A stretch of DNA of 64,000 nucleotides, from contig OZ365109.1 of NCBI GenBank assembly GCA_977030845.1, positions 17,608,001-17,672,000 of the forward strand, given 5' to 3'. The position numbers were made by a program, and so were the translations under genes. The DNA comes from Fimbriosthenelais zetlandica. Taxonomy: Eukaryota. Below, piece by piece: positions 1 through 64,000 of this stretch. Position 1 is the first letter of the stretch. Every line of letters begins with the position of its first letter. The notes under the pieces are model-generated. The model ran no database searches, had not been told where the DNA came from, and saw only the letters and a program-made list of their open reading frames with translations.

Positions 1-3000
1 ACCAATGGTTTGACAACTTTTCAACGGATGCTCTTCCAAGCCAAAAAGAGTGGCTCCCAACGAAAGGAAGTCCAAGAGGCCGTCAACTCTTATTATGGCG
101 AGGAATCCCCCATGGTAAGCTCCATTGATTAAAGCTATACATTAAAGTCGTGTAAAAGAATTAAAGGTTTACTAAAACACAAATACTCGTATGCCCCAAC
201 CCCTCAAGAAAAATATATTTCTGGAACTAAAAATGGCACAACCAAATTTATGTGCAAAGTGACTTTGCAGCCACTTGAAACCCATATTAATATAATTAAA
301 AATGTTCAGATTCTTTTGCACTGCCCAACTTGTTTATACATTCAATGACCATAGTGAAACAAGGTATCCATTAATATTTCTCAATTATACCTCCTTTTTC
401 TTTTATAAAGGACTTAGATTGGATCAGCAAAAGTTCGCTCAACAATCTTCATGATGTTCATCAGTTATATACGAAAAGTCAACCCTTGAAGAAGGAAACG
501 CGTAATATATTTGTGACCGGAATGATGCAGGACATCAGGGACGACTTCCAAGTAGGTTTATTAAGATATTGAATTCCTAAATACAGAGAATATATGTGGA
601 ATTTGTATTCTAAGAAAGCCCGTTTTAAAATACTGTAAAACAGATTTGTATATATGTAATTGATATGTATAAATGACAAAAATGTAAACAAAAATACTAA
701 TTCCTTATGTCCTTACTATAAAATGTAATTATTCTTGTAGAATTTGATGCTTTACTGCTCACGGGATGTGGAAGCTACTCATGAGATTTTCCAGCATCTG
801 TGGCCAGTGTTTTGTAAAAGGTAATATCTTCCTGCCATGTGCTTTCTGATTTGTGACGTTTTGCTAATTCTTACATTATTCTAAATATTTCTAATTCTTA
901 TAGGTCTCCTGATTTTCATGGATTTACCCATTGTTTCCAAATTTTATTGAATGCCATATGTTTCTGTTTGCAGATTCCCTCATCCTGTGACGTTTGGCGG
1001 GATGTTAGAAATGAGCACAGCATACCTGCCAGTCAACCGTAACTGGCTTCGCTATATTGAGGCTTCCCAAAATATCTTCAATACCCTACAGCACGAGCTC
1101 AAAGTCACGCTCATGGGGCTAGCTAACAGTGGCTGCAAAATGCTCAAAGACCAAAGGTAGGCACCTCAAACCCTCTTCGTGTTTCCACATTTTTTTTTAG
1201 CTCTAAATCTTTTTTCATGAAAGAATTTAAATTAGGATGTTCATAAGGACATAAACATCCCATTTTCAATTTCCTTTTATATACAGGCATTTTGAATAAG
1301 TTTACTCCAATAAAAATGAATTGCTAAAACTGATCTATGATATCCTTGCTTTCCATTTATAAATTCAGTTACAAGAAGGATGTGTGGCTTTGGGATTTGG
1401 ACTGGACTTGTCAAAAACCGCGGATGAAGAAGATTAAATATCCAAAGAAAATGGAAGTAAGTTGAATCCCCACTATAGTGTATTCCATGTATAGGGTTTA
1501 GAGATGACAAAACTTATTTTACCACCCCAAAAATTATGAAATTATGCTACGGTTTCCAAACATTTTCACAGTATTTTCGAGCTGTTTTCAACTTGTTTGT
1601 GGACAAATTTGATGAGTCAATTTATCCAATCTGTTTATAAATTTACTGTAGATTCACAATAGTCAATTTGTCATATTTTCATACTTACAGGATGCTACAG
1701 CTAAAGAGAAAGCAGAATATGCGATAAAACTTGCTCATGAGTCCAGACCAGCCCGTCCTGTACACATGCCTGGCTACCCACAGTAAGTTTATCTAATTTA
1801 AAAAATTAACCCCCAGTTTTATTTAGTACATTTGTTCTTAAGTACCATATTGTTCCCACGTTTTCCCTCATGTGTGGATAATTTTCCATGTAGTTCTTTA
1901 CAAGTTGATGATGAAGCGGTAAAAGGTTTGAGCACTCGCATCATTTCTATGATGAAACTGGCCTATTCAATCGCGCTCTTCTTTGTGGGTTTTGTCAGAA
2001 GTTAGGTACACAAACCCTTTTCCGGGAGCGTACATTAGTAATGTTTGTAATCCACAGAACTTGGTGGGAGACCGAGCCTAGTTCCTTAAACCAAACAAAC
2101 AGGGGAGTTCGAATTGAACTTAATACAAAAATAATTCTGATTGATAAGGTGCAGTAGTAGTTATGGAAAGAGCCAGTGCAAATGATGACCCGGCAATTCT
2201 GAAACTTATGAACTTATGAATAATTATGTGTCTTTATATATAGAGTGAAAACAAATTGGAGAATGAATAATTTTAGAAACAGACTTACTGTCCAACCGTC
2301 AGTCTACAATATTATTTCTAAACTTCATTAAACGCTTATTTTAGTGCGATTTCAACTCGCTGGATTCAATGTTACATCCATTTGTGAAAAGAATTAAAGA
2401 AGAGTTTTCATGAATATTTTTCTAGATGGTATCGAGAGTTGTGCCCCAGGGACTCGGAGCTAGGTGGTGATGTCATACCAGGGCCGTCTAAGATATCCAC
2501 GTTAAAAAGAGTAGTTCCTAAACTTCTCCGTCTCACCTACCAGGGCTACCCGCTGCACTACAGCCGCCAGCTGGGCTGGGGCTATCTGGTACCCGGCAGA
2601 GACATGAGCACTCCCGAGGAGGAGATGGAGAGAGAATTAGCTATGCAGGAGGAACAGGTTGATGGTTGCACAGGAGAATATGTCTTTCCACTCAGGTAGG
2701 CTATTTGATTTTGGAGAAATTTTTTTTTTTTTAGTTAGAACTTGTATAGAGCCTTTTATGGGTCAATACCAGCTCACACTCTTGATTATAGTGGTCGAGT
2801 TCATTTCCAATCAAATATAGCTATTATAGCAAATACACCACTTTTAGAATATCATTTTCGACTTCCAGAAATAGGAAAATAGGAAAACGTGAATAACCTG
2901 TCACCCTGATATTCTCAAAGAGATGTGTACGACTGTATACATATGTATAAACATTTTATGTAATGATGATTATACATGTAGAACCTTTAACTATATAAAC

Positions 3001-6000
3001 ATGAAAATAGCTAATCTAGAGCTAATACAAATTTATGCGCGTTTATGGAGAAATGGCCAGTCCGAAGGCGAAGGAGTAAGTTATTTAAGAGTTTTAAACG
3101 CAGCATGTAATGACGACAAATAATCTGCTGGGGGTTTAAGTCAGCAGATACTGCCTGAGAGTTCCATGTTCCATGGGATGAGATATCCTAGATTGACGCA
3201 CCATTTGTGAATGCGAACAAAGCGCTTTTCCTATTTCTGGAAGTCGTATGTGACTTTATACCTTGGAATATGTCTGAGTTCAGTTCAAATCTAAAGTCAC
3301 CATCATATAATAGAGATAACATGGTAATCGCTTATTTCACCTTATGAATTCTTTTGTTTTAGTGAGCTATACGAGGTTTGTAAAGAAGCCTTGAAGCGTG
3401 AAATTTCCCGGGAGGAGGTTAGCGAAGAACTGCGTTCATCAATTTTTGAAAAACTAGAGATGCAGAACTTTCACGATCCGGACACATCTTCACTGTGGGA
3501 GCAACTTGCTGCCCAATGGTCATGGAAACCTAAACAGATGAAGGTATCAGATTATTAATTGTGTGAATTCACTATTATTTCCTCTATGAGCCAATCTTTG
3601 TCATATTGTGTAAAAATGTTTGGCAATTTTGCAACTGATCATGCTTGCACTTTATGTGCGTTGGAGCTAAAAGTATGAATTGATTGGAGACTGCAGTAAA
3701 ATTCTACCGTTCCAGTCCGGAACCCCAATGTTGTCAGGACCCTGGTTTCATGAAGGTGACGGTCCTTATGCAGAAGTAAACATTCCTGGTTGCTGGTTCT
3801 TCCGCCTTCCACACAAGGTAAATTGTGTTTGATTAAAAAATCTTTTCTATAATTAAAATTAATTTAATTTGATTTCATATAATCTCTTACGAAAATTGTT
3901 TTACAAGAATTTCATATGAAAATACTGAGTCCAACTTTCTCATTGAAAAGTTTGATTACAGGATGGAGCAGGGAATAGTACTGGGAACCCCTTATCCAAA
4001 GATAACCTCAAACGTATTGAAAGTGGCGAGATGAAGGCCAACAGTGGCACTAATGTTAATACAGTTCTCAAGAGGCATATATTCTGCTCATATTGGAAAA
4101 ATAATGAAGATCGCATACGGTAAGCTTAAGGCATTCAGGACTTTGTCTTCAGAGTCAATTAATTCTCGATATCCCTTATAAATAGTTGAAGATTTGCAAA
4201 CGTTCAAAAATATTTGACACTCGTGGAAAGTTTTATCAGAAAAATACCTCATGTCTAGAGAACTACTTTATACAGCACGTGGTATTTTTAATCAATCATT
4301 TACTCAAAATACATGGCAATTAAAGATTCGGAATCAAGTTAATGATGATAGTGTAAAAGGTTTGAGCACTTGGGTCTTTTCTATTCCAAAACTGGACCTT
4401 TCCATCGCGCTTTTGTTCGGGGAGGCCAGAGCTAGAGACAGCAATAGGCCTTTGGTACTGAGCGTACAAGAAAAAAAATGTGTTTGCCAAGAGGAGCAGG
4501 GTTAAAGTTGACCCTGGTCTGACCAGAAAAAAACATACAGAAGGTTTGCATTTATTGTAAGCCACTTATTTTAAGATGGAATAGGGACATTAGTAGGTAT
4601 GGTAAAGCCGGGTGCATATGATGACCGATTCACTCTGAAACTTGACTAAACATTTGTGGTTATCGATTTTTTGTTAAGGAAATTTTATTGCGATTATACT
4701 TAGGTTTTTGGTGCAATTTGTCTTAATTTACTTTCTTTTTCTCTCCCCAGGTCCCAGATTGTCGTACGCCTTGATCGAGATGATCTTCCAGATACTGTCT
4801 CAAGGTCAGTAACGCGTTTTGATTGTACCATCTTTTTTTAATTGAAAAGTGTTTAACTGCTATCTATGTAATACAAAAATAGTAGAACAGAAATAAAGGG
4901 AAGATGACTTAACAAAAGAGGAAAAATAGAAACAAACGAGAGAATACATGAGGGAGAGAGGAAAGAGACGGATAACGGTAGGATTAGTCGCAAGCAAGAA
5001 AGAGAAGAAAGTGCAGTAATATATTTTATTTCTGTTTCAATCTCCAGCAAATGGATTGAGGAGTTAAGGTAGTACATACTTTAACTTGGTATTGACATCA
5101 CTTGTGACCCCTATTGAATCTTTAATGCACCCACCTTGTTGAATTATTAACTTTTTATAAAATGAATGGACTGGAGAGATGATTGGACTGTGTTCTATTT
5201 TCTCATTTTCTTCTAATTTTATTTGTATCCACTATTATCTACCACTCTCCATATTTTTTCTCCCCACGGAATTCATGTCATGTTTTGTGTGTGGGTATGA
5301 AACCTCTAAATTGATTTTACTACTCTGTTGTTGGACCGCACTCTGTGTGATTGTGAATATTCTTGGTCGTTTTTTTCTATCCTGCGGAATCAATACTTTG
5401 TTACTCACTTCTGCATGGTGCACTTCGTCTGTCTTTTTTTCTTAATTTAAACTAATGATAAGCATGATGCAACGAAAAAAATTCTGCATTTTTTTCCAGA
5501 TATTTTTTCACATTTATTCCCTATTCATACCTTTGTGACACCACCCGGAACAAAAAAGGTTACAAGTTTCATTTCCTACCCACAAGGGTTTGCAGGAAGT
5601 GCAGGTCAAGAAGGGTCAGATACGGTCGCATTGAAGTGGGGACCTCGCTCTCTTTCTATGTTGTTCATATTTTTTCCAGATATTATGAATAGATTCTGAT
5701 ATAATTTTTCTTTACATTCTTACAGGGACAGTGGTTATGACAGCGAGACATTCTTTGGTGCTATTCTCCCGCGAGTTGTGACAGCTGGAACCGTCACAAG
5801 GAGAGCAGTGGAATCCACCTGGCTGACGGCCAGCAATGCCAGAGTATGTATAATTATCACTATAAATGATAACATCCGTTTATTTTATATTAGATCAATT
5901 ATTACTTATGAAAACCTGCTAAGATTTGCCCAAGTGCTGGGGTCATTGAATGTAAATATATTGACTTTTTGAAGAAACTGGTCCTTTGGAATGGTCGTCA

Positions 6001-8678
6001 AAGATTTATGTTCTAATTTTTGGTTTAATTCTTGGTTATTGTCAGGAGGACCGCATTGGGAGTGAGTTGAAGTCCATGATACAGGCTCCCCCGGGGTATA
6101 AATTTGTGGGTGCGGACGTGGACTCTCAGGAGTTGTGGATTGCCGCTATACTTGGCGATGCCAACTTTGCTGGAATGCATGGTAAGATATTTCTATTTCT
6201 ATTTTCTCATTTTAAGGTACCATGTCTTGTCCCAAAGCCAACACAGCATATCTGTATGAATTCAAAGGGAAAATGAAATTCTCTTGCGTAGGTAGAAAGT
6301 GATACATTGATAAATGATATTGATTGGTGGCTTTTTCTTGCTCGCAGGCTGTACAGCTTTTGGTTGGATGACTCTGCTGGGGAACAAGGCTGAGGGAACT
6401 GATCTCCACAGCCGAATAGCCGAGCAGGTCGGCATTACTAGAGAGCAAGCTAAGGTGGGTGTTGGTTTCAGCTTCCCCACTGGTCTAGTCTTATTTGTTG
6501 TATCCGATATACATCATTTTAAGATTTTCCCCCAAATTTTTAATGATTTTCTAATGGAAACCTTTGGGTGAAAATATTGTATCAAATCTGACATTTTTTT
6601 TTCAGATATTTAATTATGGTCGTATTTACGGTGCTGGGAATCGTTTTGCCGAGCGCTTGCTCCAACAGTTCAATCCGAAAATGCCTGTTGTTGAAGCCAA
6701 GAAGAAAGCCACTGCGCTCTATACTTACTCCAAAGGTAAACGGAAACGAATAATGGAGGATCCAGATGATGAGACGACCTACAGTCGGGTCTGGTTTGGT
6801 GGAACGTAAGTAAAAGTTAAATGTCGCGTTTGAAAAAACATGGTATATAATAATAGTGATTTATATAGATATACTGATTTCAGATAATTTCAGAATTACT
6901 TTTTACAACAATCAGTCGACTGGAATACATGAAAAGTACAAAATAATAGTAATTAAAAGTTAATAATGTTTTTTATAGGTAATGCCTTTTGAATTTTAGA
7001 GGTGCAACCCAAAAGCAAATAACCCCAAAACCTAAGTTCCAAAATAAAACTTAACTCTATCTGTTTCTTTACTGAACATTTGTCTTCGTTTTTTAGGGAA
7101 TCCTATATGTTCAACATGCTGGAGTCTATTGCCAATTCTTCTGGTCCGAGTACACCAGTTTTGGGTTGTAAAATCAGCAAGTCACTGGAGCCGCGACATG
7201 TCAGTTCACATGTGAGTACTGTGTCATAATTATGATTTAGTATAATTCTAATTTGAAATTCTCAAAAAATAATGTATAATCATGCCATATTGTGGTGTAA
7301 GGTACCTCTTCAAACCCTCCCCGCATATTGGTCAGTTTTATTTTCAAGGAGCTTCCCTTTTGTCAAATAGAGGAGTCAATTTTGCTTACTGACTTCTGTT
7401 CAATATTTGTTTGGATACCAGATTTGAAAATTATTTTGAAAAACTAAATATTAATCCTAAATACTGACTCCCTAGGAACCAGTGATTTTAGTCTGGCATT
7501 CTAATAAACATTGATTTGGGTTATAATGCATTTTCATAATATAAATGAACAAACTAAACAGAACAAAAAATACAGCAACTTTCATATTATATTCTTGATA
7601 TAAAAAACAATAAATTTATAATTTAAAAAATTGTCTTTTCAGTTCATGACAAGCCGTGTGAACTGGGTAGTACAGAGCTCGGCTGTAGACTACCTCCACC
7701 TTATGCTCGTGTCTATGCGCTGGTTGCTGGACGAGTACCATATTGACGGCCGCTTTAGTATCAGCATCCATGATGAGGTGCGGTACATGGTGTGTGAGCA
7801 GGACGTACTGCGAGCTGCTCTTGCCTTACAAATCACTAACCTACTCGTCCGCTCCATGTTTGCCTACAAGCTAGGCATGAACGATCTACCACAGGTGGGA
7901 TACATTCCTAATGTATTCAACTATAAAACAATAGAAAAACATCAGCATAACTTGAAATTTATAAAATTTGCAGGGAGTTGGGGTAGTGGCTCCAACCAGT
8001 GCTGCTAACTGGGATTCCTATATCAAATGCTAGCTATATAGGCCAGGCATATTTAGGGAGGAGTAGAAATTGTGTCCCGACAGCATTTTTCCTCTCGTCC
8101 TCAGAACATTAGATGTAATACATGATATAATATTGAATTTCACCCTCCGTTATGGGTCTATTTTTCTAGAAGACTTTGTGGACTGGAAAATATTTAAATT
8201 TCCGAAGAAAATACAACCGATTTTCAATACTTAATAAATGGGGGTTGTTTACAAGTTGAGCATGTTGATTGTTTCAGGCTGTCGCTTTCTTCAGCAGCGT
8301 GGATGTAGACACTTGTTTGCGGAAGGAAGTCAATATGGATTGTGTCACACCTTCCAACCCTCAAGGCATGCATCGAGGTTACAACATACCTCCAGGTATG
8401 AACGACCCAATAATTTACCAATGCTTATAATATTTTAAAATAAATTTATGAATTCTCATTCCAAGCATATTGTATTCTATATTACAATCCTGTTAAAAAA
8501 TTGTTAAAGTGGAGATTAATTTTTCACATTTTTCTTTGCAGGAGAATCTTTAACTATTTATGACATTATCAAGAAGACGAACGGATCCTTAAACAAGACA
8601 GAGAAAGACAGCGAAGCGCCATTGGTAGATGATGCAGATATAGACAGTGCTACAGAAGACATGTACTCACAAATATAA
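1..8678 (+). CDS. POLG: Mitochondrial DNA polymerase gamma catalytic subunit, 5'-truncated by the window edge, 19 exons visible
   Basis: GT-AG exons in continuous frame: 1-114, 411-551, 741-820, 974-1156, 1369-1456, 1691-1782, 2426-2695, 3363-3543, 3716-3817, 3962-4119, 4751-4804, 5726-5843, 6046-6181, 6348-6454, 6606-6805, 7097-7211, 7643-7894, 8278-8395, 8542-8678 (TAA). Pol gamma motifs: [52 protein letters not shown], motif [13 protein letters not shown], motif [13 protein letters not shown], motif [10 protein letters not shown]. Confidence 0.97.
1902..2207 (+). ncRNA. Intronic long box C/D RNA, U87/U88 (SCARNA5/6)-like scaRNA, copy 1
   Basis: In POLG intron 1783-2425. Terminal stem AAGTT(1902-1906)/AACTT(2203-2207); C box ATGATGA 1908-1914; guide GTAAAAGGT 1919-1927 complementary to U5 loop 1 GCCUUUUAC; D'-like TTGA 1928-1931; C' ATGATGA 2182-2188; D box CTGA 2199-2202. 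A paralog lies at 4334-4645. Confidence 0.8.
4334..4645 (+). ncRNA. Intronic long box C/D RNA, U87/U88 (SCARNA5/6)-like scaRNA, copy 2
   Basis: In POLG intron 4120-4750. Perfect 7-bp terminal stem TCAAGTT(4334-4340)/AACTTGA(4639-4645); C box 4342-4348; guide GTAAAAGGT 4353-4361; D'-like TTGA 4362-4365; C' ATGATGA 4618-4624; D box CTGA 4635-4638. Shares the 18-nt block GTAAAAGGTTTGAGCACT with copy 1. Confidence 0.8.
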
Positions 8679-8915
8679 TTTTCCCAAGTTAAAAAATTTG
8701 CATCGAAATCAAGAATGGTATTTTTTAGTTTTTATTGACGACAAATATTGGAGAAGAAAAAATATTTCAGAATGCACAAAATGTTGTCTTATAAATATGG
8801 AAATGAAACGAAACTGTCATAGCCTATTAGAAAAATATAAACCTGTTTTCACAAGAAGGAAAATTGTCTTATGTACATATATTTTATATAAGGAAATATA
8901 GACATTTTCTAAGTT

Positions 8916-9005
8916 ACTGGCAGTCAATGGAACCACTTCTGGCAGTAGGCCTATTTTAATATTGCCAATTATGGTAATGCTGGTGCTTTTCCATTGACTG
9001 CCAGT
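8916..9005. repeat. 17-bp perfect inverted repeat enclosing 56 nt, just 3' of the POLG stop
   Basis: ACTGGCAGTCAATGGAA (8916-8932) and TTCCATTGACTGCCAGT (8989-9005). Confidence 0.7.
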
Positions 9006-10509
9006 GTAATCAATAGCTACCTATATCTTTACTATATCCAGGTAAATCTAGGTCTTTCTATTTAGCTATTTATCGTCCCTTTGTCACTTTCTTCCCTATT
9101 GCTTTTAAGTGTATCAATTTCAGTTGACACAAGGCTCTCAGCTGATAAACCCACTGAATCATATGCAGTTTTTTTCGCAGCTCTGTGAAATTAACCTGAG
9201 GGACATCTTCAAATCCAACATGATCCACTTAGATGGAACTTTTTAACGGCAAATAGACAATTTCAATCTCAGCCTGTATATATATAAACTGCACGAGAAA
9301 CATTTCGTATCAACATCAATATGATATAAGACCCAATCACTAGATATATTGCATATATATCACATGTGGATTTATGATAAATCACAGATAAAATTTATTT
9401 ATGATAAAGACACTACTGAGAAAGTACACCACTGAATGAATGGTCCATAAATAGGTGTAATATTGGACTACATACTTCACGAGTGACTAGTCGACATCAC
9501 AGACTTGAAACAGTGAAGAGAAATTCTGTATAGTTAAGTTAACGGTTCAAAAATGCCCGAAAACGAACTGTAATATCCCAGCAGAGGAGTCCTTTGCGGG
9601 ATTATCTATTGGGCAAGTTTCATTTATCTGTTATTCGGTTGATTTTCTTCAACCAAAAAGTATACATTGAGTGTATTTAGGAAACCACATCTCTCACTGT
9701 TTAACTATTAACATTTCTTATTTTTGTTATCGATCTTGTTTAGAGATCCTGGTTTTTATCAGCCTTCCAGTCTTGATTAGGATAAAACATCAATAATCTC
9801 AGTGCAGAATAACTTGGTCTACTAATATTTTAGATTAAAATATTCGCATTTGAATATATACATAGTCATGTAACCATAATAAATATTGTTCATCCTAAAA
9901 AAATCATACGATGCAAAACATGCTGACTAGCCATCTGATTAACTGGATAAAATATGGGGAACAAAATATTTTCGACAAAAGTCAAGATTGCCTGATACCA
10001 GCAAAACTGTTCTACAGTTTGTATATCTCAGTTGAGAAACGTTCTACATTAATTTATATGTATACTCATAACCGATACCAATAAATGCAATGACATTTTT
10101 AAAAAAATTGAAGATTACATTTTCATTTTTCAAATGCCTTCCTGGAATGATCACAGCACTAGATTGTTCACAACAAGTGATATTGAAATACTCATAATGT
10201 AAATTTATCACCTTTCACATATATTATATAATGTCACTTTTTTGCTCAATAATATTAAAAACTCAGGCAAGATTTTCACCAACTACATTGGGGATATTGT
10301 AACCATCATCGCAAAAAATATGTATTATAAAAATTATTTCTTACACATGATAATTAGAAATACTTTAAAATTGTACCTGAAATATTCGTTAGCAGTATTG
10401 TATTTGAAAACACCAAACACTAAAACTACTCACTATTTGACACAAATGTAAAAATACCACAATCATACACACTATTCAAACAATATCAAATCAAATTCGG
10501 AATCCAATT

Positions 10510-13229
10510 TCAATTGAGATTTCCAGCCACAAGGCCTGATGGCACTGACTTATGGGACCTGAGTGAGGCCCTACTGTTGTTCATGGACTGGTTTGATCGG
10601 ATAGATGCCCTACTGTGGGACACTCTCTTGAAATCAGTCTCAGAAGCGTGAGGTGAGGTGGGTTGTCGTTTGAGTTTGTTAATGAGGAACCTGTGGAGGA
10701 GATTGTTGACGAGCTCCGGCTGTTCCATCATCACCATGTGACTCGCTCCTTCTATCACCTCAAGGATTGAGTCGCTCAGCACCTAGAGAAAAATGGAGTC
10801 AAAAATGAGACCTTATAAACCTATAAAAACCTAAATTGTTGCACTTGAAAAATCTTTAAAAACCTATATTTAAAGAAACTATTTAAAAACCTATAAGAAG
10901 GCTGGCACTCAGAAGCCTGATATTCAATTGCTGTACAATTCCACAAAATATAATTCCCCATTTACCGAAATAGCCTCTATTGGAATAGGCCTGGATTCAG
11001 GGACTAATCCTATCTGCTATTACTATTAGTACACTTCAACCTCTTTTTGTGCAATATAGCCATGCTCTATATGCTATAGAACACTTTGTAGGCAGGCACT
11101 ATTGAACATTATAGTGCACGGTCAATTTTCGCCTAAAATAAGTTTCACCCAGCATGGCCGGGAATTGAAACCAGGAACTCCTGACATGAAAACCTACTCC
11201 GTAGATGAACGCCAACTAATCCACAATATAAAAAATGCAGTAGAAGACTCACCCTGTCCATTTCATGCGTTTCTTCGCATGTGACAAGTTTATCTTGGCG
11301 GCCGTAGATGAGTAGTGTTTTGGCCGTCAGCAGTCTGTGGTAATCCTCCCCTCCCGCCAGCCACACCTGACCGTTCATGGTGTGCTTCAATACGTGGGTG
11401 GGAATGTCAAACGCCCGACCCATGAGAGCATGAGATTTCTTTCCATGGAATGCACTTCTGTTTAGGGAAAAATAGGGTAATGTGAATTTAAATTATGTCT
11501 AAAATATGCCCCCTGGAAATGGTGAATCTACAAAGAAGGTGATTCGTGTGAGTAATGACTTTCAACATAAATGCATTATTTTCAACACAAATTTTATGAT
11601 ATGAAAAATGTTGCCAATACTATCTTTTTACATAAATTTGGCTGCACACATTTCCTATGTTCGGATTTTGTTCTTGGAACATCTTCTGAATTACAGTACT
11701 TCCAATGGGAATCTTGTAACTCTAAAATAGAAGGTAAATATTTCGACTTACCTTCTAAACCCCCTATCGAGAAGTGGTTTAAAGCAGTTTAATATCCACA
11801 TCGGAGCAGAGAATGTGCCAGGTTGAGGAGCGAGCGGTGTGGGACTACCCCCACTCACCATAACTAGCTGCGTCACCAGCCGAGATCTCAACCGTGCTAA
11901 AACTGTGGCAAAACTTGACCTGGAATGGTGAACCAAAAAATTAGTTTAAAAATAATTATAAAGAAAATATTAGATCATGAATAATCAGTAATAATTTGAA
12001 AATAAAACCATTGAAAGAGCATGGGGAAAAAAGAACATTATGTACTGTAAATAATGTTCCAGTGCATATCCAGCTTAATTTTTTATGCAACACTTTGGAA
12101 TTACTTTATCCACCACCTCAAGTAAATGTTTTCATGCCACTCTAATTCTTTGAATTACCTACCCATATGAATGGCCTACGACCATGTTTTTTCTCTTGCA
12201 GTAGAGATCAAAGATAACTAAGAGATCGGCTGCGATCTCCTGGAAGTGATAAGCCTGGGGATCTTCGGGGGTACAACTAAAGCCATGTCCGATAAAATCT
12301 GGTAGAACCACCTCATACCCTTCCCTCATAAAATGATCAGCCTGGGCTTGCCAAATGGCCGAGGATCCGCCCACCCCGTGTATGAAAAATATCACAGTTT
12401 GTTCTTTAGCTGGGTCTAGAATTTTAGGGGGTGGAGTTGTATTATCAAGGGAGACACTCCTCTTTGGTATATTATTATCACTGTTCAATTTTTGTTCAAA
12501 ATTCACATCGACGACAATATTTTCGGCAGTGGTGGTTGATATATTGGCCAGTTCTTGACCAGCTCTTGGATCATCCACCCGACGAGCACCGCGAATGAAT
12601 GTAGGCGACCCTAGGACTAAGGTACCGTTGCCATCATCATCAGTATTAGTACTAGAATGTCTGCTACGTTTCCCAGATCTCACACTGCCTTTCCTCACAT
12701 CAAAATTAGACTGTCCTGAAGACTCCCTGGATAATGCTTTCTTCATTTGTTTTTCAAGTTCAGGACTATCAGCCCTGAAGCTTAAATTGTCCTCGCCTCT
12801 GTAACTCTGGCCTGTGTCTTGGTCGTGATAACTTTGATATGATTCCAGCTGCACTCCACCATTGGAGTGTTTTGGGGCCTGTTCTGGACTGGCATTTTGT
12901 TGGTCCATTCTCCCCGGTTGAGGTATGTTCCATGACTTGCCATGAGTTCCGTACTTGCCACTGCGTACTTGAGCTGCCATGAATTTTTCCATTTCATCTT
13001 GGAAGCGTTCTTCTCTCTTTCTGGGGTTGAGGTGGATAATACGCAGGTGGCGACCTGGTCTGATCTCCAGCAGGTCATAGCCCGGGTAGGTGCCTAAGGC
13101 AGGCTGGATTTTGGGGGACCTGCCCCCACAGCAGCAGAAACAGCATGATAAGGAGGTGGGTGATTCCGGGGAGGAGTGAGGATCTCGAATGGGTGAGGAT
13201 TGGTGCTGCTCTGGAGAAGCTGTAGCCAT
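10510..13229 (-). CDS. ABHD8: Alpha/beta hydrolase ABHD8-like, about 570 aa
   Basis: Coding exons 13229-12163, 11919-11752, 11457-11253, 10782-10510 (1713 nt, in frame). Motifs: FFIHGVGGS, PDFIGHGFS, nucleophile elbow GHSYG, acid YGRQDKLV, catalytic His in GASHMVMME; N-terminal Cys cluster and GYDLLEIRPGRHLRIIH resemble ABHD8. Acceptor at 13284; probable 5'UTR exon with donor at 14158. Confidence 0.9.
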
Positions 13230-13475
13230 ACCGGTACTCCTCCAGTGTGACAGGGGCAGCTGGCATTTTCATAGGCGACTGGTTCTAGAAAATAGAAAAA
13301 TGGGTCATCAACAAGATACTATTTTTTTTAATATTTCTCGAATCTAATTTTTTATATATAGGCCCTATAAATTCTGCCACAGTTTAGGCTATTCTAATGA
13401 CTGAAATGGCAGGCATGGCTAGTAGGAGAGTTAGGCCCTATAAATATTTGCACAGATATATTTGTATAAAAATAA

Positions 13476-13510
13476 CCCCCCCCCCCCCCCAAAAAAAAAA
13501 AAAAAAAAAA
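13476..13510. repeat. Abutting poly(C)15 and poly(A)20 homopolymers in the ABHD8 5' intron
   Basis: Read directly from the sequence. Confidence 0.85.
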
Positions 13511-14158
13511 CGCGATAAAAAGTCTAGACAGTTTGTTTTTTCTGTCAATTTCTTAAATGAATTTTATAATGTTTAGAATCAGAGTCTTATAGTTATACTA
13601 CAATAATGACAATTGTCAATTCACTTGTGATTTGTCACCTTTACACATGAAGCACTCGTTTTAATATTCACCCAGTCAGTATGGGTTTTGTTTGTTTTGC
13701 TGACTCTGCTCATTCACGTCATGATGCCCACCATTCAGCACTGCCAGTGCCAGTGGCTCAGGCAACAGCGGCTTGTAAACGTCTCCCAAACAAGGATTAT
13801 ATCACTGCCCAGATCGCACCTTCAGCTTTAATTTCGTCAAGATATAGCTAACTGAAATATCAACCCCTCCATAAAGACCATGACTCGTGTCAGGACCGAC
13901 AGAAATACTAGAAATTTAATACTTACACATGACAGACCTTGCAGACCCACGAGCAATGTTTACCCTGCCTCCGGAAGTGGCTGATTGATCCGGGCACTTC
14001 CTTTAGCCTTTTACATTTATAATCCCCTTAAATATATTCACCAAATATTGTAAACATTAAAATGCCAAACTAATTATACGGTAAAACATCCATTTCAATG
14101 AATCTTATATATCATTAGGGATATCCAGTAACAAAATCCTCGGAAGGAGAAACGTTAC

Positions 14159-14269
14159 CTAAAGCTAGCGCCACCTGAACAAGAAACGGCCAGTGGTGGA
14201 ACTAGCGCACCACGCATGCGCGGTCACAACAGTGCCCACTTCCTTTTCGTGTAATATCGAGCAGTCAAG
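14159..14269. promoter_or_regulatory. Compact bidirectional promoter of ABHD8 and RPS15, with the RPS15 TCT/5'TOP start
   Basis: Pyrimidine tract CTTCCTTTTC at 14239-14248, 31 nt before the RPS15 ATG; NRF1-like ACGCATGCGC at 14212-14221; minus-strand donor AG/GTAACG at 14158 for ABHD8 exon 1. Confidence 0.7.
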
Positions 14270-16473
<2,204 letters not shown>

Positions 16474-16497
16474 AATGCCATCTGTACGTTGTATGTG

Positions 16498-16503
16498 AAT
16501 AAA
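16498..16503 (+). terminator. RPS15 polyadenylation signal
   Basis: AATAAA 24 nt after the stop codon. Confidence 0.8.
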
Positions 16504-18322
16504 AGCCAGGAAGTGAATCTCTTGACTCCGTTATCTCTTACTCAAGCTGAGAAAATATGAACTAGGTTAGTGAGTCGCTTAAATGTACAAAACTTAACAG
16601 GGTTCCCACTGGACAGGAAAAAGAGGATAGTCAGTACAAAGTTTTGGGTAAAAGGTTCGTAAAAAGCGTTAACGATCAGGCAAAATAATTATAAATCTGT
16701 TAAAACCTACATTTTCATTTTGCTTAACTTTAAGATGGGGCTCAGTATAAAACGTAATTTAATACAGTGATAATCATTATTTGTCGGGAACTAAAGTATA
16801 ATCAAGTCAGTAAATTTTAACAGACGTTAGTGGGTACCCTGAATTATGTTGCTTGTTCTGGTTTGGCATTTGTTAGTTCGGTTCTTCGTTTTGTTTAATA
16901 TTTTTTGTTTAATATCTCCTCGCATTATGTTTTTGGGAAGGGGTTAGGTCAGTCACTAATTATAGGTGTTTGTATTAGACCGATGAATATGACAGATGAA
17001 TGCAATCGTGGTCAGGCTATCACAAATGAGGCTTATTAGTCTCAAATAGCCTCAAAACCATGATCCACCTTTTCTCATCATGACAAATATAATGTCATAA
17101 GTGAATAATAGGAATTGCTCCATGGCAACCTTAACAAAGAAGTTAAGCAAGCTTATCAAAATACAATCGTAGTTTGACAAAATGGATCCTTGGCTTGAAA
17201 GTCCCAGATCAGAACATTTATTCAGCCAAAGAATGCGAATGCACCGTGCTGGGGTAATTCTAGCCACAAATTTCTTTTAGCAAAAGTCAATTTGAAGCAA
17301 ACGATTCGAGGTAAAAAGCCCTTTCAAAATCAATATAGGCGTAATTTTTATTTCGCAAACTTTGCGAATAAGCCGTTTTCTTTTAGTAAAGTAGAATTTT
17401 TATTCGCAAATTGCGACAATGCGAACGGGTAGAGCGAGCCCAGGCACCGAAAATGTAAACCCGCCCTCCCTCAGTATGCTCCAGGTGATTTTATTGTGCA
17501 GGTATCCCATAGATCTGACTTATGAAACTAGTCATTAAGGGATTTTGCCTAATCTTGTTTTTTGAAACATGGCCAAGTTCTGCTCAAGGCCTACTTGGAG
17601 ACCATGGCTTGATCTATCACGCATTGTAAATGTTGTTGACTACGCCTATATAACATTGAGTCTGACCTCTAATTACATTAAATCAATGTGATTCATATTA
17701 TTTAGACCATTTTGTATCAACCTCAAGAATATTAAGTTTTCAAAAATCCAAATATCCACTGGCTAAGATCAGGGATTATGCTTTTGGAATCTAAGCTTTT
17801 ACATGTTCGATTTAAAGGAAGGGAGTTATTTCCAAGGTCAACACGCAAATTATTTAAGTAAACAGACAGATTTGGGGTCTTTAGAAAAGATTAAATCAAT
17901 CCTAACCTTAATGATAGATTTTGGCACATGTGAGGAGGCATTTAAATAAGATTTAGTATTTAGTATTGGCGTTACAAAAAGAATCTCCAACATGAAGTAA
18001 TTACGTGCATTTGGAAAATAATTCCTATTAGTTGAAATGATTCAACCTTTCTTAGAAATATTTAAAACATTATTTCAAAACAATACCGCTTTATATTTTT
18101 TTATATTTTATTAAAAATATTGAACTGAAAAATGAGGTCAACAATATTATTATTAGTTTATCACAGGACTAGAAAAATACACTTGTACATTGCATTGACA
18201 AAAAATATCAATCCACTTCAATGTACCTGTGTATGAAATATATTAACAAATCATAAATGCAGTATGAAAACAATACTATGTACAACATTATATCACTTAG
18301 AAGTTAGTTTAATTAAAAATAA

Positions 18323-21300
18323 TTAATATTTAGTACGAAACCGGCTCACAATATAAAGTACAGTAGCACCGACATACATGAGCATATTATCATAATCTGG
18401 AGCCACATAAGAAAGAGTTCTATATTGTGAGATATATTCAGCGTAGTTGGCGGCCCACACATGGCTGTAGGTCTGGGTGGATTTATCAAGACATCTAACA
18501 CGTTGCGAGAATGGCTCGACTTTTGACGATTGCCTGCTAATGAACTGTCCTCGGGTATCATTGGCTAAGTTAAAGGCTTGTTCTATGTCCGAGGAACCAG
18601 TTGCACCTTCAGAGGTTGAGGCTGCAGCTTCATTGCCTTCCATTTGCTCGTTTTGATTTGTCTCTTCACATTCCTCCTGTTCCTGTTCTTCCTCTTCGTC
18701 TTCCTCCTCCTCTTCTTCATAGTCACTATCAGACGGCCTCCTTGGCCTGTCATATTTTGGATCCAGCTCCATCATGGCCTTCACTTTTTCCATCATTTCC
18801 TCCATGTTGATCACCTTCTCTTCACTTGGTGTTATTACACAATCATCTTCTAATTCAGGTCCCTCCCTTGCAGGACGAACAACTGCATCACCTCCAACTG
18901 TCTCTTCATTGACTGTATCACTAATAATATTTGCAGCAGTGTCTTCAGACACATTTTCACTAACATTGCTATTTGTTGCAGCAGTGTCACCAGGCACATT
19001 GTCACTAACATTGCTATTTGTTGCAGCAGTGTCTTCAGGCACATTTTCACTAACATTCGTATTTGTTGCAACAGTGTCTTCAGGCACAGTTTTTGTTGCA
19101 GCAGTGTCTTCAGACACATTTTCACTAACATTGCTATTTGTTGCAGCAGTGTCACCAGGCACATTGTCACTAACATTGCTATTTGTTGCAGCAGTGTCTT
19201 CAGGCACATTTTCACTAACATTCGTATTTGTTGCAACAGTGTCTTCAGGCACAGTTTTTGTTGCAGCAGTGTCTTCAGACACATTTTCACTAACATTGCT
19301 ATTTGTTGCAGCAGTGTCATCAGGCACATTGTCACTAACATTGCTATTTGTTGCAGCAGTATCATCAGGCACATTGTCACTACCATTGCTATTTATTGCA
19401 GCAGTGTCATCAGGCACATTGTCACTAACATTGCTATTTGTTGCAGCAGTGTCTTCAGGCACAGTTTTTGTTGCAGCAGTGTCTTCAGGCACATTTTCAC
19501 TAACATTCGTATTTGTTGCAACAGTGTCATCAGGCACATTGTCACTAACATTACTATTTGTTGCAGCAGTGTCTTCAGGCACATTTTCACTAACATTACT
19601 ATTTGTTGCAGCGGTGTCTTCAGGCACATTTTCACTAACATTTCTATTTGTTGCAGCGGTGTCTTCAGGCACATTTTCACTACCATTGCTATTTATTGCA
19701 GCAGTATCTTCAGGGATGTTTTCACTAACAGTATTTGTTGCAGCAATGCCTTCAGGCACATTTTCAATAACATTATTTCCTTGATTTTCATTCATCTCCC
19801 CATTACAAACTTGGGATCGATTGTCAACATTGTCTTGATCTTCCACGGTACCATCATTAGCTTCCGGAACTGACTGCTCATTTTCAATACCATTTTTCTG
19901 AGATTCATCGGTGCCCTCATTTGGTGCTTCATTGGATATTATGTTCTTGTCCGAAAGAGAAGCACCCTCTGGGGTTACAGGAATGAGTGCTTTATCTTCT
20001 GGTTTTTCATTTGATTCGGCTACATTCGATGAAACACACATTTCAATTTTGATATTGTTAATGACAGTGTCCATCTTTAAATTGTCCATATCTTGGCAGA
20101 TCCTTTCAGATTCAGTGTCTACAACCTCTGGGGGATTGTTCACCTTTTCTTGTACTATAGATTCTAGATTTTCTGTTGTATCTTCAATAACAGATTCTGT
20201 CGCCTTACATTCCTCTACCGCAGCCCTAACAGCAGCAGCAGTAACAGCTGCAGCTGTAGTAGAAACAGTCTCTAGCATTTGGCTCTCACTTAGTTCCACA
20301 TTATTGGTATCATTTTCTGTAGTGAAACCATCAGTTTTAGCATTGCTTTCAGTGTCATTTTCACTTCCTGATGGCCCCTCGCTTGTTGAGGTTGTTTCTC
20401 TTTGATTTTCAATAAGTTCATTTGACTCCTTGGTTATATTTTCTTCATTACTTTGTTCTAGATTAGTCATCTCTTGCTGGGTTGTATCGTCTGTGAGCTC
20501 AGCTTTTGGTTGACTTGAGTCATCTTTAATTTCAGATTCTCCTGTGGCCTCTTGGGTAGTGTTATGGTCATTAGATCCACTTTGTTCGGATTGGTTATTT
20601 TCACCCTCTTGCCCCTCTGCTTCTGTCTTTTCTGCTCCTTCTTTCGCTGCTTCTGCCTTTTCTGCTCCTTCCTTCTCTACCCTTTCTGCTTCTAGTTTCT
20701 CTGCCTCTATTCTTTCTGCCTCCCTCTTCTCTGCCTCGATCCTCTCCATTTCTTTCGCCTCAGCCTCTCTTTTTTCAATCTCTGCCAGAATGGCCAGGAT
20801 TTCTTCATCATCTTCTATAAGTCGAGGTCCGCTGAAGTCGGAGATATCTCTCCCAGTCAGGCTTAGCCTCACAGTCTTGTAAAATCCATGTTCCTCGTCT
20901 TCGCATCCATCGAAGTAAGGGGAGAGAGGATCTGACTGGTTTGGGTAGTAAAAGAGGAAAAGAATTCCTTGTACACAGTCCACTAGCCCAAAGGTGGCCT
21001 CCCATTCATCTAGCAGACTGAGGCAGACATTATTGCACCTGGATGTAGGGTCTATGTTGGGATGGTAGATGTCTGTGAGGCAGGTCAATGCTGGGGCTTT
21101 CTTGGGGAAATCATGACCGATCTTTACCTATATTTCAGAAAGAAGTTGAATGTATTATAACAAAATTCATTATATGTTTGTGATATTCCCAATTCTACAC
21201 TCCCACACATTGATGGTAATGGACCCTTACAGTTTATTGCATCATAAATCAGTGATGGAAATTAGGTTATGTGGGTGATACTATTGTTGTGCAATATTTC

Positions 21301-21946
21301 AATGCTCTAGCAGGTCTATTAATCATATGTTTTGTGTTGTGCCCCACCCTCTCACTAGTCCATTTTTGCTACCACCCCAACTAACAACGGAGGAGGCCTA
21401 ACCAAAAATATATTAATTAGCTCAACAAAATTTTCCAATTTAATTTTCCAATCTTTTGATATGACTGCCTCACTTTTGACACCCTACACAGTAATGAATC
21501 CGATTGGAATATTGCATGAATACCTGACTGGTGTACGTTGAACATAGTATTAGTAGGTCAGCGAAAAGGAAGTTTAATTTTTTTGTAGGCATACTATAAA
21601 GGGGTTATTTGATTTAAATAATAGGCCTATGCTGCTGGGTAATGCATTTTACAATCCCAAGTAATGTTGTGTTAATTGTGAAACGATATTAAAAAAAATA
21701 TTTTCATTGATATAAAAACTTATTCAGCTTAAAATTAAATAGGTAATATAAATAATTAAAGAGTAAATGATTAATTACCTTGAACTTGAATTTCGCTCCA
21801 TGGTAAGGCCCTTCTTTGGGTGTAACATCCAGAAGGATCCAGGAGAGAAAGTCCGAATCATAGTCCGAAACCTGCACCTGACCGTCCGTGAAAGAATTCA
21901 CAGACGTCAGGAATTTATAGCAGTCTTTAGCTCGAGTGGAAACCAT
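18323..21946 (-). CDS. Ubiquitin-conjugating (E2/UBC) family protein, Ubc12/UBE2M-like core, with a long acidic repeat-rich C-terminal extension, about 990 aa
   Basis: Exon 1 21946-21779 (56 codons, ...VTPKEGPYHGAKFKFK) joins in phase 0 to exon 2 21127-18323 (VKIGHDFPKKAPALTCLTDIYHPNIDPTSRCNNVCLSLLDEW...FLFYYPNQSDPL). The HPN motif and putative catalytic Cys (VCLSLL) are intact. Confidence 0.88.
18931..19765 (-). repeat. Coding minisatellite: 45-bp (15-aa EDTAATNSNVSENVP) and 30-bp (10-aa EDTAATKTVP) units with a 165-bp higher-order repeat
   Basis: About 19 units plus a partial. The diagnostic GTCACCAGGC variant recurs at 18986 and 19151, 165 bp apart. Confidence 0.95.
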
Positions 21947-22212
21947 GATGATTACTCTGTATCGAAGACTATTGAACTGATATTAGAAATATATATTTCT
22001 CTTCCTACAATTGATGTATTTCCCCTATAAACTGTTTGGGGATTTTCCAGAGCTTTGTAAATTTCCCCAAGGCAAATGTAAATAATGCCTGGTGTATGAG
22101 CAACTATGGAATAAGCATTGGTATCGGAGTGGTATTGTAACCAGTGTATTACTTCTTCCTGTTTGGATCTCTGGTGCTTGGAATGAAGTGCCGAGTCTGT
22201 GTGTGGTACTAT

Positions 22213-22397
22213 ATTTATAAGGTGCCGCTCTGAATGGTGCGCTTGCACAACACCGAGTCACACTGGAGCTGGCAGAGAGAATGCCTGGAAAACCCCCCAG
22301 CCCCATCAGCTGGCCGGCAACGTGTCACAACATGCCGGTCTGTTTACAAGGGATACCCAGCCCAACCTCCTCCTGGGCTCCGCCCCCTTTGACGTCA
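22213..22397 (-). promoter_or_regulatory. Probable promoter of the E2 gene: TATA box, GC box and full CRE
   Basis: Minus-strand TATAAAT at 22219-22213; GC box at 22378-22387; palindromic TGACGTCA at 22390-22397. Confidence 0.55.
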
Positions 22398-23677
22398 GAG
22401 CTAAATTTAGAAAATGATGAGCATTAGAGAGATACTAGAGACCTCTGTTGGTATCGGGAGGAGCTTATGTTTGCATTGGAAGCTATTAGAATGGTGGTTC
22501 TTCATTTGATCAATGGACTGGATCTCTATGCCACGCCCATAATATGATCCCACTCCCCCACCCCCACCCCCACCCATCTAACCACCAACCCACCCACACC
22601 TCACTTCAGACATAGCTGCCTCTACCACTGGCTATATAATATATGGAACTTACGCAATGTCTCACTGTTAGTGTTATATTCTAATGTCATATATAGAAGT
22701 GCTAGGCCAGGTAGGGATTGAAAATGGTAAGGCCTTCTTCAGTGGTTATTCAACTCCAGCTGTCCGAGGCTTTCAATATCCTAAAAAGTTGTTTCAGGCT
22801 CTATTAATTATTTTCAACTTTCTTAAATCAAGGTATTCATAGAACAAATCAGTATAGATTTTACTACAATTATTTTTATTTTATTTTACCGTTCAACATA
22901 CATCATAGCTGCAAACAAAAAGATATGGAAGACCAGCTTCGTAGTAGGAGCTAGACAGACAAATACATGTAGTAGAAATGAAGTTTCTTGCTATATCAAT
23001 TCTATTTATTTCATTTTTGAGATTTTTTTACCGTTGTCAAATTCATATATTTTTCCAGAATTTTTCCTAATTAACTAAAGTTTTTAAACAATTTATCTGC
23101 TAATTGTCATAAATACAAGTGCTAGAGTTATCATGTTCATTGGTAGCATTCAAATCAGTACATATAGAAACTAGTAGGCCTATTTATTATTCATGTATGC
23201 AGTGTTGAACTTGAGATCACAATTATTAAGCAAATTAGCAAGTGATGTCAGTAGCAGACTTCCAGGTATATACACGTACCTGTATTTCATTACATTTACA
23301 ATTAATTTGGAGTGATAATGAACATTTTCTCCTATATGGAGAAATAACATGTATACCCAAAACAATGTCAATGTTAAATTTGCGAGTCGGGAATATATTT
23401 CAATTGACCATCAGAAAATAAAATTTGATGAATAACGTTACGATAGATAAATATTGATCGACTAGAATAAAAAAAAAGTACATTAGTTGTCCACACCAGA
23501 CGAACTGAGTGTGAAACTGGCACATATAATTAACAGAGTACGCTCTATCTCATTAATAATCAGGTTCAATTTTGCTCCATTTGCTTGGTTTTGAGAGCCT
23601 AATATACAATATGTATGACCAATATAGTCTATTGAAAGCTTCGCGGTAGAACTAATATAGCAGGAATGATTTCGGGT

Positions 23678-33453
<9,776 letters not shown>

Positions 33454-34031
33454 GATGTTAACTGAAAACAAGAAAATAAACGAGGATTAATTTTTATTTA
33501 CGGTATTTGTACCCTAACTTTGACTGCGTTAACCCCTCTAATTTAGTACGGTACCGGTAGGCCTACTACTAAATTAGAGTTACGAATAGTACAAGATTTA
33601 TTATATTGTTGTTTGTATGCCTAAAAGTAAATTATTTAATAGCATAGATCTGCCTACCGGTACACAAAACACTATAGTGATTAGTGTAGGCCTGAGCCAT
33701 TTTCTCATATTTTTTTAACTTCGTCTTAGTCCAAACTTTATTTATTGTCATTATTGTGGCATTTATACACTATTTATACATAGGCCTACTGAGAGAATAG
33801 CCTCAAGCTGAGATGATGTGAACTTGGCTATTGATGCCGGTAGGCTAAGGCCAAATCTTGTGCTGTCTATGAATGAACATGATTGAAATGAAGAGATGGC
33901 CATGGCAGAAGCCAACTTCACTTGAGATGATAAGCGTACCGGTATATAACGACTATAAATTGACTAAAATGACTTTTATATATCACAAAAAGCCAACAGA
34001 ATAAAGCCGGTCACTAGGAAACCCACCTCAC

Positions 34032-34172
34032 CTCAAGCAGTGGCTCTCCTTTGTGAACAATCCCGAGATTGGCATCATGTTATGAAATCGTAGCAGGCTG
34101 AAATGTGAAAAGGATTCCCCGTCCTGAATGACGTCACGCACAGCAGACCTTTAACCTAGTTCGGGATTCCCC
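34032..34172 (-). promoter_or_regulatory. Probable ERCC6 non-coding first exon and proximal promoter
   Basis: Donor GAG/GTGAGG at 34031 and acceptor at 33461 just ahead of the ATG at 33453; CRE TGACGTCA at 34129-34136; kB-like GGGATTCCCC at 34163-34172 and GGATTCCCC near 34112. Confidence 0.5.
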
Positions 34173-37100
34173 TTTGTTTCATTTATATTATGGCCTTTAT
34201 GGCCTATTAGGGTGATATGACCAATCGAGGATATCATATTTTTAAATTCTTAGAATTATTTCATTGAAGAGATTACATTTCTTTGCTGGTTTTACTTTGA
34301 ATCGAGAACATGTTTTCCATGTTCATATTTGATCCACTAGGTGGTGCCACTAGGTTTTGCTCCAGCAAAAAGTTATAAAAACGGCAGAAACAAATACTTT
34401 TTCTTGATTATGGAACACACAAATGCGGCAACATTGATTTGAGGACTACATGGATCTACATGTAGGCCTACTGGGTGTCTATGTCTAGGTCCTTCACTGA
34501 AATCATAAATGCAACTTTCTCTGTTCCTTAATGCCTCGTTGTAACTATTACTGGACGTTTCAACGGGAGACATCTTTCTCCAAGGACTTATTACCGGAAG
34601 TGGGGGAGCCACTGTTGTTGATTGCGAGCTGTAGCAGTGAGTGCTGTGCTGCTTTTGTTCCATTTTTGTTTTGTTTATTTTGAGAGTTTTCCTCCTGCAG
34701 CGCAATATTGGTAAGTCTTTCTCTCACTATTGCATTGTTGCCTTTCTTGCAGTGGTTATCGGCCGTTTATTTTATTCCTAACGTAGAGTTTGCTTGTTGA
34801 TGACTAAGAAGATGTCACTATCTCGAGTCCCGACCACCACTGAGTGAGTGTCAGCCGTGGACGTGGTCATAGCCCGAGCTGAAGTTGAACGGGGTCTGAG
34901 TGATACACTGGTCGGGGCTAGACAAGGGGCAGTGGTTAATCGACTCATCTTCTGTTGCCACATTTCCAATGTATTCAAGTTGATGCTAGAGCTGGTTTTG
35001 TTGTGAATTGATCTGCCATAATAATTTCTTTGATAGTATTAATCATGTAGGCCTAGGCCTAAACTTAGTCCTGGGCCTAATAGGCTAATATTATCCAATG
35101 TACCATGATAGGCCTAGGTCCTAGCCCCTAGCCCCTATCATGGTAATAAATTTATTCTAGTGCGAGGTAGGCCGCACGGCATATCACTGGTATGTGTATT
35201 CTATGACTATGTGTGTGATAAATTCATTACCCTAGCCTGGGCTACATTACATAGCCTATGTCTATGCAACCCGGTACCCTGGACTTGTCCCAGGTACCCT
35301 ATGCCCCACCTTAGATATATAATATAGCCTATAGGCTATAATAATATACGGGTAGCTTTAATGACAGATGGACCTGCTCATAAAGTCAGTACAGTAGGCT
35401 TATAATAGGATTTAGGGGTGCATGTATTGGATGATTTCTTTTTGTAACAGTTTGACCTGTCGTGTTATAAAATACCGTAGCCTTTGTTTAATATTATTAA
35501 TTTTCGATCCTGATTTGAAATATATTTCATTGTCGTCTACTAATGATAAAAGTGCCATAAAAATATCAGATCACAGTTTTTTTGAGAACTCGACTAAGAT
35601 AGTAATAGTAGTTACAAGTCACTATTTGGGCTACTATAACGTCCTCGTGATCAGATTAGTAATACCCACATTCCTCCAGGGTCGCCCACTAACAAAACGA
35701 TATTTAAATGAGCTGAAGATCTTCATGAGAGCTATGGCTATTTCTGATATGAGAGGACTCCATTATTTCTGTTGTTTGGTCCACTTGATTGCACATGATT
35801 AGATAATACATCGTGACCTGCCCTCATTTATTACCCACACTGAGACCAAGGCATGCAATGGCTCCGTTTTCTGCCGATCATGACATGCTGCTCGCTTTGT
35901 TCATCCTGTATTTAATCTCATTGGTAATGACGGCATCAGGATATTCCATCAAGTGGTTTCTACCCGATTAATTAAAAATTAACAATGTTGTAAAAACCCA
36001 GTGCCATTGGCGGTGTTGACTGATTGGGTTCTGGAGGCACTTATGGTTTGCAATAGCCGTAAACCTCAGTAAATCGGCTCGCTAGGGAAAGGTGCCTTTT
36101 TGTGTGGGTCTTGTATTTATGTGTATTTGGCGGTAGGAGACATTTCTATGGGTCTCGCTTTACACAATTAAACCTCGGCCGGCTTAAAATATAGGATGGC
36201 TGCCTCTGTTACAAGTGTGGTTCTTCCATTAAAGTGGATGTAAAATTGTTTCTTTTAACAAAATCAGGAACCGTGTGTAACACCCAAAGAACAGGCTTTA
36301 ATCGGCAAGAAATTATCTTGATAATGATTCTTTAAAAACCCTTTAAAACTTTAAATGTTTTAGAAGAAACAACAATCATCTGGCCTACTGCCTTTTAAAA
36401 TCGCTTCACATAACTTGGAGTGGAAACTGATAAGATTGCATTTTGGAATGTCTATATTTCTTTTGAGAATCCACACATGTGTCTGAATGGGTTAATACAT
36501 CATTGGGAAAGGGGGAGAACCAGTTGTCACTCAGTGAATACACTTGGGTATATTCATGCCCTTTCCCCTTGTTCCCCTTATTTTCATGACTCACACATCA
36601 AGCAATGACCCCAAAATCCAACTCCGATCTACATGCTATTTCCCCTGACCTGATCTATTTTTAGAACTTGAGTAAAAGAGTTCAGTACACAACAAAATGA
36701 CGAGTGGGGGTCTCACATTCACTCCCTACCTCCCTCCCTGCCCCTCACTCACTCACCCACTCGCCCTCTCACATTTAAAATTTAAAACCAAATTTAATCT
36801 GGATCAATGGCAGAATTCAACAGGACACATGGTTCCCGTCGGTACACCCGCCTGTTTCATTTGGTACCAGTTGCTGAATGTATCGAGATGACAGAAAAAA
36901 GTCTGGTGAACCCAAGATCCCTCTTCACCCATGCCGTGTAGTCTCAGAATTTAACAGAAACCCCACAAAATACGACGGAAAAAAGGGGAATAAATTGGGG
37001 AATAAAAGAAAATGGATCCACTGAATTGGAAAGTGATCATGATTCATCAATCTATACGAGATTTAGACAAAGATAGGATAGAGATGAGTGAGAGCGTTTG

Positions 37101-40100
37101 GCAGCCTCGGCTATAGCAGGCTCACGATATTTGGTACCGTTTACCATCTGGCAGGTCAAGGGCCTCAACCCACCAGCTCAAAGTATTAACGACCACCACG
37201 GACACTATATCACATATATTCAATTTCTCATTCAGTTTCCAAATTCTTCCAAGGTCCGACCCCCTCCTGATTAACACAAGATTTCTCAATACAGAAAAAA
37301 ATGATATTAAAAGTACGATATCTGAAGAAATCGCGATAATTGCAAAGATTGAAAGATTATTTATCTGTGATTAGCATCGTACTTTTAATAGCAAATTCAA
37401 TACTTTGATCTTTTATTAATACCAGAAATAACAGTGCAGTAAGCAGACCAATTTTCTGTTTAAATGGGTCAGAGTTCATGGCTGTCCTCCGCCATGATAC
37501 CTGTGGTTGTAGAGACATGATTAATCGGGAACAGTTGGTCTTGGATGGCTGGTACGGCCAGCATTGATGCATGCTTGATGCAGTTAAGACCGCCTTCACC
37601 TTCTATGAGTAACTCAGGAAGGAGTGGCAAGGCCAAGACAAATATTGCTTCTGGTAACACGGAGCTAAAATGCTTCATCTCAGGGTGGACATTTACATTT
37701 AAAATCTATTTAACTGAGAATGAATCCAAGGAAGGAATGTTAAAATATCAGCCTCAGGCTGGGAAATGGTTTTGCTCTCTCCTTTGTTCGGTTGCGGCAG
37801 AGCTTTGTATGGGGGTTTAAGGTGGATCCATGGTATTCAAACTGCCGTGTTCTGTCTCTTATTTTGCGACAATCTTTTGTTACAGATTTCTTTGGTTTTT
37901 GACGTTTTTTACAACACAATCTGAAGAGCCATTCGGTAATAGGTGGCCGAAATTGCCCCAAAATAGCCATTTTTCCATAGGCGCCAATAGTAATCTGGTC
38001 CCAAAAAATTCGTCTCATATTTCAAAAACGAGACGGTAAATCTTTCCAAAAACTCACCTGTGGTCTAAGGGTGTTCTAAGGGTCAACTGAGGTAATTTTG
38101 GAAAGTATCTGATAAGAATCGAGAGTACCCTAGAGCTTCCATAAGGGGTCTAGTCTTTTTGGTTGAGGTTGTTTTGAGGAGAAACGTATGGTGAATTTTC
38201 TGGCCTGGGTTCGGCTGGCTCTTGGTGATGGTGGTACCTGAGTCATCCTCATTAACCTGAGTAGGCAGGGGTTGATGGACAGGCCCTCGCTCTCCTCCGC
38301 CATACACTCACTGAACATATCACTGACAATCACCCCGTCATGATGAAAACGGCGCCGACAATTTGCCCAAATTCCCCTACCCTTACGTACGACTGTGATA
38401 AGCTATTCAATTTCCAATTCAATTCTTTATTCCGGACTCGTATGAGGTGCTAAATCTCGGGATAGATCCGTTGCTGATTGGGTCATATTTTTTTGTAATT
38501 TGTATTTATTTTTCCTGGGATATCTCGGCACAAGTGTCGGTTTTCATCTATCCCAGCTTATTTGTAAGTGTTCTCAAATGAAGTTATTATAAAAGTCAAG
38601 ATATTTCAAACATTTGTACAGAAAGACACATTTTGTATCTGGTTCATAAAGAATAATGTTTTGGACCTTTTCGGCATAAATGTCGAATGAATGAAGCGAG
38701 AAAGGAACAATTGGCCCTTGGGCCTGATTCATAATCCACTGTGGGTTTATCTAATTAGGAAACGAGGCCTGGTATCATTTCTTAATGAAAGCTGTCGACC
38801 GTTTACTTGTCTTAATCAGGCCTTAGAGTTAAATTTCATTTTACTCTAAGATCATGCCTACATGGGTGGGTGAGTTTGGGGTATCTATTAGTGGATGATT
38901 TTGTGTTCATGAAAAACCACATTTTTAATATAATATGAACCCCTGTACACTTTTGGACCTTCATAAAGAGCTTGCATGCAGGCCTCTGATTCACATAGTC
39001 ATTATCTCCCTGCTGGGATGATCAACATTGCTTTTATATTGAGCTCGCCAATCCCTCTGAGAAGGGCTTATCTCACCCACAGGTCCCTGCTGTGATCTTG
39101 ATGCACTTGATGAGGATCTACCACTCAGTCTATATGGACTCTATTTAAACTATGGTAGGGTTAGTTGGCTGCCTGATCCCCAGTTAGATCTCCTCACCTC
39201 TAATGATGTACTCGCTCTATTGGCAAGCCTTTGTGTACTTGAGTGTTGAGAATGGGGAATTTATTCGGGTTCAGTTTGAGGGCATAGTTCTAGAGTTAGA
39301 AAGCATTCCCAACAAGTTAGAAATCAGTTTCATAACCAAACTCTCACACTTTTAGAATACATGTTTATTCATGATTATGATTTTTTTACGATCTATTTAT
39401 TTAATATACAAGAAAGCGGTCACCAGACCGAACAGCTGATTGGCTAATTGCAATATAATTTTGCGAATATAAGATTTTCAACCTCTTTAAAATATGTGTA
39501 ATTGTAAAGTAAGTTAATTTCATTTAATTAATCGAACTAGAATAGCAGTACTTGGATAGTTCTAGAGATATGGGTGAGATGCCAAGAAGCTGACTTGTGA
39601 GTGATGAACTGATACATTATGAATGGTTTCACTGCCACAGTTCCATACACAGCCTGAATTTGATTGTACCAGTTCCTCTTTAGGCTAAGTTTAGCACATA
39701 CCTTGGTCAAGGCTTAAAACCATCATTCATTATTTATTGTGCTTTAAGCCTCCCACCAACTCTCCAAACCAGTTCAAAGGCATGCTCGTTTGTATGGGAA
39801 GCAGCCGTCCCTGTATTTGGCTGGGCTTTCCTTTGGACTATCCTTAGTGGACTTCCATCTACTGTACAATAGTTTACACCTGGGAATACCTGACGTACTT
39901 GGCCCTCGAAAAACCTCTAACACACCTCCTGTGCCATACCACAACCACCCAAATCCACCCCCACCCAACCAACCAACCACTCCTCACACAACCTAAAACC
40001 CAAAACCCAAACTACCACCACATGCACTTACAGCAATAACACCCAAGGACAAAATAAACCATTGTCCTTTTTGGATGGTTTTCAGGTTGGCCGCATCACG

Positions 40101-43100
40101 CCCACCCGCATCCCGATCATGTAAAGCTATTCCATGTTATCGCCTTTTGATGAATATCTCTGTGTAAAATGGGTGCGGGAATCCATCATGGCATCTGTGC
40201 ATAATTCATGGAAACAGATGCCAGTGGTAGGTTTCATCTGTTTTGCATACATCAATGCAGGTTAACTGGCAGTCAAGGGCCGAATATACCAGAGATATTT
40301 TTTAATTACAATAATATATTAAATTGATTTTAAATACAACACCACCAGACAGAGTTTCTTCTGCAACTAATAATGTTTTTTATGCTGTCTGGTGTTCAGC
40401 TGTGCTGCATCTGTTTTACAGAACACTGGATGTTTCTCTCCTTGAATGATCATTGTTAACTCATGGATAAATTAACACAGATCGATTAATTATATCCTAT
40501 CAACATATTCTCATATTATCCAATATGAAGCCCATAGAATGTCAAGGCCATGCTTATAAATGTAACGCTAAATCCATTAAATGATAATCAAATGTTTAAA
40601 AGGTTATATGTTAAAAGGCGGAATGTCATGAGTTGGCAATTGATTAATTGCTGCGGCCAGATTGCTACATGGAGTATGTATACATATATATGATATCTGT
40701 TCATTATGTCCATGAATATAACTTCCTTGTACAACATATTATTGGTCTGGGTACTGTTCATTATTTGATACATTTTACCTCAGATTTTCTCTCGAGATGT
40801 GAACTCTATTCCAAATTTCATATCCATGCAATTTGGATGCATGCAAGATCATTGATAATACTTTGCAAAAAAAACAGATTTATTTAATTACATTTTATTA
40901 ATACCTGTAGTTGTAGATATGTCGTTGAATGTAGCTTTGATTTATATCTGATACTTATATTTAATTCCTGTCTTTATCATGCGTGTTGGGTGTAATTTTC
41001 CACGCCTCAAGCCATTTATCTGGGAAGCATGGATCATGTTTTCACACTTTGCCCATTAAGTAAATTGGATGATTGATCAATTTTCACCGCCATTACTATT
41101 TTCACATTTTTCCACCTACAGGGAAGGAGGAGGAGGAGGAGGCTAGAAGGCTGGAGAGGCCAGGAATAGTAGGTTGTGTTGATTAAGTACTGCCACCTCC
41201 CGCCAGAAAACCAGTCTCAATGGTGTGACTTAATCAGGGACAGCAAGCCAGGAATAAGCCAGTCCATTCTTCTCTGCTACTACACAGGTACGGTCTTATA
41301 AATCTATCTGCTAAGTATCCTATATATTTTCCAGAAATATTTAAGATTCTGAGAGCCCCGTTCATAATCTATTTTTTAAGCTCTAGTCTTTAAGTTTCAT
41401 GAACGGGCTCCATGCTGGTTTCTCAATCACTGAACATTTTATTTTTTTTATTTTTTTTTTAATGCTTCATGTTTGTACTGAATATGTGAACTACAGTTTT
41501 CCAATAGTTGAGGCATTGCCTATAACAGGTCTCAAATAGAATTAAAAAACCTATCAAAACTTTAAAAACTATAAAAACTGACTGTTAAACAACTGACATA
41601 AAACACAAACTCGTCTATAGGAAGCTCAATATCGATTATAATTTGAGCTCACTGGTATTTCTCTCAGCGCTGGAAGAATATTCTCAATGCTGACTGATGG
41701 CTGTAATCAAAGGAAGGCCAGCCTGCTTCTTGCCACCGACTCACTTTCTCTGTTGGGTTTTTGCCTCTAAAATGACATTAATCCACCAGATTTATGCCCC
41801 AGCCTTGCAAGCCAATACTATGCAAACTATTGTTGGGAACTCCAGGCTCCGTCCCGGCTAAAAATTCACTTAATATGCCCGAGATATTTGATAAAGGTTA
41901 AACAAACGAGCCGGGGGTGTCTGGAGGGGGCAGGGGTGTGGAGTGGACATCCCTAGTGATAGATCGGATGGATGGATTCATGACTCTGTCCCCTGCCCTT
42001 CCACCCGTCCTCCATTTATCATGGAAGCTCCTAATCCGATTGTCATATGAGGAAACCCCTCCATGCACTGCCCTGCCTAACCCACTCCCAGAGTCCGCAC
42101 CATACATGCGGGTAGGTCTGGGGTCAGGTTCTCCCACCCTGACTGGCCCTCTGGTCCCTACCACAGACAGACTCCGGCTTCCATCAGTCAATCATCCAGA
42201 CTTGGTCTAGCCAGTCAAGTCCTGGAACTTTTTAATGGAATTCCCATACATGTGCTCGTTTCCCAGAATATTCTGGAAATTATTATAAGTCAGTTGTGCA
42301 TTAAAATATTCTGAATAGTTATCATTTTGTGCCGACTATATGGAATAATTTGAATATACTCAAAATTGAAAAATATGCTAATTTGAAATAGCTCTTGTAA
42401 AACATTTCATAAAGTGTGGACAGACTGAAAACCAAATATTAAAAGAATTGGACAAGTCTGGATAGGCATGTGAATTGGTGATGATAAGTTGATAGGGTAG
42501 CGGGGTCGGAGAATGCACTGGATTGGAAACAGGCCTATGGGAGGCCCCTCTCTAGCTTTAATATTTGCCCACACCCAGGGTGCTAAAATGACTGATGAAT
42601 TTTTATTATTTGGCACGATCATAGTCATCAATGTTGAGTTAGTCCTCACTGCTGGAGACCAAGTGGATCTCGGCCCTCAGACCGGGTTTTCCTACCAATG
42701 GGACATCTCTGAAATGGCTGCCATACAAGGGGTCAAATTATTGGGACACTCCATCATCTATAATGTAATGCGTTCATCCATGCTATTATCCATGATTTTC
42801 AGGGATATATGACGGTGGATCATAGTATTAGGGAAATTGGTATATAATTTAACTTCATATGAAATTAAACACCCATAGGGCCTAAATATTGGTATTATAC
42901 TATCAAATTTAATTTCGTCCCCATAGGGTCTAGATATTGCGATTTATGGTAATATAACATTGCCCTGCCCATGAATTCTATGTATTAGCCCAAGTGAAAA
43001 AATGAAGTCACATTTTGTGAGAGATGCTGATCTTCAATGAATGGTATGTATTTACATAAAATAGAGTTGGGCACTGATTGTGCACGTGTCTCACCGCCAC

Positions 43101-43951
43101 CTTGGGTCATCACCCAACCCTGACAGCTAGATCAGATTTAACACGTCCAGACGGCCAAGGATCCAGCCTGTCTGCTCTCACTGTTACAAACGGCGCCCTA
43201 ACTTCACCACTCTACCCCGTGCACCTCCATTTGCCAGACAAACTCAATATCCTTCCCCCAGGTCGTGGTATTTAGAAAGCTGAATCAAATAATTAAACCT
43301 CTCAGCACCTTTGGGGAACGTGTGAAGTGGGGGCTGTCTTTGCCTAGTTTTATCATTGGAACGGGGACTTGTCTATTTCTGTTAGAGAAAAAACTCAGAT
43401 AAGTGACAAAATTTTATACCAACTCCATATCACTAGCGCAGTATAGCCTATATGCTTAGGGTGGGGTGGGATGGTAAGGATGGTGGTGGTGGTATGGGAT
43501 GGTGATGGTATATGGGTGGGGTGGGGGCATTCTTATCTAAGGAGCTGTGAACATCTGCCGCCAGGGACCAGCAGTCACAGAGGCGGGCAATACTTCTAGA
43601 CGGACTGATAATCTAGAAGGTGTCGAGTGGTTGAATAATGGGCTTCGTGCCATGAAACTTACAGGCGGTGGAAAGATCTGTTTATGAAAGTTATGACGGG
43701 TTTATGCTCTTGGCCCTTATCCGAGAATTTAATGAAATACTCCTGTCATTCGCTCCCTATATAAAAGTGATTTCTTATTTTGTAAGAATTTTGTTTTATG
43801 ATAAGGTAGTGAGAGGAAGGGAGGACGATGTAGTAAGGGCATTGGAGGCAAAGGAAAGAAAGGAGAAGGAAGGAATGTGAGAACACTGGGATGAAAAGAG
43901 AATGAAATAAAGAACTTCTGGGATATTTTTAAGCCTTCTTGTATGAGTGAT

Positions 43952-43987
43952 GAAAGAAAGAAAGAAAGAAAGAAAGAAGAAAGAAAG
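43952..43987. repeat. (GAAA)n microsatellite within a purine-rich tract
   Basis: Read directly from the sequence. Confidence 0.85.
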
Positions 43988-44266
43988 AATGAGAAGGAAA
44001 GAAAGGGAAGGAGACAAAGGGAAGGAAAGAAATATTAAAAAAGAAAGTGATGGGTTAATGGGGAGAGACAGGATCGCAGTTGCCAGTATGAGAACAAAAT
44101 TTCATTCACCCATAACAATTTGGGATTAGATAGTTTTCCGCTTTTACCCTTGGCTTCACATTGGGTCTGGCGGTGATGATGAATCTCCATTGTTATATTG
44201 GCGTTAGACGGCGTGTAGGCTGTGGATATAATGATAAGAGACTGATAAGACGCCCTCATGTTACGC

Positions 44267-44304
44267 ATCTGTCAAATTTACAGATCTGTCAAATTTACAG
44301 ATCT
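44267..44304. repeat. 17-bp tandem repeat, 2 copies plus a partial
   Basis: ATCTGTCAAATTTACAG at 44267 and 44284. Confidence 0.85.
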
Positions 44305-47300
44305 ATCTTCTGTCAAGGAATCGTCGGATCCGTCTGGTGATCTATGGTCGACCTATTTCCAAATAGATAGCACGTAGACAGATGAGGCTTATTGAAAACT
44401 AAAGTTTGTTTTTAACTTCCTGATTTCTATGATGTCTCAGGCTTAAATTGAATTATCTTATTTAATGCTAGATTATTATATCATTGTGATTTTGATGGTG
44501 ACAAAATATGATAAATCTTAGAATGGGAGTCTGAGGTAAATTTTACATTTTTAAAATTTAATTTGAATATTAGCAAATGTTAATTTAAATTACTACATTA
44601 ATGTAATGAGGAAAAATCTAATTATGATTTAATCCCATGCAGTAAATTAGAAAATCTTTAAATGTAAATATTTCTATGGAACCATGCATGAGTCCATGAC
44701 ATTTTCAGCTGTTCAGTTGATTCCAATATTTGCCTTCCCCTACTGCAAGGATGTGGAAGTGCACTAAAACCCAGTCCTGTTTGGTCTCTTCTGCGCCTAT
44801 GGATTCATGACAATATAATCATACGGGTAGCATTTAATGTGGAGAAATAATGAAAGTCGGTTTATGTTAGCGGGGAGACCTATCCTGTATGTATGAGGCC
44901 ATCATATATATCTGCCTCTTTTCATCTCTGGGGATTTGTTCAGTCTTAAACACCATTAACATAGATCCACATTCCTAGGCGATATTTTCCCAAGTCCATC
45001 CCCCAGAAACTCGCCGTGGGGAATCAGATCTTTCTATGTCTTTGCTGCTAGTTTCCTCTTTGGATTACCAAGACATTTGTGCATTTATATCCCGAATTTA
45101 AGCATATTTAAGAAAACGGAAACTGAAAATCATTTCTCGGATATTACCATCCCCATTACCATTGGGTTCTGCATCACTTTCAAAGTTTCCTTTTAAAACC
45201 CACCTAAGACCTCCACCCCCTCCCCTCCCTTTCTATCCTCCACCTCCTCCTCTTTTTGTCAGACAAACAGCCGTGTTTTCAGAGGCCGAATTACATTGAC
45301 ATAGCTCCATGATAAAACCCGCCTCTATGGGCCGCGCGAGGGCCGTCTGTCTGCAGAACGCCCACCATAAAGTAGTATAGGCAAAGTGGCGTTTACGGCT
45401 TGTCCTGGCAGCAACTTAAGTAGCACTGCCTGAGTGACTTCCCTTGTCGGGTCTCGGGTCACTAGTGTTTGGTGCCAGTCCTCTCCTCTGGCCCTGCTGC
45501 TGATATGCTATGACAATTATGGATAACATCATTCCATTTATGTCCTCCTCCTTCCCCCTACTTCTCCACATTAATATGCTTTTGTAGTGCAGCAATGCCT
45601 GGATCCTTACCCACGCTTATATAAGGCAGAACAATGGAAAATTTTGTTTTATATCCTGCCTCGAAAAATGCATTAATTTTTAAGCCCATAGCAAAATTAT
45701 TATTTTTGCCCATGCACATTTTTGCTAGTACTGCTGGAATATTTGGGATATCAGAGGTCAGCCATGTCTCCCACTGTCTATGGTGAGAAGCATGTAAAAG
45801 AACCAATGCTGCCGTTCGAGAATAGTACTTCACAAGTGTGTCGAGAGCGTTTTTCCTCTCGTCCTGACATAGCTGGAAAATTGCTGACTGGATATAAAAC
45901 AATCTACAAACAAACAAAACAAAAAACTTAAATCAATTATTTTTTAATGATATCCCCACACTTCACTTGTTGGGACATGTTCCTAGTGTTGTGGCAAGTT
46001 CTGAATACCCGTCATAATAACTGAAAAAATTGTGAAAAGTGTCGTTAAACAACAGTTCTGAATACAATATTATTTTATTTTTGCCAGGTTCCTCCAGCGA
46101 CCTGGAACCCAAGCCATTTTTAGTCCACCAACTATCTCATGTTACAGGAAACAGACCATATTTAGTCCGACTCTGGGCCTGTGTGTGATCTGCCGTGTAG
46201 TTGAATGGGATGGTGTTTTGGATGTGTAGAGGGTGTTATTTACTCCTATCTCTCCATGCCACAGTGTAATCTGGGCCTGGGCTGACGTTCCGCGGGTGTG
46301 TGACGGGTGCGATAATACAGTCCTCCGTGGTCTCGTTATGGCAGGCAGCAGTGGACTCTTGAGGGACTACATTTAATACCAGGTCCCAGTAGTCCATGTA
46401 TATTAACCAGGATTACAGTCGTGGGACCCGTCTCGTAGGCACCACTGTCTGCTACTTAATTAATGTAAGTGGTGCAAGTTATTGGATCTGGGAATTTTTT
46501 ATATTTTTTTGGGGTCTTTAATCCTGTCGTCAGCCCACATGTATGAAAGTGGAATCAGTTATTGTTTATTCTGTGCATAAAAATATGTGTGGGCTGGAAT
46601 TTAAAAAAGGAGTACTGCTTTAGTGAGTTTTAAATCAGGAAAAGTTATCCCAATGGACTTAAAAAAGTTAGAAATATATTTAGCTCTGTTGGAGTAGAAG
46701 ATAGTAAATGTTATATCTAAAATTCTTTGACAGAGAAGAGTCTCTTGGACATCTTGTTCAAATTCATGATGCAAATTCATTTGTACTAATTTATAATGAA
46801 GAAAATTAAAGGCAAAACTATACGATTCCATACAATTTATTCATGAACATATCTTCCACAATGGGATTTGATGTTAGCGTTTGTATTAGATTCATTGTAT
46901 TATATTCAACTGCATGTCAATCAGCACTCATCCAAAGAGACTCTATAAAATAAAGATAATTATAGCATCGATATTCAAACATTGAAGCAGACCGTGATAT
47001 TTGATAATTACTTATATACTGATGCTGAGCTCCATGCAAGCTTTTGAATTTTTCCCAGGGGGCTAGCTGTTGCCAACAGAAAATAGCTATTATCCCATGC
47101 ATAGACATCGCATTGGGATCTTTTTCTTAATTATGAAAGAGGTCCCTGCCTTTCATCCCTCAGTTTTTGATAATAGATATTATAATATTTATATTCTATA
47201 GAACATTAATATAGATCTATATTTATTGTCCTGAGTCATGATATATTCCAGCTCAGATGATTTGACAGTTGAGGGTAATGAGAATATGACATATACTTGA

Positions 47301-47495
47301 TACTTTAAGCTAAAATAATGAATCCCATATTCAGTCTCATTATGGTATGAATGCAATCGACCCAATACAATCAGTCATTAACCTTAAGTTAGCTACATGT
47401 ATAGCAATCATTTGTTCCAATCAAATATCTGACGTTATAACTAGAGTATGAACGCTATTTTCAACCTTATGCTCAGATGGACTATGGATGTAATC

Positions 47496-47730
47496 AACAT
47501 TTCAGTCAGCTGTCAAAATTTCAGTCAGCTGTTAAAATGCCAGTCAGCTGATGTTAGTGAGCAGTTAACATTTCAGTCAGCTGTTAACGTACGAGTTAGC
47601 AGTCAATATTCCACTCAGCTGTCAAAATTCCACTCAGCTGTCAAAATTTCAGTCAGCTGGCAACTTTCAAGTCAGCTGTCGACTTTCCAGTTTGCTGTCA
47701 GAATTCCAGTCAGCTGGCAACATTCCAGTT
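47496..47730. repeat. Degenerate 19-bp minisatellite (about TCAGTCAGCTGTCAAAATT)
   Basis: CAGCTG at 47507, 47526, 47545, 47578, 47616, 47635, 47654, 47673 and 47711, mostly 19 bp apart. Confidence 0.9.
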
Positions 47731-48468
47731 ACGATAATGACGCGGATGCAACCATGACACTGCTCCCATGAATTTGATGTTACACTAAATGGTGCAAATG
47801 CAGTCAACCTTACAATGTTACGAGTATAGAGACCATGTTTTTTTTTCGTGTGCGTTTATCGTGCGGCATCCTGCATGACCTCAGTCATTCCAGCCTAATC
47901 TACATAAAGTCAACTAGTAATACCAAGATGCTACGGACAGTCGGAAATAGTTGTCCCCCAAGCCCCAACGTCTGCCTAAGATGATCGAAGGATTAGAGAA
48001 GATAATGATACTGAACATACTACTTCAGTTTGGTATTGCATTTAATCGCACTTGGCCACTGCGTTCATTTTGCGGTCGCCTACACCGGGGCCCTTTCCGC
48101 ACCACAGAGCTAATGCCCTCTGGTGGCATTTTAAGTCAGGGGAAGAGGAAATGGGGATGCTGGTTTCCATGGCAACAGAGGACTGAGGAGAGACATGGAG
48201 CATTGCTGACGCCGCCTTGTGATTGGTCTGTCGCCTCTCAGTCCCTTGCTACCTCACTGCCCCCAGACGTCGCCCCTATAGAGATAACCACCCCTCTCCT
48301 CAATAGCCCAGTCAGAGTAGAACTGAGTCAGGGACTTTCCCTTCAAAGAGAACAACCTTCCATTTAACTTAAGACATGTGAATTATTATACATTGGATTT
48401 AATGAGCATGTGGGATATTTTCTATAAACAAGGATCCTGTTTGTGTATTATATAATCTCCAGAAAGTC

Positions 48469-51400
48469 CTAACCATTGTAACGTTGGCAAGAGGCACAAC
48501 AGAAGCTCCTATAGAGAGGCAAGTGGCAGTTCTTGGCTTTGGCCATTTTACAGAAAAAGGATTTGTCCACAGTGCATTTTCTGTCATTTTTTTGTGTCAC
48601 TGACGGAGCAGGTGCCTTGGATCTATCGACCTGCTTCCGAGGTCTTGTGGTTGGTTTTGGGGTAATGCGGGGTCTTCTTGTTCTTAATCTTCTGGTGACA
48701 GGTTGTGTTGTGGTTGTTTCTGGTGTTGTTGTTGTTGTTGTTGCTGGTGCTGTTGTAGTAGTTGTGGTTGTTGGTATGGATGTAGTGCTGGTGGTAGTGG
48801 TTCTTCTAGGCCTTGTCACTCTCTTTCTGGGTGTGGTTGGTATGTGAGTTGTGGTTGGTTTTGGGGTTGTTGTAGTCGGTTTTGGGGTTGTTGGTTGAGT
48901 TGTTACAGTTGTGTGTATCACCGGGGTTGGACGGGTTGTCTTTGGTCTACGTCGCCGTGTCGGTCTTGGCCTTCTACGTCTAGTTGGTGTTGGGGTTGTT
49001 GTAGTGGGTGTTGTTGAAGTTGTTGTCTTGAAAGTCATTATTTTGGTAGCTGCTTCTGGTCGATTTGCTGAGAAAAAAAGGAAGTCTTTATTTAATGTGA
49101 CTTCAAGTTAGCAGGAATTATTAAAAGCATTTGATTCGTACTCATTATTTCGACCTTAGTATTAATATGATAACGAAATGTACATATTCATCTTTCATAT
49201 TGTCTACACTCTAGAACTACTTCAAAAATAGCCTTAGGTTGAAATGTATTGGAAAGATTTACACATTTGTGTCTATTTTACCAAGCTGAGCTAGGTGACC
49301 TTGGAGAATACATCTTTAACTCTTCCTTTTCCTGAGACAGTTTTATATACCACAGTTTATCTGGAGTTATCTCAGGTCATTGAAAAAAATTAGAGAGGTT
49401 CTGTAACACTCACCTCAACAGGGGTTTTACATTCACTATACCTATTAACTACCTGAGGGGCTTCGGCATCATTTAAAGAGTATGTCAAATTGATCTAGAA
49501 AGATGTACACTTCAAACTTGACCTTTATATGTTACTTAATCTTTTGGATATTGATCCAACCAATTCTCCACCGAGGTGTTTCTACAGCAGTGTTAAAAGT
49601 CTTAAAAAGGTTGTGGGAAATTTAAGGCCTTAAAAAGTCTTAATTTTCGGCCTTTTTAGTCTAAAAATCTTTTAAAGTATTAAATATGTTGACGTCATTG
49701 TAGACGATACTACTGACGATTTGTGGATTTAAGTCTTAAAAATTTCATCATCTCAGAACCGCAGGAACCGTGTACAGTACAAAACTACGAATATTGCCAC
49801 TACAAAGATCTCCTTCCACTTCAGATACCAGTACATACCTGTACTTGTATTCTTAGATAATTGTCTTGGCCCAGGTGAGAACCTCTCTGGCCGTGTCCTC
49901 GGAAAGGACTTTGACTTTATGCGAGTACAAAACCATAAGACATGTAGAGTAACAGGTGACAGTGATGAGCCTGCTGTCAATCAGGCTCACCTGCTCCAGC
50001 CCCTCTCACCCTCGTACCTGCTCTAGGTATGTGTGCCCATTCACTCACCATAGAGCACCGGGAGCTAAACCCTTACATCCCTCCACTATACATTTATACA
50101 TTTCTCTCCATCTCTCTGCTCTTTTCCTCTGAACTCTGCCTCTTCTCTCTGGTCTGCCAGTTCTCTCCCCCTCCCTCTCTCGCTGCCTCTGTTCTCTTTC
50201 TACCTCTGCTTTCTCTCGTTCTCCCATTCCCTCTCTCTCATTCTATCTCGCTCTCTGGTCTTTCTGCCCCCCTCTCTCTCACTCCCCCTTTCTCTCATTC
50301 TATCTCACCCTCTGATCTTTCAGCCTCTGCTCCCTCTTCCCTCTCTTTCTCTCTCCTCTCTCTCTCTCGCTCTCTCACTCTCCCTCTACCTCCCCCCTCT
50401 CTCTGCCACCACCTCCTCTACTGAGCTGCTCTCTTCCTCACCCCCACCCTCCCCTCTCGGCTCGGGCTCTCCCCAGCAGCATATACCTCAAACACGTTAA
50501 ACATACGGAGGGACAGGAGTTCTTGCCCTCGAGGCTAGAATGTCAGTTCATCTTGTTAATAACCCTCTGACAGTTGAACACATTGGGGCTTGTTGCCAGG
50601 CTTTAACCCGTCAAGGCCTTTGTGCACAAACACATTACCCACGAGGTGTGTATACATGCTGTATTTATACCTTGTATTGTGTGAGCCACGTGTGTGATGT
50701 GTATATATATATAGGAAGCAGGGATATCTGAACTGATAAGATCTGATAACACAGCAAGGTACATATCAATACAGAGGTGAGTACCTGCACTCCTTCCTGC
50801 ATGGAGCTGGTTTTCTTGAGAAATTAATATTTTTCAACCAACTTATTGATCTAAAATTGTTTGGGTAATTGCCTTATAAATCAGAGATTGCACAGATAAT
50901 AAGTTAACTACTAGGTCTATATACTATGGGAAGAAAGCTTGTATTTTGGAAAGCACTGACGGTGACTCCCATGGAATAACCTATTATTGAACTAAAATTG
51001 GCTGGGTAATTGCCTTATAAATCAGAGATTGCACAGATAATAAGTTAACTACTGGGCTTATATACTACATGGAAAGAGAGCTTATATTTTGGGAATCACT
51101 CCCATGGATTATAAAACACATTTATTGCCTCCGATTTCAGGGATCATGAAAACCCCTCCTTGCTTGTCATCATCATGATAAAAATGTTATCGGAACTTTA
51201 TTTTTCTTTCTTCTAACATTCTCGCTACTTGATTGTCTATTTATCATGCTCCCTCCTGGCCAGATTTGTACATCAGATATAGGAGGTTCATATTAATGTA
51301 ATGGTACTTTTTCTTGCTTGTACAAACTGGTTCTCGCCAGACCCACATCGGAGAAGGCCATGATAAAAACCTTGCCCTTTCTTGTAAATCAGATCTGCCA

Positions 51401-53208
51401 CATCCAATGCTGGCTTCCCACATGTCTTTTTATCTTCTAACGCTCTGTCGGAGCGCCTTCATTCTGTCCAGGTGTTGAGGACCACCTGTGTGTACTGGTA
51501 TTCTACTTTCTGACACCCACTTGACCCTGGAGGCTATACTATACCCTGGATGAGCACAGGTTAAGGGTCACTGGCCATGCAGACCATCTCCACCCTCTCA
51601 AGAAATTTATTGATCCCAGAAACCCCGCTGACAAGCATGCCTCCTAACCAAACAAACATACCTGTAAGCTACCTAGATGTGAGATTTACTGCCAAAGTTA
51701 ATTCTAAAGTCAATTCTAATTTTCAAACTTTGGGGAAAATACAAAGTTAATTCTAAAGTCAATTCTTATTTTTAACATTGGGGGGAAAATAGAAATTTCT
51801 TTACAAAGATCTTGCTTTCAATGGAGATTAATTTTATTGCTGTAAGTTTTAATTTCTCTAGCAATGATATTTTCATTGCATTTTAAGCAGGGATTCAGAT
51901 TCTTAGTTTTTTCAATGTAGACTTGTTTCAATCATGAACTGATCAATATATATGATGCAGTTCAAAGAAATCGTAATTTTTTACGGCATTTTTCTTGTGG
52001 GATTGTTATCTCAAGTCTCAAGTGTGTAAATGATTTATGGAGTTACTTCACAAGGTGAGACACAGGTTTTGTTAATATAGTCTGGAGTAAGTGGCAGAAA
52101 ATACAAATGCCTCAATGCCAGCCCATCATAGGGGCATATGGCAGCCTCATGGCGAGTTGGCCAGGGTTGGTGGTAGTAAGGCTGAAGTGGGGAAAACTAA
52201 GTTTCGTCTCTCGATCCTCATGGGAAAATCCATTCTATGCATTTTAAAAAATAATTATTCGCGAAAATATCATTCAATACATGATAATGATTTGTTCATT
52301 ATATTCATTCAATAGATGGCCAAGGTTGTGTAAACAGAATTTGCACTTGGATTTTTTTCATTTGGGCGTCAACGCGTGGCTAAACACCTAATTTAATCCC
52401 AAATCTTAGAACCTAATTTAGTCATTTATGTGCACTGATTCACAAGTCACAGTTCAATACCTGTTGCTGAAAAAAACAAGATTAAGCTGACTGGATTTAT
52501 GTTGATTGGCGTGAATAATACGTTGACTGACCTTGACATGGTGTCACCTCGCAGTTCCGCCTGACTGGAGGTCTCACTTCATTACAGCTGTATAGATTAT
52601 TGTCCTGAGGTTTGTCACAGAATGTTTCTCTTACTTGAGAACCAGGCCCACAGGTTGCAGAACACTAAAAAGAAAATCAATATTCCAGACATGTAATCTT
52701 GTTTCAACGTGTAACTTTTCTAAACGTTTTGAGTTTTTATTTCGTATCACTTATATTCACAGGTATTGGCTGAATTCATTTCAGTCTAGGCATCATCCTA
52801 TTCAAACATAATTGTACCTTTACCACTACAAAAAAAATTCAATTATTTTATTTTTTTAATTCAGTTTTACTTCTTCAATTCAAATATAACCAAATACCCT
52901 TAGACAAACAATTTACCATTCACTTTAATCACTGACATTTCCCATAAGACATTTTATCTCCTATTGAATTCACTGTTAACCAGTAAACATTTCCACCCAC
53001 CTCGGACCACGGGGCTGTATACCAGTGTGCAGGGCAGGGCTTCCTCCCACACTTTTGCGTATAGTTTGGCAGAGTTCGAAGATTACAGTAGACTGGATCA
53101 ACGGGATAGTCCCGACCAAAGTAATTATGCATACAGTGGACTCTTCTTGCCTGAGTACCATGTCGACCGCACGTTGCTGAACACTGCCCCCAGTCTCCAG
53201 TCACCCAT
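48469..53208 (-). CDS. 3' end of an ADAMTS2/3/14-like metalloprotease: TSP1 repeats, mucin-like stalk and PLAC domain; upstream exons not found in the window
   Basis: Exons 53208-53001 (RWVTGDWGQCSATCGRHGTQARRVHC...CGRKPCPAHWYTAPWSE), 52664-52532 (CSATCGPGSQVRETFC...RRNCEVTPCQ) and 49067-48469 (Thr/Pro/Arg stalk, then PLAC CTVDKSFFCK...CHLPLYRSFCCASC, TAA). Phases are compatible. The TSP1 and PLAC wording resembles ADAMTS3. Confidence 0.85.
50095..50450. repeat. CT-rich low-complexity tract in an ADAMTS intron
   Basis: Imperfect (CT)n, read directly. Confidence 0.85.
50843..51108. repeat. Tandem duplication with a period of about 141 bp
   Basis: Units start TTATTGA at 50843 and 50984 and share the identical core TGGGTAATTGCCTTATAAATCAGAGATTGCACAGATAATAAGTTAACTACT. 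Confidence 0.9.
51693..51792. repeat. Tandem duplication with a period of 49 bp
   Basis: CAAAGTTAATTCTAAAGTCAATTCT at 51693 and 51742. Confidence 0.85.
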
Positions 53209-56200
53209 CTGAAAGCCAATACATAAATACATAAAATACATCAAATTCCTTTCATACAATCCATACCTTGTCGATATGTCCCCATATAAATTTATTGATA
53301 GGGGTAGAAATGATGTGTTCTCTACAGAAACCCAATCCCCTAGCAAAAGCCATTTTGGAATGTAGTGGTAGTAGTATATGAAAGTAGGCACTGTGGTAGG
53401 CCTGTATCAAATGACCTTTTTTCCCCTGCCGTGCATCTCTATGGAGCACTTCATCATAGGTTGTTTGGAAAGCTTTAGATTTGTCAGATACTGAAGCGCC
53501 AGCCGGATGGGAAGTTGGAATGGCGGTCCGGGTTAGTGTATAATAGGGTTTTAGATAGTCGAGCCCTGAGTCCGGTGGGACTAGTAGGAACAGGTTTGCC
53601 TTTATGTAGTTGGATGGCATCTTGAGTGCCAGAATCGTATACATGAGAGTTCTATAAAGGAAATACATATAGAGGGGTTCCTTTGATGGGCTTCTGGTCT
53701 TGTATGGTTTCTATTGGACATCCCCCATCCTTGGTACCTAGATGTGTATTGTTGGGTGAATATACTGCACCTTACCAGACAATGTTCCTGCCCTGTCTGA
53801 TCGACTGATCGTCATTCATGACATCACAGACTCTAGAGTATAAGTAAAAAATACTCGGTATAGTCTGGTATGGACAGGGAAAAAAGATGCAATTGTTGGG
53901 GGAAACTGTACTTGCTTTAAGATCATATGGGTAAAGATTGCCCGTTGCCTCCCGCTCTGAATGGGAGTCTGAACCCCCATTTCCCCCCCACCTACAAATT
54001 CCCCTTGAGGATAAAAATTAATTTTTATTTTAAATTTTGCCAATATATCCAATACAGACATCGTAATATATTATTTTAAAGCATTTTGATTCGGCTTGAT
54101 TCTTATAAGTATTGTTCCATATTCCCTTTACATGAAGAAAACTAACTAAACGAATGATTGTTGTCAAGATTTAAACAATAATTCTTTTAGTGATTTTAGA
54201 CAAATCTGATCCCAATAATCATTCATCCCACCCCTCGGAATAACTTCTTTAGATCCTGTCCTCACTTACTGGATTTCCCTGATGCCATATTCACTCACCA
54301 ACCCCTCCCACCAACCCCTTGCTTCTCTTCCTCCCCCATCTTGTTATATGAACTTTGATTTGCGTCCCCAATCCCTTAAAACCACACAATTTCCTATTGC
54401 TGACTCCCCAGCGGGCGCTGCTTGTTCCCCTGACCAGTCATTGATAGCTGTTCACTTTGTAAGACCAACAATCACAACTGTTATTGTCAGCCACAGCCAG
54501 TTCCTCCCAACCACACAGAGACCCTGGATCAAATCCATGTAAAGCCATTTTATGAGCGCACTCATCTCTGTTTATCCACTCTATTTATAACATGCATTAT
54601 TATAAGCCAGTGCACCATCCACTGGGGAAAATGAATTAACTCAGTGTTGAACATTTAAACCCATCTTCTACACGGGAACATGGAACACCCCAGGGAGGGA
54701 GGTTTAGGGGGGAGGCAGTAATGCCATATTGACTGTTGGCATTCTATAAGCATGCATAATTCCCCTGCCGAGCTCTACTTAAAGCCTAGTCAGTTTACTT
54801 CGAGTGCTCATTGATGATCTGACATGGTTATTCAATTGTGGCACGCTAGAATACCGAGGCATCAAAGATTTACCCCAATTTGCCCCGTGCGTGCCACAGC
54901 ATCGGACCCATAATGATTCAATCAGAGGCCGGGATAATCCCCAACCAAACCAGCCGTGGCAGGTGGTGGGCAGTCCGACGGGCGAATTTCATGATATTAT
55001 TCACGCCTCGTGTACCCAGCTAATACAAGAGCAAACCTAATAATATGAGAACCAAGCCAACACTACTTGTAATGGTCGTCAAATATGTATCAATCATATC
55101 GATATGAGTTTATGGAATGGCTTAGTGTAAGATCCATAAACATGCTCTAAATGATGATCTCCCATTGAAAATGTTAGTCCCCATGGTTATTTAAAGGCAG
55201 TCTCGCCCTTGAAATGGAGGATAGACATGATATGAAAATAGGAGTGGTTTTTTAGTTTGATCTATTTTCTCCCCAGACTGATGTCTACCTCGATAAAACC
55301 GAAAACTCACCACTACAAAGATGAAAGATGGAAAGATAAAAAACATAACTATATTTCCAGGCAGTGTACTTTTCCAATTATACAGTGAAAGATCACAAAC
55401 TTGTTATCCAGGCTTTGATATCTATGAAAGTTGAAGATTTGTATTCGAAGCAGATATTTGAACGCCTTGAGATCGTTTATCTAACTTAGTAAATGTCAAA
55501 GGCCTTTGCTTCGCCTGGAGAACTGTTGATCCTAGGGCTAGGAAATTACATTTCCTATATACATGTACATGCAGGCTAGCTAGATCCAAGGACAAACCGT
55601 TACGAACTGTCATACAAGAACATTACATCTACAAAATGATATCGCTCAACTAGGCCTATAGTAAAATAATTATTTTTCTTTTCCAAAAATTTTAGGGGGT
55701 TGACCCCCCCCCCCCCATTCTTTTCTCAACACAAAATCCTTGATTCTCGGATAGATAAACCCATACTTTATTATTTTCATCAATTTTTCTAGCTTAATTA
55801 CATAAGAGTATACTGTGACGCCATTAATCGGTGTTTGGAACGAAAACGTTGTGTATATTTGCAGAGCCCAATAGTTACATAAATGAAGGAAATATGTAAG
55901 CATTTTCTGTTGCTATAACCACATGTATGCTCTCAGCTCAAATAGATTTATACGGACTGATGATATGAGATAAGCTGTATTATATACGGTATGTATGAGT
56001 GTGATGGTTAAACATTAGTGTCAGTGAACCAGACCGCCAATTGGTAAATATGATCGAGGCCTGCATGTTTCTAAAGGAAAAACACCCATCACATAATCAC
56101 ACATGATTATCCTTTAGATTATCCATTGGATAATGGCTTGCTTTTTTTTCTTCGAAAACAGGCCCCAGGCCAAACTTACCATTACCAATACTGCGTTATA

Positions 56201-58579
56201 TATATGCAGCTATAGGCTAGTCTATGTGTTTTTTAATGCACCTCACTCATGTTATCTGAGCTTTTTTCCCCTCAATAAACCCCCTTGCACATGTTTGATC
56301 CGATAATGGTATACATACATGATCTATGGTAGGTATAGATAATACATTGATGTCGCTTTTATAAACGCTATGAGCGTTTGTGCATGTACCAGTACGTTTG
56401 GAGAAATTCCAATCCAAGCAAAGGGAAATGGAACAACAGATGGCCAAGTCTGATTTTACAGCTGAAGATCTCAGAGAAAGGAAAATGATTTCTGAGGAAG
56501 GCCTTAAGCAGAATTTATGGTTCCTCTCCTTAAACTGGTAGGTGATAATTCACAAAATGAAAGAATAACTTTTTAAATTTACATGAGTTTTGTCTTGTCC
56601 TAATATTGCACTATTTATATATTGGAATACAATATTGAATCCAATAAAAAAAACAGTTGTGAACTAATATATGAAGGGATTCCAGTCTGTTCTACATTCA
56701 TATCGGGCAGTACTCAGTGACATTAAAGTAAAATGCCTTTATTGAAATTTTTCAATTTCACACCTGGGCAGAGTAGGGGATCCATCTGTGCTTTGCACCA
56801 GTGCAGTTGGCCTCGTCGGGTTTGGGAAGCGCTGAGATTTAAAAGAAAAGGTGTATTTGTGGAATTCCAAACATGGCATATTTTTCCTGCACAGCGAGCC
56901 AAAAATACAGTTACATGGAAATGTTCTGTTTGTTTTGCAAGCTTCATTGAATCCCAACCCGGCTCGCAATGCCAGCTGATCACGAGAACACGGGTGGGAC
57001 TGAAAAAGGAAGGAAAAATATTAGCCGAAAGAGAAAAAAATGTGAATCTTTTTCCCTTGCGTGACCCTCTGGGAATGTGTAAGGCACAGGAATGTCATGT
57101 TCCTGTTGTTGAAGATTCTCCACTTACTCAACATACCTTTTCACCTTTATCAGTGTATATAATATGCCACCTCTCCTCCCCCACCCTCACTGGCCCTGTG
57201 GAATGTCTTACTTCAACTGGCCAGGAATTTGACTTCATATTGCCTGCTAGTGGTAAAAAGAAACACATTTTCTGGCACTGAATGGGAAGTTACGGGACCA
57301 TTGCCAAGTTTATGCCTATATAAGAGAGAGGTGTGTGGTCCTTTCCTATCCATGGATCCATATACATACATGTATATATCTCTCTCCTACCCATATTTAT
57401 GAAATTCTCTCACTCACCCCCCCCCCCCCCCCCTCGTCCTGCTATTTGCCTTTTCACTCACACTGTCCCTTTCATTTCTCCTATAATATTATGCTCATTG
57501 ATGCACTCACTCATCGAGGCACTCACTCACCTACTCACCCTTTCACTCGTCCACTCACCCACCCCCACCCCATGCTTGTCTCTTCCGCTCCGCCCCCCAC
57601 CCCCACCCACCCCACTTGACTCCCTCTTCAGCATTATGACACTGGTGATGTTGGCTTTTGGGTAGAAGTAGAACCCTGGGCACAGACCTCAATCCCAGGT
57701 CCAGGCCACCCAGACATTGGGCCATGGATGCTCATAAGGCATAAGGTCGTACCCAGTGGTCTGACCCACTCCACCAACAACCATTACCCAACCAATGGTA
57801 TAAACTAGGCTGGTCCAATATTAACACGAACTACCAACCATTATCCAAAGAAAATATATTAGATCTATCTATGTAATATTCCTATTAGTGGTGGATTTTT
57901 TTCCCCACGGAACTTCAAAATTATTTCCTGAATGGATCGGAACATGCTGTAAAACTCAAATTTTGACATTTTGACATATTTTTTCCATTTGTATTATGTA
58001 GAATGAATAATTGGTTAATAATCATTTCGAGTGTGGTTTTCATTATCAATGCCTGGGGAGCCTTGTTTGTTGAACACCTTCCATTTCATATGAGGAATTT
58101 TAAAGTGCAGACCACACACATAGACTTGGCTGCGTTTCAAAAGGTTAACTCCAGCATAAAAAGTTAAGGTTGTGCCCCATCTTCAGGCCTTCCTGAGAAT
58201 AAAGGATGGTGAAAGTGATTGACGTAGAAGCTATTATTAAAATAAATCCTCCCTGGAACAAATTACTGGTTCTCTATTCAACTACGAAAGCTGGAACCTT
58301 AAATGGGCTAATTTGAGACAAAAATTATTGGCGGCAGGAATTGGCATACTAGTGAGAATACGAGTTCATTGTAATTCACCGATCATCTATTAGAACCGTC
58401 CTTTATAGTGAAAATATATAATCTATATATGACGGTTAGAATAGAAGGCTTTTCAGGCTTTCATACAGTTTTACTTTTTTGGTGGCGGGGGTGGGGGATT
58501 GAGGAAGAAATGGAGTAAGAAAAAAATACAAAAAAGATCTGCCAGAACTGTTACAATAAAAAATAAATCAAATACTTAT

Positions 58580-59402
58580 TTAGATAAAATACAGGTTCGT
58601 CATTCACATTGTCATTGGGGTTTTTCGCCAAGGTCTGTGTATATATTATTTTCTGAAAAGCTAGTACAACAAACCAAATGATCATGACTGTATGTAGACG
58701 TACCTTCCCACCACACACAACTAGCTGTTGGTTCAGACTAAACACAATATGACCATAGCTCGACATTTACACTATTGATTTATCGATTGTTGTGTTATAT
58801 TTTTCTCCTCTTCATCAGTTAGCAGTGTATGGGCTAGGATTTCTTTCCATACTACTTTCATTTGCGATTCTTGAAAAAAATGGAAATTGGTTTAGATATC
58901 TTTGGGGACATACGGTCCCAGAGGATCCACCCCCTATGGCTTTATATCAGTCGGTTACACATATATAACCGTTTAAATAGTTTATTGATTATTCATATAT
59001 CACTGTGGTAATGCTTTTAGTTTTCATTTGGATACAGCTACGGCCGTTAACCAGGCGCAGAAAACTTCCACTTGGCATCCTAGCGGATGATTAGGCCTGA
59101 GAGATAAGGCAGTTGTTTACGAGGCATTCCATTCTCTTATAGCCAGGATCGAATACTACAAGCCTGAACATTTGCCAGAGAACTTCACTGAGATATCCTA
59201 TAGTGGTACTGGCAGGGACTGTCAAGTGGCCATGGGTGGGGTATACTTTAGGACATTGGCTGTATGACATGGAAATGATGTCTTTCTCGAAAGAAAACTG
59301 TCATTGTGCTCTTTTCTCCTAAGTTAGATAAAATACAGGTTCGTCATTGTCATTCGGGTTTTTCTCCAATGTCTGTCTATTATTATCTTCTGAAAACCTA
59401 GT
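58580..59402. repeat. Dispersed ~80-bp duplicate at 58580-58665 and 59324-59402
   Basis: Both begin TTAGATAAAATACAGGTTCGTCATT and end TCTGAAAA(G/C)CTAGT. Confidence 0.75.
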
Positions 59403-62151
59403 TGGGTGGGGGGGTCTTACTCTTTTTGCGAAGCACTCATATTCGTATTTCTCTCTCCCATTCATTCCTTTCTACAATCCCTCTCCCTTTCTCTCTCCAT
59501 CTCTCTCTCTCATTCATTCCTCTCTCCCATCCCTCCCCCCCCCCTCAATCTCTTCCAGCCATGTAGTATATAAGTTGTCATATATAGATCACCCTATGAG
59601 ACCTCATCAACTTGATCAAATTAGCATCATTACTCTGTGCTGGTGTATGTAATACTAATTGCCCGGGCTGCACACAATAGCTCATTAGATGCTCCATGTT
59701 ATTAGCTATGGCCTGGCTGTGGGCAAATTACTTTTATGGATAACCTGCCTTCATTATGGTAAACTGGCCTGAGCACTACATCCATCCTACCTAGCGTCCC
59801 TTCAGCATTTTTATGCTACATAAGTGGCTTTTGGTATTGTTCAAGGATTCTCCAGTAAAAGGACTGCACAGTGTGATTCAGAAATAATGTGAAGTTATAT
59901 TTGTGGGGTTCATATATCATGTTATTTGTTCAGTGCATACATGGTGCATACCCCATTCAAAGTCAAACATAACGTATCCAGAGAAAATCCCGTTTTGCAT
60001 ATTGAAAAATCTTGAAAATCCTGAAATATTTTTTGTGCCGGAGTCCATCCCTGTCTTTAGTACCACTCTTCTTACGACGAAAGTTAGAAAAAAAGACTGA
60101 ACACTTTCTCCGTGGGAAAGTATATACTTTTGATAATGTATTATTCAAATCAAAAGTATATTAATAAATCATGGCCCTTTCTACCGACTCTCTCGTTATT
60201 TATGGGTATATGAATGACCCATGCCTCACAGAGGAATTCGCAACAAAATGCTTAGTAGAAGCATGTGAACTTGATGTAGAGAGAGAGTGAGTGTAAGTGT
60301 GTCTATTTGTAGCTAGTGGCATCTCTCCCCTAGTACTCCACGCGCCTGGAGGGGATCTTTTTCTCTCATGTTGACACATACTTATGATGCCTGTCATTGC
60401 TGGCCATGTTATCGCCTAGGACGCTAGATGGGGCTAGTGTGCCAGCCAAAGCTTTGCAGTGCTTGTTGCTGGGATAAGAAACAAGGTTTGCACTCATGTT
60501 GGAGGACTGTTGTGGGATGTACTTGGGGGAAATGTGGTTAGTCCAGTGCTTGGTAACTTCCTCGTGGAAGTGGGATGGGTCGGTGTTTATTTACTATCAA
60601 GGGGATTTTTGCATTTGTATTATGAATGGTGTTTGATATTAGAGCACTAGATAGTCAGCACTAGATAGAGCTGAAAATCATGAATGGTAAAAATTTGGTT
60701 GCCGGCCCGTGAGCCTAACCATTTGTTTTGAGCTGTATAAATATCTTTAATGAAAACAAATTTAAAGTTGGTGAGAGGGACATTTCCTCTGAGGGCTTTC
60801 TTCTGATTTTCATTCATTTCATTCATTTTCATTCTTCAGTCTTTATTCACCCCAGGAACGTCAGTAATAATGTTTTCCTCCGAGGCGGTTTCTTATGATT
60901 TTCATCCCAGAAATGTCAGTGATACTGTTTTCTCCCTTGAATGATAATATAATTTATGTTCTTGAAGATGAGGAAAATGAGGGCTGATGTATTTAATGAA
61001 CCATATAAAGTACCTCAGTCAGTCACTGGATGGCTTATCTAAATATCAAAAGCTAACATTCCAGATGAGATGAAAAAGCTCAATAAAAATGTCAGGCAAC
61101 AATAACAAACATAGTTGGTCATGTTCATAACCGGTAGACATGGCCAAGCTTTTATCTTGGGAAGAAAGCTTCCAGACAATAAGTCTTACTCTTCTATATT
61201 GCACCCTTAGAACTCTGACATCGTCTATTTATCTGTCTGGCTGCCAATATGAGAAGCTCGGCAATTCACCTTCCTTAGTTATCTTTCCTTGAGGGGGTCT
61301 GCTATAGCAACAAACTGTTTATGACAAACTGTCTGGTCTAGGTATGTGTGTTTTTGTCTGACTGAAGCTAATCCTCATAAAGTACAATATGATGATGATT
61401 AAACTTGATTTGTCTGAGGAAATTTTTAAGTATCCTATTAACGGTCCACATTTTTTTCTACTGGCAAGGTTCTTAATCATGAAAAACTGGACTCCCCATG
61501 AAGTTTTTTTTTCATCTCACTTATGATTAGGTCAATGTTTCTGTTGTAAAATCGCACCAAAATAGTCGTGGAATAACTAAAACTGTCATGATACTTCTTT
61601 CTCAACATTTTGGGAATCCTATAGTCTTGAGGGTTCAGTAACTTCTTGCGCCTCTAGTCGAGGAAATATGTCCATTCATTTTCTGAAGAACTCTTATTTG
61701 ATTTCTGTACATCATATAAAAATATTGTCTGGGTTTTCAGGGCTTTTCTCCCTTTTTTGGCAATTAACATAGGCCTGGCAACTTTCCATACGCCTGTTCC
61801 CTCATTTCTTGTGCCTATGAGCTAATTGTATTTGATGAAATTTGTTTCAAAAGAAGTAGTTCTGCTTTGCATACATTACTTTGCTTACATCTCTCTGGCT
61901 TTCAGGGCTTCCATTTTCTTCCTTTTCTTGCTTTGAAAGACAAAAATTCCAATTGTGCCTTCGGTCGCAGAATCAACTTTGCTGAAATTTATTTTTAGAC
62001 AAATAGCCCATCTCTTATTGGTTTGCATTGTTCTTACTCTCTGCATGGCTTTCATTTTCTCCCCTTTCTTATTTCGAAAGGCAAAAATCTGAATTTTCCT
62101 AACTTGTTTCCTCACAGACTCGCCACATTGCCGTTAGTCGTGGAGGTGAGG

Positions 62152-62829
62152 ATGGCCGACGAGGTTATCACCCTGAACGTCGGCGGCGTCCTCTACACGA
62201 CCACCCGCTCCACGCTCTCCAAATACCCCGACTCTATGATCGGCGCCATGTTTAACGGCCAATTCGTGCCCACCAACTTCGACCAGCAGGGCAACTACTT
62301 TATCGACCGCGATGGCGACATTTTCCGTATCATTCTCAACTTCCTCCGCTCCGGCCGGCTCTGCCTTCCTCAGAGCTTCAAGGATTTTGACCTTTTGGAA
62401 GCGGAAGTGGATTATTACCAGATTCCGGCCCTCATCGCTGCCCTCTCAGCCTTGAGGAGGCAGGAGGGTAAGAGAAAGGGATACTATCTAGAGATTTTAG
62501 ATTTTGAGGAGACGGCCTACTTTTATAGGTTCTACTCCGATCCTCCGCGTGGCATCCACACCGAATTGAAAAACGGCGGGCTTGTCGTGTCTGGGTCTAA
62601 AGCGGCCCTATTGACGTTACCCTTGCCAGAGAAGATCATCAAAGATTTGCAAAGTAGTGATACACAGTACCGCACTATAAATCTGAGCAACAGCCATTGT
62701 CCTAAAATGGCCTTCATGCATCATCTTCACAATAACGGCTGGGAACTCATGTCTACGTCATTTGCCAATAACACGGATAGTGACGGCTCCTATATGGTGC
62801 ATAAATATATGTGGTTTATGCCCAGGTGA
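62152..62829 (+). CDS. BTB/POZ (T1-type) KCTD protein, KCTD21/6/11-like, 225 aa if it ends at the TGA at 62827
   Basis: VITLNVGGVLYTTTRSTLSKYPDSMIGAMF, YFIDRDGDIFRIILNFLRSGRLCLP, EAEVDYYQIPALIAAL. The acceptor CCTCACAG at 62117 marks the preceding part of the listed ORF as intron. Confidence 0.9.
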   Translation: MADEVITLNVGGVLYTTTRSTLSKYPDSMIGAMFNGQFVPTNFDQQGNYFIDRDGDIFRIILNFLRSGRLCLPQSFKDFDLLEAEVDYYQIPALIAALSALRRQEGKRKGYYLEILDFEETAYFYRFYSDPPRGIHTELKNGGLVVSGSKAALLTLPLPEKIIKDLQSSDTQYRTINLSNSHCPKMAFMHHLHNNGWELMSTSFANNTDSDGSYMVHKYMWFMPR

Positions 62830-62938
62830 GTTATCTATAGGGGCTCTGACCATTGACCATTGAATTCTTACTACCAGGACCATGACTGCCGCCTGGACGT
62901 TACTCCATCTCAGGCCCGCCCCTCCAACGTCATGACGC

Positions 62939-62991
62939 ACGACTAGCGTCATTACACGTCATGAATGACGACTAGCGTCATTACACGTCAT
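62939..62991. repeat. 24-bp exact direct repeat (period 29 bp) rich in CGTCA
   Basis: ACGACTAGCGTCATTACACGTCAT at 62939-62962 and 62968-62991. Confidence 0.9.
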
Positions 62992-64000
62992 CACATGAAG
63001 GTCGCCTCCAGCCAACATCTCAATGACGTCTTCGCAGACGCTGAAGATGTCGACAGAAGTGCCTCCATTCTATACTCTTTCTACTTCCAATACTAGGCTT
63101 TCCCAATTTATGTACGTCCTAGTTATATATGTGCAAACCGTTCATGACGAATACATTATATATCTATTGGCAGTCGGCATAAATTACTGAATTATTATAT
63201 TATCATTAATTTGACATAAATTACTTCTGTGTTGGAGCCAATGGATCTGTCAATTGTACAACGGGTTCCAAGTTTTCTTCAGTAATACGTATGACTTATA
63301 TAATAATACGGTATTTAATATGTCCGTACCAGATTTGTATAGTATCAGAGTGCTATATAGTACCCTGGTACATCACTAGGGTGCCTCTATCCACTGACAC
63401 TTCTCTGTAATTTAAATAATCTTAATGTGTTATTAATGGTCGAATTTTCAATCTGGCAAAAACAGGCATTTATAATATAATGTCTAAATGAAAGGTACTA
63501 CTATGTAATATGTCTGAACACTGTAATAGTCGCGAACCATGCTGTTAAGCACCTTGGCGACGCTTCGCGATGAGTCGCCAAACTTCTGGGGGATTTTTGA
63601 TAGAAAAGACGTGGAACATTAGTATTAATGGTCTAAATCGTTTTTTGGATATGGTGCAAGCAAGGAGATGGTCACCAACATTGTAAACTATAAATGTTGG
63701 ACTGTTCATGAATCTAAATGGTTTGTGATGATTAAGATGAGTACGACATTGTGTGAGTATCTGGGTTTAAATGAGTTAATCATACATTGAAAAGGTCGAG
63801 ATATACTAAGTGATATTAGCTTAGATCTACTCCATGCCATAATGATAGGGGATCTTCTATGATCCAGCAAGCTGCCACTATTATCTGTGTATCTTATCTA
63901 TGTGATTAGTGAAGGAAAGTGGGAGACTGTCTTTATTATCTTTAGTAACTTGGTTGATAGTTTCTTTCAGTCTCCCAAATAATTGTTTCCATGGGATGAA

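Follow-up and report, generated by a model that had tools for sequence, protein, structure and literature searches.

Two introns of one gene in the window analysed here (the whole stretch of 64,000 nt, to which all positions refer) share a block of similar sequence, and this raises the question of what kind of RNA, if any, these blocks encode. An earlier note had described two elements of 306 and 312 nt in different introns, and the coordinates and motifs match that description: copy A (306 nt) occupies 1902..2207 within intron 1783-2425 of POLG, the mitochondrial DNA polymerase gene, and copy B (312 nt) occupies 4334..4645 within the POLG intron 4120-4750, both, like every feature given below, on the + strand. 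With a probability of roughly 80%, both are intron-encoded composite box C/D-H/ACA small Cajal-body RNAs (scaRNAs) of the U87/U88 type, and from their sequences 1902-2207 and 4334-4645 are predicted to be a genuine pair. The predicted job of these two guide RNAs of about 310 nt is the methylation of one uridine in the U5 spliceosomal RNA. Observed directly are the motifs, the complementarity to the target, the conservation and covariation, and the architecture.

The assignment of the host gene to POLG holds, as relatives of the exons carry the names 'DNA polymerase gamma 1' or 'DNA polymerase subunit gamma-1'. A host-gene marker exon (WYRELCP...) lies 3' of copy A at 2426..2697, and another exon lies 5' of copy B at 3962..4119, its counterpart in a related species being found at L016:1051-1206; the exon 3962-4120 returned no match as a protein query, and the query with the adjacent exon succeeded. 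Outside this one relative, no sequence exceeds 66% identity to the POLG exon: the cluster names point to distant relatives only, from the millipede Chamberlinius hualienensis (60%) and cyprinid fish (58%) to a locust, a flatworm and an amphipod, and a protein atlas search returned no match. Given this low identity, and given that the elements fall short of the vertebrate Rfam model (see below), the description of the pair as 'invertebrate' is supported as far as 'not vertebrate-like'.

The two introns resemble each other within the elements only, the surrounding intron being dissimilar as had been reported. Copies A and B are 57.5% identical overall and share an identical 18-nt block starting GTAAAAGG. 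BLAST of the 447-Mb genome returned copies A and B as the only matches, and the pattern 'TGATGA, 2-6 nt, GTAAAAGGTYTGA', which represents the C box, guide and D' box, occurs exactly twice, with 0 occurrences of the reversed control pattern. It is extremely improbable that the blocks are instead POLG elements acting at the DNA or pre-mRNA level (a splicing enhancer, an intronic regulatory element or a low-copy repeat) in which the boxes are coincidental: the intronic location favours this explanation and nothing else does, whereas the genome holds only two copies, RNA helices are maintained by compensatory base changes, the exact U87/U88 guide adjoins D' with the boxes in the right order and spacing, and contigs of other organisms with the same string show no match to nine POLG exons within the DNA fetched.

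The comparison of orthologous POLG introns gave a result in line with a conserved RNA pair, both copies being kept in one relative in which the rest of the introns has diverged. In this related species, the elements are found in the same two POLG introns (copy A at L011:1583-1877, copy B at L016:1287-1580), the flanking exons are 78-90% identical, and blastn similarity stops at the element borders, the remaining intron not being alignable. No GTAAAAGGT was found in the matching introns of more distant POLG loci (the millipede locus L012, the bioreactor eukaryote L013 and the Logan contig L014). A lone GTAAAAGGT match in L012 is exon-adjacent and was rejected as a chance occurrence. The loss from copy B and its ortholog of the UUUUUCC pocket strand that copy A and a metagenome family retain, together with the low overall identity of the two window copies, might suggest that at least one copy is a pseudo-scaRNA, a duplicate in decay that no longer matures into a stable RNP; against this, all four boxes of C/D type persist in both copies of each species, as do the guide and the helices, where flanking intron has diverged beyond alignment, and we consider such decay very unlikely.

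The 5' portions of both elements point to U5 as the target. A C box AUGAUGA (copy A 1908..1914, invariant in the alignment; copy B 4342..4348, by motif) is followed by the antisense element GUAAAAGGU (copy A 1919..1927; copy B 4353..4361, by motif and Rfam alignment), which lies directly 5' of a D' box UUGA (copy A 1928..1931; copy B 4362..4365, by motif), a variant of CUGA that is also the D' box of many metagenome homologues. The complementarity of this guide to the loop GCCUUUUAC (G37-C45 in human numbering) in the genome's U5 genes had been proposed before and is borne out by the species' own U5: the genome contains 43 Rfam U5 matches, and loop 1 reads CGCCUUUUACU / GCCUUUUAC in all eight of the eight loci read. 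The guide duplex comprises 9 bp, or 10 bp with a G-U pair at U46 in copy A, and the spacing from C box to D' is 13 nt, close to the arrangement expected of box C/D guides (about 12 nt, with a guide of at least 9 bp). In this register, the equivalent of human U41 falls opposite the fifth nucleotide upstream of D'. U87 and U88 are the guides assigned to U5 U41, in line with the Rfam consensus. The use of UUGA rather than CUGA as D' and a guide duplex of just 9-10 bp, including a G-U pair, count against the identification. As for other targets, CCUUUUAC is absent from the genome's 18S/5.8S/28S/5S unit (located via a conserved 18S 3'-end primer string, with 18S, 5.8S, 28S and 5S then confirmed by Rfam), and CCUUUUA is absent from U1, U2 and U4. 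No second guide is conserved upstream of box D; the 10-nt stretch separating C' from D varies across the four sequences compared, so no conserved target is indicated there.

The fold was compared across these four sequences, namely copies A and B and one ortholog of each. Box C and box D are joined by a terminal stem of 5-7 bp in all four (copy A AAGUU at 1902..1906 with AACUU at 2203..2207, 95% of cells paired; copy B 4334-4340 with 4639-4645, by motif and pairing), and the 3' portion carries a C' box AUGAUGA (2182..2188 and 4618..4624) and a D box CUGA (2199..2202 and 4635..4638), all by motif. Inside this frame lie three further helices, the D'/C' stem and closing stems I and II, whose 5' strands occupy 1932..1972 in copy A (92-94% paired, 8 double-change pairs) and whose 3' strands, in the order II, I, D'/C', occupy 2139..2179, as read from the four-sequence comparison. 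In six helices (terminal, D'/C', two closing, and the lower and upper stems of hairpin 1), pairing amounts to 89-96%, against 6-64% when the partner is slid by 1-3 columns, with compensatory (double) changes at 16 pairs. The pairing earlier proposed for the segments after D' and before C' stands for copy A (UUUCUAU/AUGGAAA) and needs to be redrawn for copy B, for which UUUCUAUUCCA/UGGAAUAGGGA had been suggested: in the four-sequence comparison, UUUCUAU of copy B pairs with AUGGUAAA, as in copy A, and CCUUUCCAUC/GAUGGAAUAGG forms the second closing stem.

Between D' and C', within the closing stems, both elements contain a hairpin, an H box, a second hairpin and an ACA box, that is, an inserted H/ACA domain in which hairpin 1 is backed by covariation and hairpin 2 mainly by folding. 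Hairpin 1 spans 1973..2031 in copy A (lower stem, internal-loop pocket, upper stem and loop, with 8 double-change pairs) and 4407..4465 in copy B (folding and four-sequence pairing). It is abutted by an H box (ACAUUA at 2032..2037; ACAAGA at 4466..4471, by motif) that fits ANANNA in all four sequences. Hairpin 2 (2042..2097, by thermodynamic prediction with weaker alignment-based support; 4479..4535, by folding) is followed by ACA (2099..2101 and 4537..4539, by motif and folding), again in four of four; hairpin 2 and the ACA box come mostly from single-sequence folding, their MAFFT alignment being inconsistent. A custom H/ACA scanner proved too strict, and its results were given no weight because it failed on relB and on vertebrate positive controls. 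The predicted hairpin loops each hold a purine-rich run ending in AG (GAAG, AGAG, AAAG, GGAG), which is of low information for a CAB box (ugAG).

These features bear on whether the RNAs might be long C/D-only U5 guides, comparable to other invertebrate C/D scaRNAs, in which a structured insert, a relic or an unrelated fold fills the interior, with no working H/ACA domain and no dyskerin binding. The poor alignment of hairpin 2 and the ACA box between the four sequences, the lack of pocket sequences conserved in all four, and scanner energies that are sometimes equalled by interior shuffles would agree with this; the lower stem/pocket/upper stem geometry of hairpin 1 with its many compensatory changes, the presence of ANANNA next to hairpin 1 and of ACA after hairpin 2 in every sequence, and the recurrence of this order of parts both in the SCARNA6 consensus of Rfam and in a metagenome family of 12 members argue against it, and we hold it to be unlikely. 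For the preferred composite C/D-H/ACA reading, the pockets name no clear substrate. They show no conserved complementarity to U5, and no convincing site was found in the genome's own rRNAs, U1, U2, U4 or U5, where the search gave loose 28S matches and one in U1; we know of no pseudouridine at the U1 site matching the conserved pocket. The 3' pocket strand YUUUUCC is kept in copy A, its ortholog and the metagenome family. In the copy-A type, the pocket GUG / UUUUUCC is conserved in this genome, its relative and the unrelated metagenome family.

Among 4227 Rfam families searched, SCARNA6 (U88) alone reached E <1 on the two elements, with 24.9 bits (E 2e-4) and 20.7 bits (E 4e-3), aligning the C box, guide and D' and only the ends. 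These matches fall short of the SCARNA6 gathering score of 68 bits, the interior not being alignable by the vertebrate U87/U88 model. The two copies and their orthologs score 24.9, 20.7, 18.5 and 15.1 bits, compared with 134.7 bits for a vertebrate-like contig, and none of 19 non-vertebrate-like candidate contigs lies above the gathering score. Viewed through that vertebrate-like contig, the element layout is that of the SCARNA6 consensus.

Human and other vertebrate U87/U88 (SCARNA5, SCARNA6; RF00478) have the identical antisense element GUAAAAGGU beside D', and the shared order runs from terminal stem, C, guide, D' and closing stems through hairpin, H, hairpin and ACA to closing stems, C' and D. 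Their size is similar (about 265-275 nt versus 306-312 nt), and they too form a paralogous pair hosted by separate introns of a single gene, which in human is ATG16L1 and differs from the POLG host of the elements. The elements depart from them in having UUGA instead of CUGA as D', a canonical C' box AUGAUGA where the vertebrate consensus is degenerate, and a longer linker after ACA. We know of no target assigned to the vertebrate U87/U88 H/ACA domain. U85 guides Cm45 and pseudouridine 46 and differs in these targets from the elements, for which Um41 is predicted. U85 (SCARNA10; Drosophila MeU5-C46), likewise of composite C/D-H/ACA build, acts on the same U5 loop and is conserved from vertebrates to invertebrates (PMC6984369). 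In human U87 the H/ACA domain covers nt 27-183 and bears a CAB box (PMC3884663, PMC6298559), a description with which the layout of the elements agrees. For the equivalent U5 position in Drosophila, the assigned guide is mgU5-42 (snoRNA:MeU5:U42, CR33716); Um42 has been mapped in fly U5, and mgU5-42 co-precipitates with WDR79 and Sm proteins (PMC3884663, PMC4053861, bioRxiv 10.64898/2026.05.21.726978). The novelty of the pair had been overrated, a guide for this site being already known in mgU5-42 (PMC3884663, PMC4053861).

At least 120 contigs from metagenomes also carry the C-box/guide/D' string, and the composite fold recurs in a 12-member subfamily that has this guide. This family (e.g. 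L022, L050, L054, L077, L099, L126) resembles the elements in its C box, GUAAAAGGU, UUGA and closing stems, shares with copy A the hairpin-1 string UUUUUCC..GAGCRUACA, hairpin 1 ending in UUUUUCC..GAGCAUACA as in copy A, and has ACA after hairpin 2; it differs in a degenerate C' box (UGAUUA) and in its closing-stem sequences. Within the DNA fetched, guide-bearing contigs gave no tblastn match to the nine POLG exons tested, and none of ten ORFs in the surroundings of the L050 element matched Pfam. The 3' pocket strand and lower stem of copy A hairpin 1 are common to the family.

RNA accumulation, protein binding, localisation and U5 modification are inferred for both elements from these features, and the following route is proposed. 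Exonucleolytic trimming of the spliced POLG intron down to the RNP would release each RNA. Fibrillarin, Nop56, Nop58 and 15.5K would bind it at two places: the terminal stem with C and D, and the internal D'/C' pair, which a 4-bp stem clamps. The antisense element of 9-10 nt directly 5' of D' would pair with U5 loop 1, so that the fifth nucleotide of the guide, counted upstream from D', faces the second U in the UUUU run of that loop (U41 in human), the predicted site of 2'-O-methylation. The H/ACA domain between D' and C' may bind the dyskerin complex, most likely serving stability and Cajal-body targeting rather than as a conserved pseudouridylation guide.

The pair belongs to a known RNA family as a fairly ordinary new addition, with POLG as a lineage-specific host. 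The tie to POLG transcription that had been suggested is what intronic hosting ordinarily entails, and because intronic guide RNAs merely ride on host transcription, the POLG location gives no reason to infer a functional link with mitochondrial DNA replication. It is conceivable, though doubtful, that the composite U87/U88 design, rather than being a vertebrate invention, is old and widespread in animals, perhaps wider, and missed by Rfam thresholds, and that hairpin 1 of the copy-A type is a working pseudouridylation guide, in which case the RNAs would be bifunctional, unlike the vertebrate ones. If the identification is true, the elements would be a well-supported non-vertebrate example of the composite U87/U88 design with covariation evidence for the whole fold, and the U5 Um41 guide would move between host genes with the arrangement of two copies in one gene retained. 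The Rfam SCARNA6 model misses RNAs like both POLG-intron elements, and for annotation a broader covariance model could be seeded with the four sequences and the members of the metagenome family.

POLG carries, in two separate introns, a pair of paralogous elements whose sequence motifs predict composite C/D-H/ACA scaRNAs, copy A (positions 1902-2207, 306 nt) and copy B (4334-4645, 312 nt), within host introns at 1783-2425 and 4120-4750, respectively, all on the plus strand. The host gene was identified from proteins named DNA polymerase gamma 1 or DNA polymerase subunit gamma-1, which are matched by the WYRELCP... exon (2426-2697) and by the exons next to it; the best exon identity is at most 66%, with the exception of one relative represented by fragments at 78-90%, and the best named relatives of the POLG exon are fish and a millipede (58-60% identity). 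Both copies are closed by complementary terminal arms (AAGUU/AACUU in copy A, UCAAGUU/AACUUGA in copy B) and follow the same order, namely a C box (AUGAUGA), a spacer of four variable nucleotides, the guide GUAAAAGGU, the D' box UUGA and a long interior, followed by a second AUGAUGA, ten variable nucleotides and CUGA. Resemblance between the two copies is concentrated at their two ends, and the surrounding introns cannot be aligned with one another. The boxes, guide, element-limited likeness and coordinates described in the earlier note are confirmed. In the 447-Mb genome, the pattern "TGATGA, 2-6 nt, GTAAAAGGTYTGA" has exactly two occurrences, one in each element, and its reversed control pattern has none. 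Since a BLAST search of the genome with copy A returned only copy A itself and copy B, a dispersed repeat is ruled out as the identity of copy A. A U7 snRNA match across the 3' splice site of the copy A intron (2400-2448) was weak (16.4 bits, E 2.8) and was taken as chance.

The predicted partner of the guide was examined in the species' own RNAs. The Rfam U5 model has 43 matches in the genome, and loop 1 reads CGCCUUUUACU in all eight loci that were read. The guide is complementary to U5 G37-C45 in human numbering, with its 3' U forming a wobble pair on G37, and in copy A the duplex is extended by a G-U pair at U46. This pairing with the species' own loop bears out the earlier proposal that U41 lies opposite the fifth guide nucleotide upstream of D'. 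Stem 1 of this U5 is two base pairs longer than that of human U5, and the local residue number is therefore higher than the human one. The core CCUUUUAC was not found in the species' own 18S/5.8S/28S/5S unit, nor was CCUUUUA in its U1, U2 or U4; among the RNAs checked (the rRNA unit, U1, U2, U4 and U5), U5 is the sole plausible target of the guide. No second methylation guide lies between C' and D, because the ten nucleotides there differ in all four sequences available from the two copies and their orthologs. From the sequence we infer that the RNAs accumulate, where their ends lie and that U5 is methylated. As to gene arrangement, a tandemly repeated unit of ~4116 nt holds the U2, U5 and U1 genes, all on one strand (G000:C34:394-1923 onward, and G000:C35:604202-646887, with 11 or more repeats on C35 of the genome assembly), and the U4 genes form a separate array on C10 at 50.90 Mb with a spacing of ~590-650 nt. 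In the rDNA unit (L142, G000:C34:842800-852799), the 18S (366-2268), 5.8S (2774-2927) and 28S (3301-7259) genes are followed by a 5S gene (7923-8041) ~660 nt past the 28S end and on the same strand as the 28S, which links the 5S to the 45S unit.

Orthologous POLG introns, a comparison proposed in the earlier note, contain both elements in one relative. A search of protein representatives with the WYRELCP exon yielded an 80-aa fragment with 78% identity and led to a 2.4-kb Logan contig (L011, run ERR14368248) that shares the exon-intron structure of the POLG gene studied here and holds the copy A ortholog at 1583-1877, in the corresponding intron, with the boxes and guide seen in copy A. For the exon upstream of copy B, a fragment with 90% identity likewise pointed to contigs L015-L017, which come from three runs, with the copy B ortholog at L016:1287-1580 in the intron corresponding to that of copy B. 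When the orthologous introns of the two species are compared by blastn, alignment is confined to the elements; the pair is therefore older than the species split and was retained as the introns diverged. The relative's paralogs (L011:1583-1877 and L016:1287-1580) are 70% identical to each other, and each is 57-62% identical to its positional ortholog; this higher paralog than ortholog identity suggests that either the two introns have undergone gene conversion or rates are unequal, with the lineage of the present species evolving faster.

The fold was derived from these four sequences (two copies in two species) by RNAalifold together with separate pair counts. Six helices were supported, comprising the terminal stem, a 4-bp D'/C' clamp, two long closing stems and the lower and upper stems of hairpin 1; standard pairs fill 89-96% of their cells, against 6-64% in a control in which the 3' partner was slid by 1-3 columns, and both partners have changed in 16 pairs. 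With its lower stem, internal loop and upper stem, hairpin 1 is shaped like an H/ACA hairpin, and it is directly followed in all four sequences by a hexamer fitting ANANNA (ACAUUA, AAAAUA, ACAAGA and ACAGCA). Downstream of this H box come hairpin 2 and an ACA at 2099 in copy A and 4537 in copy B; hairpin 2 is less secure than hairpin 1, as it derives mostly from single-sequence folding and the MAFFT alignment is inconsistent there. The ACA is separated from the 3' strands of both closing stems by a ~40-nt linker that includes a small hairpin. The pairing noted earlier for copy A (UUUCUAU/AUGGAAA) falls within closing stem I, and the one given for copy B is not the pairing conserved among the four sequences. 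Each predicted hairpin loop holds AG, which is too little to judge a CAB box.

A scan of the window against Rfam at gathering thresholds gave no matches. With E up to 10, SCARNA6 (U88) was the only family below E = 1, matching the two elements at 24.9 bits (E 2e-4) and 20.7 bits (E 4e-3) in alignments running from the terminal stem through C box and guide to D', with the interior left unaligned. The SCARNA6 consensus structure, read from a metagenome contig scoring 134.7 bits, starts with the terminal stem, C, GUAAAAGGU and CUGA, continues with nested closing stems, a hairpin, an ACA-type H box and a second hairpin whose loop is GUGAGC, and ends with ACA, the closing stems, a degenerate C' and D. 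The order of parts is that of copies A and B, whereas D' is CUGA and C' degenerate in the consensus, as opposed to UUGA and AUGAUGA in the copies. In human U87, the H/ACA domain occupies nt 27-183 and includes a CAB box (PMC3884663, PMC6298559). By this common design the elements would work like U87/U88, a reading already advanced in the earlier note and supported here by the SCARNA6 matches, the U5 loop, the conservation and the order of the fold. Membership of RF00478 in Rfam's sense is not claimed, because the elements fall below the formal threshold.

The combination of C box, GUAAAAGGU and YUGA also occurs on at least 120 JGI metagenome contigs, a sizeable share of which may be chance matches given the very large collection. 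At least 28 of them have a terminal stem of at least 5 bp (at least 7 bp in 16) closing a 250-415-nt RNA with a CUGA end, and one of 20 such contigs scanned, a vertebrate-like one, passed the SCARNA6 gathering score. Contig Ga0065711_1012345, used solely for reading the Rfam consensus structure, carries two guide-bearing elements ~7.3 kb apart (L025 and L038), one of them at 134.7 bits on SCARNA6, and looks like a vertebrate U87/U88 pair from host or contaminant DNA. Several distinct subfamilies were found (e.g., L037/L043/L107/L133, L023/L070/L137, L048/L086 and L105/L115), and one with 12 diverged members has the same composite fold, with covariation. The string UUUUUCC..GAGCRUACA at the 3' end of hairpin 1 is common to this subfamily, copy A and the ortholog of copy A, and one lower-stem pair of that hairpin is changed on both sides (C-G in copy A and its ortholog, U-A in the metagenome subfamily), an argument that the H/ACA domains of these distant organisms are truly homologous. 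A segment made up of the 3' pocket strand of hairpin 1 (YUUUUCC), the lower stem and the ACA-type H box is conserved in copy A (2013-2037), its ortholog (L011:1690-1714) and the 12-member metagenome family (loci L022, L050, L054, L077, L099 and L126, among others); copy B and its ortholog no longer have it. The conserved pocket may mark a candidate pseudouridylation target, and no convincing one was found for the strand in the species' own rRNAs, U1, U2, U4 or U5. Nine POLG exons gave no tblastn match within the DNA fetched for the guide-bearing metagenome contigs, and the guide was not found in the fetched parts of distant POLG genes (a millipede and two other eukaryotes), so that POLG as a host looks lineage-specific.

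In Drosophila, U5 carries Gm38, Um42 and Cm46, equivalent to human Gm37, Um41 and Cm45 (bioRxiv 10.64898/2026.05.21.726978), and for Um42 the fly has an established scaRNA, mgU5-42 (snoRNA:MeU5:U42), to which WDR79 and Sm proteins bind (PMC3884663, PMC4053861); this U5 site thus already had a guide known outside the vertebrates. The present locus adds a clear composite case of the U87/U88 type beyond the reach of the vertebrate model, a paralogous pair within one host gene, and a different host gene. The pair is no surprise; it makes a sound annotation and is useful for seeding a family model of broader scope.

Follow-up and report, generated by a model that had tools for sequence, protein, structure and literature searches.

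A predicted Ubc12-like E2 with a long acidic spacer and a conserved C-terminal module in Fimbriosthenelais zetlandica

Gene structure

The window, a 64,000-nucleotide stretch of contig OZ365109.1 of the Fimbriosthenelais zetlandica assembly, contains on its minus strand a gene of two exons, which together encode a protein of 990 residues. All positions given here are counted from the first letter of the window.

21779..21946, minus strand: exon 1, codons 1-56, with the ATG at 21946 (from reading of the sequence and its translation)
21128..21778, minus strand: intron of 651 nt, GT-AG, phase 0, after F[KR]
18323..21127, minus strand: exon 2, codons 57-990 and the TAA stop, a single open frame
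18107..18112, minus strand: AATAAA polyadenylation-type signal, ~210 nt past the stop

Exon 1 encodes the beginning of the UBC fold (helix 1 and the first strands), with no N-terminal extension; exon 2 contains what remains of the E2 core and, after it, spacer and C-terminal module. The frame is represented in the window by a 921-codon open reading frame (ORF) at 18323-21088 on the minus strand and by an upstream ORF beginning with the ATG at 21946. An earlier note on this DNA had missed the intron; the E2 core is in fact interrupted by the 651-nt intron, for which the DNA reads AAG/GTAATT at the donor and ATATAG/GTA at the acceptor. The position of this intron is common to the L001 and L004 loci, and the orthologous exon of L001 (4918-5085) has the same start as exon 1, with 63% identity to it. 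The stop codon also lies where it does in the orthologue. The 2.4-kb contig L003, from a relative, has a single ORF without introns that runs from core through spacer to tail and is flanked by UTRs; it is therefore probably an mRNA. The gene is the sole copy of its family in the genome, and is predicted to be a functional, two-exon animal gene for a 990-residue E2-type enzyme.

The E2 core

20807..21127, minus strand: exon-2 part of the UBC core, residues 57-163 (Pfam UQ_con, 1e-12; Ubc12 in the PDB, 6.5e-13)
21056-21064, minus strand: HPN, residues 78-80 (translation)
21011-21028, minus strand: VCLSLL with the predicted catalytic Cys91 (translation)

The N-terminal region matches Pfam family UQ_con (PF00179, E=1e-12) with 48 bits, the cut-off being 27, and of 27 alignment columns without variation in 18 relatives it retains 26. 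The HPN tripeptide (H78-P79-N80) is followed ~10 residues downstream by a cysteine, Cys91, as is characteristic of E2 enzymes. The order of helices and strands in the AF2 model of a close relative's core (pLDDT 86) is E2-like, and the fold search gave 438 PDB E2 matches at E<=0.001. Among solved structures, UBE2M/Ubc12 is the best relative by sequence (2e-24), with UBE2F at 1e-14 and UBE2L3 at 1e-13; the top six Foldseek matches of that model are all Ubc12, and UBE2F appears at rank 15. No UBE2J/Ubc6 chain was found among the best 60 solved relatives by sequence or the best 50 by fold, and an ESM Atlas search with the core returned generic E2 clusters only. As judged by sequence and by predicted fold, the core is closest to Ubc12/UBE2M, and the earlier note, which had described an intact N-terminal core resembling NEDD8 E2s, was right in both respects.

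Its remark that the N-terminal E1-docking extension is missing also holds. The protein begins at helix 1, and the extension that docks UBA3 and DCN1 is absent, the canonical Ubc12s aligned alongside having ~25 extra N-terminal residues. The orthologous locus has kept the start MVS[TR]RA, the window has an in-frame stop 12 codons before the ATG, and in-frame stops immediately precede Met1 in the relative's intron-free contig.

A family of Ubc12-related proteins

In a tree of cores, 27 family rows form a clade of their own with support of 100/97, a long branch outside the canonical Ubc12 clade; the reference set consisted of two canonical Ubc12 sequences, from which the family stands apart, and one outgroup, so that the tree bears on the placement relative to Ubc12 and not to UBE2F. 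None of the known long E2 families groups with the core. Within the clade the window protein is not adjacent to the abalone proteins. From this placement, the core appears to belong to an undescribed invertebrate clade that is sister to canonical Ubc12/UBE2M, and a canonical multi-exon Ubc12 gene is present elsewhere in the same genome. The family has a diagnostic signature (FTDGQA, IYHPNIDP and NPNLEDPLSPYF) as well as the conserved intron position. Its named members come from sea anemones and abalone, where their labels say no more than 'uncharacterized' or 'UBC12-like', and a literature search for a described Ubc12-like long E2 gave nothing relevant. The extensions that follow the core are as short as about 20 and as long as about 830 residues; this wider family had been overlooked in the earlier note. 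A synteny check for THOC5, the neighbour of family member P0007, came out negative in both the window and L001. Even on a cautious reading, this work defines an unannotated invertebrate E2 family.

The spacer

Between the core and the C-terminal module are 664 residues rich in glutamate (15%), asparagine (13%) and threonine (11%), with a net charge of -119.

20612..20809, minus strand: E/R/K-rich segment, residues 163-228, directly after the conserved GPRLIEDD
18931..19774, minus strand: tandem array of 45-nt (15-residue) units of the VSENVPEDTAATNSN type, in frame (TRF)

The E/R/K-rich segment, which has a similar counterpart in the nearest relative, P0001, is possibly a stalk, formed by a single α-helix or a coiled coil. 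Beyond this stalk is a strongly acidic, disordered region of ~600 residues with lineage-specific repeats: the array comprises ~20 copies by TRF, or 16 units when the protein is cut at unit boundaries, copies share 71-88% DNA identity, and relatives have different repeats at the same place. The ~800-residue low-complexity spacer of the earlier note is accordingly correct in composition, being acidic and rich in Glu, Asn and Thr, but it is shorter and not uniform, containing the stalk-like stretch and the repeats, and its last ~160 residues are a conserved module. Pfam matches of the spacer to HC2 and DUF7950 lie far under the cut-offs and were rejected as composition artefacts.

The C-terminal module

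The last ~160 residues are conserved and non-repetitive. The predicted order of elements within them is an amphipathic helix, a poly-acidic run, the motifs RQxSKxE and DKSTQT, and, at the end, a helix with 15 uncharged residues followed by three basic ones.

18752..18814, minus strand: short amphipathic helix, residues 828-848, VINMEEMMEKVKAMMELDPKY, aligned in the window, P0001, P0002, P0007 and L023
18662..18733, minus strand: poly-acidic run, residues 855-878, after the helix in all aligned relatives
18515..18535, minus strand: RQxSKxE motif (RQSSKVE, residues 921-927), with invariant alignment columns
18470..18487, minus strand: DKSTQT, residues 937-942, a TQT motif of the LC8/DYNLL type, aligned in three orthologues

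An AF2 model of the last 183 residues, usable for secondary-structure hints only (mean pLDDT 49), places a helix at residues 828-848 (block pLDDT ~71). Both RQxSKxE and DKSTQT had escaped the earlier note. A counterpart of the former is found as [RK]QDS in L023, L025 and the P0013-17 clade, and the R-x-x-S within it resembles a basophilic kinase site. The latter aligns with DKGTQT in P0001 and NKGTQT in P0002. The published LC8 motif is [D/S]K x [T/V/I] Q [T/V] [D/E], of which DKSTQT-Y fits positions -4 to +1, and LC8 motifs are typically flanked by dimerization elements (PMC3078936). In the AF2 model the TQT segment has a pLDDT <50 and no secondary structure. The genome contains four intact LC8 genes. 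Complex prediction with the genome's LC8 dimer and a 43-residue TQT peptide gave a median score of 0.02, the mark being 0.34, and a score of 0.61 in a single run out of three.

An ESM Atlas search with the C-terminal 105 residues gave no usable match, and in an exhaustive HMMER search with the last 95 residues P0001 was the only true match, P0004 and P0005 being unrelated repeat proteins.

The terminal tail

At the end of the module is a tail of 30 residues, in which VAPDYD is followed by a hydrophobic stretch and a basic end.

18326..18415, minus strand: conserved tail, residues 961-990 (VAPDYD, then NMLMYVGATVLYIVS, then RFRTKY)
18344-18388, minus strand: uncharged stretch of 15 residues, NMLMYVGATVLYIVS, 13 of them apolar (translation)
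18326-18343, minus strand: basic end RFRTKY (translation)

The earlier note had pointed out this hydrophobic stretch with basic residues behind it, directly ahead of the stop. Identity to P0001 is 68% in the tail, 63% in the core and 28% in the spacer (the tail's tblastx block, 63.6%), and the layout of VAPDYD, apolar stretch and basic end is seen again in L023 and P0007. The tail, conserved as much as the catalytic core, appears to be under selection. The AF2 model has a helix over residues 158-182 of its 183 (pLDDT ~65). Of the 18 family clusters, 11 have the hydrophobicity maximum of the extension, scored as a 13-mer, inside the final 35 residues, where 2.6 would be expected (P about 2e-6, which is not a strict probability because the clusters share ancestry), and in most clades with a hydrophobic tail the charge past the stretch is +2 to +6. 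A hydrophobic tail is absent from the L024/L026-L033 and P0010-12 clades, from P0047 and from the ~185-residue forms, and the aligned segment of P0002, a more distant relative, includes D, E, P and R. The conservation of YVGAT and PDYDN at the level of individual residues is as compatible with a specific protein contact as with a membrane span.

In its position the tail resembles a tail anchor: there is a single hydrophobic segment at most ~35 residues from the C terminus, the uncharged stretch ending 6-7 residues ahead of the stop, and the N terminus is the E2 core, with no signal. By simple scales it falls short of the length and hydrophobicity needed to span a bilayer, having 15 uncharged residues and a Kyte-Doolittle 19-residue mean (KD19) of 0.83, where the classical rule of thumb for a membrane span is 1.6. 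Five genuine tail anchors of the same genome give 1.31 (Mff), 2.17 (Fis1), 2.41 (Sec61beta), and 3.05 and 4.01 (two VAMPs), the Mff anchor being itself weak, with internal R and Q. Some relatives have 16-30 uncharged residues and a KD19 of up to 1.83 (P0016), with P0007 at 1.67. For the window tail the octanol-scale sum is marginal (-2.4 kcal/mol). The tail is weaker than all five controls, which leaves a strict tail anchor as a possibility; of the membrane-tethering anchor proposed in the earlier note, the hydrophobic and basic tail stands, whereas the anchor itself is only a candidate.

A possible role for the C-terminal module

The best explanation of these features, with a probability of roughly 45%, is that the protein is an E2, sister to Ubc12, whose C-terminal module serves as a localizer. 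The HPN and Cys91 core would be charged by an E1, with NEDD8 or ubiquitin as the modifier, and the location of the enzyme would be set by the module. Its terminal helix would act as a weak tail anchor of the mitochondrial or peroxisomal type, or at least as a membrane-associating helix, and would hold the protein at an organelle, on its cytosolic face. Recruitment of dimeric LC8 by the TQT motif could then pair two tails, and the long acidic chain, acting as a leash, would give the catalytic domain reach to targets tens of nanometres away.

The tail may instead belong to a soluble enzyme, which we consider a serious if tentative alternative. The terminal helix would then be a protein-protein element, either self-associating together with LC8 or acting as a peptide that docks on an E3, an E1 or the protein's own core, and the acidic chain would bind basic surfaces such as those of cullins in the manner of Cdc34. 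The hydrophobic stretch is indeed short and weak beside the genome's real anchors, conservation concerns specific residues (PDYDN, YVGAT) and not hydrophobicity alone, and the aligned tail of P0002 is charged and amphipathic; consistent with self-association, dimerization elements typically flank LC8 motifs (PMC3078936), and the huge net negative charge and the conserved poly-acidic run suit a Cdc34-like chain. A binding peptide, however, need not sit at the extreme C terminus with a basic flank after it, both typical of tail anchors, and the hydrophobic element keeps this place in most clades despite drift in its sequence; in P0016 and P0007, moreover, it reaches a length and hydrophobicity like those of transmembrane segments.

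It is improbable that the extension has no specific function, the protein being a Ubc12-like E2 with a neutrally drifting, expanding repeat and an incidental hydrophobic end. Such drift would account for repeats that are lineage-specific and, from the identity of their copies (71-88% in DNA), recent, and for extensions of anything from ~20 to ~830 residues, but the conservation pattern already largely refutes it: between the window and P0001 the tail matches the catalytic core in conservation and the spacer has 28% identity, four short motifs keep a constant order across distant members, and the positional enrichment of the hydrophobic segment speaks against an incidental end. Hardly credible is a pseudogene or false model, with the long ORF a by-product of the tandem repeat. 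The repeats do also yield an antisense ORF of 336 codons (18774-19784, plus strand), which we rejected, with other short ORFs within the repeat, as just such a by-product. The gene, however, has 934 open codons in DNA of ~39% G+C, mostly outside the repeat, its splice sites are canonical with the intron placed as in two other loci, 26 of 27 invariant core residues are kept, and the stop codon is positioned as in the orthologue.

A broader reading that builds on the localizing module seems doubtful to us. It would make the family a third NEDD8-type E2 lineage, found in cnidarians, molluscs and other invertebrates and absent among named vertebrate E2s, which lacks the N-terminal E1/DCN1 docking peptide and is placed on the mitochondrial or peroxisomal surface by an LC8-dimerized, weakly tail-anchored helix, carrying out neddylation (or ubiquitination) at the organelle surface from an acidic leash of up to 800 residues. 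To our knowledge, UBE2M and UBE2F are the only recognized NEDD8 E2s. The family is of interest for combining a Ubc12-like core that lacks its defining E1/DCN1 docking peptide with what seems to be a conserved C-terminal addressing module, separated from the core by a disordered chain whose length varies widely. Should the module tether the enzyme, it would represent a new way to localize NEDD8- or ubiquitin-conjugating activity, and the family would offer a natural test case for how linker length relates to the reach of a tethered enzyme.

Comparison with known systems

As in clients of LC8/DYNLL, the DKSTQT motif lies in a predicted disordered segment, is conserved in orthologues and has a helix adjacent to it. 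It differs from them at position +2, which is Y or C in two of three proteins here rather than D/E, and in being one predicted site and not an array.

In Cdc34/UBE2R enzymes, too, the catalytic core is followed by a tail that is disordered and strongly acidic. Their core is of another family, and the ~800-residue tail of the window protein is set apart by its tandem repeats, its conserved hydrophobic and basic helical end and its LC8-type motif.

With Ubc6, UBE2J1 and UBE2J2 the protein shares an N-terminal E2 core and a hydrophobic segment at the extreme C terminus; ER enzymes of this type are the only E2s that we know to be anchored by a C-terminal tail. It differs from them in having a core of a type other than Ubc6 and a linker longer by a factor of more than ten, and its tail is far shorter and weaker than ER-type anchors (KD19 of 0.83 against 2.4-4.0 for the genome's Sec61beta and VAMPs).

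UBE2F, a Ubc12 paralogue with partners of its own, has a UBC core of the same NEDD8-E2 group, an N-terminal docking extension and no long C-terminal region. It is clearly more distant from the window protein than Ubc12 is (1e-14 against 2e-24; Foldseek rank 15).

The closest solved relative is Ubc12/UBE2M (2e-24 by sequence, predicted-fold TM of 0.71-0.76), with which the protein shares HPNID, the context of the catalytic cysteine, PNxxDPL and the C-terminal helices up to G..V.G..F.RN. Differing from Ubc12, it lacks the docking peptide at the N terminus, is one residue shorter past the catalytic cysteine and carries diagnostic substitutions (for example, DPLS...F where Ubc12 has DPLN...A). Canonical Ubc12s stop exactly 82 residues past HPN, whereas the window protein continues for ~830 more.

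Gene structure and catalytic core

Encoding the E2 of the window are two open reading frames on its minus strand, one of 921 codons (18323-21088) and a second, upstream, that opens with an ATG at 21946; once spliced, the gene encodes 990 residues.

Exons and neighbouring genes (window coordinates)
21946-21779, minus: exon 1, ending AAG/GTAATT
21778-21128, minus: intron, 651 nt
from 21127, minus: exon 2, phase 0, starting right after ATATAG
12159-13229, minus: neighbouring alpha/beta-hydrolase-fold exon (Abhydrolase_1, 1.6e-14)
26769-27218, minus: Helicase_C exon, fitting an ERCC6-like gene at ~31-33 kb

An in-frame stop lies 12 codons 5' of the ATG, an AATAAA follows the TAA stop by about 210 nt, and the window sequence has zero N. 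The exon-2 portion of the core matches Pfam UQ_con (1e-12), with HPN at residues 78-80 and the catalytic cysteine at residue 91, within VCLSLL; 18 relatives share 27 invariant columns, of which the window protein retains 26, the sole departure being G51 to A. These features bear out the intact core and long extension described in the earlier note, but the core is not uninterrupted, being split by the intron. Judged by its sequence, the protein is an intact E2 of a clade sister to Ubc12.

Relatives and placement among E2s

A word-seeded search that took the core as query and admitted only long candidates found three long proteins. The nearest relative, P0001, is encoded on a 1.58-Mb eukaryotic contig of an ENA assembly; it is organised like the window protein, with ...FVAPDYDNALMYVGATCLYALHRFAK at its C-terminal end. 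Exon 1 of its locus (4918-5085) is 63% identical to that of the window and begins MVSRRARD, and the phase-0 intron position is shared by this locus and by that of a third relative, P0003. About 4.6 kb downstream of this orthologous gene is a retroelement with integrase H2C2 and reverse transcriptase ORFs (L001 13114-14487). The more distant P0002 occupies a 2.4-kb JGI contig that is most likely an mRNA, because the entire protein lies in one intron-free ORF with flanks of 191 nt and 345 nt and in-frame stops before Met1; the underlying project may be a marine metatranscriptome.

About 45 further family members came from profile and short-core searches and from a metagenome scan. Names, all automatic, are limited to proteins of Haliotis rufescens and H. 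cracherodii ('uncharacterized protein'), Haliotis rubra and Actinia tenebrosa ('NEDD8-conjugating enzyme UBC12-like') and partial Nematostella proteins. In two ENA proteins, P0006 and P0022 (457 and 479 aa), a single ORF holds two complete Ubc12-like cores, one after the other; single-core paralogues (P0017, P0025 and P0050) are encoded on the same contigs. This suggests tandem duplication at the locus, together with either read-through or a true double E2.

Among solved structures the core matches UBE2M/Ubc12 best (2e-24), ten orders of magnitude ahead of UBE2F (1e-14) and UBE2L3 (1e-13). Residues 1-170 of P0002 were modelled by AF2 from 18 family rows (pLDDT 86), and the top six Foldseek matches of the model are all Ubc12. 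In a maximum-likelihood tree of 30 cores (27 family rows, two canonical rotifer Ubc12s and one UBE2D-like outgroup) the family forms a single clade (support 100/97) separate from the rotifer Ubc12s; the window protein pairs with P0001 (100/99), and P0002 joins next (86/75). The outgroup is an intron-less 147-aa UBE2D (UbcH5)-like gene on the window's chromosome (C1:57893520-57893936; L006 1468-1911, minus), possibly a retrocopy. The genome holds one family copy, the window gene, and a canonical multi-exon Ubc12 on a different contig. The window protein does not belong to a known long E2 family; membership of one is what the earlier note had named as contrary to its reading. It most resembles a NEDD8 E2; it is not filed as one because the defining N-terminal docking peptide, looked for in the window protein, is absent.

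Anatomy and conservation of the extension

Between the core and the C-terminal module is an acidic spacer of 664 residues with a net charge of -119; the last ~160 residues of the protein are free of repeats.

Features of the extension
residues 156-163: conserved GPRLIEDD, followed by the regions below
residues 163-228: E/R/K-rich stretch
nucleotides 18931-19774: tandem array inside the spacer, 45-nt (15-aa) units, about 16-20 copies, 71-88% alike
residues 828-848: short amphipathic helix
residues 855-878: poly-acidic run
residues 921-927: RQSSKVE
residues 937-942: DKSTQT
residues 961-990: tail, VAPDYD, then NMLMYVGATVLYIVS, then RFRTKY

A 336-codon antisense ORF (window 18774-19784, plus), rich in F, L, V, S and T, is a product of the 45-nt repeat and almost certainly not a gene.

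Identity to P0001 is 62.7% in the core, 27.9% in the spacer, 36% in the helix plus acidic run, 33% from the RQ motif to the tail, and 67.9% in the tail itself; a tblastx comparison likewise leaves exon 1, the core and the tail as three conserved blocks. The disordered acidic spacer evolves through lineage-specific expansion of repeats, and the C-terminal module is conserved. The VAPDYD/apolar/basic design is common to locus L023 and P0007. Clustering of 50 members at 65% core identity gave 20 clusters, and the 18 with extensions of at least 80 residues were tested. In 11 of these the hydrophobicity maximum of the extension, taken over 13-mers, fell within the last 35 residues, against 2.6 expected (Poisson-binomial P ~2e-6, an indication and not a strict probability because clusters share ancestry). 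The representative of one further cluster is a double-E2 protein; in that cluster the single-core members likewise end in a hydrophobic segment. Basic residues (+2 to +6) follow the segment in most clades that have it. The Haliotis proteins finish with a basic amphipathic stretch and the terminus CPQKCKK. The window's tail is under selection, a helical element at the C-terminus that is first hydrophobic and then basic.

A candidate LC8 site

RQxSKxE is invariant across four aligned C-terminal modules, with RQNSK, RLDSK or [RK]QDS as its counterpart in other clades, and its R-x-x-S may be a basophilic kinase site. About 15 residues further on, one aligned position reads DKSTQT (window), DKGTQT (P0001) and NKGTQT (P0002), in agreement with positions -4 to +1 of the published LC8/DYNLL motif [D/S]K x [T/V/I] Q [T/V] [D/E], which is located in disordered segments, often with dimerisation elements alongside (PMC3078936). 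The window protein has one TQT tripeptide, against 0.28 expected from composition. TQTs elsewhere in family extensions (P0009/P0018 of Haliotis, residue 276; L050, residue 175; LTTQTSD, KETQTVE) are possible LC8-type sites in their own right. A complex prediction that paired the LC8 dimer with the 43-residue peptide around DKSTQT had a median score of 0.02 against a mark of 0.34, with 0.61 in one of three runs, and is weighed neither for binding nor against it.

Intact intron-less LC8/dynein light chain genes in the genome
C11:14648563-14648814
C11:14651095-14651346 (2.5 kb from the preceding gene, with identical score)
C11:47064207-47064458
C38:5391531-5391782

Four copies are unusually many for such a hub protein.

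The tail and the membrane

The tail segment comprises 15 uncharged residues, 13 of them apolar, and was compared with genuine tail anchors from the same genome.

Hydrophobicity of tails (KD19, 19-residue Kyte-Doolittle mean)
VAMP (first): 3.05
VAMP (second): 4.01
Sec61beta: 2.41
Fis1: 2.17 (27 uncharged residues)
Mff: 1.31 (internal R and Q)
Window tail: 0.83

The window value lies under every control; of these, Mff, of the mitochondrial/peroxisomal type, comes nearest. Stronger tails occur in some relatives (P0016, 1.83 with 17 apolar residues; P0007, 1.67), P0002 has charged residues in the aligned segment, and others lack any such hydrophobic tail. In the AF2 model the terminal 25 residues form an isolated helix, at modest confidence, and the remainder of the module is mostly disordered. 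The membrane tether proposed earlier is partly supported. A strict transmembrane anchor is possible but fails these simple hydrophobicity tests in the window tail; we place integral anchoring somewhat below even odds.

Proposed role and comparison with known E2s

We favour a C-terminal module that would address the enzyme, its terminal helix associating with membrane in some form (probability roughly 0.55) and LC8 perhaps pairing the chains, with the acidic spacer acting as a leash. Because the protein lacks the docking peptide on which the E1 specificity of Ubc12 depends, the modifier carried may be either NEDD8 or ubiquitin. In the chief alternative the enzyme is soluble, the tail would be a protein-binding or self-association helix and the acidic chain would bind basic partners, by analogy with Cdc34. 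Neutral drift of the extension and a pseudogene are both unlikely, as the pattern of conservation speaks against each.

A search of one literature collection found no paper that describes this Ubc12-like family, and the protein is an E2 with a conserved architecture not previously described. Canonical Ubc12s in the metagenome scan all end exactly 82 residues past HPN, whereas members of this family continue for about 20 to about 830 residues beyond that point.
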